A DNA stretch of 64,000 nucleotides from a virus (Duplodnaviria; Heunggongvirae; Uroviricota; Caudoviricetes), in IMG/VR virus record IMGVR_UViG_3300047202_000060. One strand, 5' to 3'. How positions within the stretch are numbered: the first letter of the stretch is position 1; each line of letters opens with the position of its first letter. Made by a program: the position numbers and the translations under genes. Below the pieces are notes generated by a model that saw only the letters and a list, made by a program, of their open reading frames with translations, was not told the origin of the DNA and did no database searches. Shown piece after piece: positions 1 through 64,000 of the stretch.

Positions 1-809
1 TTTCTTGACCTCTTGAATATTTCCTTCATTTTCTCTGTAGTTTCTTTTGGTGCTGGGCTAGTTTTAGCTAAGAAGTTAGATCGCCAAGCATTAAGAAAAA
101 CTACCATAGCTGGTTTAGGACGGCATTCGTCAGCGGCTTTCATAAGCAATTCAAAATTAGGTATAACACAATGCCCGCCAATTATATCTGGATAAAATAT
201 CGGACGGTCCCCCCTTACTTCATCTGTATCTCGAACAAAATCGATAGCATTAACAAAATCGATTTCCATTGCTCTAGCTATTCTTTCCATCTCTTGCCAG
301 ATTGCAATTTCCGCACCATAAACGCTGGTTTCAAACAATTTTCCTAATTCTGTCTCTTCTGCCGAACCCATAACTTTAGTTCGAAAACCAATTTTTTCTA
401 GGTGTTCCTTTGCTTCTATAGCCGCTCGTGGTGAAGTTGGACCGATATACTTAGTATATCGAGCTAAATCTTCATACATAGTAGCGTGTACTCCTCTAAT
501 TGGCGAATGAATAATACAATAGAAATCATCTAATGAAAGAGTTTGAAAAATTGTTTGAGTTGTTAAAGGCGGAACAGTTGAGTGGATTACTATCAATTTT
601 GGCTTATATTTTCGAATATAATCAATAACTACTTTACAAAAGTCATCAGAATATGGAATACAAATATGAAGGTATTGAATTGAGGATGGGGGAAGCGTTA
701 TAGATTTCTTGACATCGTAACCATAAACTTTAAAATATCCACTATCTTTTATATGGTCAAAAATAGGTTTTCCTGTTTCGCCAAGTCCAATAACTAATAC
801 TTTTTCCAT
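1..809 (-). CDS. UDP-glucose/GDP-mannose (nucleotide-sugar) dehydrogenase family protein; runs off the left edge of the window
   Basis: Not in the ORF track because it has no stop in the window. Manual translation from ATG 809: MEKVLVIGLGETG (Rossmann GxGxxG), VIHSTVPP, LGKLFET, catalytic IIGGHCVIPN. Confidence 0.8.
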   Translation of the reverse strand, partial: MEKVLVIGLGETGKPIFDHIKDSGYFKVYGYDVKKSITLPPSSIQYLHICIPYSDDFCKVVIDYIRKYKPKLIVIHSTVPPLTTQTIFQTLSLDDFYCIIHSPIRGVHATMYEDLARYTKYIGPTSPRAAIEAKEHLEKIGFRTKVMGSAEETELGKLFETSVYGAEIAIWQEMERIARAMEIDFVNAIDFVRDTDEVRGDRPIFYPDIIGGHCVIPNFELLMKAADECRPKPAMVVFLNAWRSNFLAKTSPAPKETTEKMKEIFKRSR

Positions 810-837
810 ATTCTCACCATAATAAATGCGATTTTCC

Positions 838-853
838 TATTTAAAGGTTACGG
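838..853 (-). promoter_or_regulatory. Archaeal BRE-TATA promoter for the nucleotide-sugar dehydrogenase
   Basis: Minus strand reads CCGTAACCTTTAAATA, about 30 nt upstream of ATG 809; the same motif recurs before many genes. Confidence 0.7.
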
Positions 854-3136
854 TTCAAAGCATTCATGCATATAATCCTGTATTGTTTTACATCCAACTA
901 CTTTTATCGTATAATCAGACGGATTGATGTTTTTCTCGAAGTTTCTCTGAGGAATACAAACCTTTTTGAACCCCATTCTTTGAGCCGCCAAAATTTTCTC
1001 ATGTGCACCACCTATAGGTGTAATTACGATTCCAGATTCACCAGTTTTTACTTCACCGTTAGCTATGTTAATTTCTCCTGTAACAGCTACATCTTGTCGT
1101 ATCTTCTTTTGAAGCAACACCGAAGCCAAAGCTAAAGTCATTGTTATTCCAGCACTTGGACCTTCAACACCATGGTCCTGTGCAAAATCAACATGAGTAT
1201 AACAATCCTGTTCAACATCTACACCATATAATTGAAGCATAACATGTCGAATCTTTGCTATAGAGTGCTGAATGTATGATGAATCTTTGGTTGCAACACC
1301 TGTAACTGTAAAATAGCCAATTTTCTTCGGGGTTTCTTTTTGCAAGCAAGATGCTCGAACTGTTAGAACCGAACCTACCATGTCACTTCCTTCTGCATTA
1401 ATTGTACTTACTGCCAAACCGTGAATTTGCCCTATTTTTGACTCTTCATTCGGGTCAATTAACACACTATACACGGTTTGATTTTCAATATGTTTCTCCA
1501 TCACTTGTAGAGCGATTGATTTACAATGTTCACATAAGGCTTCGTTAATATGCTTTCTCTCAACTACCATTAATCCCTCATTTTGAGCTAGAATACTTGC
1601 AGTTTTAATTGTCCCAATCATAGGTCTAAACTTACATGTCAATTTGTCATTTTTTCCGCTTCGTCTAACTGCTTCTTCAATCACCGCTATGCAAGCATCT
1701 CGACTAAAAGGCAAAAGATGAAATCGCTTAATTTCCTGAGACATAAACTGTACATATTTTCGGCGATTCTCTACTGTATTAGGCATATCATTTGCCATAT
1801 AAACCATTTTGCCATAACCATGAATACGATCTAATAATGCATAATGAATCATTGGTAAACTGTCTAAGTTTCCAGCGGCTATTAGAAAATTCATACATGG
1901 AATTGGTTCAGTTGCTACAGCCATTGCCGCCGTATCTCCACCGTTTGCTGAACCTCTCATAGCAACTGGTAGTTGACCATCTTCAAGAACAGTTAGTAAA
2001 GTTATAGCTTCGTCACCAGTTAGGTTTTTGATTTCGTCTATATAAAGAATTCCTAAGTGTGCTCTGTGAACATCACCAGCGGTTACTCTCTGATGTTCAG
2101 GGGTTCCTAAATCACCTGTCTGGTATGGGTCCCAAGCTATTGAGCCGAAGAGTTGAGCACTTTTATGTCCTGTAGCATCTATAAATGGAGCAAACCCACT
2201 TGAGTTGTCAATCAATAATTTAGGTGCTTGTGTAGCTTCTGCCCCGCCTACACCTTTCTTGTTTCCACCTGTTCCACCAAACATACGAGCAAAAAAGTAA
2301 AGCATTCCACCCATTATAAGAGCCATTATCCCAGCCATTATGATGGAAATATTACCCATAATGCATCCTTGAATTACATAGTTAAAGAAATTACCTTCAT
2401 AAAGGGTTTGAACTGGTATTTGATAAAGTCCCCATGGTATATTGTTTATCCAATCAAATATAGATGAAATTCCTAAATAACCTAAAATCAATCCACCAAA
2501 TCCAATCGCTAATCCAACTATAGCTTTAAGTCCCCACTTTAGCCATCTGCCTTTTTTAGCTTCGATTTTAGCGGCTTTCTTAATTATCTTTGTTCCTTCT
2601 GGTGATGGATGAATTGAAATTCTAGGTTGAGAAGGTATTTGTTTATTATACCATGAACAAACATCATAGAGTTTTATTCCCTTCTTGTTATAAAGTTCAG
2701 TCATATAACTTTGCATTGCCCGTCCTAGAAGACTTTTTCCAGTTCCAGCATCCCCTAACATAAGTAAGAAAGGTCCAGCAGGCAACATCTCTTTTGGCGT
2801 AGGCTTTGGATTGAAGATAAGTTCCTTCTTGCCATAATTGAAGAGATGAACTCTATGTTTTCCGATTTTTATGGCACACTCTCTCTTAGGCTTTTCAATA
2901 ATCTCAAATGGTTTCCACCATTTCTTTTCATTCAACCATCCAAGTTTGTTTACCCATTCATCAATACAAAGTTTACATTCTTCTATTGCGTGTTCTTGTC
3001 CAATAATCCAATCTATAAGGTCTGGTGAAACTGGATAATTTACAGTTGATTGAAAGTGTTCCCAATCCCATTTCTCGTCTGATTTTCCGAAAAATTCCTT
3101 CAGCTTATCTATCACCTTCTTAGGCATGGAATACAC
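848..3136 (-). CDS. lonB: Archaeal LonB-type membrane-anchored ATP-dependent protease
   Basis: Walker A GDAGTGKS, two hydrophobic segments inserted in the AAA+ domain, Walker B YIDEI, Ser-Lys dyad (GPSAG ... IGGAHEK). Real start is probably the ATG of MPKK. Confidence 0.9.
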   Translation of the reverse strand: MYSMPKKVIDKLKEFFGKSDEKWDWEHFQSTVNYPVSPDLIDWIIGQEHAIEECKLCIDEWVNKLGWLNEKKWWKPFEIIEKPKRECAIKIGKHRVHLFNYGKKELIFNPKPTPKEMLPAGPFLLMLGDAGTGKSLLGRAMQSYMTELYNKKGIKLYDVCSWYNKQIPSQPRISIHPSPEGTKIIKKAAKIEAKKGRWLKWGLKAIVGLAIGFGGLILGYLGISSIFDWINNIPWGLYQIPVQTLYEGNFFNYVIQGCIMGNISIIMAGIMALIMGGMLYFFARMFGGTGGNKKGVGGAEATQAPKLLIDNSSGFAPFIDATGHKSAQLFGSIAWDPYQTGDLGTPEHQRVTAGDVHRAHLGILYIDEIKNLTGDEAITLLTVLEDGQLPVAMRGSANGGDTAAMAVATEPIPCMNFLIAAGNLDSLPMIHYALLDRIHGYGKMVYMANDMPNTVENRRKYVQFMSQEIKRFHLLPFSRDACIAVIEEAVRRSGKNDKLTCKFRPMIGTIKTASILAQNEGLMVVERKHINEALCEHCKSIALQVMEKHIENQTVYSVLIDPNEESKIGQIHGLAVSTINAEGSDMVGSVLTVRASCLQKETPKKIGYFTVTGVATKDSSYIQHSIAKIRHVMLQLYGVDVEQDCYTHVDFAQDHGVEGPSAGITMTLALASVLLQKKIRQDVAVTGEINIANGEVKTGESGIVITPIGGAHEKILAAQRMGFKKVCIPQRNFEKNINPSDYTIKVVGCKTIQDYMHECFEP

Positions 3137-3160
3137 CTAAAGAAATAGTGTCTATTTAAG

Positions 3161-3176
3161 TATTTAAAGGTTATGG
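3161..3176 (-). promoter_or_regulatory. BRE-TATA promoter for lonB
   Basis: Minus strand reads CCATAACCTTTAAATA; identical copies at 13772-13787, 36540-36555 (+) and 41325-41340. Confidence 0.75.
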
Positions 3177-5201
3177 TTATTCGTAATGTTGTCCTGTTAT
3201 ACCATACCTTTCTTTTCCATATATATCAAATCCAGTTGTCCGTATTACCCCGCCATTAAGCAATTTTGTAAATTCTTTTCTGAAAATTTGTTCGGGGCAT
3301 TTTATATAATTTATAAGTTCATCTTCACTCATAGACTTCATTTGTAAAGCATTCATTATATCTCCTTTAGCTCTGTCAGATGGATTTTTCCCGTCTTCCC
3401 CGCATTGAGCATCCCCTTCAAGTGTTTTACAAACAAAAACATCAAACAATCTTTTTACGATCTCAACATCCGATTTATCTGCTACAGATTTCGAAAGTGC
3501 TCTTGCATGAGCAAGTGTTAATCGTTTCAAAGCCTCAAATTGCCTAAATGTAGTTTCTTTGTTCATTGGATTCTTTCGCGTTTCAACAAAGTATATCTTT
3601 AACATATTTGCGGCTTCACTTGAAAGTTCTGGTTTGATTCTTTTAGAATAGGCAATATATTTACGCAAAAGATTTCTATCAATTGGAGACTTGATCTGTT
3701 TATAATCTATAATATGAGTAACAACTTTCATGTCCATCTCTTCATTTGGTTCATCAAGAATTTTGAACATAAGATCGAATCTACTGAAAAGACTTTCAGG
3801 AAACTTGGAACCAAGATTTTGTCGAAGAGATTTTTCTCTATCATATTTTCCGAAGATGGAATTTGCCGCCGCTATTAAAGCCATTCTGGATTTCATTTGA
3901 ACGTGATAACCAGCTTTGTCAATAGTAACTATTTGTTGTTCCATAGGAACATGAATATTTGCTCTATCCTCATCACGCATTTTTTCAAACTCATCTATAG
4001 CGGCTATTCCCCCATCTGCCAACACTAGAACACCAGCAGAAATTTCCCATTCGCCAGTATCAGGATTTTTATTCATAGCGGCAGTTAATCCGACACCGCT
4101 TGCACCACGCCCAACAGCATACATTCCTATAGGAGATAATTCTACAGCCGCCCGAAGTAATTGACTTTTTGCGGTGGCTGGGTCTCCGACCATAAGAATA
4201 TGAATATTTCCACGAATAGTAATATCCTCTCTAATCTCTTCGGGTGCGCCAAAAATAGCTAACAACACAGCTTCCTTTTCGTTCTCGTGACCATAAAGTG
4301 AAGGAGCAAGAGAATTAATCATTTTTATATAGAAGTCTGGGTCTTTTATCAATTCTTTAAACGCAAGTTCTTCCTCTATTGTGAAAGTCATAAATTCTGG
4401 GTCCTTACGTCTTTTATTAATATCAATAACTTCCAAATAGATTACATTGAATTTTGATTTTCCAGCCCCAAATTTTTGTGCCCTTGTCATAACGTTTACA
4501 ACACATAAAATCTCAACATCATCTCCACAATTTACAAAGTTTAAAAGATAATTCTTGAACGTGATACAACGCATAGGTCTTGGAATCTTACTAGAATTTA
4601 TATCTTCATAGCTTTCTTGAATTGTAAATTCTTGACTATCTTCTAGTTTACTTAATTGGGGGCACGGTTCCCATTGAGTCCTTTCGCCACAACCACCGAG
4701 ATTCTTATCACACATAGGGAGAGGCTTAATTAATATCCATGGATTTTCCTGAATAATTGATTGGGATTCTGCACCACATAATACACACTTAAAAATTGCT
4801 TCTACATACATTGGATTAATAGGTGCAGTTTTATTTACAAGACCATGAACTTTAATAATTCTTCCATTGTTCTCTGCACCAATTTCATGAATTAAAGTTA
4901 ATGGAAAAGTCCCTGTTATACTTATATGAGATTTGTCAATAGTTTTTGAGCCAACAGTCGTATTTACAACTTCACTAATTACAGCATCTTCAAGAGCCGC
5001 CATACCATATTTTAATGCGGTTTCAATCAATTCGTCAGCCGTTGCTTTCTGAAATATAGCTAACTCATCAATATTTACAATAATCGAATCGGTTTTTCCG
5101 TTAATATAATCATCTATATACTTCTTTCCTATAGGGTCTTTAAGAAAAAGAGCTATTGCACCAACCAAATTATTTTTCCCTAATGTATAAGATGGCATCA
5201 C
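3177..5201 (-). CDS. mcm: MCM replicative helicase
   Basis: Zn finger CVLC...CDKNLGGC, Walker A GDPATAKSQ, Walker B IDEFEKM, AAAN, SRFD arginine finger; no intein. Confidence 0.95.
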   Translation of the reverse strand: MMPSYTLGKNNLVGAIALFLKDPIGKKYIDDYINGKTDSIIVNIDELAIFQKATADELIETALKYGMAALEDAVISEVVNTTVGSKTIDKSHISITGTFPLTLIHEIGAENNGRIIKVHGLVNKTAPINPMYVEAIFKCVLCGAESQSIIQENPWILIKPLPMCDKNLGGCGERTQWEPCPQLSKLEDSQEFTIQESYEDINSSKIPRPMRCITFKNYLLNFVNCGDDVEILCVVNVMTRAQKFGAGKSKFNVIYLEVIDINKRRKDPEFMTFTIEEELAFKELIKDPDFYIKMINSLAPSLYGHENEKEAVLLAIFGAPEEIREDITIRGNIHILMVGDPATAKSQLLRAAVELSPIGMYAVGRGASGVGLTAAMNKNPDTGEWEISAGVLVLADGGIAAIDEFEKMRDEDRANIHVPMEQQIVTIDKAGYHVQMKSRMALIAAANSIFGKYDREKSLRQNLGSKFPESLFSRFDLMFKILDEPNEEMDMKVVTHIIDYKQIKSPIDRNLLRKYIAYSKRIKPELSSEAANMLKIYFVETRKNPMNKETTFRQFEALKRLTLAHARALSKSVADKSDVEIVKRLFDVFVCKTLEGDAQCGEDGKNPSDRAKGDIMNALQMKSMSEDELINYIKCPEQIFRKEFTKLLNGGVIRTTGFDIYGKERYGITGQHYE

Positions 5202-5254
5202 TAATCACTTATAGAGAATATTGTCTTGCTTCCTAATAAACATTATGGTCCTAG

Positions 5255-5270
5255 TTAATCAGTTGATTAA
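5255..5270. promoter_or_regulatory. 16-bp palindromic operator TTAATCA-NN-TGATTAA, copy 1 (upstream of the mcm promoter)
   Basis: ttaatcagttgattaa; six copies in the window, all at promoters or gene starts. Confidence 0.7.
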
Positions 5271-5280
5271 AAATCCTAAA

Positions 5281-8200
5281 TTAATCGTCCAGTTCGTTAA
5301 GTAAACGCATTAGTTCTATCAATTCTTTTCGTCTATCTTCTTTATTCTTTCTTGTTTTAAGTTTTACAACTGGAAATGAATAGAGCATATCCGAAGAAAG
5401 AAGTTTCAACGATTCAGAAATATAGATATTTTCTGTTTCTTTAACAATATTTAAAGGTTGAACACTAAGTATTTTTGTAGCTGGATTGGAAAAGATTTGT
5501 AATTCGCTTAAAGCTGATTTAATTTCGTCATTTTTAGAAACTTGCAATTCGATTACATAAAATAATGATGAATAGTTCTTTACTATTTTTAAGTCTGACA
5601 AAGAAAAACTATGAGATTTCTTTTTTTGGCTTTTCAATTGAAGAACAAAAAACCAATATTTTATTTTAGGAGATAATTCTTTCAATTCTTTAATTTGGAA
5701 ACTTTGTCTATGACGTAAAGAAACTACTTCGAGAGGGCTAACACGTATAACATAATTATGATCTATATATTCTACTCTAATTTTAGGAATATCTAATTCT
5801 TCTGGATGACCGCCACCAAGACCTACAATTGCCGCAGTAAGTAGAACATCAAGCAAATAAGTAATTTGCTTAGTAGGTAGTTGTTTGTAAAAAACAACAT
5901 CTATACTATAGTTAGCAATGATTACGGCAGAGAATATAACATCAATTACATAGGATGCTGGAATGTTTAGTTGCTTCAAAATCATATCTATGCTATAATC
6001 AGTTGTTAATATTATTTGCCTCAATAAAGTATCGATTGAATATGGTTTAGTTAAACCGAGTCTTTTCTCTAACACGTCAATTGAATAGACTACGGGGACA
6101 CTTTCTTTCTTAATTATAGTATCAATGATAATCGATAGAGGAATTCCAAGTCTCTTGAAAAGAACGTCTATAAGAGAAGATTTTGAAATATCCAATTTCT
6201 TTAACAAAACATCAATATTGTAAAGAAGTTCTTTCTTTCCTATGATAATTACATCGATTGAATATGGTTTAGTTGTACTTGTTATAAAGATAACATCAAG
6301 TGGGTAAGTCCTTATTTCCGTTTTGAGAATTTTGGTATCAACTATATAGAATTTTTCTATACCAATTCTCTTGAGGATAGTATCTAAATCATATGATTCT
6401 GAATTAATGATTAAAAATTTGGCATCTACATTGTAATCCTTTGTTATCCCCAATTCTTTAAAGACAACATCTATTTGTTCTGGTGTGATTATTCCAAGTC
6501 TCTTGAAAAGAACGTCTATTAATTCTGTTTTTGTTATTCCCTGTTTCTGCATCATAACATCTACATAGTAACCAATTAATATTCCCAGATTTGTGAACAT
6601 AACATCTAATGAATAATCTATAGTTATATCTAATTTCTTGAGCAGAGTATCTATCGAATAATCTATAGTAATTCCTCTTCGTTGAAGAATTACTTCAATA
6701 TCATAAGTTAATGGAATATCTAATTTTTCGAACAAAACATCAATTGAAGAATCTTTTGTGATTCCTAATTTTTGAAGAATTGTATCTATTGAATCGGTTC
6801 TTGTAAGCCCCAATCTCTTGAGCAATACATCTGTATTATAGGTTTCTATTACGGGTTTCTGGAAACCAACATCTATATCATACGGTACAATAATTCCTAA
6901 TTTCTTTAATATGACATCAATGCTGGTATCTTTAGTTATTCCAAGTTGTGCAATCAAAGTATCAACAATATAATCTTTCGTAATACCTAATTTTTTGAAT
7001 AGAAGGTCGAGTAGATAAGTGCTTATAATTTCCTCTCTTTTGAAAAGAACGTCCAAATCATATGGAATTTCTATGTCTAGTTTTTTGAGTATTAGGTCTG
7101 CTAAATAGAGTTTGGGTATGCCTAACTCTTTAGTCAAAACGTCAATATCATATGCTAGTGTTATATTGAGTTTCTTAAAGAGCACATCTATTGAGTTGGT
7201 TAGAATTATGTCCAATTTCTTAAATAGAACATCTATTGAATCAGTCTTAGTAATATTTAGTTTTTTAAAGAGAATGTCTATCTGTTCTGTAATAGGTATC
7301 CCTAGTTTCTTCAACAAAACATCAATTGAATCGCTTAGAATTATATTTAATTTCTTAAGAAGGACATCTATTGATTCGGTCTTGGTAATTCCCAGTATCT
7401 TGAATAAAACATCCATTGAAGCTGTTTTCGTTATATTTAGTTTTTTCTCTAATACGTCAATCGAATACGTTATGGTTTTCGTTACTAATGTTACTGTCCT
7501 ATAGATAAATTGTACTGTATAATATGACGGCTCTACACCAGTTGCATTATTAATTGTATGTTGATGAGCACCTTGACTATCAGTTGTATGAGTATGAGAC
7601 CAAGCATCATTAGTAAAATCGTGAGTGTGATTGCCAGCACTATTATCTGGACCAGCAGTATTAACAAGACTATTAGCATCGAAATAATTGGAAGAACCAT
7701 GAGTGTGTGCTCCTATACTGTTCGTACTAGCATGTTGATGAGCAGTAGAGAAAGCATCTTGACTATGCGTATGTCCACCTGAACTACCATCTGTATGTCC
7801 ATGAGTTGTTGCCCCACCTGTACCGCCAGCTTCTACGCCAGCATCAGCACCACGAATATATTTGCTCCTCAAATCTGGTCTTGGAGAACTACCATCACAT
7901 AAATCATATTGAGATGGAATATCTTCAAGTAACCCGACCCAGATTAATATGCCGCCTTGAGGAATGTCAGATGCGGAAGTGTTATAGATGAATAGAATAT
8001 CGTAATAAGGTGGTTTATTATCAACACTACCATTTCCAGTAGTATGTGTATGTCCACCATCAGACGCAAGAGTATGAGTATGTGCACCAATAGAGTTAGT
8101 AGTAGCATGTTGATGGGTAAAATTGTTGGCAGTAGCACGTTGCACACCACCTATGTTATCAGAATTGCATGGTGAACTACCATGACTATGACTTGTACTG

Positions 8201-8952
8201 TCACTATTAAATGTGTGTGTATGAGCACCTTGACTATCTGATGTGGCATGAGTGTGAGCACCTTGAGAATCTGTTGTATGGGTATGGGTTAATGCACCAC
8301 CAGTAGCCCCGCCGCCAGAACCATTTGGTGCTCCTCTAATGAAACTACTTCTAAGGTCTGGTCGTCCACTACCACCATCACATAAATTCCAGCCAGAAGG
8401 AATATTGGCTATCAATCCAGACCAAATAATTACTATACCAGCAACTACAGCCGCCGATGATGATGCTTGAATAAATAAGATTTCGTAGTAAGGTGGTCTA
8501 TTATCAGAAGCAATTACTGAATGAGCGTGATTAATCCATCCAGCATTAGGAGAACCAGAAGTATGAGTATGTGCTCCGCCAGTATTTACAGTATGAGTAT
8601 GTGCTCCCGCATCTGTAATTGGAACCGCAATGTTAAAAGTAGTACCTACCTTCTGTCCATATTTCCTAAAAGCCGCACCATGATTGTGACTTCCAGCAGA
8701 AGAAGTTGTATGCGTATGTCCACCTGTACTTGCTAAAGCATGAGTATGTGTTGCCCCAGCCTGTTCTTCTGTATGTGTATGGGTATTAGAACCACCTGTA
8801 TCACCAGCCTCAGTAGATGCCGCCGCACCTTTAACAAACTTCTCTCTTAAATCAGGTGTAGAATTTGTGCCATCACAAAGATACCATCCACTAGGAATAC
8901 TACCAATTGTTCCAGCCCATATTGCAATACTGCCTGTTGGAGCGTTCGCCAT
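5281..8952 (-). CDS. Tail fibre-like virion protein: three tail-collar-like units with His-x-His repeats, then about 35 15-residue repeats
   Basis: Three IxIWxG..IPSGWxLCDG...PDLRxxFxxGA units, many HTH/HQH/HAH motifs, then repeats of consensus ITKTYSIDVLLKKLG. Confidence 0.75.
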   Translation of the reverse strand: MANAPTGSIAIWAGTIGSIPSGWYLCDGTNSTPDLREKFVKGAAASTEAGDTGGSNTHTHTEEQAGATHTHALASTGGHTHTTSSAGSHNHGAAFRKYGQKVGTTFNIAVPITDAGAHTHTVNTGGAHTHTSGSPNAGWINHAHSVIASDNRPPYYEILFIQASSSAAVVAGIVIIWSGLIANIPSGWNLCDGGSGRPDLRSSFIRGAPNGSGGGATGGALTHTHTTDSQGAHTHATSDSQGAHTHTFNSDSTSHSHGSSPCNSDNIGGVQRATANNFTHQHATTNSIGAHTHTLASDGGHTHTTGNGSVDNKPPYYDILFIYNTSASDIPQGGILIWVGLLEDIPSQYDLCDGSSPRPDLRSKYIRGADAGVEAGGTGGATTHGHTDGSSGGHTHSQDAFSTAHQHASTNSIGAHTHGSSNYFDANSLVNTAGPDNSAGNHTHDFTNDAWSHTHTTDSQGAHQHTINNATGVEPSYYTVQFIYRTVTLVTKTITYSIDVLEKKLNITKTASMDVLFKILGITKTESIDVLLKKLNIILSDSIDVLLKKLGIPITEQIDILFKKLNITKTDSIDVLFKKLDIILTNSIDVLFKKLNITLAYDIDVLTKELGIPKLYLADLILKKLDIEIPYDLDVLFKREEIISTYLLDLLFKKLGITKDYIVDTLIAQLGITKDTSIDVILKKLGIIVPYDIDVGFQKPVIETYNTDVLLKRLGLTRTDSIDTILQKLGITKDSSIDVLFEKLDIPLTYDIEVILQRRGITIDYSIDTLLKKLDITIDYSLDVMFTNLGILIGYYVDVMMQKQGITKTELIDVLFKRLGIITPEQIDVVFKELGITKDYNVDAKFLIINSESYDLDTILKRIGIEKFYIVDTKILKTEIRTYPLDVIFITSTTKPYSIDVIIIGKKELLYNIDVLLKKLDISKSSLIDVLFKRLGIPLSIIIDTIIKKESVPVVYSIDVLEKRLGLTKPYSIDTLLRQIILTTDYSIDMILKQLNIPASYVIDVIFSAVIIANYSIDVVFYKQLPTKQITYLLDVLLTAAIVGLGGGHPEELDIPKIRVEYIDHNYVIRVSPLEVVSLRHRQSFQIKELKELSPKIKYWFFVLQLKSQKKKSHSFSLSDLKIVKNYSSLFYVIELQVSKNDEIKSALSELQIFSNPATKILSVQPLNIVKETENIYISESLKLLSSDMLYSFPVVKLKTRKNKEDRRKELIELMRLLNELDD

Positions 8953-9027
8953 TTTAGACTATCCTCTGATTTAATTCTTGATAACAAGATATTAGTCCTA
9001 GTATTTAAAAGTTTCTATTGGATTTAA

Positions 9028-9264
9028 CTAAAGTTGTTTTACAGTTATTTTCATTCGTTTTTCAAGGTCAAACATCTTGCATAGCCGACCAAAGATAATT
9101 GGGTCATTTCCACAAGTTGTTTCTATATATGTTCCAGTAGAGAGAGAAATCTTAAGTGCTATTCCTTCTGAATTCTTTATTTTGGTTATAGCTACAATTG
9201 TTCCTTCAAATTCAATAGGTTGGTCAGGAAAATTCTCAATTGAAACTGATTTTTTTGGTTTCAC
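9028..9264 (-). CDS. Hypothetical protein
   Basis: Co-directional ORF that fills the gap in the operon. Confidence 0.45.
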   Translation of the reverse strand: MKPKKSVSIENFPDQPIEFEGTIVAITKIKNSEGIALKISLSTGTYIETTCGNDPIIFGRLCKMFDLEKRMKITVKQL

Positions 9265-9275
9265 GACTTCACCCC

Positions 9276-10007
9276 CTACTTATAATTGAAGTTTTCATTA
9301 AGTTCGAAAGTACCATCTTCACTAATGAACATTATTTGTTTATGATTTTCTCCCTCAATTGTAGTCTGGTATCCAAAAAGATAAGTTGCCCCTCTTAAAG
9401 AACTTTCAAGATACTTGATATATCTCGGATACTCTTTTTTACATTTTTGACATTTAAAAATATGCCCATCCCCTTCTTTTGCCCCCTTCATTTCGCTTAT
9501 TAGTGTATCTTTACATTCAGGACAAACTACAGAATTAAACGAACCACACTTTGGGCATTGAGCACAGGGATATTTTTTGCCTTGCCATTCTTGCATAACA
9601 TAGTTTGGATGAGTTAACAGATCAACCTCTGTCTTTTCTCCATCTTTATGAGTTGGCATCCATTGCCATTCATAACCGCATTTATCGCAATGTTGATAAC
9701 TAAATGTATGAATAGCACATCTACGAACGTAGATAGGACGTTGGTTTACTTGAAATTTCATTATAAAATATGGTAAATTCTCTACATCTCTTGCTATAGT
9801 TTTCCCAGCAAAAAGATTTACTTTTAAAGCAAATGATGCATTAAATGGGAATAATCCAAATTTATCTAATTTAGTCTGATCTATATCTTTGAAAGAATTT
9901 TCCTTTCCTGTTTTAATATCAAATTTTGGAAGACAAGTTCCATCATTATAGAATGCAATCCACCAGAAAACAAGTGGATAGAAATCTTCATATGCCATAG
10001 TAATCAC
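9276..10007 (-). CDS. Hypothetical protein with multi-CxxC Zn-ribbon insert
   Basis: CDKC, CPKC, CPEC and CQKC motifs; own TATA box at about 10030. Confidence 0.6.
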   Translation of the reverse strand: MITMAYEDFYPLVFWWIAFYNDGTCLPKFDIKTGKENSFKDIDQTKLDKFGLFPFNASFALKVNLFAGKTIARDVENLPYFIMKFQVNQRPIYVRRCAIHTFSYQHCDKCGYEWQWMPTHKDGEKTEVDLLTHPNYVMQEWQGKKYPCAQCPKCGSFNSVVCPECKDTLISEMKGAKEGDGHIFKCQKCKKEYPRYIKYLESSLRGATYLFGYQTTIEGENHKQIMFISEDGTFELNENFNYK

Positions 10008-10114
10008 TAAGTAATAATAGTATTTCTTCTATATAAACGTTATGGTACGAAAAAATAAGTGATGCACATGTGATTGTGACTTATCTAGGGATATGGTATT
10101 ATCCTAACAGGTTC

Positions 10115-10699
10115 TTAACTTTCATCATACTTCCAAGTTAGAGTCTTGGCGATCTGGGTTCCCTGAACTGCTCCATTTGCGGCTGTATCTACTTTAACTT
10201 GTAAGACAACATGCTTACATCTTTCGGTTGTAGTATGGTCTCCCGAATCAATTACAGGGGGAGAACCAACAACATCTGAATTTACATCTGCCGTTGGCGT
10301 AGTTTGACCGTTGTAATAGGTATGCCCATCACCAGCATCTTCAATAGCATATCCAGTTGTTCCAGCAGTTCCATCAGCTTGTTCATAGTTTGCATCTGGA
10401 ACACCGTGATCTCCCGCATCTCTATTGCCTCTCCTAAGTTCTCCGCCGCTTCCAAAAGCCCAATTTATGTCGCCATTTGAGTAGTGTCGAATGTTATTTA
10501 TAGTAAAACCAGAACCCGCAGTTATAGTTAGACATACAGCCTTCCAATAACTGTAGTTAAACCCTGATGTCGGTATAACTACTGGATTTGTAGCTTGTGG
10601 TGTACCTTGATTTGTTGCAACATCGTCAGAGAACAACCTAACTCTATTAGAGATGGTCGTGTATGTTGGACCACCCGCATCACCTGTTATTTCTTGCAC
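10115..10699 (-). CDS. Probable virion structural protein
   Basis: G/T/N/D-rich beta-type composition; lies between the portal and fibre genes. Confidence 0.5.
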   Translation of the reverse strand: MQEITGDAGGPTYTTISNRVRLFSDDVATNQGTPQATNPVVIPTSGFNYSYWKAVCLTITAGSGFTINNIRHYSNGDINWAFGSGGELRRGNRDAGDHGVPDANYEQADGTAGTTGYAIEDAGDGHTYYNGQTTPTADVNSDVVGSPPVIDSGDHTTTERCKHVVLQVKVDTAANGAVQGTQIAKTLTWKYDES

Positions 10700-10788
10700 A
10701 ACGACTGTCGCTACGATAGTCTCATTCCTCAGTTTTATAGAAGGTGAAGGTACTATATAAATCTATCGCTTAATAAGTACAAAAAATG

Positions 10789-11172
10789 TTAAGAAACAGA
10801 TTTATAGATATAGTAGCCCTCTATATTAATTTTGCCAGCCTTTATAATGTCTGCTCTTGTTGGAACTTGAGGTACAGAAAAAACTATTCTCAATTGTGTT
10901 GGTCGATTAGGATAAACCCAAGACGATGAAAGAAATGCCTGAACACGATTATCGTCAAAAGAAACTCTAGTTATACCATAATCATAAGGAGATTCATTCT
11001 TAATCCAAACTGTAGCAGTTGCAGTATCCCCACCATTAGCAGTATTAGAAAGAATTTTTTCCGTACCATCTACAAGTTTTATTTTTATAGAATTATTCCA
11101 ACTAATAGTCGAAATTTTTTGAGTACATTCTGGGTCGGCATAGATTTCTAATTTCTCTATTTGATCGCTCAT
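10789..11172 (-). CDS. Hypothetical (possible Ig-like) protein
   Basis: Coupled to the portal stop codon; beta-strand pattern (ATVWIKNES, QLRIVFSVP). Confidence 0.45.
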   Translation of the reverse strand: MSDQIEKLEIYADPECTQKISTISWNNSIKIKLVDGTEKILSNTANGGDTATATVWIKNESPYDYGITRVSFDDNRVQAFLSSSWVYPNRPTQLRIVFSVPQVPTRADIIKAGKINIEGYYIYKSVS

Positions 11173-13748
11173 TACTCATCATCCTCTTTAAACTTTTCCT
11201 CTATTTTATCCATAATTTCTTTTTTCTTTTCACGAAGTTCTTTTTCATCCTTCTTCTTCTCTGGGTCTTCTTTAAGAGTTAAGTCTTGTTTAAGGTTAAT
11301 TTCAATTTCTTGTTTCTCGGCTTTAATTGGTTCTGTCTTTATAATAACTTCATGCTGAGTCTTTTCTGGCTGTTTAGTTTCGACTATAATGTTAACATCA
11401 ACTTTCTGTGGCTTCGGTTCTACTGGCTTTTCCTCACTTTCCTGAACATCGTGCTCAATTACATCTGAGGGATTTTCTATACCTGTTCTCTTTGAAACTT
11501 CTGCTATAACTTCTGCACATTTTCTTGCGTAAACATCTGGATTAATTCCAAGTTTTTTAACGAATTTTGCTTCAAAAGTTGTAGCCATTCGTTCAGCTTC
11601 TTTATATGGATAGTTCATATCCTGTTCAAATATGTATTCCAAGATTTCATGAGCAATTATTGGTTTGTAAAATTCTACTGGAACAAGAGGGTCTATATAA
11701 ATCTTTGTAAGGTCTTCGTTATATCTTGCTATCGCATCAGAAAGTTCTCTAACCTCTATTACTATTCCAGCAAACTCTTCTTTTGAAGCTGTGCTAGGAG
11801 AATTAAATGGATTAGCAATTGTAAAAGTATCGCCAACTTTTGTTATTTGTGGAATTGTTTCTTCTATCAAAGTTTCGCTTACTTGTCTCTTAGCTTCTGC
11901 TGGGTTTCTGGTTGTTCCTCTATTTGGAGTTGGTTTTGCACCAACCTTTTGTTTATTCACGCCAGCTTCTTGACGAACTTTTTGCTTCTCTTCGCTTGGC
12001 GGAGATGGCGGTCCCATAGTCTTCTCTTTAGGTTGTTCTTGTGCTTTAGCTTCTCCATTCTGTAGTTGTTGTTCTCGTAATTGTTTCTGAAATGCATCAG
12101 TTTCATCCTGTTTCTTTTTCAGGTCAGCCATAAACTCTTCCTGAGATGGAAGAATAACTTCCCAACCTCTTGTCTTCACAATATCCCGTTCAACTTCAAG
12201 CTTGGTTTGTGGCATTACAGGATTAGCTGAATTGAGAATATCTATATCCAACTTCAAACGATCTGCTGGATTAAGCAAATCTTCTGTTTTTGCCCTTATT
12301 TCTGGAACCCATTGAGGTTCGTTATATCCACCTTGTTTACTTTTCTTTTCACCATATTTTGCCCACATATGCAATCTAATAAGTTGTGTTCTTATTTGAT
12401 TTAGTAATTCTTCTTTTATTCTCATATGAGGAAAATATGGAAACTCTGTTATATTTCTAGCCTCGCGTGTATCCAATCCTAGAACTGACGGATTAACGTG
12501 CATTATTCCAGCGATAACTCTTAAGAAGTAGTTTATAGCGTTTTGAGCTTCGAAAACATTTCCACCAGCTTCTTTTAAATCAAACCCCGCTGGAACTGGA
12601 ATTGTTGACCAGTTTTTCTCAGACGCATCTTTAATTTGTGAAAGCAAGTTTCTGATATGAATTGCACCCCACGGTCTATCCTTTGTTCCGCAAATAATAA
12701 AGTATTTCTTGTTGCCCGCTCTATAAATTCCTTCCCCAACTGCATTCATAATCTTCTCAAGCAATTGAGCAGTTTTCATAGCTGGAAGAATTATACTTGG
12801 TCCTTTCTCCAACCAATTTCTTCGAGTTATTGAAAGAGAAAAAACTTGCCACGGAAGGAAATAAGCAGACGGTTTAACAAGAGTCTGTTTTGAATTCATT
12901 AAAGTTGACCTTACTAAATCTTCGGCTGTAAGTTGCATAGGTACACCTTGTTGGAGATTTTTCTGAGCAGAAGAAGTCATACCACCTTGAGAACTAGCTA
13001 CATTAGGCTGGTCGAGAACCCAATAGTCTGCTTCCCATGTTCTACCTCTTCGATATAGTCTCAATCTTGTGGGTGCATCAAGAAATATTTTCAATCTAGC
13101 TATACCTTTCAAGTCGCTCCATATTGGGTCTTTAATATCATATGACGTGTAATCAGATTTTGCGAGTTTTCCACTTTCTTGTGACAAGACTGAACTTGTT
13201 ATCGGTTTAGCATATTTCTGGAATAGATCACCATCATCGCCCTCATAAACTATTTCGGCGGCGGCAAATCCATCAGTAAGAGCATTATCAACCAAAATGT
13301 TGAGCAAAGAATTTAAACCAATGGTATAAGCATCTTGATAAACATCGTTCATCCACCGTTGAAGTTCCTTTCTTACTTCTTGTTGATGTGAATCGGTTAT
13401 ATCATCAACCATAACATCAATGCCACTTCCCAAAATAATATCTTTGATATATTCTACACAAGCGGCTATTGGACCAAATCTTTCCCGCAATCGGCGACAT
13501 TCAGTTAAATCATCTACTCTTTCACTTTGAGGTTTAAAAAGTTGACCACCCTCAACCTTAAATGCTCCTTCACCAGACTCACTAATAACTACATAACCAT
13601 CATGAAACGTTTCTTCAAGAATTTCTTCCTTGCTTTTCCCTGTTTTTTCCACTTCTTCTAATATATACTCATGTAAATCACGAGCGGAAAAATTAGCTGG
13701 TTTACGCTTTGTTACTTTGGGTTTAACCCTTGTACTCATAATTACCAC
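11172..13748 (-). CDS. Portal protein with a long C-terminal extension containing a zincin-like HExxE segment
   Basis: Portal-like pattern (IAACVEYIKDIILGSG, DNALTDGFAAAEIV, GPSIILPA, IAGIMHVNPSVLG); C-terminal IYIDPLVP...IIAHEILE. Confidence 0.7.
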   Translation of the reverse strand: MVIMSTRVKPKVTKRKPANFSARDLHEYILEEVEKTGKSKEEILEETFHDGYVVISESGEGAFKVEGGQLFKPQSERVDDLTECRRLRERFGPIAACVEYIKDIILGSGIDVMVDDITDSHQQEVRKELQRWMNDVYQDAYTIGLNSLLNILVDNALTDGFAAAEIVYEGDDGDLFQKYAKPITSSVLSQESGKLAKSDYTSYDIKDPIWSDLKGIARLKIFLDAPTRLRLYRRGRTWEADYWVLDQPNVASSQGGMTSSAQKNLQQGVPMQLTAEDLVRSTLMNSKQTLVKPSAYFLPWQVFSLSITRRNWLEKGPSIILPAMKTAQLLEKIMNAVGEGIYRAGNKKYFIICGTKDRPWGAIHIRNLLSQIKDASEKNWSTIPVPAGFDLKEAGGNVFEAQNAINYFLRVIAGIMHVNPSVLGLDTREARNITEFPYFPHMRIKEELLNQIRTQLIRLHMWAKYGEKKSKQGGYNEPQWVPEIRAKTEDLLNPADRLKLDIDILNSANPVMPQTKLEVERDIVKTRGWEVILPSQEEFMADLKKKQDETDAFQKQLREQQLQNGEAKAQEQPKEKTMGPPSPPSEEKQKVRQEAGVNKQKVGAKPTPNRGTTRNPAEAKRQVSETLIEETIPQITKVGDTFTIANPFNSPSTASKEEFAGIVIEVRELSDAIARYNEDLTKIYIDPLVPVEFYKPIIAHEILEYIFEQDMNYPYKEAERMATTFEAKFVKKLGINPDVYARKCAEVIAEVSKRTGIENPSDVIEHDVQESEEKPVEPKPQKVDVNIIVETKQPEKTQHEVIIKTEPIKAEKQEIEINLKQDLTLKEDPEKKKDEKELREKKKEIMDKIEEKFKEDDE

Positions 13749-13816
13749 ATTATAGTAATATATAAAACAAGTATTTAAAGGTTATGGCTTTCGTATTACA
13801 CAAATATCGATGAGTT

Positions 13817-14452
13817 TTAGGTCTTTTTTATATCCTTTTTACTATTTTTTGCCCATTCATCCAATTTACTCTCGGTTGCAGAAGTAATATCGGGTTTACC
13901 ATCAACCCATCCATCAATTCCATATTCTCCATATGGGTCTGGAAGAGTCACTTTTCGTGGTAAATCATAAAGTTCTACTGGAAACTTTCCTTCCTGAATC
14001 CATAGAATAGTCTGATAAGCACAAATTAGATTCCATATCGCCGCCACTAGATGGTTTTCGTCATTACGCCCGTCAATAACTTGTGATGCATGACGAATTG
14101 CTGAATCCAGAAATGAATGTACTGGTATTCCATTTTCCCAATTTCGGTCTCCATATTTTTCACATCCTTTCTGATAATGAATAGCAATTGCTCGGATTAC
14201 AGCCCATGGCAAAAGGTCAAATCGTCCTTTCCCACTAGCCATATCTCTAACTGCACCAGTTCCGAAATCTCTACGTTCACCAGAATCTTTAATTTTATAG
14301 TCATTTTCAGTTGATTGTGGAGTTGGTGGTTCTTTATCGGGTTTTTCGTGTTTTCTTGAAAGTCCCTCAATTACTTTTCGATTAGGTGTAGGTGGTTCTA
14401 GTCCTTTTGGTGCTGGTGCTTCTCTATGTTCTCTTTTTCTACTTTTAATCAT
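13817..14452 (-). CDS. dATP/dGTP diphosphohydrolase domain protein (DUF5664-type)
   Basis: GAVRD..GKGRFDLLPW...KGCEKYGDRNWENGIP...SAIRH...ENHLVAAIWN signature. Confidence 0.85.
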   Translation of the reverse strand: MIKSRKREHREAPAPKGLEPPTPNRKVIEGLSRKHEKPDKEPPTPQSTENDYKIKDSGERRDFGTGAVRDMASGKGRFDLLPWAVIRAIAIHYQKGCEKYGDRNWENGIPVHSFLDSAIRHASQVIDGRNDENHLVAAIWNLICAYQTILWIQEGKFPVELYDLPRKVTLPDPYGEYGIDGWVDGKPDITSATESKLDEWAKNSKKDIKKT

Positions 14453-14655
14453 GTAGTTCCAACCTTACTAGATTGTTCGCTTTCTTCCTTATAAGTGTTA
14501 CGGTTTTCCAGTTTATCTAGCCTAACCTTTATTTCATCTATTTCACAATAGAGTTGCTTAATCCAAACATATTGAGCGTGAGATTGTTTATTCCGTGGTC
14601 TGATTCTCGCTGGACGGTTGAACTTTTTGTTTTTCTCGTTTTTTTCTTTCTGCAT
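14449..14655 (-). CDS. Small hypothetical protein
   Basis: Overlapping start/stop with its neighbours. Confidence 0.35.
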   Translation of the reverse strand: MQKEKNEKNKKFNRPARIRPRNKQSHAQYVWIKQLYCEIDEIKVRLDKLENRNTYKEESEQSSKVGTT

Positions 14656-14752
14656 ATTCGTATTGTCTCCTTAAATTTTCTAAATCCATATCCCATTTTT
14701 CTTGAGGGATTTCTTTCCTTCTAGGTCTATTTTTACGCTGGTTCTTATTCAT
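14588..14752 (-). CDS. Small basic hypothetical protein (MNKNQRKNRPRR...)
   Basis: ATG 14752 overlaps the primase stop; the longer track ORF start lies inside the primase gene. Confidence 0.35.
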   Translation of the reverse strand: MNKNQRKNRPRRKEIPQEKWDMDLENLRRQYEYAERKKREKQKVQPSSENQTTE

Positions 14753-15896
14753 TTTTTTCTTTCCTTCGGTTATATATTGAACATTGTAATTTGTCGCACC
14801 AGTTGAGGTCTTCAATTGTAGTGCAACGATATGGCTTCCATTTATGACTCTTTTCGATTTCTGGAACTTTATTTTTGAAAAACCAATCAAGTTGAGTACG
14901 ACAATGACCACTAGGATTATCCCCATCATAATCATGAAAACATTTAAAAAGTTCTAACATTTTATCATAAGTATTATATCCAGCCCAATATGCTTCAAGT
15001 TCAAGAGCTAAACGCATTTGGTGGGGCATTTCCCCAGACTCCATTCTCCGTTTAAAACATGGTCTAATTTCTCCAACAAATCCATGTTTTATTTCCCAAT
15101 TCCCTTTATGTTCTTCTTGTCTTTTAATAATTTCGAGTTCTCTCTTTTTGATTGCATCATATGCTAAACCAACCGCCCGCAACCAATTTGTATCTTTCAG
15201 ACCATTTAATCTAAAATCATCTATACCACGAAACTTAGCCTTTATAATCTTTTCTTCTTCTATCCCATCAACTAAATAACATTCTTCACCGCTTACTTCA
15301 TGAATTGAAGTTGGTATTCTACACATTCGTTTTAAATCTCCAACAACCGCAGTATCGAGATATTTATAACCACCTTTTTTGTCCCGCATAAATTCACGTT
15401 GAAGTTGGTAATATGTCTCTTTAAGAACTTCTTCATTATTATCTGTCACCGTGTAAACTTTGTCAAGATAGATATAAACATGAAAACCTTTTCTTGTTTT
15501 TACCGCGAGTGGAATAATACCTCTTCCCTTTAACTTTGATAAGAAAAAGCCAACTTCTTTTTGGCATTCCTTTTTTCTTTTCTCATAAACGGCTTCTCGT
15601 TTAGCTGGGTTTTTTACTCTCTGTTCCAACTGTTTTACAAAAGTTTTATTTGCATAATCGAAGTCGAAAAATAATCTCTCTATTCCAGAAACCTTTTCGA
15701 AAGCACTTCTAGGATTAACACTAATAAATGCTGGTAATTTTTTTTCCTCTGCAAAACTCATACATTCAAATATATCATTTGGATTATCTGTAAAATATCT
15801 CTTCCGTCCTTCAAACGGTGGATTACCAAGTTCTCTACCAAACATTCCAAAAAATTCGAGAAGAAATTGTTCTTTAGATATGTGATCTTTATCCAA
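14745..15896 (-). CDS. Archaeo-eukaryotic primase, probably a PriS catalytic domain fused to a PriL-like Fe-S C-terminal domain
   Basis: AEP motifs RLFFDFD, KTRKGFHVY, GDLKRMCRIP; C-terminus RPCF...MPHQMRL...YRCTTIEDLNWCDKLQC with four spaced Cys. Confidence 0.85.
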   Translation of the reverse strand: MDKDHISKEQFLLEFFGMFGRELGNPPFEGRKRYFTDNPNDIFECMSFAEEKKLPAFISVNPRSAFEKVSGIERLFFDFDYANKTFVKQLEQRVKNPAKREAVYEKRKKECQKEVGFFLSKLKGRGIIPLAVKTRKGFHVYIYLDKVYTVTDNNEEVLKETYYQLQREFMRDKKGGYKYLDTAVVGDLKRMCRIPTSIHEVSGEECYLVDGIEEEKIIKAKFRGIDDFRLNGLKDTNWLRAVGLAYDAIKKRELEIIKRQEEHKGNWEIKHGFVGEIRPCFKRRMESGEMPHQMRLALELEAYWAGYNTYDKMLELFKCFHDYDGDNPSGHCRTQLDWFFKNKVPEIEKSHKWKPYRCTTIEDLNWCDKLQCSIYNRRKEKNE

Positions 15897-16047
15897 TTAG
15901 ATTATCCTCACAATTATAGTCAGCACGTTTAATAAACATCTGTTGCCAATAATTAATACATCTTCGTCCTTCTGTCTTTCTAGCATATGGACATTCGTCA
16001 CAAGTTATCCATGTACCATCTGGTTTTGTAAAAACATTTTTATCCAT
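15889..16047 (-). CDS. Small Cys-containing protein (52 aa, below the track cut-off)
   Basis: MDKNVFTKPDGTWITCDECPYARK...; both ends overlap the neighbouring genes. Confidence 0.4.
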   Translation of the reverse strand: MDKNVFTKPDGTWITCDECPYARKTEGRRCINYWQQMFIKRADYNCEDNLIG

Positions 16048-16525
16048 ATTTTCTTTTCAACGCCTTAATAAGTTCTTCTTCTGTTCTACAAATCTTTCCA
16101 AATCTACATTCATATATAAGCCATGGATGATTACAAAGATGTTCATTTGAACATAAAAGAAATACTGGTCTTCGTTTAATAACACCAGTATAGAAAATTT
16201 CGTCACTTGTACCCTTACTAAGATCAGACATATATGCTATTGTAAAATCAGTCCTATCTATGTATCCCAAATCTCTTGTGACTATTGTTTTGCTACTCGA
16301 ATTAGCCATTTTTACAATTTGAAGATAATCCACTTTTTCTCCATGTACTTCTTTATCATCTGCAAATTGAATGTGTTTCCATTTAGTAGTTCCGTCTTGT
16401 TCATAGAAAGGATTTCGTGTCCTAATCCCCAATGCATGAATTTTCGGAACCAAAACATCCTTCACATAAAGACGATGTTGGAATGTATGAGCTAAATAAG
16501 CTTTAACATCAGCTTTTGGCATCAA
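16040..16525 (-). CDS. Nucleoside 2-deoxyribosyltransferase / nucleotide N-glycosidase-like protein
   Basis: AYLAH, RNPF and DLGYIDRTDFTIAYMSDLSKGTSDEIFY fit the NDT pattern D..hI..aD......s.GT..E. Confidence 0.65.
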   Translation of the reverse strand: MMPKADVKAYLAHTFQHRLYVKDVLVPKIHALGIRTRNPFYEQDGTTKWKHIQFADDKEVHGEKVDYLQIVKMANSSSKTIVTRDLGYIDRTDFTIAYMSDLSKGTSDEIFYTGVIKRRPVFLLCSNEHLCNHPWLIYECRFGKICRTEEELIKALKRKYG

Positions 16526-16590
16526 GTATTCTCCCTATTGAGGAAAGCGTTTTTGCTCTCCATTTGATTACTCGAAGATAATATTGTCGT

Positions 16591-17043
16591 TTAATTTCCT
16601 GTTTTGTCATTTTTCCCCATCTCTAATATTTTTTTCGCCAACTCTATATCCTGTTCCTTTAATCTCCTAGATACTTCATCAATCACCTTTATAAACCTTT
16701 CTCTTGGTTCTCCGCGAAGAAGTTCGGCAACCATAGCAACACGAGTAGGATTTGCATAAAGAAACGCTCTAATTGCATCTCCCAAAGGATGACAACCAAA
16801 GCAAAGTTCGCTAGTATTCTCAATCGCCAATTGAGGATTTTCCTTTACTGTATCAGGTTGATAGGCATACCACCAATGATGAAGAGCGGTTACTCTTATT
16901 TCCCCGTTAGCAATTGATTTTCCACAGGCATCACACTTATGTTTTCGTGGGTCAAATGGCAAAGTAACTACTATTCCATGACCGTGAGCAGTTTCATATC
17001 GTACTTTGAAACCAATTTTATTAACTTTCTTTTTCTCCGCCAT
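16591..17043 (-). CDS. HNH-like Zn-binding hypothetical protein
   Basis: CDACG...ALHH...ELCFGCH; likely start is the ATG at 17043 (MAEKK), not the track start at 17226. Confidence 0.5.
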   Translation of the reverse strand: MAEKKKVNKIGFKVRYETAHGHGIVVTLPFDPRKHKCDACGKSIANGEIRVTALHHWWYAYQPDTVKENPQLAIENTSELCFGCHPLGDAIRAFLYANPTRVAMVAELLRGEPRERFIKVIDEVSRRLKEQDIELAKKILEMGKNDKTGN

Positions 17044-17293
17044 TTTTCCAACTTCTTTGTTTCCAGCTTCGCCACAATTCTTCTCCGTATTTGGCAATGA
17101 AGTTTCGGTCTTCTTGTGTGAGATTTCTGAGCCATTCTCGGCGTTTTCTGAGTCTTTCTTCTCCGCGTTCATCTCGTTCGTTTTGGGGTTCTGGATGTTC
17201 ATATCTTTCTTCCTCAAAAAATTCATCTTCCTCTTTATATCTTTTAGATTCTGGTTGTTGTTCAGGCTGTTCCAATGTCTTCTTCCGTTCCAT
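17021..17293 (-). CDS. Small charged hypothetical protein
   Basis: Fills the gap between neighbours with short overlaps. Confidence 0.4.
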   Translation of the reverse strand: MERKKTLEQPEQQPESKRYKEEDEFFEEERYEHPEPQNERDERGEERLRKRREWLRNLTQEDRNFIAKYGEELWRSWKQRSWKNGGEKES

Positions 17294-17699
17294 CTTCTAC
17301 ATCTTGATACATAGCATCATAACATTCCCTATGAAAGTAAAGATGCTTTTTACGATGATGTTTTGAAATTACATCTTGTGTCCATTTAACTAATGTAAAA
17401 GATACTTGACTTTTACAAACAGGACATTTAAGCAAAGATTTTTGTGTTGATTCTTGAAACTCCAAATCATCTGGATAAGTAATAGGAGCATCACAATTTG
17501 GACATTTTGCACTACCCATAACCACTATTTCTCTTCCAAAGCCTTTGTTACCAACTTCGAAGATACAATGAATAGCACAACATTTAAGTGAGCCATCTTT
17601 GAACATCCCTCTGCCACGAAGAATAGCTTCAATATGTGGAGTATAAATAAATTCCATATTCTTACTTCTCCAATTTTTCCAGAAGACGTTTACATTCAT
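17262..17699 (-). CDS. Hypothetical Zn-finger protein
   Basis: CPNC, CPVC and FHRECY motifs. Confidence 0.5.
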   Translation of the reverse strand: MNVNVFWKNWRSKNMEFIYTPHIEAILRGRGMFKDGSLKCCAIHCIFEVGNKGFGREIVVMGSAKCPNCDAPITYPDDLEFQESTQKSLLKCPVCKSQVSFTLVKWTQDVISKHHRKKHLYFHRECYDAMYQDVEDGTEEDIGTA

Positions 17700-17804
17700 C
17701 TTCCGAAATTACGTGGTAAAGATACAAGTCCTCAATGATGTCCTTTAGAACTTCTTGCATTATTTCAAGTTCAACCTTTATTTTTATCTCGTCCATATTT
17801 TCAC

Positions 17805-18806
17805 CTAAGCGTGTAGTGGTTCCTCTTTTGACGGCTCTTCGTCAGTTTTCTCTTCACCCTTTCTCTTCTTTTTCTCTTTATCCCTCATTGCTTCTATTTG
17901 GTTCTTTTCATATTCTTCTGCTTTTTCAAGAACTTTTGCCGCAGTTTCCGTATCTGGCAAATCTTCTATTCCTTTTACTGTTATGCGATATGGTCGTTCA
18001 GTCAAAGGTTTCCAATCTGAATCTGTCAATCGAGCAATGCGAACATTTCCTTGTGCTCGTCTTAGAAACATAACATATGAAGCTTGATGTTCTATTGATG
18101 CCCCGCCAACAGCTTTGAAACTTGCCCATTTAGGCATAAATGCACTTGCATTAGGAGACTCATATATTTGGGTTGTAAATATCAAAGCACATTCGAATGC
18201 TTTTGCAATTTCTGTACCAGTTATCATTAGTTCTCTAATTGGTGGCTGTTTCACTTGAAGTTCTTGTCGTCCCGCAAACTCTATTCCACGGAATAACTTT
18301 GTTAATGAATCGATGATTATTACACCAACTTTTCCTATATTCTCATCTGCTGGGGATGGCAATTGTGCAAGAGTCATCATTAGTTCAACCCAATTTGCTG
18401 GCTGAAATAGTTTGATTTTGGCAAATACAACCTTATAATCTAGTTGTCTGGCATCACACATTTCCTTAATTCTGGACCATCTAAATGAACCTTCGCAATC
18501 AATGAAAATTACTGTATCTGGACATAGAACAGCAATTGTAAAACAAGTTTCGGTTTTTCCAGAACCATATTCTCCAAAAAGAAGCATTGATGAACCAGCT
18601 TCAAATCCACCGCCTACCATATCATCAATAAGTGTTCCAGTTTTTAGTTTTATCTGAGATTGTTCTTTTTCGAATGCTTCAAATGGGTCAACTGGTTTTA
18701 TTTTTTTGCCTTTATGGTCTTTATAGAATTGGACAATCTTTTTCTCTTTTTGATCTGCCAAATCGCCAATAATGTCGGTGAGTTGTTTTTGTGTTTCTTC
18801 TGGCAT
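17805..18806 (-). CDS. radA: RadA/Rad51-like recombinase
   Basis: TGT..DDMVGGGFEAG, Walker A GEYGSGKT, FIDCEGSFR, Walker B IIIDSL, TTQ, GG..IEH, RIARL. Confidence 0.9.
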   Translation of the reverse strand: MPEETQKQLTDIIGDLADQKEKKIVQFYKDHKGKKIKPVDPFEAFEKEQSQIKLKTGTLIDDMVGGGFEAGSSMLLFGEYGSGKTETCFTIAVLCPDTVIFIDCEGSFRWSRIKEMCDARQLDYKVVFAKIKLFQPANWVELMMTLAQLPSPADENIGKVGVIIIDSLTKLFRGIEFAGRQELQVKQPPIRELMITGTEIAKAFECALIFTTQIYESPNASAFMPKWASFKAVGGASIEHQASYVMFLRRAQGNVRIARLTDSDWKPLTERPYRITVKGIEDLPDTETAAKVLEKAEEYEKNQIEAMRDKEKKKRKGEEKTDEEPSKEEPLHA

Positions 18807-19087
18807 TAACCTGTCGCCGTCCTAATTTTAGGCATAAATTCATCTACTGCCTTTTTGATGTTTTCCCAATCCTTTTCGAAATTTATTCCCATTTTCTGTT
18901 TTCGCTTCCAGCCATTCATTTTATCATTCCATTGCCAAAGATAGACCATTATCTTATCATGCCCAAACATATTGCCGAGTAAAACAGCACACCACCATTT
19001 TGAAGTTTTATAGATGGTGCGATACTCTATCACTTGAATGGCTTCATCAACTGGAAGCTGTTCTTTTTGTTCTGGATTTTCTGCCAT
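18806..19087 (-). CDS. Small protein, possibly a PC4-like ssDNA-binding fold
   Basis: Aromatic beta-strand pattern (YLWQW...WKRKQKMGI) followed by a helix; next to radA; the fold is a guess. Confidence 0.35.
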   Translation of the reverse strand: MAENPEQKEQLPVDEAIQVIEYRTIYKTSKWWCAVLLGNMFGHDKIMVYLWQWNDKMNGWKRKQKMGINFEKDWENIKKAVDEFMPKIRTATG

Positions 19088-19093
19088 ATTTTA

Positions 19094-19669
19094 TCAACTC
19101 GTATATTCTTCTGATTTTTCTTGAGCTAACTGCTCTTGCATTTGCTCAATTTGAGCGAGAATTCTTAATATGTGTTTTTTCCCGCTAACCTTCAAATACA
19201 TATCTTGAAGTAATTCGGTTAAAAGACCATAACAATCATAACCAGTAATAGCCAAATTATCAACTATTACTCTCAGAACTGTTGATATAAGAGCTAATCG
19301 TTTATTGATGTTATCTTTTACTTCTGGTCCTTCGTTACAATTTCTAGCAATAAACATAGCTAAAATTTGAAGAGTTTGATTTAGTTTTATATATTCTGGA
19401 CTCATTTCTTCTTTGTTTTTCCAAACATCCTGATTTTCTGGTGTTTCATATTTTGGAACTTTACCATAAAGCGCATCCAAATCAATAGAAAGAGAAAGTA
19501 CATTTTGTTTATTCTCTTCTTTCTTTTCTAGTGCTGGTAATGCTTTAGACTTTTCATCTTCTTTCTTTAAACAATCAAGACATTTTCCCAAAGTCCTTGT
19601 TTCATCAAGTATAAGAGGACATCCACAAACTGAACATTTATATTCTTGGTGTTCTGGATTTTCTCCCAT
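19094..19669 (-). CDS. Hypothetical protein with N-terminal Zn finger
   Basis: CSVCG...CLDC. Confidence 0.5.
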   Translation of the reverse strand: MGENPEHQEYKCSVCGCPLILDETRTLGKCLDCLKKEDEKSKALPALEKKEENKQNVLSLSIDLDALYGKVPKYETPENQDVWKNKEEMSPEYIKLNQTLQILAMFIARNCNEGPEVKDNINKRLALISTVLRVIVDNLAITGYDCYGLLTELLQDMYLKVSGKKHILRILAQIEQMQEQLAQEKSEEYTS

Positions 19670-19963
19670 TTAATATGCCTCACATAGTTTATTCATAAAT
19701 CGTTCTGTCTTTGTAATGTGATAGGTTATTGTTCCGACTTTTATTGAATAAATCGGAGTAATTTTGTCAATCGCACGAAATATAGCAAAAATTTTCCCTT
19801 CGTCAACTTCAAAGGAAATTTTCATGCTTCCCTTGATGGCTTCACAAGTGCTTTGGGAAGTATCAAGCCACAAATTAAGTTCAATAGGATACATACAAAG
19901 TGGCTTTGCAGATTTGCGAATATCCACGAATATTCTACTTATTGTGTCTTCTAGTGTTGACAT
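19670..19963 (-). CDS. Hypothetical protein
   Basis: Follows the TATA box at about 19998; abuts the next ORF. Confidence 0.45.
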   Translation of the reverse strand: MSTLEDTISRIFVDIRKSAKPLCMYPIELNLWLDTSQSTCEAIKGSMKISFEVDEGKIFAIFRAIDKITPIYSIKVGTITYHITKTERFMNKLCEAY

Positions 19964-20014
19964 ATTACGTTCACTAACATAAAAATAGCTTTCGAGTATT
20001 TAAAGGTTGCGGTT

Positions 20015-20275
20015 TCAATCAAAAACCATACAGGGAATTTCTTTCCAACCCAATTGTTTCAATGCTTTTAATCTATGATTTCCATCGTCAATTTCATAAG
20101 TGCCATCACTATTAAGATACAGTTGTAACGGTTGTTTCAAACCACTTTTTGAAATATCTTTAACTAACTCTGCTACTCTTTCTGGGTCCCACTTTTCTTT
20201 AATGTGTTCTACTATTTTTTCAATTGGAACCATTTCAAAATGCCATTTATAAAAAGGTGGATGAGGAAAAGACAT
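20015..20275 (-). CDS. ParB/Sulfiredoxin-like domain protein
   Basis: ISKSGLKQPLQL...YEIDDGNHRLKALKQLGWKEIPC. Confidence 0.8.
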   Translation of the reverse strand: MSFPHPPFYKWHFEMVPIEKIVEHIKEKWDPERVAELVKDISKSGLKQPLQLYLNSDGTYEIDDGNHRLKALKQLGWKEIPCMVFD

Positions 20276-20276
20276 T

Positions 20277-20876
20277 TTAGCTCAACGGTCTCTTTGCGAT
20301 TACAAACCCCTCAATAATTACTCTGGTCAATCTTTGCGGTCCACGCTCAGGTTCAGATTCTCTAGCAGTTACTTTATGAAACCAACAAACACCAGAAGTT
20401 TCATCTCCATTAAATTTTTCAAGAGTATCTATGATTGCATCAGCTAACTCACTTGCTAGTCGCGCTTGTGTCTGATGTTCATCCGCTCCTTCATCAAACA
20501 ATTGGTATGATTTTTCCGCCCAAACATGTGCCGAAAATGAATAAGCCACATAATGACCCCTCTGAGTTTTATTCATTTGACGACCATAAATTCTTTCCAT
20601 CACATCTACAGTTCCAAGTCGAAGTGTTACAACTGGATAATTATCTTCAAGATATGTAGTAAGAATTTTCCAATCTCCACGAACATGAGTATCTTGTGGA
20701 GAAAGTGAAGGGTCTGCACCAGAAATAATCTCTAACATTGCATTCTTTACTGGTGTCATTCTTCCTTCATTTGAAGGAGCAATAATTATATCTGTCGAAG
20801 AGCTTTTTGTAAGATTTCTCTTTTTTAACTCTGTATCTACGCTATATTCTTTGTCTTTAGTTAGCATATTTATCAA
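20277..20876 (-). CDS. Putative tail-completion/neck protein
   Basis: Follows the adaptor and capsid genes; beta-rich (PVVTLRL, FSAHVWA, RVIIEG). Confidence 0.45.
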   Translation of the reverse strand: MINMLTKDKEYSVDTELKKRNLTKSSSTDIIIAPSNEGRMTPVKNAMLEIISGADPSLSPQDTHVRGDWKILTTYLEDNYPVVTLRLGTVDVMERIYGRQMNKTQRGHYVAYSFSAHVWAEKSYQLFDEGADEHQTQARLASELADAIIDTLEKFNGDETSGVCWFHKVTARESEPERGPQRLTRVIIEGFVIAKRPLS

Positions 20877-22150
20877 CCTTCCGCGCCAACGCCAGAGTAA
20901 GTTTTAAAGCCTATTCCAGCCAAGAACGATTCAACTTCTCTTTCCAGACGAGCTTTAGTAAACTCTAGCGTTTCTCTATCGGGAGAAACAGCAAGAGCGT
21001 CAGAACTTTGTGTGAAAGCTGTTGAACGCTGTCTAATTCCTATTAGATATTCGAGAAGCATAATTCCAGCCATCTTTGCGCTACCAATACTTATATCTAC
21101 TGGAACTTCTTGCTTAAATGGGTCAAAAGAGTAAGTTACTTCTAACTCGTCATTAATTGGAGAAATTTCACTTCTTGACCAACACAACAGTCCTTTTGGT
21201 GCTGTAAAGAATATTCCATCGTTCCAATTTAAATTGTCAATCCAGAACGTGCACGGTCTATCAACTGAGATTGTGAAATATTGAACTGGAACAAAAACCC
21301 AATTTACACCACCAGCATAACCTGTCATTATCATAAACTTTAAAGCAACTATCTGCCATGTATTTGGTAAAGCTGGATTAAATTGTAATGTCATATTGAA
21401 ATTATTGTTTCCACAATAAAATTCCTGAGAAACGCTTCGTCCAAGAACATCATACATTTTGAAAGTAAACTTGGCTTCTGGGTCACTTGTTTTCATCCAG
21501 AATGAAAGATAGTCATAAGGATATTGTGCTTTCTGTAAATTATGAGTTTTCGGAAAAGTGATTATTGCGCCACTAACACCAGAATCAACATGAATTTTCA
21601 AACTTGAAGTACCAGCCATAAAATCTGTATCATCTTTAGTAATTGTAGAAAGAGGACTTCCGCCAGCAGTAGGAATATCATCTATATCCCATTCCTTGCC
21701 ATCTATTACAGTTTCGGTACTTATAACGGTGGTGTCCTCAGTCAGATCATCACAGTTTTTCGGAAACGGATATTTCAATCGCTTTTTATTTGAGTAAATA
21801 GCAAACACTTTTTCCACACGATCTGTTGGGTCATAATAATCAAAGAATTCATATTCGTCCTCATAAGGTCCCATTTGTCTAAACTGTTCGTTGAAATGGA
21901 AAACGTGATATTCTTTTCTAATTGTATATGGAAGACCCATCAAGTGACGAATTCTCTGGTCAGATATTTTAATATAAGTCTGAATAAGAGCAGTTACATC
22001 AGCCGCAGTTTTACCCACACCCATCATTTTTTGAACAACACTCGAACTCATTCCTGTTACAGAATAAACTTGATCTTCTGTGCTCCAATATCCAAGAGCA
22101 GTTGTAGAAATCATTTGATTTGACTGTTTATCTTCTGGGCTAACTGTCAT
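20873..22150 (-). CDS. Putative head-tail adaptor with a large internal beta-sandwich insertion
   Basis: N-terminal YWSTEDQVY...LIQTYIKISDQRIRH and C-terminal VPVDISIGSAKMAG, directly after the capsid gene. Confidence 0.5.
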   Translation of the reverse strand: MTVSPEDKQSNQMISTTALGYWSTEDQVYSVTGMSSSVVQKMMGVGKTAADVTALIQTYIKISDQRIRHLMGLPYTIRKEYHVFHFNEQFRQMGPYEDEYEFFDYYDPTDRVEKVFAIYSNKKRLKYPFPKNCDDLTEDTTVISTETVIDGKEWDIDDIPTAGGSPLSTITKDDTDFMAGTSSLKIHVDSGVSGAIITFPKTHNLQKAQYPYDYLSFWMKTSDPEAKFTFKMYDVLGRSVSQEFYCGNNNFNMTLQFNPALPNTWQIVALKFMIMTGYAGGVNWVFVPVQYFTISVDRPCTFWIDNLNWNDGIFFTAPKGLLCWSRSEISPINDELEVTYSFDPFKQEVPVDISIGSAKMAGIMLLEYLIGIRQRSTAFTQSSDALAVSPDRETLEFTKARLEREVESFLAGIGFKTYSGVGAEG

Positions 22151-22323
22151 ATATATTCATCTCTTTACGATGCCCCCAAATCTCTAAGATGAGATTCAGC
22201 CGCACCCTAAGAGTAGTGTATCGTTCTCCTATTTAAACCTTTGGCTTCCGCTATACAAAAAAAGTTAAAAAAAAGATAAGGGGACGATAAACTTGAGCCT
22301 ACTACTCAGCTTGGTTTCCCAAA

Positions 22324-23274
22324 CTAAGGCGTACTGCCCAAGATTATCTTCAATATTCCTGTACTCTGGACCAGAACTGGCTTCGCCCTTACGCTTGATA
22401 CGTAGTACGTGTATGCCCATTGTGTCCAATAGAAGTTGCGAGTTTCGAGTCGCCGCTTCCACGCCATCAATATGACAGGACCACGACCAGTATCATTCGG
22501 GAAGACGATATATGCGTAGCTATCTGTGCCTTGAGTCGTATCGGTGGGTGTTCCACCAATTCCTGTGCCTGACAGCAAAGGTGACTTCAAAACACGGCAA
22601 CCAGCGTACATACCTATCTCTCCTTCCATCATTCTGCCCAAATCATAAAGCGTATAACGCTTCGAATCAAGGAACTGAGTTGACTCCAACAGAAGTGCGG
22701 CGCACTTTGGAGAAACAATTAGGAAAGGTGGATTAGCTACGTCCACAATCCAGTTTTGCTCTTCCAATTTTGCCAACCCTTCAACGACTGTGTTGTAATC
22801 AATACCAGCAGAGGGAGATGAGGTTACTACAGCACCAGACTCGATTGTGTCTGCTACTAGAGCATCCAAATACTCCATAATGGCAAGTCCCATGTTTCGC
22901 AAGTGAGTTCTAACCCACTCTACGTTAGGGTAGTCTTCAAGCAGTATGTCTGACAAGTTAGTGGCAGAGAAAATTGGGTCCGTTACGGACACGTACCAAT
23001 TGCTCACACCCTTAGTTGTGGCAACCATACCGACTGATGGGTTAACTAGGTTCGCTTCCGTGATTGTACTTGCGTACATGTGGGTAAGGAACATACCACG
23101 AATCGTGTTACCTACCGCGCCTATTAGCTGGAAATCTTCCAGAGGCAGAGATAGGAAAACAAGAGGTCGTCTGGGTAGTTCGAAAACCTCACTATAAATC
23201 AGGAAGGGAGTTGCACCCAAACCCGTAGTGACGGTTGAAGCAGTTAAGGTCTCTTCAATTGTTATTTCTGGCAT
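22324..23274 (-). CDS. Major capsid protein (HK97-like fold)
   Basis: 316 aa, downstream of the scaffold and protease genes; MGLAIMEYLDALV, FLIVSPKCAALL, GEIGMYAGCRVLKS. Confidence 0.75.
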   Translation of the reverse strand: MPEITIEETLTASTVTTGLGATPFLIYSEVFELPRRPLVFLSLPLEDFQLIGAVGNTIRGMFLTHMYASTITEANLVNPSVGMVATTKGVSNWYVSVTDPIFSATNLSDILLEDYPNVEWVRTHLRNMGLAIMEYLDALVADTIESGAVVTSSPSAGIDYNTVVEGLAKLEEQNWIVDVANPPFLIVSPKCAALLLESTQFLDSKRYTLYDLGRMMEGEIGMYAGCRVLKSPLLSGTGIGGTPTDTTQGTDSYAYIVFPNDTGRGPVILMAWKRRLETRNFYWTQWAYTYYVSSVRAKPVLVQSTGILKIILGSTP

Positions 23275-23297
23275 GTTTTTATTCTCCTATAGTTTTA

Positions 23298-23313
23298 TTA
23301 ATCAACTGATTAA
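23298..23313. promoter_or_regulatory. Palindromic operator copy 2, between the TATA box and start codon of the capsid gene
   Basis: ttaatcaactgattaa. Confidence 0.7.
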
Positions 23314-23411
23314 TAAGTGCAAACAAGTATTTAAATCTATTGTGCTAAAATATGTTAATGAATGATTAATTAAAAAAATAGAAAAACAAAAAAAGTATGG
23401 GAAAGTAGATT

Positions 23412-23867
23412 TTATCCTACTATCTTCGGTCTTTTGCCAGCACTTTTAGGAAGTTTATATGGGGGAAGAGATATATGAGAGTCTTCGTCAAGAAATATCT
23501 TCTCTTGATGATACCTCTTGATAACGGCTACTGCATCTGCATTGTCAGTCAACACGACATCTTCCAGCAAAATGGCTTCTGAGTGCAGTTCACCTTCATC
23601 TATAGGGTCAATCTTCTCGGTCATACCCTCATTTTCACATGAGCGGTAAACACCTGTCGGAAGAACCATGAACTTCACTTTTTCTATGCTTCTACAAGCA
23701 CCACATGGAAAGTCTTTCTGTTGGAATAGCCATTTCAGACGATGAACTTTACCAGATTCTCTGGACATTTCCCCTGATTGTTCTCGTGCCAATTGATACC
23801 AAACAACTTCCTTAAGATGTCTGTGCATTGGGCTAATCGGATATTCGTCTTTCTTATCGTTTGTCAT
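23412..23867 (-). CDS. Hypothetical head-module protein
   Basis: Lies between scaffold and capsid genes; CGAC motif. Confidence 0.5.
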   Translation of the reverse strand: MTNDKKDEYPISPMHRHLKEVVWYQLAREQSGEMSRESGKVHRLKWLFQQKDFPCGACRSIEKVKFMVLPTGVYRSCENEGMTEKIDPIDEGELHSEAILLEDVVLTDNADAVAVIKRYHQEKIFLDEDSHISLPPYKLPKSAGKRPKIVG

Positions 23868-23878
23868 AGTTATTCACC

Positions 23879-24826
23879 TTAACCGTTAGTTACGTTTTCT
23901 GCTTGCCCACCTTGTTGCCTACGCCGTAATTCTTCTTGTGCACGTTTGCTTAGAGTCAACTCCTTGATGCTTGGAAGTTTATCGCTAGTTTCCATTGGCG
24001 GACTACGTTGCGCTTCATAGTTTTGCTTAACCAATGATGCCCATTTCTTTAGAAGATCGTTCAAAGCTACTTTAGCTTCGGCGGCACGTAATTTATCGGA
24101 ACCTTGCTCTAGTTCTTGTAGATAACGTACCATTGCTCCATAACTATCGAACTTCATATGCATCAAATCGGTTGGCTGTGGATTACCTAGCTGTGCGGCA
24201 TTAAGGGGTGCTGTGCCAGATGGCGGTTTTGTCTCTGGGGCTGGTTTTCCAGCGGCGGCGGCATCAGCGGCAACTTTCGCGGCGGCATCGGCATCTGCCT
24301 TTGCTTTTGCGGCGGCTTCCTCTGCTTTCTTTCGCTCGCCCTCTTGATATGTCTTAAACTGTTCCTCTCCGACCTTCATTTGTTTCTCAAGAACATTCAT
24401 AGTGTACTCCATTGCGGCGATACCTTCAGGAGTGCTCAATTTGGACTCAATCTCCTTAACACGCTCTGGGTCCTTTAGAAGAGCATTCGCCTTTTCCTTG
24501 ACAGAATTCCGTTTCTTCTCAAGTTCCTTCTCAGCAATTATGCCGAGCTTGTTCTTGAGGTCTTCGGTCTCTTCTGCCAGTTTCTTGGCGGCTTCGTCTT
24601 GAACTTTCTTGTCAGCTTCAATCTTTGCCAACTTATCTTCCATCTCTTTCTTTTCGTTTTGAGCCTTTGCCAGTTGTTCAGCGAGAATCTTAGTCTGTTC
24701 ATTATCAACAGTTATCTTAATATTCTGGTCCTTTTCTTTAGATTGTTCTGCTGGCGGTTTTTGGGTTTTTTCTTGTTCAGACATTTTTCTTATCTCCATA
24801 TTGTTTATTGGTAATAAAATACACAA
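23879..24826 (-). CDS. Capsid scaffolding protein
   Basis: E/K/A-rich coiled coil upstream of the capsid gene; own promoter at 24832-24847. Confidence 0.6.
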   Translation of the reverse strand: MCILLPINNMEIRKMSEQEKTQKPPAEQSKEKDQNIKITVDNEQTKILAEQLAKAQNEKKEMEDKLAKIEADKKVQDEAAKKLAEETEDLKNKLGIIAEKELEKKRNSVKEKANALLKDPERVKEIESKLSTPEGIAAMEYTMNVLEKQMKVGEEQFKTYQEGERKKAEEAAAKAKADADAAAKVAADAAAAGKPAPETKPPSGTAPLNAAQLGNPQPTDLMHMKFDSYGAMVRYLQELEQGSDKLRAAEAKVALNDLLKKWASLVKQNYEAQRSPPMETSDKLPSIKELTLSKRAQEELRRRQQGGQAENVTNG

Positions 24827-24927
24827 CCTAGTATATAAAGGTTATGGTCGATGTAATACAAAATTCGATAAGTTATTACAAAAGATTTATATAGGAGACT
24901 ATAGTTCTTATTATCAAGTGACAATAT

Positions 24928-25320
24928 ATGGCTGTAGAGAAAAAGGAGAGAAAAAACACGTCAATACGTCTGGGAGAAACCCTAGATGATTTAATCGACC
25001 AATATGCCGCTTTTATGGGAATAAGTAGGTCCAAGGTCATACGAAATGTTCTAATGGAAGGACTTTTTCAGAAAACGAAAGCCGCTCAATTTGCCCACTT
25101 TGAAAAATGGATTGGCAAAAGAGAAGCATTTACATTACTTACTAAATGCGAAAAGTGTGATTCAGAGAAAAATCTCGGATTCTTTCACATAGATGGAAAT
25201 ATTGATAATAATTCCACGAACAATATAGTTACTCTTTGTATTCCTTGTATAAACTCGTTTCAAAATTGGAAACTAAAAGAAAATAGTATAGAAAAATTTA
25301 TTGAGTGGTTTTTTGCTTAA
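24928..25320 (+). CDS. Ribbon-helix-helix DNA-binding domain fused to an HNH-like domain
   Basis: TSIRLGETLDDLIDQYAAFMGISRSKVIRNVL; CEKC...FHIDGNIDNNSTNNIVTLCIPC. Confidence 0.65.
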   Translation: MAVEKKERKNTSIRLGETLDDLIDQYAAFMGISRSKVIRNVLMEGLFQKTKAAQFAHFEKWIGKREAFTLLTKCEKCDSEKNLGFFHIDGNIDNNSTNNIVTLCIPCINSFQNWKLKENSIEKFIEWFFA

Positions 25321-25958
25321 AGCGATATGTGAATGTGTTTAATTTCAGGCTCTTCTTCAATCCACGTCATAGATTCCTGAATAACTTTTGGCTCGGCAGT
25401 TTCTATCTTAGCGTCATCAACACCAGCGGGCATATCGGGTGACAATAGTTGAACGTGATTCACTATCATACTCAATATTTTTGTGATTTTTCTTCCCGCA
25501 ATATCGAAGAATGTTTTACCAAAGCCTTTTCCACCGATGCTAACTCCCCAACCTTTCTTGATTTCTTCAATTAAATTCGGGAAGTTTTCGTTACCTATAA
25601 TATGTGCTCTGAATTTGATTTTTCTAGCCGCTTTATCAATCCACGTTTCGGTGATTTCGCCAACACGAGCAAAAGCTTCTTTTAAGTGCATATTCTTAGT
25701 TAATCTACCAGTATTTGGGTCTATTCTTGTTGTAGTCCCAAAAAAGATTGGTGCACCTTTAGCTGTTTCAGCTATTTGTTCCATTGTATCCAGAGTATAT
25801 TCGTTACCATTCCTAGAAATTCCCTCAGAAAGAAGAGTTCCAGTAACCATAGCAACACCTATAGCACTTTCCTCAATTTCGAGAGCTAATGGAGAAGTAT
25901 ATTCAAAATCAAACTTCATACTTTCTTCTATCTCGGTCATTCGAACAACCACTCCCAA
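25317..25958 (-). CDS. Prohead maturation protease (HK97-type serine protease family)
   Basis: GTLLSEGISRNGNEY, NMH, RVG, GWGVSIGG, VNHVQLL..PAG. Confidence 0.65.
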   Translation of the reverse strand: MGVVVRMTEIEESMKFDFEYTSPLALEIEESAIGVAMVTGTLLSEGISRNGNEYTLDTMEQIAETAKGAPIFFGTTTRIDPNTGRLTKNMHLKEAFARVGEITETWIDKAARKIKFRAHIIGNENFPNLIEEIKKGWGVSIGGKGFGKTFFDIAGRKITKILSMIVNHVQLLSPDMPAGVDDAKIETAEPKVIQESMTWIEEEPEIKHIHISL

Positions 25959-26311
25959 GTTTCTTTCTTTATCTCGGTAACATCTATATGTTCTGTTCTA
26001 AGCAATTCATTTTCCATTTCTGGTGTAATTTGAGTTTCTTCAAAATCAAGAAAATCTACGCTAACTTGAATATCGGTAACAAGAAAAGATTCATGAACCG
26101 AATAGTTATGAGACTTTATCCATGCTTTAGCTTGTGCCAAAGTATATCTACTTCTTGGAAACAGAAAACTTTGAATTTCGGAACCGCCACCTTTCTTAAA
26201 ACCTATAATAGCCCGTATGCCTTTACCCAACGTTTTCACTCTCATACGAATGAATTTGCTCGGACTAGCTACTCTAATCCGAACGTAGTTGGCGGTCACA
26301 TCAACTGGCAT
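25937..26311 (-). CDS. Hypothetical head-module protein
   Basis: RIRVASPSKF...GIRAIIG...EIQSFLF...AKAWIKSH, a pattern I associate with phage head modules; in operon with the protease. Confidence 0.5.
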   Translation of the reverse strand: MPVDVTANYVRIRVASPSKFIRMRVKTLGKGIRAIIGFKKGGGSEIQSFLFPRSRYTLAQAKAWIKSHNYSVHESFLVTDIQVSVDFLDFEETQITPEMENELLRTEHIDVTEIKKETWEWLFE

Positions 26312-26327
26312 TATAGATCACTTTAAT

Positions 26328-26534
26328 TTATTTAGTACAAGGACAATCGTGAGTTTTATCTTGAAATTCTGGGGGAGTAACGGCTTTCTTTCGTTTCTCA
26401 GCTTCTTCCCACGAAGTCATAAAATCGATTGATTCAAATCTTTTATCCCTTAAGTCTCGATAGTTTTTCTTAGCTTGCTCAATATCGGTTGTTGGTTCTG
26501 TTCCAGCAACATAATTCTCTTCTGTATGTCCCAT
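26328..26534 (-). CDS. Small hypothetical protein
   Basis: In operon; abuts its neighbours. Confidence 0.4.
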   Translation of the reverse strand: MGHTEENYVAGTEPTTDIEQAKKNYRDLRDKRFESIDFMTSWEEAEKRKKAVTPPEFQDKTHDCPCTK

Positions 26535-26876
26535 CTATTCCATCCCCATCTCATGCAGATACCATTTGATTACTTCGTCCCTATTCTCTGGAACAGCAAT
26601 ACCCTCAGTTTCGCTCACTTCAATTCCGTATTTCTTGGCACGTCTTCGCAAACAAGCCATAATTCTGGCTTTGATAGCCGATGAAAACTTTGAATGCTTT
26701 AATCTTGCCAAACCGTTACGAACGTGAGCCGCATCATGAGCGGGAAATGATCTGTCTGGTCCACAAAATGCGGATGCTGGAAGATTTGCTCGTTCAGCAT
26801 AGGAAAGTTTTGCCTCTTCTATGGTGACATTCTCTCCTTCGTAAATAGAATACCATTCTTCATCCATATTGGTCAC
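26535..26876 (-). CDS. Phage head-region protein (DUF6582-like)
   Basis: ERANLPASAFCGPDRSFPAHDAAHVRNGLARL. Confidence 0.55.
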   Translation of the reverse strand: MTNMDEEWYSIYEGENVTIEEAKLSYAERANLPASAFCGPDRSFPAHDAAHVRNGLARLKHSKFSSAIKARIMACLRRRAKKYGIEVSETEGIAVPENRDEVIKWYLHEMGME

Positions 26877-26966
26877 TATCTGGGTAAAAGAAAGGCGTGT
26901 GGACTATTTAAATCTTTCCCTTTCAAACTACAAAAAATGTTAAAAAAAGATAGGAAAGTATTGTAT

Positions 26967-27518
26967 TTACTTTCTCAATGGGGCTTTAGATATTTCAAAG
27001 TGGCTATTTTTACCAGCAGAAACGTATTGTCCACCAAGAGCACGAATTATTTGAGCAACTTTAGCGAAGTTTTCTGGTCCCAAAAATTGTGCTGGCTTTA
27101 CCATCACGAACATCGATGAACCATCCAAATCTATCTTCAATAAATCTATTACAGGCTCAAGAGCGGCTAGAATCTCTGTAACTCTAGGCGATTGTTCTGT
27201 TGGCTTAGGTGCTGATACTGGCGGTGTTGGTCCCAATGTCGATTGCGGTGTATTACCTGTTATCGGTTGCATCGGTGGATTCTGGAAAGTCTTAGGTTCA
27301 GCGGCTTTGGAAAAAACAGAATTCAACATTTTCAGTTCATTGTCAATTGATGACAGTTTTCCATAGATAAGCGTCAATGCAACATCTGGTTTAAGAAGAT
27401 GAACATCTTTTCCTTCTACCTTTATAGTGGTAATAGGAGAAGTGCTTTCTACATCTTTATCACTAACGAAACTACGTTTCTGTTCGTCTAGTTTTTCTTG
27501 TTCTACCATATTTTTCAA
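26967..27518 (-). CDS. Hypothetical protein with Pro-rich linker and small C-terminal domain
   Basis: C-terminal VKPAQFLGPENFAKVAQIIRALGGQYVSAGKNSHF; own promoter at about 27547-27560. Confidence 0.55.
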   Translation of the reverse strand: MKNMVEQEKLDEQKRSFVSDKDVESTSPITTIKVEGKDVHLLKPDVALTLIYGKLSSIDNELKMLNSVFSKAAEPKTFQNPPMQPITGNTPQSTLGPTPPVSAPKPTEQSPRVTEILAALEPVIDLLKIDLDGSSMFVMVKPAQFLGPENFAKVAQIIRALGGQYVSAGKNSHFEISKAPLRK

Positions 27519-27602
27519 CCTTTACTATTGAAGTATTAAAAGGACTATATAAAGTTTGCGGAAAAAATGAAGAGAAACTATCCACAAAAAAAGGATAGAT
27601 GA

Positions 27603-27800
27603 CTAATATTCTGGGTCACTTAACATCTTTACGGCGAATGCTAACACGCCACCAAGAATTGCCGCACCATACAAAAATGGATTGGTACTTTGTTCTTGAA
27701 GAAGAACCAATACTGGTGGTATAACAGCTACCGCGAAAATAAGTAGAGCTTTAACTCTATTGGATAAACCTTGAACTGCCGCTTTCAAACCCAAGTTCAT
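27603..27800 (-). CDS. Small two-TM membrane protein, holin-like
   Basis: 65 aa with two hydrophobic helices. Confidence 0.5.
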   Translation of the reverse strand: MNLGLKAAVQGLSNRVKALLIFAVAVIPPVLVLLQEQSTNPFLYGAAILGGVLAFAVKMLSDPEY

Positions 27801-27837
27801 TCACCACCTTTGTATAATTATAGAGATGTTGAGATAT

Positions 27838-28722
27838 TTAAACCTTGCGGTTAGTTTTCTTTGTAAAAATCTCGCTCTCATTTTCTTGATACCAATTATA
27901 AACCATCAGTCCTATTCCTGTCCACCAGAAGAAATGGCATATAATTCTAGGAAATCCTTTAGGCAATATCTTTGTAAGAAGAAATCCAAACTCCGCTGAT
28001 ACAAATCCCGCATATAATGGAATCTCCTTTTTTATTCTCTCAAATAGATTTGGTGTTGTCATACTTATTTGATAGTCTAACGCGAATAATGCCATTTCAA
28101 GTCCTATATCTACTCCATGTGTAGGTCTAGTAGCATTAACATTTTCTTCTTGACTCTCCCACCAAAAATCATGAACCGCTATTCCAAGACCTAACCAAAA
28201 GACTACATCAGTTATTAGATTCATATCTATCTTTTCTATGAATGCTTTAATGAAATCTATAATTTTATTTATTAAGTCTTGAATGCCAGTTATACTAAAA
28301 TCTAACTTTGGAAGATTTTTTATGATAGTTTTAATTGAATCAGGAACATTCAAAGTTTGTTTAATAGAAAGAGTTCTTCTTTTCTTAATAACTAGAAACC
28401 ATATTCCAGCGGAAGATAATATTGTGGTTAACGCAAAAATCAAACTAGCTAATATTCCTGTTATTAACAAGATTACGCTAGATAAACTAGAAATTGGTAA
28501 AAATAATCCTACCTTATCAAATAACCAAGTAGTAAATAAATACCATAATGGAAACCCAGCATATGGTATGAGAGAAATCGGTAACAAAAACATAGCCACA
28601 TTTCCCAACACTAAACCAGCAAATAATCCCGTCCAATCAGCTTCAAGAAATCCTAGAAGCATAAACAAAAATAGAAGTGCCAATGGAAAAGTCAAAAGAT
28701 ATTTCCGCAAACTATCGAACAT
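27838..28722 (-). CDS. Multi-pass membrane protein
   Basis: Several long hydrophobic stretches at both the N and C termini. Confidence 0.6.
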   Translation of the reverse strand: MFDSLRKYLLTFPLALLFLFMLLGFLEADWTGLFAGLVLGNVAMFLLPISLIPYAGFPLWYLFTTWLFDKVGLFLPISSLSSVILLITGILASLIFALTTILSSAGIWFLVIKKRRTLSIKQTLNVPDSIKTIIKNLPKLDFSITGIQDLINKIIDFIKAFIEKIDMNLITDVVFWLGLGIAVHDFWWESQEENVNATRPTHGVDIGLEMALFALDYQISMTTPNLFERIKKEIPLYAGFVSAEFGFLLTKILPKGFPRIICHFFWWTGIGLMVYNWYQENESEIFTKKTNRKV

Positions 28723-28760
28723 TACTTCACCTTAAAAGAAGAGAATAGTAAATGAAGTAT

Positions 28761-29681
28761 TTAAACCTTACGGTCTTCTTTCTTTTTTGGTGGATTGAGA
28801 TAATAGAATTGTCCTTTGCGATGGAGAAGTTTTGCAATAACGCTTCCGACTTTGGCTACACCATTTCCCAATTTACATGGTGATGGAGTAGGTGGTACTG
28901 GTGGTTCGGGTGGTGGAGTAGGAGTATTAGTTATTTCACTCAACTCTTTTGATAATTCTTCACAATTAAGTGGGTCATTTGCTGAATTCATCCATGGGTC
29001 TGTAGCATCGATTACCCCATAAGCTTCGTCAAAATAAGTATCCCAGAATTCCCAAGTCATCTGTTGTTCTGCACCCCAAGTCACGCATACTGGACCTGTT
29101 GCATTATAGGCTTTGATATAAACACAATGTCCACCGACAATCGGACTACCTGAAATAACAGTCCATGGTTGCCCAGCATTAAATTGATCTATAGCTGATT
29201 GTGGAACTGAAAATCCTGTATAAGCTCCTCTCAAGAGATAAATCGAATATTTTACTTCATTATGATTCTTAATCTTAATTTGGGCAAAAGCATAAATATT
29301 ATATAACTTTCCAGAGGCGGTCCAACCTAATTTTCTCCATTCATTCAAACTGTCAAGCATAACCAATCCACTATCTTTTCCACCAGATTCTTTAAAATAT
29401 TCGTTCTCAACTTCTTTATCCGTAATCTTTATTAGTTGACTCTGCTCAAAATCTTCGAATCTAAGAGTCATATGTGCTCGTCCAGCTATAACACAATCTC
29501 CATATTTATCGTTACCATACATATTTGTATCTGAGAAATTTGGAAAAGTTGAATCAATATCATAGATAACTGGCAATGGCGGTAAGTTCTTTTTTATCAG
29601 AAGTTTCTTTAATTGAAAAGTTCTAGGGTCAATTCTCTGTGGTAATTTCCCTAACTTGAAATTATTAAATCTAGCACTCAT
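28761..29681 (-). CDS. Papain-like (C1-clan) cysteine peptidase
   Basis: GNDKYGDCVIAG (Cys), VGGHCVY (His), VTWG; Pro-rich C-terminal linker. Confidence 0.7.
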   Translation of the reverse strand: MSARFNNFKLGKLPQRIDPRTFQLKKLLIKKNLPPLPVIYDIDSTFPNFSDTNMYGNDKYGDCVIAGRAHMTLRFEDFEQSQLIKITDKEVENEYFKESGGKDSGLVMLDSLNEWRKLGWTASGKLYNIYAFAQIKIKNHNEVKYSIYLLRGAYTGFSVPQSAIDQFNAGQPWTVISGSPIVGGHCVYIKAYNATGPVCVTWGAEQQMTWEFWDTYFDEAYGVIDATDPWMNSANDPLNCEELSKELSEITNTPTPPPEPPVPPTPSPCKLGNGVAKVGSVIAKLLHRKGQFYYLNPPKKKEDRKV

Positions 29682-29735
29682 GATACATCACGAAATATAT
29701 AATAGAAAAACAACTATTTAAACCTTTTGTTCTAA

Positions 29736-30290
29736 TTATACTATTTTGAATATGGACATCCAGAGATTAGTTTGTCCAAGTTGAAGAACAAGATTAACGC
29801 TGTTACCACTAATAGCATATAGTTCTATATAGTCATTAACATTCAGATAGACTACATCGGTAATAGAAACTACTGGATTAGGTTGATTCTTTAAGAAAGT
29901 TGTAGAATGTACTATACCATTTTTCCATATAGAAAGATTTAACCATGCTGTGGTAGAAGTGCTGGTACTACCAACAGTAGCAGTAATTAAATAATATCCA
30001 GCTTGAGAAGCTATAAACCTAGAGTTAGTAACATTGTCAAACTCGTTTAAAACGTCAAATTCTTTCTTTGGAAAGACTATTCTATACCATTGATTGTTAG
30101 TAATAGATTGATTAATGAAATCGTTGTATGCTCTTACTTTAGAAATAGAAGGTGTATATGGTGGTCCTTGTGGACCTGCATCACCTTTTGGTCCCTTAAT
30201 ATTACCTTTTTTAACCCAAGTTCCACTAACTTTCTGATATACATCTCCCGTAGTTGAATTGAGGTAGTAGTCCCCATCTTTACTTGACAT
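29736..30290 (-). CDS. Collagen-like repeat plus C1q/TNF-like domain protein
   Basis: DGDYYLNSTTGDVYQK, GPKGDAGPQGPP, then RAY...FPKKEFDVLNEFD...FIASQAGYYLITATV. Confidence 0.7.
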   Translation of the reverse strand: MSSKDGDYYLNSTTGDVYQKVSGTWVKKGNIKGPKGDAGPQGPPYTPSISKVRAYNDFINQSITNNQWYRIVFPKKEFDVLNEFDNVTNSRFIASQAGYYLITATVGSTSTSTTAWLNLSIWKNGIVHSTTFLKNQPNPVVSITDVVYLNVNDYIELYAISGNSVNLVLQLGQTNLWMSIFKIV

Positions 30291-30300
30291 TTTATGTCAC

Positions 30301-30555
30301 CTATGTTGGGTCACTTGCTCCATTATACCATTGTGGTCCAGCCGCACCAATATCTCCTTGATCTCCCTTATCGCCTTTTGCACCCGTTTCACCAATATCA
30401 CCCTTATCTCCTGTATCACCTTTGTCGCCTTGTGGTCCCTTAAGAATGCCTATACTAACCCATGTAGGAACACCTTCAACAAGTTGCTTTTGGAATACTT
30501 CTCCACTTACGGTATTCAGATAATAATCACCGACAACTCCCGCCAAACACATCAC
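30301..30555 (-). CDS. Collagen-like repeat protein
   Basis: GDYYLNTVSGEVFQK followed by about 11 G-x-y triplets. Confidence 0.65.
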   Translation of the reverse strand: MMCLAGVVGDYYLNTVSGEVFQKQLVEGVPTWVSIGILKGPQGDKGDTGDKGDIGETGAKGDKGDQGDIGAAGPQWYNGASDPT

Positions 30556-30561
30556 CCCCTC

Positions 30562-30837
30562 TTATATTGGATTACCTGAGCCGAATAGAAAGTTATGAAA
30601 TAAAGTCAATAGTTTCCAAATGACAATTCTGAATTCTTCATCAAGAGAAAGATTTGCGCTTTGAACTACAATTGATTGTTCATTTAAATTATACCATTGA
30701 ACAAGCATCGTATTAGGATATATTAAACCTTCCTTATTTTTATACATAACATGAACAAAAAGTTCAGTCGTTCCTAGATTATGAGTAAGAATTTGATCTG
30801 GTTGCCATTTCAACCATCCACTATCATAATCTGGCAC
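30562..30837 (-). CDS. Fibre-type small protein
   Basis: YDSGW...THNLGT..LFVHV pattern; ends in GSGNPI. Confidence 0.55.
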   Translation of the reverse strand: MPDYDSGWLKWQPDQILTHNLGTTELFVHVMYKNKEGLIYPNTMLVQWYNLNEQSIVVQSANLSLDEEFRIVIWKLLTLFHNFLFGSGNPI

Positions 30838-30929
30838 ATTAACACAACTCGCATAGAAGAATGTTCTATGTCATATTTAAACCTTTCGGTTTTTGATAAC
30901 AAAAACTGTCTTGCTCTACATAAATACAT

Positions 30930-31202
30930 TTAATATGATTTGTATTTTTGAAGAACCAATTTAGCATAATTCAAATAATCAAGTGCACCACGCATTGTAA
31001 TAAAAAAACGCATAGCTATTTCTTTTCGTAGAGTTTCATCATTTTGTTTCGGATTATCAAGAATCATTTTACAAACTTCAAGAATACGAAGAGACTTACC
31101 TTCTATAGTTTTGTTGTCAGAAATAAGAAGGGGAGAAGAAGGAGAAAGACTACAAATGAAAAAACCTTTATACCATTGCTCGAACTTTTCACTTTCTTTC
31201 AT
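30930..31202 (-). CDS. Hypothetical protein, possible C-terminal winged HTH
   Basis: Likely start ATG 31202 (MKESEK); TLRKEIAMRFFITMRGALDYL. Confidence 0.4.
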   Translation of the reverse strand: MKESEKFEQWYKGFFICSLSPSSPLLISDNKTIEGKSLRILEVCKMILDNPKQNDETLRKEIAMRFFITMRGALDYLNYAKLVLQKYKSY

Positions 31203-31210
31203 TGCAAATC

Positions 31211-32176
31211 CTACAGCAATTCTTTGAATAGCTCCACGAACATTGCTTTTTGCTCTTCCAAATTCTGAGATATTGAACGCCTTGTCTTCTCGAAAATTTG
31301 TGTTCCGCAACAAGTGTCGCCGACTACCCAGATTTCATTTGGCTTGAGTAACTTACAAACTTTTGCAAAGTTTCTCCAATATTGAAGAAGACGTTGACTT
31401 GCCAAAGTCTGATGAACTTCGAATTCCTGTCCGTTATAAGTATATTTCTCTGGGGCAATCGCGGCTACTTCGCCAACGTGAAAATCTGCTACAACTGCAA
31501 CCAAGAACTTAGCATCTTTGCACATCACTTTGAAGTATTCTTCAATATCAACGTGACCATTGCCCTCTTCAACATATTTCTTGGAATCTATGTCACCAGC
31601 TTCATAAATCTTTTTCTCGTTGTGGTCATAGACAAATGGTTTATAGAGCCATTTCTGTACTCTAATTCGTCCTTCCTTTGTTACGATTATGAAGTATGCG
31701 CCGATGTCTGTCTGGTAGTGGGCGAAGTTTGCATTTGCCTTTGGATATTCAAGAAACGTGCACCAACAAGGAACATTCACAATTCTGAATGGGTCATCAT
31801 CTATAGAACCACGAGTAGTATGTCCATGTGCCGCTACAGACATAGCAACATTATGCGGAAGTTTTCCTGAATACATATCGATCTGCCATTTCTCAGCATC
31901 TCTTTGGCTAACTGAATAAGGATTTATAGAACCCAATCTTCGCGTATGAGTCACAAAAGCAAGTTTGTCATTGTGAAGGTCTTCAAAACTCCACCAAGCC
32001 TTATGCTCGGCATCAAAACCCATAACTTTAAGTTTCAGGGCAATATCCTGCATCAAAAGAGTATCCAAACTTGCGTGGACGGTTGTTCCATCCCACAATT
32101 TAATCTTTGGATGCCAACTTTTCTCAAGTCGTTTCCAATTCTTATCTGCTTCTTTTTTCAAGTTCTTTGACATCAC
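31211..32176 (-). CDS. Calcineurin-like metallophosphoesterase, apparently circularly permuted
   Basis: Motif order is WDGTTVH (III), VTH (IV), AAHGH (V), then VVADFHVG (I) and WVVGD (II) at the C-terminus. Confidence 0.7.
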   Translation of the reverse strand: MMSKNLKKEADKNWKRLEKSWHPKIKLWDGTTVHASLDTLLMQDIALKLKVMGFDAEHKAWWSFEDLHNDKLAFVTHTRRLGSINPYSVSQRDAEKWQIDMYSGKLPHNVAMSVAAHGHTTRGSIDDDPFRIVNVPCWCTFLEYPKANANFAHYQTDIGAYFIIVTKEGRIRVQKWLYKPFVYDHNEKKIYEAGDIDSKKYVEEGNGHVDIEEYFKVMCKDAKFLVAVVADFHVGEVAAIAPEKYTYNGQEFEVHQTLASQRLLQYWRNFAKVCKLLKPNEIWVVGDTCCGTQIFEKTRRSISQNLEEQKAMFVELFKELL

Positions 32177-32268
32177 AAATCACATCTTATACATATCATA
32201 TCGTCCTATTTAAATGTTACGTTTCTCCTATACGTTTTTTGAGTAGAAGATAACGTTTATTTCTACGA

Positions 32269-32577
32269 TTAGGATGAAGAAATATATTGGTAACAAACTC
32301 TGTCCTCAACTATATGAATACCATCTCCACCAAACTGGTCCGATGTAAGGTCAAATTCTTGTCCATTAGGAAGTCTATTCCAAAAATGAACAACTCCTTT
32401 TACATCTCCTTGAAGAAGCAATCCGCCAAAAATATCTTGAACACATATCGCCGTCACATAACATTGTCCCGTACTTGGAGTATCAGGCTCAAAATCTGCA
32501 ATATAAGTTGTCTGTTGACACCAAGCTTTTTCAAACTTTTTCCGAAGTCTTTTTAAAACAACTTCAAGTTTTGTCAA
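32269..32577 (-). CDS. YunG-like protein
   Basis: PSTGQCYVTAICVQDIFGG...HFWNRL...DLTSDQF. Confidence 0.65.
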   Translation of the reverse strand: MTKLEVVLKRLRKKFEKAWCQQTTYIADFEPDTPSTGQCYVTAICVQDIFGGLLLQGDVKGVVHFWNRLPNGQEFDLTSDQFGGDGIHIVEDRVCYQYISSS

Positions 32578-33023
32578 GTGAACTGCACGACCATCTTAGA
32601 TGAATTTTTTACAAGTTCTTCTAAAGAAGGTCCTTTAACCATTGTCTTATATTCACTACAAGAACGTTTTGACCCATTACAATCGTGACCTTTGAAACAT
32701 TTAAGATAACTTTCATCTTGAGCCACCCATTCTCGTCCATAATTAGCACAAGTAATAGTAAAATGGTCCCATAAGCTGAACAATTGATTTAAAACAGAGA
32801 AATCATATTCTATGTTCTTATCTCTTATGTTTATGCCTATCTGTATATCGTTTACAAGTCTATCTAGTAATTGAAATTGTTTAGAAAGTTTGGACCGCCT
32901 AAAATCTTCGAGCGCATCTAATTCCTCAGTCATTTTTTCGGCTGTCCATTCTCCATCATTATTCCAATGGTCACTATTCCATTCATAAATCGTTTCCCAT
33001 TTCTGAGTCGTTATCATCGGCAT
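32574..33023 (-). CDS. Hypothetical protein
   Basis: First gene of the leftward block, after the TATA box at about 33056-33071. Confidence 0.5.
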   Translation of the reverse strand: MPMITTQKWETIYEWNSDHWNNDGEWTAEKMTEELDALEDFRRSKLSKQFQLLDRLVNDIQIGINIRDKNIEYDFSVLNQLFSLWDHFTITCANYGREWVAQDESYLKCFKGHDCNGSKRSCSEYKTMVKGPSLEELVKNSSKMVVQFT

Positions 33024-33086
33024 ATTTTACCACACAATAGTAATGTTTTGTAAACTATTTAAACTTTGCGGTTGCTTACTTTATAA

Positions 33087-33102
33087 TTAATCACTTGATT
33101 AA
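33087..33102. promoter_or_regulatory. Palindromic operator copy 3
   Basis: ttaatcacttgattaa, just upstream of the leftward promoter. Confidence 0.65.
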
Positions 33103-33485
33103 AATTTCACTCTAATAGGGTCATTTTTATACCTATTGTTTTATGACTAAAAAAATGAGATACCCATATTACCTCATATTTCCAAACCATAACCCTTAAA
33201 TAGAACTTCTTACATCTTAATATTCAATTACAAAATAACTCATTGGCAACAGGAAAAAGATTAGGCGATGCGAAAGTAAGGATATAACGCTTGTAACCAT
33301 TGCGGTCATCCGTGCCCGAAATCAAGTCAGCTTAACTACTTGCCGAAACTCGGCGTTCCCAAACAAATCCAAATGAGTTAACTAATTTTTAAGAAGTTAT
33401 TATTCAATTGGTTAATAGTAGTGGAAGGGGAGATAGTATAAGAGGGGGAACCAATATAGGACCAGTAGAGCAACAACGACTTATG

Positions 33486-33543
33486 CGACACACACACCCC
33501 GCGCCCGCGCAACACACACCGCGCCCGACACACACGCCGCAAC
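33486..33543. repeat. GC-rich patchwork repeat of CGACACACAC, CCGCGCCCG and CGCAAC units in the divergent intergenic region
   Basis: Each unit occurs twice; there are no T bases across 58 nt in an AT-rich genome. Confidence 0.7.
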
Positions 33544-33760
33544 GTTTAAATAGGAGTATTAACACATTCTGTTAGTAGTGTGGTGATAAGTACGCCAAAA
33601 AGATGTGAAGATGTAAAATGTGGTTGTCTAGCGGCTGATGGTACTTGCCTGATGCCGAAAGAAGACCTAAAGGAAAAATGTCCAGCACGAGAGACAGTCA
33701 TCAATGAGCATAAAGATAATTGGTTTGATGAACTCTATAAGCTGAAATTGAGGGATTAAA

Positions 33761-34048
33761 ATGGTAAAATATAGAACTAAGAAGTCTGGTGCTTGGGTAG
33801 CTCAGATGACAATTAAAGAACTTCTTAATAAGCTAGATGCTCTCGAACATCCAACTCTTGTTACTGGAAGTATAGGTCATGAAGCGGCTAGAGAAAGAGC
33901 GGCAAAGATTATTAGAGGAATAATTGAGAATACAATAGTTACTATCGATAATCAGAAAATCAAGGATGCCGAAGTTGAACTTGATGATGAAGACGATTGG
34001 GAGTCTGAGTTAGTCAACAAACACATCAAATGGTTCTTTGAAAGGTAA
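33761..34048 (+). CDS. Hypothetical protein
   Basis: In the rightward operon. Confidence 0.45.
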   Translation: MVKYRTKKSGAWVAQMTIKELLNKLDALEHPTLVTGSIGHEAARERAAKIIRGIIENTIVTIDNQKIKDAEVELDDEDDWESELVNKHIKWFFER

Positions 34049-34053
34049 ATGAT

Positions 34054-34287
34054 ATGGTAGAACTCATATACAAATACGCTAAATGTTCAGAATGTGGGAA
34101 AGAGGGTTTCCAATGGGGGGCACTTATAGAGAATACGTTCATATGTCACGATTGTATTGTTCTTATTGATAAAAAGTTAGACGACATGAAAGAAGAAGCT
34201 CGAAATAAAGCTATGACATATAGAACATTTAACATGAATCGAGACACAATTCCTTTAAGTGATAGAGATGAGACTCAGAAACCATAA
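34054..34287 (+). CDS. Small Zn-finger protein
   Basis: CSECG...CHDC. Confidence 0.5.
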   Translation: MVELIYKYAKCSECGKEGFQWGALIENTFICHDCIVLIDKKLDDMKEEARNKAMTYRTFNMNRDTIPLSDRDETQKP

Positions 34288-34441
34288 AAAGAAACTTGCT
34301 ATTCTTCTCGGTTATCAACTTAGCAATCTGGGTTGGATTGGAGCGTGGATGGCGGCAGAACATTATCTTCCTATGTTTGTTCCTTGCGTAATCCTTATAT
34401 GCTTGGCAGATGTATTAATCATATGGAAGGAATATAATTGA
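34259..34441 (+). CDS. Small membrane protein
   Basis: Two hydrophobic stretches. Confidence 0.4.
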   Translation: MIEMRLRNHKKKLAILLGYQLSNLGWIGAWMAAEHYLPMFVPCVILICLADVLIIWKEYN

Positions 34442-34884
34442 AAAACAAAGATTTTGAAGAATGTATAAAGTGCCATAGACTTCACCCGACAAGTATGAGA
34501 TGTCCGTGGTGTGAATCGGGAATCATATACTCTAACTTCGATTTCTTTAAAGCTATGCTTGCTCTTCAAAAAGGATTCCAGACCAAATATAAAGATCGAT
34601 TCAAAGGCAAGAAGAGAATCACTAAACTAGGCGATGCAATAGCGATAATTCAGGAAGCCTCAGAACTTATAGACGCTACGAACCGAAATAAGAAAGGTAA
34701 CAACTATAAATGGTGGTCCGATAAAGTCCACATGAGAGAAGAGCGACTTTTCGAGTTGGTTGACATCTGGCACTTCTTCATGCTCTACATGATAATTGAG
34801 AAAATATCGCCAGAAGAATTCTTCCAAACATATATCAAAAAACTCGGCGAAAACTACGCTCGACAGGAGAGCGGGGCATATTGA
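34438..34884 (+). CDS. Dimeric all-alpha dUTPase (MazG-like superfamily)
   Basis: IQEASELID...YKWW...ELVDIWHF...KKLGENYARQESGAY. Confidence 0.8.
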   Translation: MKNKDFEECIKCHRLHPTSMRCPWCESGIIYSNFDFFKAMLALQKGFQTKYKDRFKGKKRITKLGDAIAIIQEASELIDATNRNKKGNNYKWWSDKVHMREERLFELVDIWHFFMLYMIIEKISPEEFFQTYIKKLGENYARQESGAY

Positions 34885-35099
34885 GGAAGTCTTTACTATG
34901 CAAACTAGGACTCCATAAAAATGACATAAAACATTTAGAACTCTGTGTTAACATAGGTGATATGTGGGACGCTGGATTTACTCTCTATTACAAAGTTCTT
35001 AGATGTGAAAAATGTGGCACAATTCACAAGAAAGAAATCTCACAAAAAGAATATTGGAAACTTGAAGAAACATACTTTGTTGAGGTTGAAACAGTATGA
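34881..35099 (+). CDS. Small Zn-binding hypothetical protein
   Basis: LCKLGLH...CEKCG. Confidence 0.45.
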   Translation: MRKSLLCKLGLHKNDIKHLELCVNIGDMWDAGFTLYYKVLRCEKCGTIHKKEISQKEYWKLEETYFVEVETV

Positions 35100-35599
35100 C
35101 CGAACTCGATAACATCAAAGTAAGCGCAACCGTAATAGTCATATCTAAAGATGATAAAGTTCTCATAGTACAAAGACTACCAGATAAGGCGTTTCCTAAT
35201 CTATGGACTGTTGCTGGTGGAAAACTTCAAAGTGATGATGGAGAACAAAGGAGTGAAGGATTCCTTTATAATTCAGTAGAAGCATGTGCTCGAAGAGAAT
35301 TATTTGAAGAAACTGGTATTCATATCTGGAATACCAAACTTAACTATCTTTGCTCAATAACTACAATTTGGGGCGAAACCAGAAGAGTAATTCTAAGCTA
35401 TTATGTTATTCTTAATAAGGATGCAGATAAGATAAAACTTACTCTATCAGAATGCCAAGATGCTCGATGGATAGAAAATTATATGATAGATAGTTACAAT
35501 TTCATTCCAGACATTGGCGGCGAAATTAAAGAAGTTTTTAAAATTCTAAAACAAGAAAGAGAAGCAATTATGGAGAGAATCATCAAAAATGGTGCATAA
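35096..35599 (+). CDS. NUDIX hydrolase
   Basis: Nudix box with an insertion: WTVAGGK...EACARRELFEETGI. Confidence 0.85.
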   Translation: MTELDNIKVSATVIVISKDDKVLIVQRLPDKAFPNLWTVAGGKLQSDDGEQRSEGFLYNSVEACARRELFEETGIHIWNTKLNYLCSITTIWGETRRVILSYYVILNKDADKIKLTLSECQDARWIENYMIDSYNFIPDIGGEIKEVFKILKQEREAIMERIIKNGA

Positions 35600-35602
35600 T
35601 TA

Positions 35603-35806
35603 ATGTCTGACATTTTTCTACGATTACGAAAGGGGTCGGCAGATCGTCAAGCCCGTATAAACAAACTAAAGACTATGCTTCTCAATAAGGGTGAAAAAAC
35701 AGAAGAGCAAATAATTGCTCAGTTTTGCTATGAAGAAGCTGTATCAATCAGAATAGCAAACGAATATCTTTCAATTCTTAAGTTGGCTGGGATTATTCAC
35801 GAATAA
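35603..35806 (+). CDS. Small winged-HTH-like DNA-binding protein
   Basis: EEQIIAQFCYEEAVSIRIANEYLSILKLAGII. Confidence 0.45.
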   Translation: MSDIFLRLRKGSADRQARINKLKTMLLNKGEKTEEQIIAQFCYEEAVSIRIANEYLSILKLAGIIHE

Positions 35807-35955
35807 TCGCTTAACAAAAGACCGTTTCAAAATTCGCATAAAAATTTGTATGTTAACGAGAACTGCTTGCTACAACGACTGTAGAAAATGCCTAACAGCT
35901 ATCAATAAAATGAACACTAAAAAAGGGAAGAAAAGTAAAGAATAAAGGACTCTTT

Positions 35956-36447
35956 CTAAGGAGTAGTTTCTCCGTCTTTAAATCCCGATAAGTCCCATCC
36001 AGTTCCAGAACCGCTTCCTTCTTCGCCAATTATGTCGTCCGCTCCACCAGTTCTTGGTCGATATTTGTATAGACGGCAACCTGTAATTTTCAATGTCGAG
36101 TTCGATACTGCATTACCACTATTGTCATATAACATTCCTTCCAACGAAAACTCTGTTTCAGATTGGAATAGATTCAGCAATAGGTCTTCTTGTCCTGAAT
36201 CTGCAAAGTACCATCGAGTTATAGTGAAAGTTACTTCGAAACTTCCAGCAGAGTGTACGGGTGTTCTACAACCATAGATTGATTCTGGTCCGCCCTTATA
36301 GCCCATTTGGATGTCCATACCCTCAACTACACCAACAGTATATGTATGTGCGCCGCCATGGGTTATAATTTTGACAACCATGTTTACGCATCTAAAGGGT
36401 CCCAAAACAGTATTCGTAACGGGATTTGTATATGTACTTCTAGTCAT
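35956..36447 (-). CDS. Tail tube protein
   Basis: 163 aa; VGVVEGMDIQM...GSFEVTFTITRWY...LKITGC...IIGEE.S, a tube-protein-like strand order; own TATA box at about 36490. Confidence 0.6.
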   Translation of the reverse strand: MTRSTYTNPVTNTVLGPFRCVNMVVKIITHGGAHTYTVGVVEGMDIQMGYKGGPESIYGCRTPVHSAGSFEVTFTITRWYFADSGQEDLLLNLFQSETEFSLEGMLYDNSGNAVSNSTLKITGCRLYKYRPRTGGADDIIGEEGSGSGTGWDLSGFKDGETTP

Positions 36448-36571
36448 TTACATCATCTTCTTATAGTGACTTTAATAGAACCAGACCAAGTATTTAAATC
36501 TGTCGGTCTTGCTTAACATATTTTGATGTAATACATTTACCATAACCTTTAAATAGGGGTCTTTACATTTA

Positions 36572-37066
36572 TTGTTATCAGGAAGTGTGGATGTTAATAT
36601 GCAATTTGCACGAATAAAAGGATATAAAAAGGACCTAAATACAGGCGACATAATTCTAATAGCAAATGTAACTGATACAGACGGTAAACCATTAATTGAT
36701 ACTAGCGGTACTGGAATGGCAGATATTGAAATTCGTTTTTCTCAGGAAGGACTTCAGAAATTAATTCGAGAAGAACTACCAACTGAGGAACAAAGAATGC
36801 AAGAAATATTGGACAAAATCCATCAAATTCGAGTGAACCGTGTTCTTAATATCGAAAAAATGGATGATGCCATTGAAGAGATAAAGAAAAATGCTGAAAA
36901 AGATTTCACTAATTGCAATGACAAAATTGAGATTATGAGAATGAGCGCAATCTACAGAGTAAAACTTTTGGCATCAGCACAGAAGCGATTGCTTTCAAAG
37001 TTCTCTATGCAAGAAGAGTCCGAACTGAGTCTTCAACTTACGAAGTTGAGACAAGCTAAGAGTTAA
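36572..37066 (+). CDS. Hypothetical helical protein (terminase small subunit candidate by position)
   Basis: Follows the promoter at 36540-36555, two genes before terL. Confidence 0.4.
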   Translation: MLSGSVDVNMQFARIKGYKKDLNTGDIILIANVTDTDGKPLIDTSGTGMADIEIRFSQEGLQKLIREELPTEEQRMQEILDKIHQIRVNRVLNIEKMDDAIEEIKKNAEKDFTNCNDKIEIMRMSAIYRVKLLASAQKRLLSKFSMQEESELSLQLTKLRQAKS

Positions 37067-37071
37067 TCTAT

Positions 37072-37254
37072 ATGCAAAAAGGAAAAGCCAAAGAAGTTCA
37101 TATTCAGAATGTTAAAGCTAATGAATCTTTACCATTCTGCAAAGGATGTCCTAACGAACATGGAGCTTGTGGAACCCCCTGTATGGCTTGTGAAAAATCT
37201 GAAAAATGGAACAAGGAATGGCAAATCAAATTTCTAATATGGGAGAAAAGATAA
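37072..37254 (+). CDS. Small Cys-rich protein
   Basis: CKGC...C...CMAC; coupled to terL. Confidence 0.4.
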   Translation: MQKGKAKEVHIQNVKANESLPFCKGCPNEHGACGTPCMACEKSEKWNKEWQIKFLIWEKR

Positions 37255-38841
37255 TTGCCAAAAGGTATGTTTGATAAAGAGACAGAACTTTTACAGAAGT
37301 TCAAAAAGAAAGATATTATTGAGTTAGAAGACTATCGTAAATGGCGTGAACATTGGCGTATAGAAGGTCCAGTAAAGTTTGCTTATCAGGTTCTCAGAAT
37401 AGACCCAAATACTGGCAAACCTCTGATTCTCTCAGACGGACAGAAAGAATTTCTTGAAGACGTAGGTATGAACGGAATTAGACTTGCAATTATCACGGCT
37501 GGACGTGGCTCAGGAAAGACTTTTGTTTTAGCTGTTTATATTATGTGGAGAATCTTTACACATGAAAAATATAGCGTTTCGTGTATGGGTGGTTCTCAAG
37601 AACAGTCAGACAAAATCGCATCTTATATTCAAGGTTGGATTAGGAATAACTCAGTTTTGGAAAGTTATACTCTCAAAAATATTCAAAGAGAAACATTCAC
37701 TTATTCGGAAGGTGATGCGAGATTTCATGCTTGCTCAGGTACATCAGTTCGGGGTCCGCATACTCATGACCTGATTATAGATGAGCAATCGGCTGGTGAA
37801 GAAGCTGGTGGCGGAAAGTTTATTAAAGCCGCAATGTGGGAAGTTTCTACAAGTCCAGACATTCACATAATTCAAGCCTCTACCGCTCAATATATTCACG
37901 GAGATTTCTTAATCACATGGAATAATGCTGAAAAGTTAGGATATAAACGTTATCAATGGGCGATTGCCAAACACACTAGCGGAGAATTAGACCCTTATAA
38001 AGTCTATGAAGATACTAATCCTAAACATTGGTTAACAAATGTTCCATGGATACCACAACTCAATATTGAAGTTCTTCGTGTCAAAGAGGGAAATGATAAA
38101 TGGCTAGTTGAAGCTTTAGGCGGCATAAGTATGTCATCTGGTCTGGTGCTTAACCCAGCAGATTTTGGAGTTGCAATTTGCAAAGCTACTTGTGATATAT
38201 GTCAACCTTATACAGATGGAATATGTCTTGAGTTTGTCCAGAGAGTTCTTATGATGGAAGGAATTCCATTAAAAGATTTGCCAATAAGTACAGAACAAGC
38301 TATAAACGAATATATTCATAATCGAGTGCTAGGAATTGATTGGGGTAGAGGAAGTCCTACTGCATATGTTGTGCTCGGACAATTTAGAGAATGGGTTTTC
38401 GTTCTTGAAGCACATGAGACAGTAGGATTGACAGACCAAGAAAAACTTGATTTGGCTGTAGAACTTTGTAAAAAATGGCAATGTGAAGTTATTCGTCCAG
38501 ACCCTAGAGAATGGGCACTTAATGGCTGGCTTTCAGAACGTGTAGAAGCTGGCGTACACGAATTGTTTACTGGTCCCGAAGGTGGAAATGAAAAATATAA
38601 ATATGTAGCTACAATGAAAAAATTCTTTGAACGACATAAAGTGTGTATTCCACGTCATCAGGATAATGACGATTTAATTCGAAGTCTGAAAAACTTGACT
38701 TATGACGAAACTGGAAAAATCCGTAAACAAGACGACCATTCAGCAGATGCAATGATTTATGCTATTAGTTACTATGAAGAAGTTGACAATGGAGACAATT
38801 GGCAAGTTAGTAAAGGGGATGCTGGCGTAAATCTTTGGTAG
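37255..38841 (+). CDS. terL: Terminase large subunit
   Basis: AGRGSGKT Walker A, LIIDEQ Walker B, AST coupling motif, GIDWG, RPDP and KQDDHSADAMIYA nuclease motifs. Confidence 0.92.
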   Translation: MPKGMFDKETELLQKFKKKDIIELEDYRKWREHWRIEGPVKFAYQVLRIDPNTGKPLILSDGQKEFLEDVGMNGIRLAIITAGRGSGKTFVLAVYIMWRIFTHEKYSVSCMGGSQEQSDKIASYIQGWIRNNSVLESYTLKNIQRETFTYSEGDARFHACSGTSVRGPHTHDLIIDEQSAGEEAGGGKFIKAAMWEVSTSPDIHIIQASTAQYIHGDFLITWNNAEKLGYKRYQWAIAKHTSGELDPYKVYEDTNPKHWLTNVPWIPQLNIEVLRVKEGNDKWLVEALGGISMSSGLVLNPADFGVAICKATCDICQPYTDGICLEFVQRVLMMEGIPLKDLPISTEQAINEYIHNRVLGIDWGRGSPTAYVVLGQFREWVFVLEAHETVGLTDQEKLDLAVELCKKWQCEVIRPDPREWALNGWLSERVEAGVHELFTGPEGGNEKYKYVATMKKFFERHKVCIPRHQDNDDLIRSLKNLTYDETGKIRKQDDHSADAMIYAISYYEEVDNGDNWQVSKGDAGVNLW

Positions 38842-39071
38842 ATATAGTTATTATTAGTAATACAGTCGTTATGGCGGCTACTCTTTTAGCTACACTTTAT
38901 AGAATCAAGATTGAGGTAAAACAAGCTAAAATTACAGAAGAAAATGCTGAATATAAAAAACGTATGGAAACATTCAAATTTTTCCTAGATAAAGAAAAAG
39001 AAGAAGTTATGAAGATGTCCCCAGAAGAAATCTATGAAATGTTAGAGAAGGTATTATGTAATGCAAATTAA
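38835..39071 (+). CDS. Small membrane-anchored coiled-coil protein
   Basis: N-terminal hydrophobic helix. Confidence 0.4.
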   Translation: MVDIVIISNTVVMAATLLATLYRIKIEVKQAKITEENAEYKKRMETFKFFLDKEKEEVMKMSPEEIYEMLEKVLCNAN

Positions 39072-39750
39072 TCACAAGGCAGAAATGGTCCAGAAATTTG
39101 CTGAAATTATGATGCGAGATTTTTCTAAAGATCAGAAAGATCGCGCTGGTTTACACAGGTCTGATGCTATAGCTTGTCCTCTTAAAGCTTATTGGAGATT
39201 AACAGGGGAAAAACAGGCTATTTATGATAGCCAAAATGTTGGCATACTTCTTATTGGAACACTAGCTCACATAGCTCTTCATAAAAACTTTGATGCTCAA
39301 GAAGAAGTCCACGACCTTCATGGTGTAAGTGTAACAATAGATGCTATCTTTGGATTAGAAAGTGGGTCGGGCGGCAAAAGGTATCCGATTGAATCTAAAA
39401 CTACTCGAAAGAGAATTTATAGTAAGGCAGATATTCCACAGGAATGGCTTGAACAATTGGGTATTGCAATGGGTGTTCTTGATGTAGATTTAGGTTATCT
39501 TATGGTTTTCAATGTTATAAATTTCAGTATGACGGTTTGGGAAATCGCAATGTCAAAAGATGAACGTCAAATGTTTCTTGATGGATGTATTTATCAAGTA
39601 GGCTCAATACTTAATTCAGTAAAAGAGAAAAAGCCAGAGCTTTTACAACCTAAGAGAACAGAATGTAAATGGTGTGGATATAGACCAATGAGGAAAAGAC
39701 CAGAAGGTTGTCCGTGGTATAAAGTAGAAGAGAAAAGTGAAGTAAGTTAA
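39061..39750 (+). CDS. Cas4-like PD-(D/E)XK exonuclease
   Basis: HRSDAIACPLKAYW, GTLAH, IDA, IESKTT, EQLGI, CKWCGY...C. Confidence 0.8.
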   Translation: MQINHKAEMVQKFAEIMMRDFSKDQKDRAGLHRSDAIACPLKAYWRLTGEKQAIYDSQNVGILLIGTLAHIALHKNFDAQEEVHDLHGVSVTIDAIFGLESGSGGKRYPIESKTTRKRIYSKADIPQEWLEQLGIAMGVLDVDLGYLMVFNVINFSMTVWEIAMSKDERQMFLDGCIYQVGSILNSVKEKKPELLQPKRTECKWCGYRPMRKRPEGCPWYKVEEKSEVS

Positions 39751-39959
39751 AATGAAAGAATTTCGTCCTCTAATAATTCGTTTGGGTAGTATTGCGAATC
39801 CGCGAAATCCGCGTCTTGTAAATTGGGAATGTAGAGTGGAAAAGTGGAGAATCCTAAATTACCTAGTTTATCGAGAGTTTGTCAAGAGAGAGAAGGTGCA
39901 GTTTACTTAAACCATAAGACTTAAATACTTGAGTGAGAATATTATATTAAGGAATAAAA

Positions 39960-40475
39960 TTGGATAAGGAAACTAAAAGATTAAAAAATCTTGAATGTAA
40001 GAAAAGAATCTATCGAGAACACGTTGAACACGGACTCTGCGGATTATGCAGAAAAAATTCATTAGATAAAAATTCAAAATCGATGTGTACTGATTGTTTA
40101 TCTCAAATGAATACTCGCAATAAACTTCGTAAACAATTACATCCTAAAGAGTACAAAGAACAAATGTCGAGATATAGCAAGAAATGGCATTACGAAGCTC
40201 TGCTAAAGATTGCTACTGATAAACATATTCCATTGCAATGTCCTTGTGGCTGTTCAGAAATAGATATGTTAGAAATAGACCATCTTGACGACAATGGAAA
40301 TGAAGAACGGAAAAAACTTTCGAGTCAATCATTTCATTTGGCTATTAGGGATGGAAAAAGAAAAACTGATGACCTTACAATATTGTGCAAAGTTTGTAAC
40401 TATATCAAGTTTTGTAATTCTAAGGCAAAAACTGGGCAATGGAAAATTAGTTTTCTACCAAATAAAAAGGAGTAA
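39960..40475 (+). CDS. HNH endonuclease (paralog family A, copy 1)
   Basis: CPCGC...LEIDHLDDNG..ERK...ILCKVCN. Confidence 0.75.
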   Translation: MDKETKRLKNLECKKRIYREHVEHGLCGLCRKNSLDKNSKSMCTDCLSQMNTRNKLRKQLHPKEYKEQMSRYSKKWHYEALLKIATDKHIPLQCPCGCSEIDMLEIDHLDDNGNEERKKLSSQSFHLAIRDGKRKTDDLTILCKVCNYIKFCNSKAKTGQWKISFLPNKKE

Positions 40476-40834
40476 TTAAAATAATCATCTTAATTTGTGG
40501 GGACCGAAACTGGAACAATTTCAAAGTTATCGAAGATTTCATTTTGATTCTTTCAAAAGATACGAAAATAATTGAGGGAGATTGTAGAGGGGCAGACAAA
40601 ATTTCTGGATTTCTGGCAAGAAAACACGGATTAGAAGTTATTCCTGTTCCAGCTAAGTGGAATGTATATGGTCTTGCGGCTGGTCCAATAAGAAATCAAG
40701 AAATGTTAGACAAGTACAAACCAAATTTAGTCGTAGCATTTCATAATGATATAGAACATAGTAAAGGTACTAGAGATATGGTTAATAGAGCAATTAAGGC
40801 TGGAATAGAAGTCAAAATAATAAAAGAAAGTTAG
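40475..40834 (+). CDS. SLOG-superfamily (DUF2493/YspA-like) protein, apparently starting at ATT
   Basis: ICGDRNW...IIEGDCRGAD...AAGPIRNQEML...SKGTRDMV; the N-terminal motif lies upstream of the first canonical start (40544). Confidence 0.8.
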   Translation: MKIIILICGDRNWNNFKVIEDFILILSKDTKIIEGDCRGADKISGFLARKHGLEVIPVPAKWNVYGLAAGPIRNQEMLDKYKPNLVVAFHNDIEHSKGTRDMVNRAIKAGIEVKIIKES

Positions 40835-41277
40835 TTAGGTCTTGGTTGAACAGAACTTCTCTCAGTTTCTTTTTCTTCTTCTTTGCAAGCACAGAGGTCT
40901 ATTGGTAATCCACATTTCGGACATTTTCCTTTTGCTCTATAGAGGTCTGATATGTTACCCTGTGGTTGTTCCTTCTCTGGAAACTCCAAGTTTTTCAAAA
41001 CCAACTCAACTTCCATTTTGGGATTTACCGCTTTTACAACCAGAAGTAATTTCTTCAATCTACGATGACAAACTATCTTTCCACTTGCATCCTGATATTC
41101 TTTTTCCTCATCTAACAAGATTTTGGGGTAATGAATAGCAAGCCAAAGCGTAGAATCCATCTCTTTCTCAATTCGTTTCTGGATACGATTCATATATACA
41201 CAATATTTGATTTGTTTCATCAATTCTGGATGTTGTTCGATATTTTCAAGGAATTTTTGCATTTTTCGTGTAATCAA
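40831..41277 (-). CDS. Hypothetical protein with C-terminal Zn finger
   Basis: CPKCGLPIDLCAC; promoter at 41325-41340. Confidence 0.5.
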   Translation of the reverse strand: MITRKMQKFLENIEQHPELMKQIKYCVYMNRIQKRIEKEMDSTLWLAIHYPKILLDEEKEYQDASGKIVCHRRLKKLLLVVKAVNPKMEVELVLKNLEFPEKEQPQGNISDLYRAKGKCPKCGLPIDLCACKEEEKETERSSVQPRPN

Positions 41278-41291
41278 GCATATATCACCTT

Positions 41292-41307
41292 TTAATCAAC
41301 TGATTAA
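41292..41307. promoter_or_regulatory. Palindromic operator copy 4
   Basis: ttaatcaactgattaa between the TATA box and the start codon. Confidence 0.7.
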
Positions 41308-41418
41308 TACTAATTACATTCTCCTATTTAAAGGTTATGGACAGAAAGTGTTTAAAAAATATACTATTTGTGTTAGAATAATGCTTAAATACTCGATTGA
41401 CGTATATATATCCATTGA

Positions 41419-41892
41419 GTGATTATCATGGCTGAAGATGAAAAAGTACGAAGATTGGGTGAAAGATTCAAAAGAACACCTGAACAACTAGCCGAAGACA
41501 TCAAGAATCTGGAACTTGCAAAAGAAAAGATGACACAGAACTCAGAGGAACTTGACAAAAATCTGAAACATTTTCATGACTTACTTGACCCAATATTGGA
41601 CCCCAATACTGGTCAACCTTTATGTTGGGTCCGCCGACCATCTCAAAAAGAGTGGGAAGAAATGGCTCCCGCTGAATTGATGCAATATCAAGATACTCCA
41701 AATGATGTACCTAAAGAAGTTATGGAAAAATACAAATATCATCAATTTGATATGATGTCAAAACTCATTGCAAAACCACAACATGATGCTAACTGGTGGA
41801 GAGAAAATACCGATTTGGTATTCCAAGAAATGTTTCAGATATACTTGCTAGATGTATATCGGAAACTAGGAATCATGGTCGGAAATTTTTAG
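41419..41892 (+). CDS. Tail assembly chaperone (gpG-like)
   Basis: Acidic helical protein at the start of the tail operon; ends in the slippery A-AAT-TTT-TAG. Confidence 0.7.
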   Translation: MIIMAEDEKVRRLGERFKRTPEQLAEDIKNLELAKEKMTQNSEELDKNLKHFHDLLDPILDPNTGQPLCWVRRPSQKEWEEMAPAELMQYQDTPNDVPKEVMEKYKYHQFDMMSKLIAKPQHDANWWRENTDLVFQEMFQIYLLDVYRKLGIMVGNF

Positions 41893-42068
41893 CCACCAAT
41901 TATGGATTTAACATCATGTCAATCTGTGAATTCCTGCATTGCAGTTACAGCGAGTTAGACTTAAGGTGTCCATCATTGGCAGATAAAATAATGATACTTG
42001 AATACATTAAAGCCAAATCCAATAAAGAAGAATATGCCATGAGACAAGCACAAAATAGAGGAAAATAA
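41883..42068 (+). CDS. -1 frameshift extension of the tail chaperone (gpGT-like)
   Basis: Heptamer A AAT TTT at 41883-41889; the -1 frame is open to 42068 (FLATNYGFNIMSICEFLHCSYSELD...). Confidence 0.7.
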   Translation, partial: KFLATNYGFNIMSICEFLHCSYSELDLRCPSLADKIMILEYIKAKSNKEEYAMRQAQNRGK

Positions 42069-42070
42069 AA

Positions 42071-42535
42071 ATGATGTCAATAGGAATAACAAACGATGGA
42101 ACAATTCAAGATACAGAATTAAGTCTGCAAGAAATTAGAGATAACATTGCATATGAAGTAGCACAAGAACTTGATATGATTTGGGAAGAAATTAGAGATT
42201 TGGCAATAGAAATATGCCCTAAAGAAACGGGAGCATTAGCTTCTTCTATCGAGATAGAAAATGAGGGTGGAAGTGGTGCAATAGGAGTTAGCGGAATTGC
42301 TGGTGGAGAATTTTACAGTAGTTCAATATATGCTGGTAACGAATCTGTTGTTAATCCTATTACTGGACAAACAACCGCCGAATATGCTCTATTTGTTCAT
42401 GATGGTCATGCTATGCCTAATGGCATGTTTTATGAAGGTGTACCATTTCTCGCTGAAGCTGTTGCGGCTTATGAGAGTGAACTCGATGCGGCTGTTGATA
42501 AAGCTATGAGCGATAATGGATGGAACACTCAATAA
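42071..42535 (+). CDS. HK97 gp10-like tail/neck component
   Basis: AIEICPKETGALASSI...EYALFVHDGH...PFLAEAV. Confidence 0.75.
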   Translation: MMSIGITNDGTIQDTELSLQEIRDNIAYEVAQELDMIWEEIRDLAIEICPKETGALASSIEIENEGGSGAIGVSGIAGGEFYSSSIYAGNESVVNPITGQTTAEYALFVHDGHAMPNGMFYEGVPFLAEAVAAYESELDAAVDKAMSDNGWNTQ

Positions 42536-42548
42536 TAGGTGATGTGAA

Positions 42549-43388
42549 ATGTCTGGTACAAATTTAAGAACAATCTGGATTACTCTAAGAGCGGTAAACT
42601 ATACAACCGCTGTATTTACAAATGTAATCACAAATATGAAAGGATTAGATGCCGCAACAAAACAAGCTATAAATTCAAGTTTGAATCTAGGTAAATCAGC
42701 TTTTGCGGCTGGAATGTTATTCAACGTTTTAGGAAGTCAAATAGGTGGTGCTGGCGGACAACTGTTGCAATATGCTTCATATGCTATGTTTGTTGTATCC
42801 GCACTCAGTTACCTTAAAGCGGTACTTATTTTCCTAGATGGAGTTCTTTATTCTGAAACTGCAATTGTAAATGGTCTTGCAAGTTCTTGGGTAAAATTAG
42901 GAATTGCTATGGGAGCGGCTGTTGCGGCATTTTCAATTGTTTATATGATAACTTCCCAATTTGGTAGAACTGCTGGGTTAGTTACTGGACTTGCTATGGC
43001 AATTATTGGATTAGCAATGGCTATAGCTTTGATTAAAGGTGTAGTAACTTTTGGCTCTACTGCTATGCAAGATGTAGCTACATTTGCGGCAATAGGTGTA
43101 GCGGCTGGTGGAGCAATGGGAGCTATATATGCTGGAACACAACATCAAATGGGTACAAGAATGGCTGAAGTAACAGGTCCAGCGATTCTTCACCATGGAG
43201 AAGTTGTTTATAATCCCGCTACTGGAAGACCAACACAGATAGGAAATGATTTACAAGGGGGCAGAATGGGTATTACAACTATAGATGCTTCAATGCATGT
43301 TGATACACTCAATACAAAAGCAAGTAAAGAAGAATTAAATGAACTTTTACGAAAACAAGGAAGACAAATTGCGAACGATAGAAGATGA
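42549..43388 (+). CDS. Short tape measure protein
   Basis: ITLRAVNYT N-terminus, A/G-rich hydrophobic helices, C-terminal GTRMAEVTGPAILHHGEVV motif. Confidence 0.7.
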   Translation: MSGTNLRTIWITLRAVNYTTAVFTNVITNMKGLDAATKQAINSSLNLGKSAFAAGMLFNVLGSQIGGAGGQLLQYASYAMFVVSALSYLKAVLIFLDGVLYSETAIVNGLASSWVKLGIAMGAAVAAFSIVYMITSQFGRTAGLVTGLAMAIIGLAMAIALIKGVVTFGSTAMQDVATFAAIGVAAGGAMGAIYAGTQHQMGTRMAEVTGPAILHHGEVVYNPATGRPTQIGNDLQGGRMGITTIDASMHVDTLNTKASKEELNELLRKQGRQIANDRR

Positions 43389-43783
43389 TTGTGATGGAAG
43401 AACAAATAAGTGATGGTCTAACTAATTCACAAAGATGGCGTTTTAGACACCCAGAAAAAGTCAAAGAATATAGTGAAAAATTAGCAGAAGATAATAGAAA
43501 AATTAGAAAAAAACTAAAAGAAGAAATTTATCATATGCTTGGAAATAAATGTTCTAATCCAAATTGCTTGGTTCCAAATGGATGTAGAGATGTTCGATGT
43601 CTCCAAATCGACCACATTAATGGTGGCGGACAAAAGTCAAGAAAACAATTTCAAGCAAATTACATAAAATATTATACTTTTGTTTTACAACAACTCAAAG
43701 CTGGTTCTAAGGACTACCAGTTACTTTGTGCTAATTGTAACTGGATAAAACGAGTAGAAGCAAAAGAATGGGGATGGAGATAA
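43385..43783 (+). CDS. HNH endonuclease (family A, copy 2)
   Basis: LGNKC...C...LQIDHINGGG...QLLCANCNWIK. Confidence 0.8.
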   Translation: MIVMEEQISDGLTNSQRWRFRHPEKVKEYSEKLAEDNRKIRKKLKEEIYHMLGNKCSNPNCLVPNGCRDVRCLQIDHINGGGQKSRKQFQANYIKYYTFVLQQLKAGSKDYQLLCANCNWIKRVEAKEWGWR

Positions 43784-46700
43784 TTATGCCAACATGGACT
43801 GTATCTATAAATGGAACTACTCGAAAATATAAGACATTTGAAATAAATAGAAAAGTTAGAATGGATTCTCCACCAGAATTTACAGCCATGATTGAGTATG
43901 CAGATGATGTTGACTTTAATAACGTCATTACTTTTCTACGTGACGACAAAGTTGAGTGGAAAGGTTTTGTCGAAGACCTAGAAATTGATTGGGATGAAAA
44001 TGGACGTTATCTCCTTCTTGGTGGACGTGACGTTACGTTGCTTCTTTGGAGAAAATATGTAGAAAACTTTAATAATCCTATTCCTAAAACTGGTGGATTC
44101 TTTGGGACAGTTAGTGCAAGCGAACTTATTCAATTCTTACTTAGAACACCACGTTCAGACCTTCCCATAAATCAAAAAACAGATGATGATTGTGTAGTTC
44201 AGCAATATCAATTTAATAAGGAAGGATGGGGAATAGATTCTTCTCGATTCAAAAGTCTTGATGCACATAATACAGATACAGCATATGGGGACATAAATAC
44301 TACTATTTTGCGAAAACGAAATTTATATTGGTCAAATAGTGGTAGTCCATTTCAAGGAACTGTAAAAGTAGTTGATGATGTTACTTCACTTGGATGGGAA
44401 ACTTGTGATGGTAGTGGTTGCGGGGGTGGACATGGCATTTCGCCATATATTAATTTAAATACTGAAGCAAGTTGGATTCATTCTCATACAGGAATAAATG
44501 ATGTAGCTGAATTTACATTTGAAGACCTTTCAAGTGCTACAGCCATAAATAGTGTTGTGCTTGTAATAACATGGAAGCCAGATACAACTTGGAATCCATT
44601 TATAAATTCCGATTGTCACGTTCAAATTTGGAAAAATTCAATTGGTGGTTGGTGTGAAATAGGAGATTTTGGTGGACGAGACCCACCATGGAGTAATCCA
44701 TGGCATATAGTAGAATTTGACATTTCTTCACTTATTCAAATTGTTGATGATATAAATAATATAAAAGTAAGATTTATTGAAACTGGTAGTCTTTCTACAA
44801 GTATTACATATGCAAGTCTTTCAATAAGTTATGCAGAAAATGGAACTCAATCAACTGATGATTGGGTCTCAATGACGTTTGATGATGAAACAATAACGGG
44901 AATATATTTTGAATGTAGAGCACATCCAGATAATTATCCACGAAATTACAAAATAACATGTAGTGGTGCTAGAGAAGATTTTTCAGATTATATAGAAGAA
45001 GACCCAAACAATCATATTACATTAGAGGATTCAAATCAAACTTGTGATTTTGGTTCTTACCAAGATGAAATCGCATATTTATATAAAGATTATGGCGAAG
45101 GTCCTTTAGGAGATTTTGAAGAATACTTCTCATTTGAGGTAGATAGTTCTGAACCTCATCCCTATGCATTTATTCCGTGGTGTCTCTCTAATTATCTCGA
45201 AGATTATAAAACTCTACTTAATACTCCTTCACACTACTTTACTGCAATTGAAGTAGGAAATTCAAATAATATATTAACTCTTAACGTTGCAGTTCAAGAT
45301 GTTGGTGGATTAAGATATGCACCGAGTCCACCTACTATTCTCTTTAATACACGTTATTTTGTTAAAGCTACAAGAAATGGCTTTGGACTCAGATACCAAA
45401 TTTTCGATAACTCTTTAATGAGAACTGAAGATTTGATTAAAGATACAACACTTATAAGTAATGCTGGTACATTCCAATATAGATTCCAAGCAATAACCTA
45501 TAATGGCTTTGAATGGTCAACAGAATTTGCACATACTATGGATAGCATTGGTACTGGTGGAGAACAAGTAACCCCTAACGGCGATTTTGAAAGTGGCAGT
45601 TTTCTACCTTATTGGGCTGGGGGTGCGTATTCAATAGTTGGCGGTGGTGCTCAACATTCTGGAAATTGGTGTTGTAAAATTACTGCTGTAGATTCTGATA
45701 TATATCGAACTAATGATATGAATATTGACAAACTTTATGTAACATCTGCTTCAATGTGGCACAATTCACCTATAGGTTCGACATTTGTTATACATTTGAT
45801 TTTTACAGATGCAACTTATTTTGATATTACCGTAAATGGAACTGGAATTTGGACAGAGCAAGACCTTTTAGCATATTGGGCTGATGGAAAATCTTTGAAA
45901 AATATTGAAATTGAACATAATACAGCCATAATGTATATTGACGATATTTCGGTATATGAAGATAGTGGCTGGTCAACAATGGGTGGAGATGCAACATATA
46001 GTACCGATACCGTTGATGAAATTGAGGGAATTGGTTGTGAAAAAATTGAGGCAACTGCTGGACAGAAATACTATTTTGAAGAAAACATTACTCCTATGGA
46101 TGAAAAAAGAGTTGATGGTTGGGTACGTGTTCCCGCACCAGCATCCGAAGAAATAAACACAGATATTCATATTCCAGATGATGATACTGATGTAGATTTT
46201 AGTGACCCTCATCAATGGACAGGTGTAAATACATCTCCATGGCTTAACGATGATGATGATACAAACTATATATTAAGTGATGCTGTAATTCAAGGGTCAT
46301 TTGGAAATTATTGGTGGTTTGAAAATCAGATAGATTCAAAATATGGTTCATTTATTCCAAATAGCAACTGTAGAGTCTATTTCAAAGCAAAGTTATTTGA
46401 CGGAGAAGGTGGACATGCAACTACAATTCCTTTAGGCATTAGATTATGGGTTCAACATCTTAATGACGGGACAGGGGAATGGACATCCGATATAGGCTGG
46501 GCAGATTGCACATCTACATCATACGAAACAGGTTATTTTGTAATTGACTCTTATCTAACGACTTTGGATGATTGGAAAAACGCAAAATTTAAAATTGATA
46601 TAGGAAACATTGTGGGTGGCGGTGCAGATAAAGGTGGAATAATAGTTACATATGCATATCTCCATATGGAAGGAACTGGCTATATGGGTGAAATATTCTT

Positions 46701-49284
46701 AATGAAACTATATAATCATGATGTTATTGCTGGTCCAGACCCAGATATTGATAACTGTTGTGCTGGTGTTTCAGTCGCTCTTGACCCTACAGCTATAAGC
46801 GACCAAGATAAATGGAGATGGAATGTTTATGCAAACGGAGTATATAGTAGTATTCCCGTTCATTATAACATTCTTTCAACAGAAGCAGTAACAAGTGATA
46901 CGTGGTATAAACTCAGACTCTATACTAAAAAAGACTCAAGTGCTGGTTATGCCAAACTTTATGACATCACAAGTGGAAGTGAAGTAGAACTTTGCGAATG
47001 TACTGGATATTTGGGATTCTTAGATAATAGTAGTTATGGTCAACCAGATAGATATGATTTCGAAGCCAGATTCGGAACTTATAATTCTGGAATTGTTTAT
47101 CTTGATTGGACACAAGTTCAAGAAAGAGGTCCAACTCACAGTACGGGATATGTTTATTCTGGATATGGTTCAGATATTATTCTGGTAAATAAAACTGATA
47201 ACATCTATCCAGATATAATTCATAGTTGGGGACCACGTTTAATGAATAATCTTAAAATTTCAATAACGGAAAATGACCCTAATCATGGATGGGAGATTTC
47301 ACAAATCTATCTATACAAAACTGACCCAATAAAATATCTGGTAGTCGATGGATATATGTCAGACCCGACAACAAAAGTATCTGACTTTTCTACACCAATA
47401 GAAGAGAAATTCACATTTTCTGCCATTGACTATATTCCATGTGAAGATACAGATATTGGAAAACAAGTTTTTGTTGTGAACTTTGGTTCTACTGTTGGAG
47501 AACTTGTATCTTTTGATAACGACTTGAGAGAATGGCGTGTTGCCACAGCATCAGAATTTATCGTAAGCGGATTCGTAATAAATGTAGATGGTGGAACTGG
47601 TGCTGGTGTATTATCTGCCGATGCTGTAGTTTGCTATGCTGGTGGTCCATATCTTACTCTTGGAGATGAATTCAATAACTTTGAATATTCTACTCCTATA
47701 GGTCCAATAAATATTCCGAAAAACAGATTGTTCGATGTTCTTTGGGACTTATGTATAACTATAACCGATGACTATATGCCATATGAGTGGTGGGTAGGTT
47801 ATGATATAAATAATAAATTCCATATTGGAAGTCATCGCGGAACAGATAAATCTATTACAGGTACAAATACAATTACTTTCACAACTGGCGTAAATATGGG
47901 TAGTGTAAAATATGCAAAATCTTCGAGAGATACTTATCAAAGATGCCAAGTTATAGGTAGCGGAGAAGGAAATACTCAGGTAAATACAAGTTCATTCTGG
48001 GAATCTGATGAAAATGCAATGGATGAAATACATGGATTTATAGAAGATATTTTCACTCAGAAACAAGTTACAAGTCCAAAAATTGCAAATCGTTATGCTA
48101 AAGTAAAATTGAAACTCGATGCTAGTCCAAAAAGAAAGAACGCAATAAGATGTATAATTAACTATGATACTTATGTAACATTTGATTATGAAGACCCAAC
48201 ACATTCAGGTGCATATGATACTTATGATGTTGGAGATGATGTCAATCTTAATGATGTTTTCACAGGTCTTGGTCCTAGCGATAATAGTCAAGGTAGTTAT
48301 AGAATTTGGAATATAAAGAAAACTGTGGATAATAATGGAGAAATTGTAACTTTAACTTGTCAAGCACCATATTTGGATATTGGAAATGTTTGGACTCAAA
48401 TATGGAATGAATTAAAACGAATAGGTATAGTTGGAAGTTTTGCTCAGGATTGGGCTGGTGAAGGGACAGATACGGGGCTTATAAGTACAGACAAAATAGC
48501 TACGCTCTTTACAGCAACAGCAAAAAATGAGGAAACTGATACTTCTACTCCATCTGATAGCCCTAATTGGTACACAACTCCAACCCCACTACATGGTGCT
48601 GGTTGGAAATCTGATAGTGGCAATCTATCAATTTATGGCGGAGATTCTGGTGGACTAGGAGAAATGGAAGTTGAAGCTAAATATGCGGCTGTCTATCAAG
48701 ATGATGGATATACAATTGTAACTACAACTCCAATTCCAGCAAATGCAATCCTTGTTCCAGCAGATATTCCAATAACTCAAGAACCGAAATTTACAGGTTC
48801 ATTCAAGATTATAGAACCTATCGGTACTAATTTTACATTCTGGAATGATAATGATTTTGTAGAGTTTGGAATATTCAATCGAGATGCAAACACGGGATAT
48901 AAATTCAGAGTAGTATGTCATCCAGCGGGTACGTTCATATTGTATGCAGTTTATGTAAATAGAAGTACCCCCATATTGAAACCAATATGTACGGTTTTCT
49001 CAAGTGATGGTATTACCAAGAATTATAAATATAAAGTTGAAATAATCACAGACTATACAAAAAGTTCAATAAGTACCGTTACATTTAATGTTTATCAAGA
49101 AACAGATAGTAACGGTAATCCTTTGGATGACCCAGCTTCTACACAATTAAGTGCAGTTTTCTCAAATGTAGATAAAAGTCTCGTGGTTAGACCAATATAT
49201 GTTCATGCTTATGGTGTTGGTGGAGCAAATCTAAGATGTATCATGAACTTCTATGAATTAAAATGTGAAAGGGACATAATATGA
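43768..49284 (+). CDS. Large baseplate hub / tail tip protein with inserted beta-sandwich modules
   Basis: Hub-like N-terminus (VEWKGFVEDLE...GRD) and C-terminal part (TYQRCQVIG, DVGDDV...YRIWNIKK); 1838 aa; D/S/T/W-rich. Confidence 0.7.
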   Translation: MGMEIIMPTWTVSINGTTRKYKTFEINRKVRMDSPPEFTAMIEYADDVDFNNVITFLRDDKVEWKGFVEDLEIDWDENGRYLLLGGRDVTLLLWRKYVENFNNPIPKTGGFFGTVSASELIQFLLRTPRSDLPINQKTDDDCVVQQYQFNKEGWGIDSSRFKSLDAHNTDTAYGDINTTILRKRNLYWSNSGSPFQGTVKVVDDVTSLGWETCDGSGCGGGHGISPYINLNTEASWIHSHTGINDVAEFTFEDLSSATAINSVVLVITWKPDTTWNPFINSDCHVQIWKNSIGGWCEIGDFGGRDPPWSNPWHIVEFDISSLIQIVDDINNIKVRFIETGSLSTSITYASLSISYAENGTQSTDDWVSMTFDDETITGIYFECRAHPDNYPRNYKITCSGAREDFSDYIEEDPNNHITLEDSNQTCDFGSYQDEIAYLYKDYGEGPLGDFEEYFSFEVDSSEPHPYAFIPWCLSNYLEDYKTLLNTPSHYFTAIEVGNSNNILTLNVAVQDVGGLRYAPSPPTILFNTRYFVKATRNGFGLRYQIFDNSLMRTEDLIKDTTLISNAGTFQYRFQAITYNGFEWSTEFAHTMDSIGTGGEQVTPNGDFESGSFLPYWAGGAYSIVGGGAQHSGNWCCKITAVDSDIYRTNDMNIDKLYVTSASMWHNSPIGSTFVIHLIFTDATYFDITVNGTGIWTEQDLLAYWADGKSLKNIEIEHNTAIMYIDDISVYEDSGWSTMGGDATYSTDTVDEIEGIGCEKIEATAGQKYYFEENITPMDEKRVDGWVRVPAPASEEINTDIHIPDDDTDVDFSDPHQWTGVNTSPWLNDDDDTNYILSDAVIQGSFGNYWWFENQIDSKYGSFIPNSNCRVYFKAKLFDGEGGHATTIPLGIRLWVQHLNDGTGEWTSDIGWADCTSTSYETGYFVIDSYLTTLDDWKNAKFKIDIGNIVGGGADKGGIIVTYAYLHMEGTGYMGEIFLMKLYNHDVIAGPDPDIDNCCAGVSVALDPTAISDQDKWRWNVYANGVYSSIPVHYNILSTEAVTSDTWYKLRLYTKKDSSAGYAKLYDITSGSEVELCECTGYLGFLDNSSYGQPDRYDFEARFGTYNSGIVYLDWTQVQERGPTHSTGYVYSGYGSDIILVNKTDNIYPDIIHSWGPRLMNNLKISITENDPNHGWEISQIYLYKTDPIKYLVVDGYMSDPTTKVSDFSTPIEEKFTFSAIDYIPCEDTDIGKQVFVVNFGSTVGELVSFDNDLREWRVATASEFIVSGFVINVDGGTGAGVLSADAVVCYAGGPYLTLGDEFNNFEYSTPIGPINIPKNRLFDVLWDLCITITDDYMPYEWWVGYDINNKFHIGSHRGTDKSITGTNTITFTTGVNMGSVKYAKSSRDTYQRCQVIGSGEGNTQVNTSSFWESDENAMDEIHGFIEDIFTQKQVTSPKIANRYAKVKLKLDASPKRKNAIRCIINYDTYVTFDYEDPTHSGAYDTYDVGDDVNLNDVFTGLGPSDNSQGSYRIWNIKKTVDNNGEIVTLTCQAPYLDIGNVWTQIWNELKRIGIVGSFAQDWAGEGTDTGLISTDKIATLFTATAKNEETDTSTPSDSPNWYTTPTPLHGAGWKSDSGNLSIYGGDSGGLGEMEVEAKYAAVYQDDGYTIVTTTPIPANAILVPADIPITQEPKFTGSFKIIEPIGTNFTFWNDNDFVEFGIFNRDANTGYKFRVVCHPAGTFILYAVYVNRSTPILKPICTVFSSDGITKNYKYKVEIITDYTKSSISTVTFNVYQETDSNGNPLDDPASTQLSAVFSNVDKSLVVRPIYVHAYGVGGANLRCIMNFYELKCERDII

Positions 49285-52200
49285 CAACTCCATGGTATGA
49301 CCCAAGTTGGCAATATAGAAAGAGTCATGTTATTATTCATGCGGCTGGGGCTGGTACTCTCTATCAGAAGAAGATCATAGTTCACTATGGTTCAGGTACT
49401 TCTACTGGTGATGATGTCTATTGTGATAGTCATTGCAAGACAGATTTTGGAGACATCAGATTTACGACTGATGATGGAACTACTCTATTGGACTATTGGA
49501 TGCAAGAGAAGACGGACTCGAACAATGCTATCTTCTGGGTTGAAGTTGCTGATGACTTGACTTCTGTTGACAAGACAATTTACATTTATTATGGTAATGC
49601 TAGTGCTACAACGTCTAGCAATGGAAAAAATACCTTTTTAATCTTTGACCATTTTGACGGTTCTTCATTAGACCTTTCTTATTGGAGCGTTCTCCAAGGA
49701 AATATTCCCCCTGTTAGCGATTCAGAAGTTGAAATATTTGGAGCAAGTGGTTGGTATAATGTTATTCAGACTATAAATACTGATGGTTGTACTACTGGAA
49801 GAGAGGTACAAGCTAAGGCAAGAGTTGTAGCTATATCTACGGGTCATGGAACTCAAACGATTGCGGTTTGTCCCTCAACTCAATATGCTGGATGGTATGC
49901 AGACAGTTTTGGTGTATATATGGCTAGAGATAGTGCTTTCCACTCAGCGAGTAACCCTATTACTGGTAATTACATTTTTCGTACAAGAGCAACTTCTACT
50001 TATCAAGAGTTCTATGCTATAGGTGCAGAAACTTGTGGACCAATTACTGTTACTGCCGCTTGGACTCCTGTGGCTGATTATCTCAATATAAGTTTGGGAC
50101 CACCAGCAGACATCTTTTATGATTGGGTATTTGAGAGAAAATTTGTTGACCCCGAACCAACCAACTCAACGTGGGAAACAGAAGAAGAAGGTCCTACTAA
50201 AAGTAAAACTTATTCTATTGATATGATATTGAAATTATTAAATATACCAAAAATTTATGGTGTTGACGTTATACTTACTAATATGGTTACAAGAGAAATA
50301 TCAACATCAATAGATACTATATTTTCTCCCGCTCCACCAGTTCCCCCAATAACAGGAGAAACTTTGGTTTTGAAAAATCTAAATGGAACTTTATGGTGCA
50401 AACCAATAAGTTGGAAAGAATCTCAAGAATGCCCACCAGCTATTAGACCTCTTCCTTTAGCTCTATCTGAACGCTTAGATGCTGATACTTGGGTTCTTAA
50501 ACCTAGAACGCTTGAGTTTAAAGTTAGATTGTCTGACAGAGAAAAAGGTCGTTTCGAAGGAATAGTTGCTAATACATTTGAATCAATCTATGATTACGGT
50601 ACTACAACACCAAGCACAACAAATACTTATACGGACATCTTTCTCTATTATGATTATGGTGGACCAAATGAATATATATGGCATTATACTGTATGGATAG
50701 CGAACAAAGATTATAAATGGGAATACTCATATCAGAACGGTAGATATGTTAGATGGTGGATTTTAACTATTGTTTGCAATGTAAAAGATTTCACAGGCTC
50801 ATCTCATATAGAACCACAATATCCCCTTTCAACTGTAACAATAGATGCTCATACATTAGATTTCATATTAGACTTTGAAAGAACAGATAAACATCCACCT
50901 ATGCTTCCAGAATGGATTAATCAAACTGAAGCGGTTGATAGTTATCTTTGGAATGAATGTGTCTTGGACGTTGCATATACATATCGAGCAACTAATAATG
51001 AAAAATATCTTATGGATATAACATTGCGAAATCACTCCAAAGTGGTATGGGAAGATTTCATTCATAATTTATTCTCAATAGCTGGCGAAGGTAATGGTGT
51101 TTGGGTTTCTTCTATTGAAGCCCAATGGGATGATATAAATTGGGTAAAACCATGGAAAATAACAGTTGCAATAAAAGCCAATAATAGCGAAATAGAAAGT
51201 AGAACAGCCAATTGTATTGTTGAAAGTTATGGTGTTGATAATAATGGAACCCATACTGGACCAGACAATTTGGGTATTTTATATCTTGACGAATTACCAA
51301 CTGCTCAAACTCTTCCATCAACTGTTAATGTAGATGTTGGAGTACATATTTTCTATTTCTATTTACCAGATGAGGCAATATCCTTCTATGATTGGGGTGT
51401 AGCGGGTAATGCAATTATATTAGAAAAGAATACATTTGGTAGAGAAAGTACACTTACAGTTCTTGTAACTGGAAATTGTTTTATTATTCCAAAATATGAA
51501 TATATTATAGAAATAACATGTTTCACTATTGCATTGTTTTCTGAATTAGAAAGTGACCCCGATATAATTAATTATGGAAGTATATTAATTGATGAAGAAG
51601 AATCTTGTATTCCATCAGATTATATTATTGCTTCTACTCCTTCCTCAGATTCTCATACTTTAGAATATATACCATTAGAAGGTTATATATTTGACCATTG
51701 GGAATCGAGTGAAAATATAACTATAACAGACCCTAACGCTAATTCGACAACTTTTACAATTGAAGGAAGTAGTTTTGAATTAGGATGTATAACAGCAATA
51801 TATAGCCTACTATGCATTACTCTTGCATTATCTTCATCTTCTGGATTAGAAGAAATAGTTAATGGTGGGTTCGAAACAGGAGATAGTACGGGATGGATTG
51901 TTTATTTAGGAGAAATTACAACTAATAATCCCCATAGCGGAAATTATTGTGCTAAAGCTATTTATGATAGTGAAGCTGGTGGTATCTACTTAGATATACA
52001 TCAAGATTTTACATCTTCAATTCCAATTGATTCAATTGCCTCATTTAACGTATGGATAAGATCATCTGAAACTGACAATACTTGGGTTGCTTTTTCTAAC
52101 GGTATAACTATTTATAATTATAAACTTACAGATACTACTAATGATTGGAAAGAATATAACTTGTTTGCTCTTATACAAACAGCAGATTATTATGGAAATA

Positions 52201-54053
52201 TACCAACTGGAAACTTGATTTATGTAGAAATCTTTAATGGAAACGAAACAGAAGCTACAGCAATTGATGATATGAGTTTGAAAGAAATAGGAAACTATGG
52301 AAGTATAGAAATTGATGGGGAAGGAAGCGAATGCTTACCAGATGATGTTACTCTTACTGATTATGATTCTCATACTATAGAATTTATACCAGACCTAGAT
52401 CATCCTGAGTATATATTCGACCATTGGGAAGTACATTGTGGTAATGTAACTATAACAAACCCATTAGATAATTCCACATCTTTTTCGATTACAAGCGGAA
52501 CTTTAGCATGGATAATAGTTGTACTTACAGTTACAAATTCTCATAATATTAACTTATCATCAGCTAGATACTTCTGGGATGAAACATTAACTGATGATGG
52601 TCCATGGATTATTAATATTACTCCATACGAATTAATAGTTGGAAGTGGAGACCAATTCTGGCTTGAAGGAAATTGTGGTCATTATGGAACAGAAGAAAAA
52701 ATAGTTAATGGTGAATTCGAAGATGGTACTACTGGATGGACTCTTGGATTAAATGCGGCTCTAAGTACAGATAATCCTCATTCTGGAACATATGATATAA
52801 TATTTCCTCTAAGTGAACAATATGGATATGGCGATTATGTATCTCAGACACTTGTTAATCCAGTTCGTGGAAATGATTTAATTTCGGGTGGTTTCTGGTT
52901 TAGAAATCCAGAACCACAACCTATAGGAGTAGTAGAAGTTGATGTTACCTTTGCTGGTTATGGCACTTATAGTTGGTGGTATCAAACTGATAATGGAGAT
53001 CATGATTGGACATATGCCGATTTGTTGGCTTCAATTATCGGAACTGGTTTGGATACATATCTCATAACAGACATAAAGATTGTACGTTTTCATCCACTCT
53101 TTGGAAGTACCACGATATATATAGATGATGTCTCATTAATTGCTACTTCTGCTTCTTGGGTAGAAGGTGGATGCAACATTTATGTTTATCTCGATGGTCA
53201 TACACCAACTGAGCCATATTATCTTAGCTCAGATATTTCATGGGGTCCAAACTATTTATCCACTCCTTTCGAAATATTGACGCATATTGGAAGTGCATTT
53301 GATGGACACAGAATAACTACAGTCGTAATTGAACCCGTTGTAGGTGGAGATACTTTCCTTGATGATGGTAGAACATGGGGTCTCACAGGACTCAATCTAG
53401 GAACTATAACGGTTGATGGAAGTCCTTACAGTCTTCCAAATACAATTCCTGAGCCAGATGGAGATTACACGATTCTTTATACCCCAATAGATGGATACAT
53501 ATTCGACCATTGGGAAGTACATGATAATATAACAATAGATGATGATTTAGCAAATCCGACAACAATACATATTACGGGAGATGGGTCATTAGTTGCAATA
53601 TATACATATATAAAAGGAGAACAAGTATATAATGGAAGCTTGGATGAACTAGGATGTCCTTATGAACCGTGTGGTTGGTCTGTTGCTGGTTGGGGCGTAT
53701 ATGATATAGTTAACTATCATTCTAGTCCTTATGGCTGGGAAATGGGTGGATATGCAGATTTAGCACAAGGTTTAATACGAAACGTTCCTGTAATTTGGAT
53801 TACTTCTGCCTCATGTTGGTTCCGTGCCAAATTAACACAAATGACAATACAATTGAATGTTCAATATACAGATGATTCATATGAAAGTTATAGTCGTGAT
53901 ATTACGAATGAAGAAGTAAATGTTTGGACTAAATGGGATTTTAAATCTCTTCTTAACCCAGCTAAAACAATTCAATGGATTGAGTTTTCATTTGGATGGT
54001 ATGGGGAAGGTGGTTCAGATGGAACCATTGATGACATAAGCATAGTGATATAA
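49281..54053 (+). CDS. DUF2341-domain virion protein with repeated carbohydrate-binding-like (NGxFE) and YIFDHWE modules
   Basis: WYDPSWQYRK...DFGDIRFT..DGTTLLDYW...FWV...IYIYYGN...FDHF; VNGGFETG, VNGEFEDG, YNGSLDE; three YIFDHWE repeats. Confidence 0.75.
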   Translation: MTTPWYDPSWQYRKSHVIIHAAGAGTLYQKKIIVHYGSGTSTGDDVYCDSHCKTDFGDIRFTTDDGTTLLDYWMQEKTDSNNAIFWVEVADDLTSVDKTIYIYYGNASATTSSNGKNTFLIFDHFDGSSLDLSYWSVLQGNIPPVSDSEVEIFGASGWYNVIQTINTDGCTTGREVQAKARVVAISTGHGTQTIAVCPSTQYAGWYADSFGVYMARDSAFHSASNPITGNYIFRTRATSTYQEFYAIGAETCGPITVTAAWTPVADYLNISLGPPADIFYDWVFERKFVDPEPTNSTWETEEEGPTKSKTYSIDMILKLLNIPKIYGVDVILTNMVTREISTSIDTIFSPAPPVPPITGETLVLKNLNGTLWCKPISWKESQECPPAIRPLPLALSERLDADTWVLKPRTLEFKVRLSDREKGRFEGIVANTFESIYDYGTTTPSTTNTYTDIFLYYDYGGPNEYIWHYTVWIANKDYKWEYSYQNGRYVRWWILTIVCNVKDFTGSSHIEPQYPLSTVTIDAHTLDFILDFERTDKHPPMLPEWINQTEAVDSYLWNECVLDVAYTYRATNNEKYLMDITLRNHSKVVWEDFIHNLFSIAGEGNGVWVSSIEAQWDDINWVKPWKITVAIKANNSEIESRTANCIVESYGVDNNGTHTGPDNLGILYLDELPTAQTLPSTVNVDVGVHIFYFYLPDEAISFYDWGVAGNAIILEKNTFGRESTLTVLVTGNCFIIPKYEYIIEITCFTIALFSELESDPDIINYGSILIDEEESCIPSDYIIASTPSSDSHTLEYIPLEGYIFDHWESSENITITDPNANSTTFTIEGSSFELGCITAIYSLLCITLALSSSSGLEEIVNGGFETGDSTGWIVYLGEITTNNPHSGNYCAKAIYDSEAGGIYLDIHQDFTSSIPIDSIASFNVWIRSSETDNTWVAFSNGITIYNYKLTDTTNDWKEYNLFALIQTADYYGNIPTGNLIYVEIFNGNETEATAIDDMSLKEIGNYGSIEIDGEGSECLPDDVTLTDYDSHTIEFIPDLDHPEYIFDHWEVHCGNVTITNPLDNSTSFSITSGTLAWIIVVLTVTNSHNINLSSARYFWDETLTDDGPWIINITPYELIVGSGDQFWLEGNCGHYGTEEKIVNGEFEDGTTGWTLGLNAALSTDNPHSGTYDIIFPLSEQYGYGDYVSQTLVNPVRGNDLISGGFWFRNPEPQPIGVVEVDVTFAGYGTYSWWYQTDNGDHDWTYADLLASIIGTGLDTYLITDIKIVRFHPLFGSTTIYIDDVSLIATSASWVEGGCNIYVYLDGHTPTEPYYLSSDISWGPNYLSTPFEILTHIGSAFDGHRITTVVIEPVVGGDTFLDDGRTWGLTGLNLGTITVDGSPYSLPNTIPEPDGDYTILYTPIDGYIFDHWEVHDNITIDDDLANPTTIHITGDGSLVAIYTYIKGEQVYNGSLDELGCPYEPCGWSVAGWGVYDIVNYHSSPYGWEMGGYADLAQGLIRNVPVIWITSASCWFRAKLTQMTIQLNVQYTDDSYESYSRDITNEEVNVWTKWDFKSLLNPAKTIQWIEFSFGWYGEGGSDGTIDDISIVI

Positions 54054-54138
54054 AATGCCAAATCGAACTAATTGTTATATTTATCCAAAACATTTATATA
54101 GTAGAACTGAGTATAATAATATGAAGAGGAAATAGGGT

Positions 54139-54588
54139 ATGACAGATTGCGAAGACAATTATCGTACACGAATACAAGCAAATGTAGAAGGAGAATTTAC
54201 TACTTGGGCTGAAAAAAGTTTCAGTCCAGTAAGTGGAGATTTTCTTACTGAATGTTGGGGTTATTTTGATGAGGCTGGACAAAAATTCTGGGAACATGGT
54301 GGGGGTCCTCATGGTAGTGATGAGGCAGTAATAGATTTAGTAACTGGAAACATAACTTATATTGCTGGACACCCAGATTGGTATCCGAATGCCGCTTCTA
54401 TTTTTGGCAAATATATACTTCAAATTGGTAGTGGTACAATAGACATCTATAAAGAAGGTATAATTCTTTATAGTATAACTATTAGTTACAGCATTCTCTC
54501 ATTTGGCGGTCCCTACATAAGTCCTAGTGGAAAATGGATAGTTGTTTTGGATACAGAAAATAAATTACACTTTTATGAAGGAAGTTAG
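54139..54588 (+). CDS. Beta-propeller-like virion accessory protein, paralog 1
   Basis: Shares MTDC.D.Y..RI.A..EG..TTW.E...SP.SG and the C-terminal F..GS with the next gene. Confidence 0.55.
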   Translation: MTDCEDNYRTRIQANVEGEFTTWAEKSFSPVSGDFLTECWGYFDEAGQKFWEHGGGPHGSDEAVIDLVTGNITYIAGHPDWYPNAASIFGKYILQIGSGTIDIYKEGIILYSITISYSILSFGGPYISPSGKWIVVLDTENKLHFYEGS

Positions 54589-54591
54589 AAT

Positions 54592-55101
54592 ATGACGGAT
54601 TGTAACGATTTGTATTGTGCTCGAATAAAAGCATGTTTAGAAGGAGACTATACAACTTGGACTGAAATGAATTATAGTCCAATTTCTGGGGCAAGTATAG
54701 AAGGTGTAGATGAAACTTACGAAATCAAGATAGCGGAAAAGTCTGGTTGTTTGTTTATATTTTCAGAACAAGCGGATGGCTATGTCTATAAAATAGACCT
54801 TGAAGCTGGAACAGTAACAACCTTACCAAATGGTGGAATATCGTTTGCTTCTTCAAGATTGCGTGACATTACTTCTCTTCTTGGAACATACTTTATTATT
54901 AGAGATGAAGTTACTGGTTCCCCGAAATATACGTTGAATATTTATAAAAATGGGTCTCTTCAACTCGGCATCCTAGATTTGTATCAAAATTCATCAGATT
55001 GTTTATCTTGTATATCTATTAGTTCTTCTGGTCTCTATATAGCTGTAATTACTCTAAATGGAAGCGGAGATACCTGTATCAGAGTGTTTAAAGGAAGCTA
55101 A
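54592..55101 (+). CDS. Beta-propeller-like virion accessory protein, paralog 2
   Basis: Tandem paralog of 54139-54588. Confidence 0.55.
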   Translation: MTDCNDLYCARIKACLEGDYTTWTEMNYSPISGASIEGVDETYEIKIAEKSGCLFIFSEQADGYVYKIDLEAGTVTTLPNGGISFASSRLRDITSLLGTYFIIRDEVTGSPKYTLNIYKNGSLQLGILDLYQNSSDCLSCISISSSGLYIAVITLNGSGDTCIRVFKGS

Positions 55102-55556
55102 AGCGTTATTGTCATAGTTTTTGTTTCTTTTTCGTAGTCCGCTTCAACACTCATCGAACACTTTTCTATTATGCTCTTTTTCAATTCTTTTAAAAATAAG
55201 TCTGGTCGGTCAACTTTGATATTTTTACCCATTAATGAATACCACTTTTCATTGTCTAAAGACCACTCTAACCGAGAATGAGAAATAACTTCCATTGTAA
55301 TAGGAATACTTGTTGATTGTGCTGATTCTTTCTTGTTCAATCCGACTATTAAAACAGAAATACATTTCTTACATATTGCTTTCATATCTTCTGTAAGAAA
55401 ATCTGGTTTACTTCCACAATTTGAACATTTCTGTTCTCCGACCCACTCATCTGGCGGCAAGGGAAATAATTTCATCTTAAACTGTTTAATAGGTTTGAAC
55501 ATAACATTTGAAACAGTTCCTAAATCTGAGTCGGCTATTCTGAGTTCAATCCTCAT
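55098..55556 (-). CDS. Hypothetical protein with Zn finger
   Basis: CSNCG...CKKC. Confidence 0.45.
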   Translation of the reverse strand: MRIELRIADSDLGTVSNVMFKPIKQFKMKLFPLPPDEWVGEQKCSNCGSKPDFLTEDMKAICKKCISVLIVGLNKKESAQSTSIPITMEVISHSRLEWSLDNEKWYSLMGKNIKVDRPDLFLKELKKSIIEKCSMSVEADYEKETKTMTITL

Positions 55557-55867
55557 TAAACAAGCCTCAAATTCTTAGTAAATTGTTTTGTCTCTTCGGT
55601 TTGGCGGAATCCTAAACATGTCATTGTTCCCGCTGGAACTTCAGTTAAGCCAGCATCGAGAATATATCTTAAACAATGATGTGTATGGAATATCTTCATA
55701 AATGTTTCATGATCTGCTTTGAGAACTATAGCTCGTCCAACTATCTTATAGTCGTCTGCAAGCAACATTGCAACGTGACTAACCTGAGCGGCAATCTTGC
55801 CCTTACTCATACCTAGACTTTCATCAATGATATATACGAACGTTATAGATAGGTCAACTTTTCTCAT
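55556..55867 (-). CDS. pth2: Peptidyl-tRNA hydrolase, archaeal/eukaryotic Pth2 type
   Basis: LGMSKGKIAAQVSHVA, AIVLKA, ILDAGLTEVPAGTMTCLG. Confidence 0.9.
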   Translation of the reverse strand: MRKVDLSITFVYIIDESLGMSKGKIAAQVSHVAMLLADDYKIVGRAIVLKADHETFMKIFHTHHCLRYILDAGLTEVPAGTMTCLGFRQTEETKQFTKNLRLV

Positions 55868-55884
55868 GGAAATCTATAAGTAGA

Positions 55885-56280
55885 TTATCGGCTTCCTTTA
55901 TAAAGGTTGCGGTTTATAATCATTTGACTAGCAAAACTTATAGCATGTGTATCTGGCAGAACTTCAACTGTAATTTCTCCACATAATGGTCGTTCATGAA
56001 GTATAGTAATCCGTTTACATGCCGTTTTAAATTCTTGCCAATTTCCAAAAACAATATGATGATATGATGTTCTTGCTTTAAGAACTTCATATGGTTCTGC
56101 ATTTACATCTAATCCTCTTGAATCCATAATTATGCAAAGTTCTCCTTTTATTGTGTCTATGCCATGGTCTTCTTCAACCTCTTTTTTTGACCGATTGAAT
56201 GCTTCTCTATTCGAGAATGTATAAGTGAAAAATTTTCTCATACACATTTGAATTACCTCTACATTAGATAGTGAGTACAT
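55885..56280 (-). CDS. Hypothetical protein
   Basis: Co-directional; own TATA box at about 56280-56297. Confidence 0.45.
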   Translation of the reverse strand: MYSLSNVEVIQMCMRKFFTYTFSNREAFNRSKKEVEEDHGIDTIKGELCIIMDSRGLDVNAEPYEVLKARTSYHHIVFGNWQEFKTACKRITILHERPLCGEITVEVLPDTHAISFASQMIINRNLYKGSR

Positions 56281-56299
56281 ATATATAAAGTTTGCGGGT

Positions 56300-56716
56300 T
56301 TACAAATTAATTACTGGTTTTCGTTTTAATCTCTTTGGAATCCACACGAAGTCATCATTATCTATTTCTTCGGCATAATCTTTCTTTTTAACATTTCCAA
56401 ATATAACCAACTTTTGAACTTCTGGATTATTCAAATGTAACATTCCAATTTTCTCATAAAATGGAACAGCATCGTCTAATGAGTCAAGTACGAGCGGTAA
56501 TCTCTTTTGTTGAGCAATACACTTTAAAGCATCAAATAACAATCGTCCATATCCGCATTTCTGATAGACACCTTCTGTATTAACATTGCTAACTAAAATT
56601 TGTGTACCATCAAAGGTAAATAATGCTTTTGCCGCTTCTACCTCGTCAACCATAACCTTTACTTCTTCCGCTTTCATGTCCACGATAATGGATACAATTT
56701 TTTTAACTCGCCTCAT
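56300..56716 (-). CDS. GNAT-family acetyltransferase
   Basis: SNVNTEGVYQKCGYGRLL (acetyl-CoA motif A) and DAVPFYEKIGM (motif B). Confidence 0.75.
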   Translation of the reverse strand: MRRVKKIVSIIVDMKAEEVKVMVDEVEAAKALFTFDGTQILVSNVNTEGVYQKCGYGRLLFDALKCIAQQKRLPLVLDSLDDAVPFYEKIGMLHLNNPEVQKLVIFGNVKKKDYAEEIDNDDFVWIPKRLKRKPVINL

Positions 56717-56866
56717 GTTGGTTCACCATATATGCCAAGTGCTTCCACCTATATAAATCTTACGAACGTATTTAACTAATTCCGTAATGTTTATAAGTGA
56801 CGCATTCCACACCACCATCTAGGTAGGTGGGGTATTTGGGGAGCAAAATCCTAACCTTTTGGAATT

Positions 56867-56882
56867 TTAATCAACTGATTAA
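56867..56882. promoter_or_regulatory. Palindromic operator copy 5, just upstream of the polB BRE-TATA
   Basis: ttaatcaactgattaa followed by gacgcaacatttatata. Confidence 0.7.
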
Positions 56883-56935
56883 GTAGGACGCAACATTTAT
56901 ATAGTTGTAAGACAAGTTGTATATAGTGAACGCAA

Positions 56936-59392
56936 ATGCTTTACATCGTTTCCGCTGATTATGACTATTCATTGAACTGTATAGTTCTTAAATTATATAA
57001 TACAGATACAGAAAAACTGGAATATTATTATGACACGGTTTTTAAACCATATTTTTACTCAAGAGAAAAACAAAACTTCGAAGGAATTATCAAACAAGAA
57101 CAAGTCGAACGATATGATGCGCTTCACGATGAGCAGATTAGAGTTTGGAAAGTTACAGTAAAAAGTCCAGACATAATTAGAACGCTCAATAGAAAACTTG
57201 ACACTTGGGAAAATCAACAAGTTGAAGTCTGGGAAAATCATATAAAATTTATAATGCGTTACATATATGATAATGACATAAAAATGGGTATGCCTTATTT
57301 ACGAGAAGGGGGAATGCTTCTTCTCAATATGGATAAAAATGCGGAAATAAGAGTTAAAGAAATAACTGAACTGGTCAAACCCGAAACTTATAATCAAATT
57401 ATTTGTGAGCAATTAACTAAACTTCTTGAATACACAGCACCAGAATTTAAACGTGTATCTCTTGATGCCGAAGTTCTCAGCGAAGGAAATAAAATTCCAA
57501 GTCCTTCTAGTGCTAACTTGCCAGTAATTTGTGTTTGTATGGTTTCTAATACTGGCGAAAAACACGCTTTCATTTTAATTCAAGAAGAGAAAGAATTCAC
57601 TTGTCCAGAAGATGCAAATATTTCTTGGTTTTCAGATGAAGCAGAACTTTTAGAAGCAGTATTCAAATTTGGTAGTGAATATCCATTCATTATTACTTTC
57701 AATGGAGATGATTTTGACCTTCCATATTTAATGAATAGGGCAATTCGACTTGGAATTCCAATAAAAAATATTCCAATAACCCATGGCGTTAAAGAGAAGA
57801 TCGCTTACTGGAAAGATGCTATACATATAGACCTCTATAAATTCTTCTCAATTAAGTCTATGCAAAACTATGCATTTCAACAAAAATATAAAAATGTTAC
57901 TCTTGATGAAGTCTCAAAAGCATTAATAAAGGAAGGTAAAACAAAAGGCGTACACGAATGGGTCAATGATATGACCTATGAAGAACTTCTTACTTATTGT
58001 CTAAATGATGCAAATATCACAATTAAACTAACTACATATAGCGATAACGTAGTAATGAACTTAATTCTTGTCTTAGCTCGATTAAGTTATATGCCTATTG
58101 AGCTAGTAAGTCGTAAACCCATTTCTCAATGGATTAGAAGTTTCATATATTATGAACATCATAAACGAAATACAATTATTCCACGAACGGAAGACATTAA
58201 AGCAATGAAGGGAGAAACAATTACAAAAGCTTTAATCAAAGGAAAGAAATATAAAGGTGCAATTGTTGTAAACCCTATAGCTGGATTTCACTTCAATGTT
58301 AAAGTTGGAGACTTTGCAAGCCTATATCCTTCAATAATCAAGAACTGGAACCTCGGATATGCTACAGTTAACTGTCCACACGATGGATGCAAAAGTAATA
58401 CATTTGCTGGTATGAAACATTGGATTTGCCTCAAAAATAGGGCAATTGAGTCGCAATTAATAGGTACTTTGAAGGATTTACGTGTAAAATGGTATAAAAA
58501 GATGGCAAAAGATAAGAATAATCCATTAAAACCATGGTATTCAGTAGCCGAACAAAGCATAAAAGTTATCTGTAACGCCTCATATGGAGTGTTTGGGGAC
58601 GAAAAATTTGTCCTATATTGTCCACCTATGCCAGAATATGTGACAGGTATCGGGCGATGGATAATCACTCAAACCATTCAACATGCTCAAGAACTAGAAT
58701 TAAACGTCATAGCTGGGGATACAGACTCAGTATTTTTCAAGAATCCGCCGCCAGAAGTGCTGGACCAATTGTTAACTTGGGCAAAAACTCAATTTGATAT
58801 AGATTTTGAACTGGATAAAGACTACAGATATGTTTGTCTTAGTGATCGCAAAAAGAATTACTTTGGAGTTTTGAAAGACGGAACAGTTGATGTGAAAGGA
58901 TTAACAGGAAAGAAAAAACATACTCCACAAATAATCAAAACACCATTTGAAGAAACTAAGAAAATATTAGCTCAAATTTACACAGAAACCGATACCCAAA
59001 AAGGAAAGACAGCCATCTTGAAACTGGTAAAAGAAACTTATACTAAACTAAAGACGCGCAATTTCGGAGATATGGAAAACTTGGCATTTCACGTAACAGC
59101 TTCTAAAGATATTGACCAATATGATAGTGACCCGCAACACATCAAAGCGGCTAAACTTCTTCAAAGGGCTGGTTATGATATAGGCGAAGGTTCAGATATT
59201 TCTTTCGTTAAAACCAAAGATAAATTAAAAGTAAAACCTACTAAACTAGCTAAACCCGATGATATAGACGTTAGTAAATATACTGAATATCTCAAAAACA
59301 CGTTTATTCAGGTACTAGAACCACTCGGACTCGATTGGGATAAAGATATTCTTGGGTGTGTTCTTTTAGACAGTTATTGTTCGAAGGAATAA
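56936..59392 (+). CDS. polB: Family B DNA polymerase resembling TACK PolB1
   Basis: Exo motifs SLDAEV, FNGDDFDLPYL, YCLND; polymerase motifs DFASLYPSII, KVICNASYG, AGDTDS; CPHDGC...HWIC insert as in PolB1. Confidence 0.95.
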   Translation: MLYIVSADYDYSLNCIVLKLYNTDTEKLEYYYDTVFKPYFYSREKQNFEGIIKQEQVERYDALHDEQIRVWKVTVKSPDIIRTLNRKLDTWENQQVEVWENHIKFIMRYIYDNDIKMGMPYLREGGMLLLNMDKNAEIRVKEITELVKPETYNQIICEQLTKLLEYTAPEFKRVSLDAEVLSEGNKIPSPSSANLPVICVCMVSNTGEKHAFILIQEEKEFTCPEDANISWFSDEAELLEAVFKFGSEYPFIITFNGDDFDLPYLMNRAIRLGIPIKNIPITHGVKEKIAYWKDAIHIDLYKFFSIKSMQNYAFQQKYKNVTLDEVSKALIKEGKTKGVHEWVNDMTYEELLTYCLNDANITIKLTTYSDNVVMNLILVLARLSYMPIELVSRKPISQWIRSFIYYEHHKRNTIIPRTEDIKAMKGETITKALIKGKKYKGAIVVNPIAGFHFNVKVGDFASLYPSIIKNWNLGYATVNCPHDGCKSNTFAGMKHWICLKNRAIESQLIGTLKDLRVKWYKKMAKDKNNPLKPWYSVAEQSIKVICNASYGVFGDEKFVLYCPPMPEYVTGIGRWIITQTIQHAQELELNVIAGDTDSVFFKNPPPEVLDQLLTWAKTQFDIDFELDKDYRYVCLSDRKKNYFGVLKDGTVDVKGLTGKKKHTPQIIKTPFEETKKILAQIYTETDTQKGKTAILKLVKETYTKLKTRNFGDMENLAFHVTASKDIDQYDSDPQHIKAAKLLQRAGYDIGEGSDISFVKTKDKLKVKPTKLAKPDDIDVSKYTEYLKNTFIQVLEPLGLDWDKDILGCVLLDSYCSKE

Positions 59393-59521
59393 ATATGAAT
59401 AAAAACGGGTTTTATGTGGTAAAGAATATTCTACCAAAGGAGCATTTCATCATCTTGCTCTCGGATTTTGTAGTAAAAAATGTCACGAAGAGTGGAGAAA
59501 AAAAGAAAAACTTAACCTATT

Positions 59522-59911
59522 TTGTGTAAAATGACCATAACCTTTATATACGAGAACAGTTATTGTTTATTCATAGTGATACTTATGCCCAAAAATAGCA
59601 AGAAGAAAACTAAAGAAATAGATGAAAAAATGATTTCTGATATGGTGAACAGGCAAATTGAGATGGCTGGAATACTTGGTGAAATGAAAGCTACACTAAA
59701 AAGTATTGATGAACACACATCAGTTATGAATACTGAACTAGGAGTTTGTAAAGAAGAGATTGCTAAGTCCAAAGAAGAAATAAAAGACTTAAAAGACAGA
59801 TTTATCTTGAAGCTATCTTGGAAACAAGTTGGACTAATAATTGGTGGTACTGGAACTCTAGTTAGTGTCGTTTATACTCTATTGAAAATTATAGTGTTCC
59901 ACTCAGTATAA
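59522..59911 (+). CDS. Coiled-coil protein with a C-terminal transmembrane helix
   Basis: Heptad repeats then VGLIIGGTGTLVSVVYTLL; real start is probably MPKNSKK. Confidence 0.55.
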   Translation: MCKMTITFIYENSYCLFIVILMPKNSKKKTKEIDEKMISDMVNRQIEMAGILGEMKATLKSIDEHTSVMNTELGVCKEEIAKSKEEIKDLKDRFILKLSWKQVGLIIGGTGTLVSVVYTLLKIIVFHSV

Positions 59912-59921
59912 GGTAATTCTT

Positions 59922-60497
59922 TTGATTGAAACAGCAATTGCTCTAATTGTTGTTGCAGTTAGTGTTGTTGTCACTTTTAAGTATCGAAATCTTTTTAAAA
60001 AATATAAACATCTTTATGAGGAAGTAACTAAACCTAAACCAACTCCATCCTCAAAACATACTTCCCCGAAAGCACTACAAGCTCAAGAAGAACTTCAACG
60101 ATATTTAGAAATTAGAAGCAAAGTTCTTTTACGAGATCATTTCAGATGCCAAGAATGCAATTACTATCAACATCTTGAAGTTCATCATATTATTCCTAGA
60201 AGCAAAGGCGGGTCTGATGAGTTAACCAATTTGATTACATTATGCCAGAGATGCCATGCTAAAAAACACGGATTTAAAAAACGAGAAGACAAACGAAAAA
60301 GACATACAAAACGAAACAAACGAAAACACTTCAAAAAGTATATTCAAAAACACCATAAAACTTTTACCATAGAATATCCAGTACAATCAATGGAAGATGT
60401 TCATCCACATCAGGAAGATCATTCGCCAGAAGCCGATGCCAGACGACAAAAACTTTATGAAAAATGGAAACAAAACGAACTTAATCAACCGTCTTAA
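59922..60497 (+). CDS. HNH endonuclease-domain protein with an N-terminal membrane anchor
   Basis: N-terminal hydrophobic helix; RDHFRCQEC...LEVHHIIPRSKGGSDELTNLITLCQRCHAKKH. Confidence 0.8.
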   Translation: MIETAIALIVVAVSVVVTFKYRNLFKKYKHLYEEVTKPKPTPSSKHTSPKALQAQEELQRYLEIRSKVLLRDHFRCQECNYYQHLEVHHIIPRSKGGSDELTNLITLCQRCHAKKHGFKKREDKRKRHTKRNKRKHFKKYIQKHHKTFTIEYPVQSMEDVHPHQEDHSPEADARRQKLYEKWKQNELNQPS

Positions 60498-60603
60498 AGA
60501 AACTTATTTTACATTTTTTACAATATAATTCTTCTACATTTTCGAACTTATCTTTTAACTCCAATTCTGTTCCACAGAATCTACATTTATTTGATTTAAT
60601 CAA
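60481..60603 (-). CDS. Small Zn-ribbon protein (40 aa)
   Basis: TTG start; KCRFCG...YCKKC; the start overlaps operator copy 6. Confidence 0.4.
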   Translation of the reverse strand: MIKSNKCRFCGTELELKDKFENVEELYCKKCKISFFKTVD

Positions 60604-60611
60604 CTGATTAA
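60596..60611. promoter_or_regulatory. Palindromic operator copy 6
   Basis: ttaatcaactgattaa. Confidence 0.7.
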
Positions 60612-60692
60612 AATTCCTCTTTTTTCTTGTTCAGAGGGAAAGTTAAAAGAAGTATTTAAAACTTTTGCCTGAATTTATCAAAAACAGTTTAG

Positions 60693-60768
60693 AGCGAGTG
60701 GAAGGATTTGAACCTTCGATTAGCGGTGTTGCGGACCGCTCCGTTTAACCAGACTTCAGCACACTCGC
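60693..60768 (-). tRNA. tRNA-Cys(GCA), C33 variant
   Basis: Acceptor GCGAGTG/CACTCGC, U73; anticodon arm GCGGT-CCGCAAC-ACCGC. Confidence 0.9.
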
Positions 60769-60778
60769 ACAAAGTTAA

Positions 60779-60867
60779 TGGCGGTAGGTGAGAGATTCGA
60801 ACTCTCGGTTCCACATGGGAACGCTGGTTTAGCAAACCAGTACCTTAAACCACTCAGTCAACCTACC
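60779..60867 (-). tRNA. tRNA-Ser(GCT)
   Basis: CTGGT-TTGCTAA-ACCAG, long variable arm, G73, encoded CCA. Confidence 0.95.
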
Positions 60868-60873
60868 ATAAAG

Positions 60874-60962
60874 TGGCGACAGGGAGAGGATTTGAACCTC
60901 TATCTCACATAAGGAGACACCGTTTTCAGGACGGGTGCAATACCTGATTCTGCCACCCTGCC
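60874..60962 (-). tRNA. tRNA-Ser(TGA), C33 variant
   Basis: Loop CCTGAAA, long variable arm, G73, encoded CCA. Confidence 0.85.
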
Positions 60963-61105
60963 ACAAACGGACAAAAAATTTAGGCTGACGATTTGGAATA
61001 ACATCTGGACTGACTGATACCCAAGTCATGATAACTAGGAAGAGTTTTGAATATCATATCAATCACTTGTTCTAAGTATAGTATCAAACACCTATATAAA
61101 CCTTT

Positions 61106-61179
61106 TGGTTGCGGGAGACAGAGTTAAACTGTCGCTATTGGATTATGAGTCCAATTGACTGTCGTTATCTTATCCCGCA
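61106..61179 (-). tRNA. tRNA-Met/Ile2(CAT) with atypical D-arm and T-loop
   Basis: TTGGA-CTCATAA-TCCAA; acceptor TGCGGGA/TCCCGCA; encoded CCA; weak D-arm. Confidence 0.7.
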
Positions 61180-61551
61180 TCACTCGGACCAAATTATTTT
61201 CCAATTACTTTTTGCTTTACATAAGTCTTTTGCTTTATGAAGACTATTACAGACCATACATCGAACCTCAAGATCGTTAGTTTCTCTTCTTCCAGCCAGA
61301 ATATCCAGATAGAATTGTTTTTGGCATCGATTCTTTCTATTCATCTCTTGATTCCCGCCGCCGTTGATGTGGTTGATTTCTAATATTGAATATTCTATAC
61401 ATCCACAATTGACACATTTCCCGCCAAGCAAATCAATGACTTTCTTTCTGATTTTATCATAATATCTTTTATGGGAAACCCTATTTCTCTTAGCCCAATC
61501 TCTTTGAAATTTTCTTTGTTTATTCGCATCTTTGTAAGGCATATTTATCAT
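61180..61551 (-). CDS. HNH endonuclease (family A, copy 3) inserted in the tRNA array
   Basis: LLGGKCVNCG...LEINHINGGG...EVRCMVCNSLHK; its stop abuts tRNA-Met. Confidence 0.75.
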   Translation of the reverse strand: MINMPYKDANKQRKFQRDWAKRNRVSHKRYYDKIRKKVIDLLGGKCVNCGCIEYSILEINHINGGGNQEMNRKNRCQKQFYLDILAGRRETNDLEVRCMVCNSLHKAKDLCKAKSNWKIIWSE

Positions 61552-61563
61552 ATAACTATAATG

Positions 61564-61595
61564 GGTTCGACATATTTAAGTCTTTCTGTCGAACC
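61564..61595. repeat. 9-bp inverted repeat enclosing the TATA box of the HNH gene
   Basis: GGTTCGACA-(14 nt, tatttaagtctttc)-TGTCGAACC. Confidence 0.7.
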
Positions 61596-61603
61596 TTAGT
61601 TAA

Positions 61604-61757
61604 TACGGGCGGGGAGACTTGCACTCCCACAGCAACTAAGCAAGGGGTTTGCTCTTTCTGGGAATTGAATCTTAGCCATCCAGACATGGATTTGAGCCAT
61701 CCAGATTTAAGCCATCCAGACTTACGTTCTCTGGGTTTTCTGATTCCCTACGCCCGC
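61604..61757 (-). tRNA. tRNA-Leu gene with BHB introns at 29/30 and 36/37 and three alternative anticodon micro-exons (TAA 61707-61713, CAA 61692-61698, AAG 61671-61677)
   Basis: Acceptor GCGGGCG/CGCCCGT, A73, D-arm, Leu-type variable arm, T-arm; joining the exons gives the stem GAGGG/CCCTT around a CT-NNN-AC loop. Confidence 0.8.
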
Positions 61758-61877
61758 ATACCCTAACCACGACCCGTGTTGCTCGACACACTCATCGCGT
61801 GAAGAATCGTGGTATAACCTTATTATATGACAATACTACTATATAAACCTTTCTATAGAAGTAACATGCTAAAATAT

Positions 61878-61951
61878 TGGCGGATATGGTGGGAATTGAA
61901 CCCGCGCTATCACCGTGACAGGATGACGTGCTACCACTACACTACATATCC
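61878..61951 (-). tRNA. tRNA-Asp(GTC)
   Basis: TCATC-CTGTCAC-GGTGA, G73, CCA. Confidence 0.9.
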
Positions 61952-61956
61952 ATTAC

Positions 61957-62031
61957 TGGTCCTACTGGACTGAGTTGCACAGTCATCATTCGGTTTACAG
62001 CCGAAGGTCCTATCTGTTAGACGACAGCAGG
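61957..62031 (-). tRNA. tRNA-Tyr(GTA), archaeal type
   Basis: C1-G72, A73, short variable loop, TTCGG-CTGTAAA-CCGAA; G55. Confidence 0.9.
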
Positions 62032-62039
62032 GCAATTGA

Positions 62040-62114
62040 TGGTGGGGCATCACCGAGTCGCACGGTGTCCATGCGGGTCCAAACCGCAGATGCACCCTGT
62101 CACACCTATGCCCC
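62040..62114 (-). tRNA. tRNA-Pro(TGG)
   Basis: TGCGG-TTTGGAC-CCGCA; A37; G55; CCA. Confidence 0.9.
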
Positions 62115-62118
62115 ATAG

Positions 62119-62195
62119 TGGTGGTCCCGCCTAGAGTTGAACTAGGTCTCAGACTTTGTAAGAGTCTGGTGCTAATTCCGTTACACTACGAGACC
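62119..62195 (-). tRNA. tRNA-Val(TAC)
   Basis: AGACT-CTTACAA-AGTCT; CCA. Confidence 0.9.
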
Positions 62196-62197
62196 GA

Positions 62198-62272
62198 TGG
62201 TGGGGTAGTAGAGGATTCGAACCTCTGTTTCTGGTTTTGGAGACCAGAGCCTTCCTATTGACTGAACACCCC
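62198..62272 (-). tRNA. tRNA-Trp(CCA)
   Basis: CTGGT-CTCCAAA-ACCAG; one-nt acceptor bulge; CCA. Confidence 0.85.
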
Positions 62273-62273
62273 A

Positions 62274-62349
62274 TGGCGGAGATGTAAGGAGTCGAACCCT
62301 AACCTTTCAGCTTCGAAGGCTGATATGCTATCCATTACACCACATCTCC
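62274..62349 (-). tRNA. tRNA-Arg(TCG)
   Basis: TCAGC-CTTCGAA-GCTGA; CCA. Confidence 0.95.
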
Positions 62350-62352
62350 AAA

Positions 62353-62425
62353 CGCCGCCCGTAGGAATCGAACCTACACCTTCCGCCTTAACAGGGCGGT
62401 ACACTCACCATTATGCTAGAGCGGC
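62353..62425 (-). tRNA. tRNA-Asn(GTT)
   Basis: CCGCC-CTGTTAA-GGCGG; G73. Confidence 0.95.
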
Positions 62426-62428
62426 AAG

Positions 62429-62501
62429 TGCCGACTAGCGGAGTCGAACCGCTGTCATACCCGTGTTTCAGACGGGCGAACTCCCGTTGTTCTAAGTCGG
62501 C
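62429..62501 (-). tRNA. tRNA-Phe(GAA)
   Basis: CCCGT-CTGAAAC-ACGGG; A73. Confidence 0.9.
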
Positions 62502-62505
62502 ATAG

Positions 62506-62576
62506 TTGGTAAGGCGGGAGTTGGACCCGCTCTAATGGCTTCACAGACCATTGTGCTACTGTTACACTACATACCG
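62506..62576 (-). tRNA. tRNA-His(GTG) with imperfect acceptor stem
   Basis: ATGGT-CTGTGAA-GCCAT; two acceptor mismatches; C55. Confidence 0.7.
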
Positions 62577-62578
62577 AA

Positions 62579-62652
62579 AGGACCATACGGGATTTGAACC
62601 CGTGTTTGCGGATTAAAGGTCCGCCGCACTAACCTGACTATGCTAATGGTCC
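62579..62652 (-). tRNA. tRNA-Lys(TTT), C33 variant
   Basis: GCGGA-CCTTTAA-TCCGC. Confidence 0.9.
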
Positions 62653-62657
62653 ACGAG

Positions 62658-62730
62658 TGCACCTATTGGGATTTGAACCCAAATTCTCGGATTAAGGGTC
62701 CGATGTACTGCCTGATTATACGATAGGTGC
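62658..62730 (-). tRNA. tRNA-Lys(CTT), C33 variant
   Basis: TCGGA-CCCTTAA-TCCGA. Confidence 0.9.
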
Positions 62731-62737
62731 TCATAGA

Positions 62738-62810
62738 TGGGCGATGGTGGAGTTGAACCACCTTCAACAGACTTATAAGGCTCTGTATGCTACCGTTACA
62801 TTATTCGCCC
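62738..62810 (-). tRNA. tRNA-Ile(TAT) with a bulged G in the anticodon stem
   Basis: CAGA(G)C-CTTATAA-GTCTG; acceptor GGGCGAA/ATCGCCC, A73. Confidence 0.75.
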
Positions 62811-62815
62811 GCTAT

Positions 62816-62890
62816 TGGTGCGGATGTCGGGAATTGCACCCGAACCACAACCTTGGAAAGGTCATTATGCAACTATTACACTTCATCCGC
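62816..62890 (-). tRNA. tRNA-Gly(TCC)
   Basis: TGACC-TTTCCAA-GGTTG; G55; CCA. Confidence 0.9.
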
Positions 62891-62895
62891 ATTAC

Positions 62896-62970
62896 TGGTG
62901 CAAGAGGCGGGAATCGGACCCACGCCTTAGACTCGGCAAGTCCACATGCTACCACTAACACCACTCTTGC
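62896..62970 (-). tRNA. tRNA-Gly(GCC)
   Basis: TGGAC-TTGCCGA-GTCTA; C55; CCA. Confidence 0.9.
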
Positions 62971-62971
62971 A

Positions 62972-63048
62972 TGGTGGAGTAAGAGGGATTTGAACCCTCA
63001 CCTTCTGTTTGCAAAACAGATGTGCTACCAGATTGACACTAAAACCCC
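62972..63048 (-). tRNA. tRNA-Ala(TGC)
   Basis: TCTGT-TTTGCAA-ACAGA; G3:U70 identity pair; CCA. Confidence 0.9.
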
Positions 63049-63052
63049 ATAG

Positions 63053-63183
63053 TGGTCCCGTGGGGAGTTGAACCCCAACTCACAGGTTTCTCCGTCTGGT
63101 AAACTATTTTTATTAGTTTACCACCTGAGAGCCTTTGAGCGACTTGAAAGCCTGTGCTCCTTGTCCGTTTAGATTACGGGACC
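63053..63183 (-). tRNA. tRNA-Glu with BHB intron(s): TTC via one 57-nt intron (63088-63144), or CTC via 19-nt (63135-63153) plus 38-nt (63088-63125) introns
   Basis: Stem ACAGG/CCTGT; a second AGGCTCTCA element lies inside the intron; BHB helices CTTT or CTCT with GGAG, and GAGC/GCTC. Confidence 0.85.
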
Positions 63184-63186
63184 GAA

Positions 63187-63258
63187 AGCCGCTACCAGAA
63201 GTTGCATCTGGACCCAGAGTTTACAAAACTCTCATGCTACTGTTAACACTATAGCGGC
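63187..63258 (-). tRNA. tRNA-Thr(TGT)
   Basis: AGAGT-TTTGTAA-ACTCT; U73; G55. Confidence 0.9.
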
Positions 63259-63259
63259 A

Positions 63260-63335
63260 TGGCACAAGTGGAAGGATTCGAACCCTCATCTCTCACGTTA
63301 GAACCGTGATGCTCTATCCATTAAGCTACACCTGT
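63260..63335 (-). tRNA. tRNA-Arg(TCT)
   Basis: TCACG-GTTCTAA-CGTGA (G32); CCA. Confidence 0.9.
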
Positions 63336-63370
63336 ATTTGTGAAGTCAATTGAATGCAGTTGAAATCAAT

Positions 63371-63485
63371 TGGTAGTGGGTGGCAGATTCGAACTGCCCC
63401 TACAAGCTATCTCCATTGGACAATATCAGAGGCTTAGACCCCAATTTCAAAGGCTTGTCTCCTTATCCAAATAGATTAACCCACT
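63371..63485 (-). tRNA. tRNA-Gln with BHB intron(s): TTG via one 38-nt intron (63409-63446), or CTG via 21-nt (63434-63454) plus 17-nt (63409-63425) introns
   Basis: A1-U72, stem CAAGC/GCTTG; a second GCCTCTGA element lies inside the intron; strict BHB at 29/30 (AGAC/GTCT); CCA. Confidence 0.88.
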
Positions 63486-63528
63486 ATATCCATAATGCCA
63501 ATGCAATCGACCACGGCAAGACAAAGAA

Positions 63529-63660
63529 ATGATGGCAAGAAAATCGTGATAATCTTGACGGGTCTTACTGTTGTCTTCGCTTACCGTGATCTGCTGGTTT
63601 GGCGACTGTCGTATTAAAATACCAAAACTCGAAACGTTCTATACGACTTTTTGCCATCAT
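63529..63660 (-). ncRNA. Candidate structured RNA or leader upstream of the tRNA array
   Basis: About 18-bp terminal stem ATGATGGCAA-AAAGTCGT / ACGATTTT-C-TTGCCATCAT; TATA box at about 63705-63716. Confidence 0.4.
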
Positions 63661-63751
63661 AGCTAAGACCACGTTTATAGAGAGTGTAATATAATACAAA
63701 ACAAGTATATAAATGTTTCGGTAGAAAGACCATACTCAATAGTGTCATAAA

Positions 63752-63835
63752 GCTGGAAGGAGTATCTGACCGCCGCCTTATTACTCCAATGACGGATAAG
63801 GCTTATTTTACCAGCCGATGACTGTGAGATGTCAT
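63752..63835. ncRNA. Candidate pseudoknotted RNA element
   Basis: Crossing helices GGAGTA/TACTCC and GCCTTAT/ATAAGGC inside GCTGG/CCAGC, followed by the hairpin ATGAC/GTCAT. Confidence 0.45.
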
Positions 63836-63844
63836 AGGTTGGAC

Positions 63845-64000
63845 AGGATTCACCGTTCAGCGCGGTTCTTACGTTTACGGGGAGCATTCCAAATCAGCAC
63901 GGTCTAGGTCTGCAACCCCGCCGTACCTACATTTTCTTCCCCGTTACTGCCTAATACCAGAGGGTTTGTGGTTATCCAACCCGTGACTGTGAAAAGGGTG
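63845..64000 (-). ncRNA. 3' part of a structured RNA, possibly RNase P RNA-like; truncated by the window edge
   Basis: GC-richer and non-coding; GC..GAATGCTCCCC followed by AGAACCGCGCTGA resembles the archaeal RNase P P2 3' strand and CR-V. Confidence 0.3.

Follow-up and report, generated by a model that had tools for sequence, protein, structure and literature searches.

A viral tRNA-Gln gene with two synonymous anticodon modules and competing splice motifs, a candidate for alternative tRNA splicing in cis

The window, a stretch of 64,000 nucleotides that was analysed as a whole, comes from an uncultured archaeal virus with a G+C content of about 35%. Its protein genes encode MCM, LonB, a family-B DNA polymerase, a tail-collar protein, RadA/Rad51 and PTH2, with a weak match to a terminase; this gene content is that of a large tailed archaeal virus. 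The closest named cellular relatives of the polymerase are found in Bathyarchaeia (about 46-47% identity), and the host of the virus is probably a member of this group. The analysis covered these 64 kb and a further 5 kb or so from a second record, L004, out of a genome of about 140 kb.

A dense array of tRNA genes occupies the minus strand from position 60692 to 63485. Standard scans (ARAGORN without introns, Rfam) report no Gln, Glu or Leu gene in this array. When introns are allowed, ARAGORN identifies two more genes: at c[63371,63485] a tRNA-Gln(ttg), interrupted after position 37 by an intron of 38 nt, and at c[63052,63183] a tRNA-Glu(ttc), whose intron has 57 nt. The first base pair of the viral tRNA-Gln is A1-U72 and the same pair is present in the tRNA-Gln genes retrieved from Bathyarchaeia. 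The features of the tRNA-Gln gene and of its two sister genes are listed in Table 1.

Table 1. Coordinates of the tRNA-Gln gene, its parts and related genes (positions in the window unless another contig is named)
Feature	Position	Strand	Basis
tRNA-Gln gene, whole (115-nt precursor with encoded CCA)	63371..63485	-	ARAGORN with introns
Shared 5' exon, tRNA positions 1-29 (index 1-31)	63455..63485	-	scanner (31,52)
Anticodon module 1, GCCTTTGA, positions 30-37, TTG at 63448-63450	63447..63454	-	ARAGORN, scanner
Putative route-B intron 1, 21 nt, at 29/30	63434..63454	-	scanner (31,52), covariation, shuffles
Anticodon module 2, GCCTCTGA, CTG at 63427-63429	63426..63433	-	sequence, scanner, alignment
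Putative route-B intron 2, 17 nt, at 37/38, TATTGTCCAATGGAGAT	63409..63425	-	scanner (60,77)
Route-A intron, 38 nt, at 37/38	63409..63446	-	ARAGORN, scanner (39,77)
Shared 3' exon, position 38 to 3' end including CCA	63371..63408	-	ARAGORN
tRNA-Glu gene, modules AGGCTTTCA and AGGCTCTCA (TTC, CTC)	63052..63183	-	ARAGORN, scanner, relatives
tRNA-Leu gene, cassettes TAA, CAA, AAG	61604..61757	-	ARAGORN on products
353-nt element within the tRNA-Gln gene of L013	L013:5211-5563	-	BHB-bounded, intron within intron

Several other features of the array and its surroundings were noted. The leader upstream of tRNA-Gln (63486-63680, minus strand) is strongly structured (MFE -55 kcal/mol, z = -3.3), about 90% conserved in L001 and has no Rfam match; a TATA-like TTTATATA lies close by, near 63705-63712. 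A tRNA with the anticodon TAT (62738-62810, minus strand) is recognised by Rfam only (43 bits) and has an irregular anticodon stem-loop in the window copy; relatives have a tRNA-Ile(tat) in the corresponding position. A gene resembling tRNA-Pro(TGG), with the odd T-loop GTGCGAC (62036-62113, minus strand) is missed by both ARAGORN and Rfam, and L001, L006 and L013 have a normal tRNA-Pro(tgg) there. The gap between tRNA-Met and tRNA-Asp contains a small Cys-rich ORF (61183-61551) and the Leu gene in the window; between the same two tRNAs, L001 has small ORFs that match domain 1 and domain 2 of eRF1 (L001:14555-15124, minus strand).

Bulge-helix-bulge (BHB) motifs, the splice motifs of archaea, were searched with a purpose-written scanner: a match needs a central helix of 4 bp between two bulges of 3 nt, each bulge being cut after its second base, and an outer and an inner helix. 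The precursor is numbered from base 63485 (index 1), each match is named by the last base of the 5' exon and the last base of the intron, and a vertical bar marks a cut. The sole matches whose outer and inner helices each have 3 bp or more in the 115-nt precursor are (39,77), (31,52) and (60,77). The first predicts a 38-nt intron at 37/38 and has 6/4/6 bp (outer ACAAGC/GCTTGT, central CTTT/GGAG, inner ATTGGG/TCCAAT). The second predicts a 21-nt intron at 29/30 and has 3/4/3 bp (outer AGG/CCT, central AGAC/GTCT, inner CCT/GGG, bulges AA|G and AA|G). The third predicts a 17-nt intron at 37/38 and has 5/4/3 bp (outer TAAGC/GCTTG, central CTCT/GGAG, inner ATT/AAT).

These three motifs correspond to two ways of reading the gene that an earlier note, made from the sequence, had put forward. 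In route A, a single 38-nt intron at 37/38 with the central helix CTTT/GGAG is removed to give Gln(UUG); this is what ARAGORN calls, and the scanner agrees. In route B, the same stretch is removed as two introns of 21 and 17 nt, which do add up to 38. The 17-nt intron was recovered exactly as proposed, with CTCT/GGAG and the inner helix ATT/AAT. For the 29/30 motif, the outer helix, the central helix and the bulges stood, but the inner helix is not CCTT/GGGG: it has 3 bp, one of them U-G, because 63439-63442 offers only four G, of which GTCT takes one.

The gene is arranged as two short anticodon modules between shared exons. The 5' exon ends in AGG-AGAC-AA, which is at the same time the outer strand, the central strand and the bulge of the 29/30 BHB. 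Module 1 is kept as exon by route A, whereas in route B it would leave with the 21-nt intron. That intron consists of module 1 and the spacer AATTGGGGTCTAA, which provides the GGG of the inner helix, the GTCT of the central helix and the AA|G bulge. Module 2 is a copy of exon bases 30-37 with C instead of T at base 34. Route A discards it with the intron; in route B it would be retained as a micro-exon of 8 nt. Each module is followed by N-ATTG, which is complementary to one CAAT upstream of GGAG, so that two 5' modules face one common 3' half-site. This half-site, CCAAT-GGAG-AT|, is held by the 17-nt intron and is able to pair with either module.

When the spliced products are given to ARAGORN, route A is recognised as tRNA-Gln(ttg) and route B as tRNA-Gln(ctg); the two are identical except for base 34. 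The predicted junctions are CAAGCCTTTGA|AGCTTG for route A and CAA|GCCTCTGA|AGCTTG for route B. In route B the order of the two cuts is free: whichever intron is removed first, the predicted intermediate has exactly one strict BHB, namely the one that is needed for the second step. When the spacer was shuffled (200,000 trials), a BHB in the correct register arose in 0.06-0.24% of the shuffles of the window copy and in 0.11% of those of L001. Chance is excluded as the source of the in-register 29/30 motif. Folding with ViennaRNA under partial constraints gives about equal energies for the three BHB folds (-10 to -13 kcal/mol), with the MFE at -33. The MFE structure contains no BHB, not even the one of route A, and energy prediction can therefore not rank the routes.

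Homologues of the gene were obtained from contigs around metagenomic relatives of the polymerase and from an exact-word metagenome scan with the Gln 5' half. L015 and L013 belong to the clade of the window, while L001 (identical to L023), L012 and L020 form a second clade; the Gln copy of L006 is cut off at the contig end. Four of these, all from other metagenome samples, are further distinct complete homologues (L015, L001=L023, L012, L020). In all, including L013 and the partial L006, there are two modules that differ only by T or C at base 34. Searches elsewhere gave no relatives: a phage database returned only generic tRNA matches, scans of IMG/VR for peptides of PolB or for patterns of Gln, Glu and Leu had no matches, and neither had a GTDB genome scan with the Gln 5' half. 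Another four relatives of PolB contributed no DNA or no tRNA array. An origin of the layout in faulty or chimeric assembly, which could be suspected as the window is metagenomic, is refuted by independent assemblies: L004 has the identical sequence and the same design is found on contigs from at least five other samples, leaving this explanation with practically no weight.

The three BHBs are kept in the homologues. The 29/30 motif varies from 2/4/2 to 2/4/5 among relatives and the first intron from 20 to 26 nt, with the geometry of 3-nt bulge, 4-bp helix and 3-nt bulge exact and in register throughout. ARAGORN accepts the products of five distinct homologues as both Gln(ttg) and Gln(ctg). Pairing was quantified on an alignment (A1) of five distinct complete sequences from two clades. 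The motif of route A is paired in 100% of cells with three two-sided pair changes, the 17-nt 37/38 motif in 96.7% with two such changes, and the 29/30 motif in 94.5% with two pairs changed on both sides and a central helix paired to 100%. Sliding the partners by 1-3 columns reduces these values to 28-46%, 23-52% and 29-67%, respectively. In a column-shuffle control, the score of the 29/30 motif was reached in 13 of 500 shuffles. With only two clades in A1, no more than one or two independent contrasts underlie the compensatory changes.

The changes between the clades are instructive in detail. The central helix of the 29/30 motif goes from AGAC/GTCT to AATC/GRTT, with G27-C replaced by A-U and A28-U by U-A or U-G. 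Exon position 26 changes from A to U, and both its partner in the mature tRNA, position 44, and its partner in the 29/30 spacer follow; this pattern is the one expected for a base that would have two alternative partners. At base 33 the second clade has changed from T to C in both modules and the shared intron partner from A to G. U at position 33 of tRNAs is near-universal, and C33 is unusual for a working tRNA; it is present in both modules of L001:16727-16846, L012:2550-2668 and L020:1038-1157 (all minus strand). Directly observed are the motifs with their conservation and compensatory changes, as well as valid sequences of both products.

The same alignment bears on the idea that the second module is a neutral, decaying fossil, left behind by a deletion in a tandem of Gln genes or by slippage duplication. 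Relatives do have tandem U34/C34 pairs for Glu and Lys with the U34 gene first, and a deletion between two such genes could give the layout seen here. Nevertheless, the layout persists in two clades whose introns are different at about 40% of the bases that can be aligned, and module 2 has stayed at exon-level identity: between the clades it differs at one of eight bases, compared with about 13 of 30 other alignable intron bases plus a 5-nt indel. Module 2 also follows module 1 at base 33 and its flanking helices are compensated. We regard a mere fossil as improbable; an origin of this kind would be compatible with a present function.

The Gln gene of L013 is interrupted by a 353-nt element with a Cys/His-rich ORF of 101 codons, inserted between GTCTAA and GCCTCTGA. 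The insertion site is exactly the predicted 3' AA|G cut of the 29/30 motif. The element has a BHB of its own (central GTCT/GGAC, inner helix of 8 bp) that re-uses GTCT-AA as half-site, and its removal in silico restores the sequence of L015. Two tRNA genes of L006, tRNA-Arg(tct) at L006:17245-17735 and tRNA-Thr(tgt) at L006:16665-17250 (both minus strand), have 37/38 BHB introns of 407 and 504 nt, each with a small Cys/His-rich ORF that resembles the one of L013. These ORF-bearing introns of L006 may be mobile, protein-coding tRNA introns; Pfam gave no match to the intron-borne ORFs.

The flanks of the 29/30 motif are short: the outer helix has 2-3 bp and the inner helix, in the clade of the window, 2-3 bp as well. 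Its formation requires opening of the D stem and of the upper anticodon stem, and it shares bases 33-35 and 44-46 with fold A, as the earlier note had predicted for two folds that are rivals for the same bases. This competition makes the 29/30 pairing a liability if it has no use of its own.

The last point is central to an alternative in which only route A works and the gene makes Gln(UUG) alone, with module 2 and the spacer helix kept for another reason such as slowing or gating of precursor folding, stability of the excised intron or short-tract gene conversion from module 1. The BHB of route A is by far the strongest (6/4/6), standard software finds this route alone, and the covariation comes from just two clades. 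Against this, a 29/30 pairing without a use would harm route A, its geometry is exact and in register with the repeat at a chance level of about 0.1% of trials, any gene conversion must have left base 34 untouched in each lineage, and the Glu twin described below replaces two real genes of relatives. All in all, we consider the exclusive use of route A unlikely, though it deserves to be taken seriously. Codon usage of the virus is 22% CAG for Gln, 20% GAG for Glu and 27% AAG for Lys; for AAG the virus has a separate C34 tRNA, and the CAG share of Gln codons is similar. CAG might, on the other hand, be read by a U34 tRNA through wobble, and a separate Gln(CUG) gene may lie outside the covered sequence.

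Two further roles for the intron itself were considered. A box C/D guide RNA, as in the intron of tRNA-Trp, was rejected because the intron element repeats the anticodon region in the same sense and is not complementary to it. Alternatively, the excised intron, probably circular, could mimic an anticodon arm and serve as a decoy or in regulation; anticodon nucleases and tRNA-modifying enzymes are examples of conceivable targets. Module 2 with its TAAGC/GCTTG-like flanks does look like an anticodon arm, and the virus is rich in translation-related genes such as PTH2. Yet in the excised 38-nt intron module 2 lacks its 3' stem partner, which is exon, and a decoy would explain neither the synonymous C34 copy in both Gln and Glu nor the preservation of an in-register 29/30 BHB; this role appears very improbable to us.

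The tRNA-Glu gene has the same design. Its two modules are offset by 19 nt and both pair with one 3' half-site, GGAG-AA|. Two-module Glu genes are also present in L012:2245-2355 and L013:4858-4970 (both minus strand): across the three copies, the first 19 nt of the intron and module 2 are nearly invariant, with one G-U to G-C change, and the remainder of the intron cannot be aligned while its inner helices are still paired. The motif that would remove module 1 is relaxed, with a central helix GAGC/GCTC (4/4), an inner helix of 4 bp and the outer helix missing; its register is right in each of the three copies, a result that shuffles reach in 0.03% of trials. At the place of the two-module gene, L001, L006 and L020 have two separate, intronless genes, Glu(ttc) followed by Glu(ctc), indicating that two-module gene and gene pair replace each other. 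Simple fusion of such a pair lacks direct support as the origin of the dual gene, the exons of which are close to neither partner.

For the tRNA-Leu gene, the earlier note had suggested cuts at 29/30 and 36/37. This model holds up: the central helix CCAG/CTGG is formed 4/4 with each of the three cassettes and ARAGORN accepts the products as taa, caa and aag. Every product requires the 29/30 cut. Hybrid TAG/CAG cassettes, which the BHB-like pairings (68,104) and (83,104) between cassettes would give (numbered on the stretch 61590-61775), may be used instead, but were set aside in favour of this model with its ARAGORN-accepted products. The Leu region is 87-96% identical in L001, L006 and L010. 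CTT is the commonest Leu codon (31%). A different tRNA-Leu(taa) is present at L015:1012-1153 (minus strand); its 57-nt intron contains CTAAGA and CTCAAAG, two copies resembling an anticodon loop.

Pfam domains of the splicing endonuclease EndA and of the RtcB-type ligase are absent from the ORFs of the window, and the virus would therefore depend on host enzymes. In five of five Bathyarchaeia genomes there are two separate genes with an EndA domain, of about 185-230 aa each. A layout with two genes is typical of the heterotetrameric enzyme, which tolerates relaxed, non-canonical motifs, and by analogy the EndA of Bathyarchaeia is likely to be of this type. The host tRNA-Gln genes themselves were searched in 151 Bathyarchaeia genomes with a covariance model (R1) of the viral gene. 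Host tRNA-Gln(UUG) and tRNA-Gln(CUG) are encoded by separate genes, some intronless and others with a single 37/38 intron of 16-55 nt; the best 20 matches from these genomes include no two-module gene.

The earlier reading of a dual-anticodon gene is thus partly supported, in that all its predictions that can be tested on sequence came out as predicted. We lean, if only slightly, towards the explanation that one two-cassette tRNA-Gln gene yields both Gln(UUG) and Gln(CUG). Production of two tRNAs is the simplest reading because the second module is same-sense, synonymous and conserved at exon grade, because it has its own compensated splice motifs in a design that recurs in Glu and Leu, and because relatives can have a pair of genes in its stead. 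Further points in favour of two products are the Leu gene, which gives no tRNA unless it is cut at 29/30, the element of L013 at the predicted cut, the two EndA genes of Bathyarchaeia and the CAG share of Gln codons. The short flanks of the 29/30 motif, C33 in one clade, wobble reading of CAG and the part of the genome beyond the covered sequence count against it.

Production of the CUG tRNA is what we infer from these features, and it could proceed as follows. A single transcript would adopt one of two mutually exclusive folds, and the EndA and RNA ligase of the host would act on both. In fold A, the 3' half-site CCAAT-GGAG-AT|A-GCTTG would pair with module 1 into one canonical BHB, and removal of 38 nt would give tRNA-Gln(UUG). 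In fold B, the spacer (GGG-GTCT) would pair back on the exon AGAC and on module 1, and the resulting 29/30 BHB would release module 1 with the 21-nt intron; the 3' half-site would pair with module 2 and the 17-nt intron at 37/38 would be removed, in either order, giving tRNA-Gln(CUG) with module 2 as 8-nt micro-exon. EndA would have to cut the 29/30 motif in vivo, and both tRNAs would then be expected to accumulate. Folding would set the split between the routes, perhaps in a kinetic manner: by the time transcription reaches the 3' half-site, the 29/30 motif has already been completed.

For the wider proposal, namely a virus lineage with mutually exclusive anticodon cassettes in Gln, Glu and Leu that are resolved by alternative cis-splicing with host enzymes, we see the balance as about even. 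If it is true, one compact gene gives rise to two or three isoacceptors in a ratio that depends on competing, possibly co-transcriptional folds, and the virus widens its decoding set without extra genes. It would also be the first case in which a single transcript is alternatively spliced to different tRNAs and, if both tRNAs are made, the BHB system would choose exons, beyond the mere removal of introns. A practical consequence is that standard tRNA finders under-count anticodons here: CUG, CUC and all Leu anticodons are missed.

Introns in tRNA genes of archaeal viruses are already known (PMC13532342), and the viral Gln gene combines features of several described systems. At 37/38 it resembles a canonical BHB intron, with an hBHBh' motif and a cloverleaf that is restored by excision in five homologues; at 29/30 it resembles a non-canonical one, with in-register pairing of exon and intron and compensatory helix changes between two clades. 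Multi-intron tRNA genes with non-canonical BHB introns are described from Thermoproteales (Sugahara et al. 2008; PMC4090602). As proposed for the viral gene, a 37/38 intron can be joined by a second one at a non-canonical position in a stem, and the BHB between exon and intron is a rival of the cloverleaf; however, the introns in that account are all removed to give one product and none is described with a second synonymous anticodon. The presumed host group shares the A1-U72 body, and the 37/38 intron of its Gln(CUG) has 16-18 nt, the size class of the viral 17-nt intron, but Bathyarchaeia have UUG and CUG on separate genes, unlike the two-module gene of the virus. Mutually exclusive exons of spliceosomal genes follow the same logic of competing pairings; machinery and substrate are unrelated and the likeness is an analogy only.

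The closest parallels are split tRNAs. Nanoarchaeum equitans has split tRNA-Glu(UUC) and tRNA-Glu(CUC) with one common 3' half (Randau et al. 2005; PMC4090602): as described there, this is likewise a U34/C34 pair that obtains a common 3' half through BHB splicing, with the difference that two full 5' halves are spliced in trans, whereas the virus would exchange an 8-nt cassette in cis. Caldivirga maquilingensis has a tri-split tRNA-Gly and a split tRNA-Ala (Fujishima et al. 2009; PMC4090602, PMC4390854). According to these accounts, synonymous isoacceptors are made there, as proposed for the viral Gln gene, from constant 5' and 3' parts and alternative short anticodon pieces, which are joined at BHB motifs by EndA and ligase with breakpoints at 37/38 and, in the Ala pair, at 29/30. 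Constant parts with synonymous pieces are what we find in the virus (TTG/CTG, TTC/CTC, TAA/CAA/AAG). In Caldivirga, however, each piece has its own gene and transcript and joining is in trans, while those of the viral Gln gene are just 13 and 17 nt apart in one 115-nt unit with competing folds and a viral carrier. For Nanoarchaeum and Caldivirga alike, the reviews (PMC4090602, PMC4390854) have the shared and alternative pieces come from separate transcripts in every case. The viral Gln gene would work like a tri-split tRNA but is not one. Full-text searches of the literature found no report of alternative tRNA splicing in cis or of anticodon cassettes and, as the known analogues are trans-spliced split and tri-split tRNAs, the cis form would be new. 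If our reading is true, it links intron-bearing tRNA genes with split and tri-split ones and offers an intermediate for the debate on the origin of fragmented tRNA genes.
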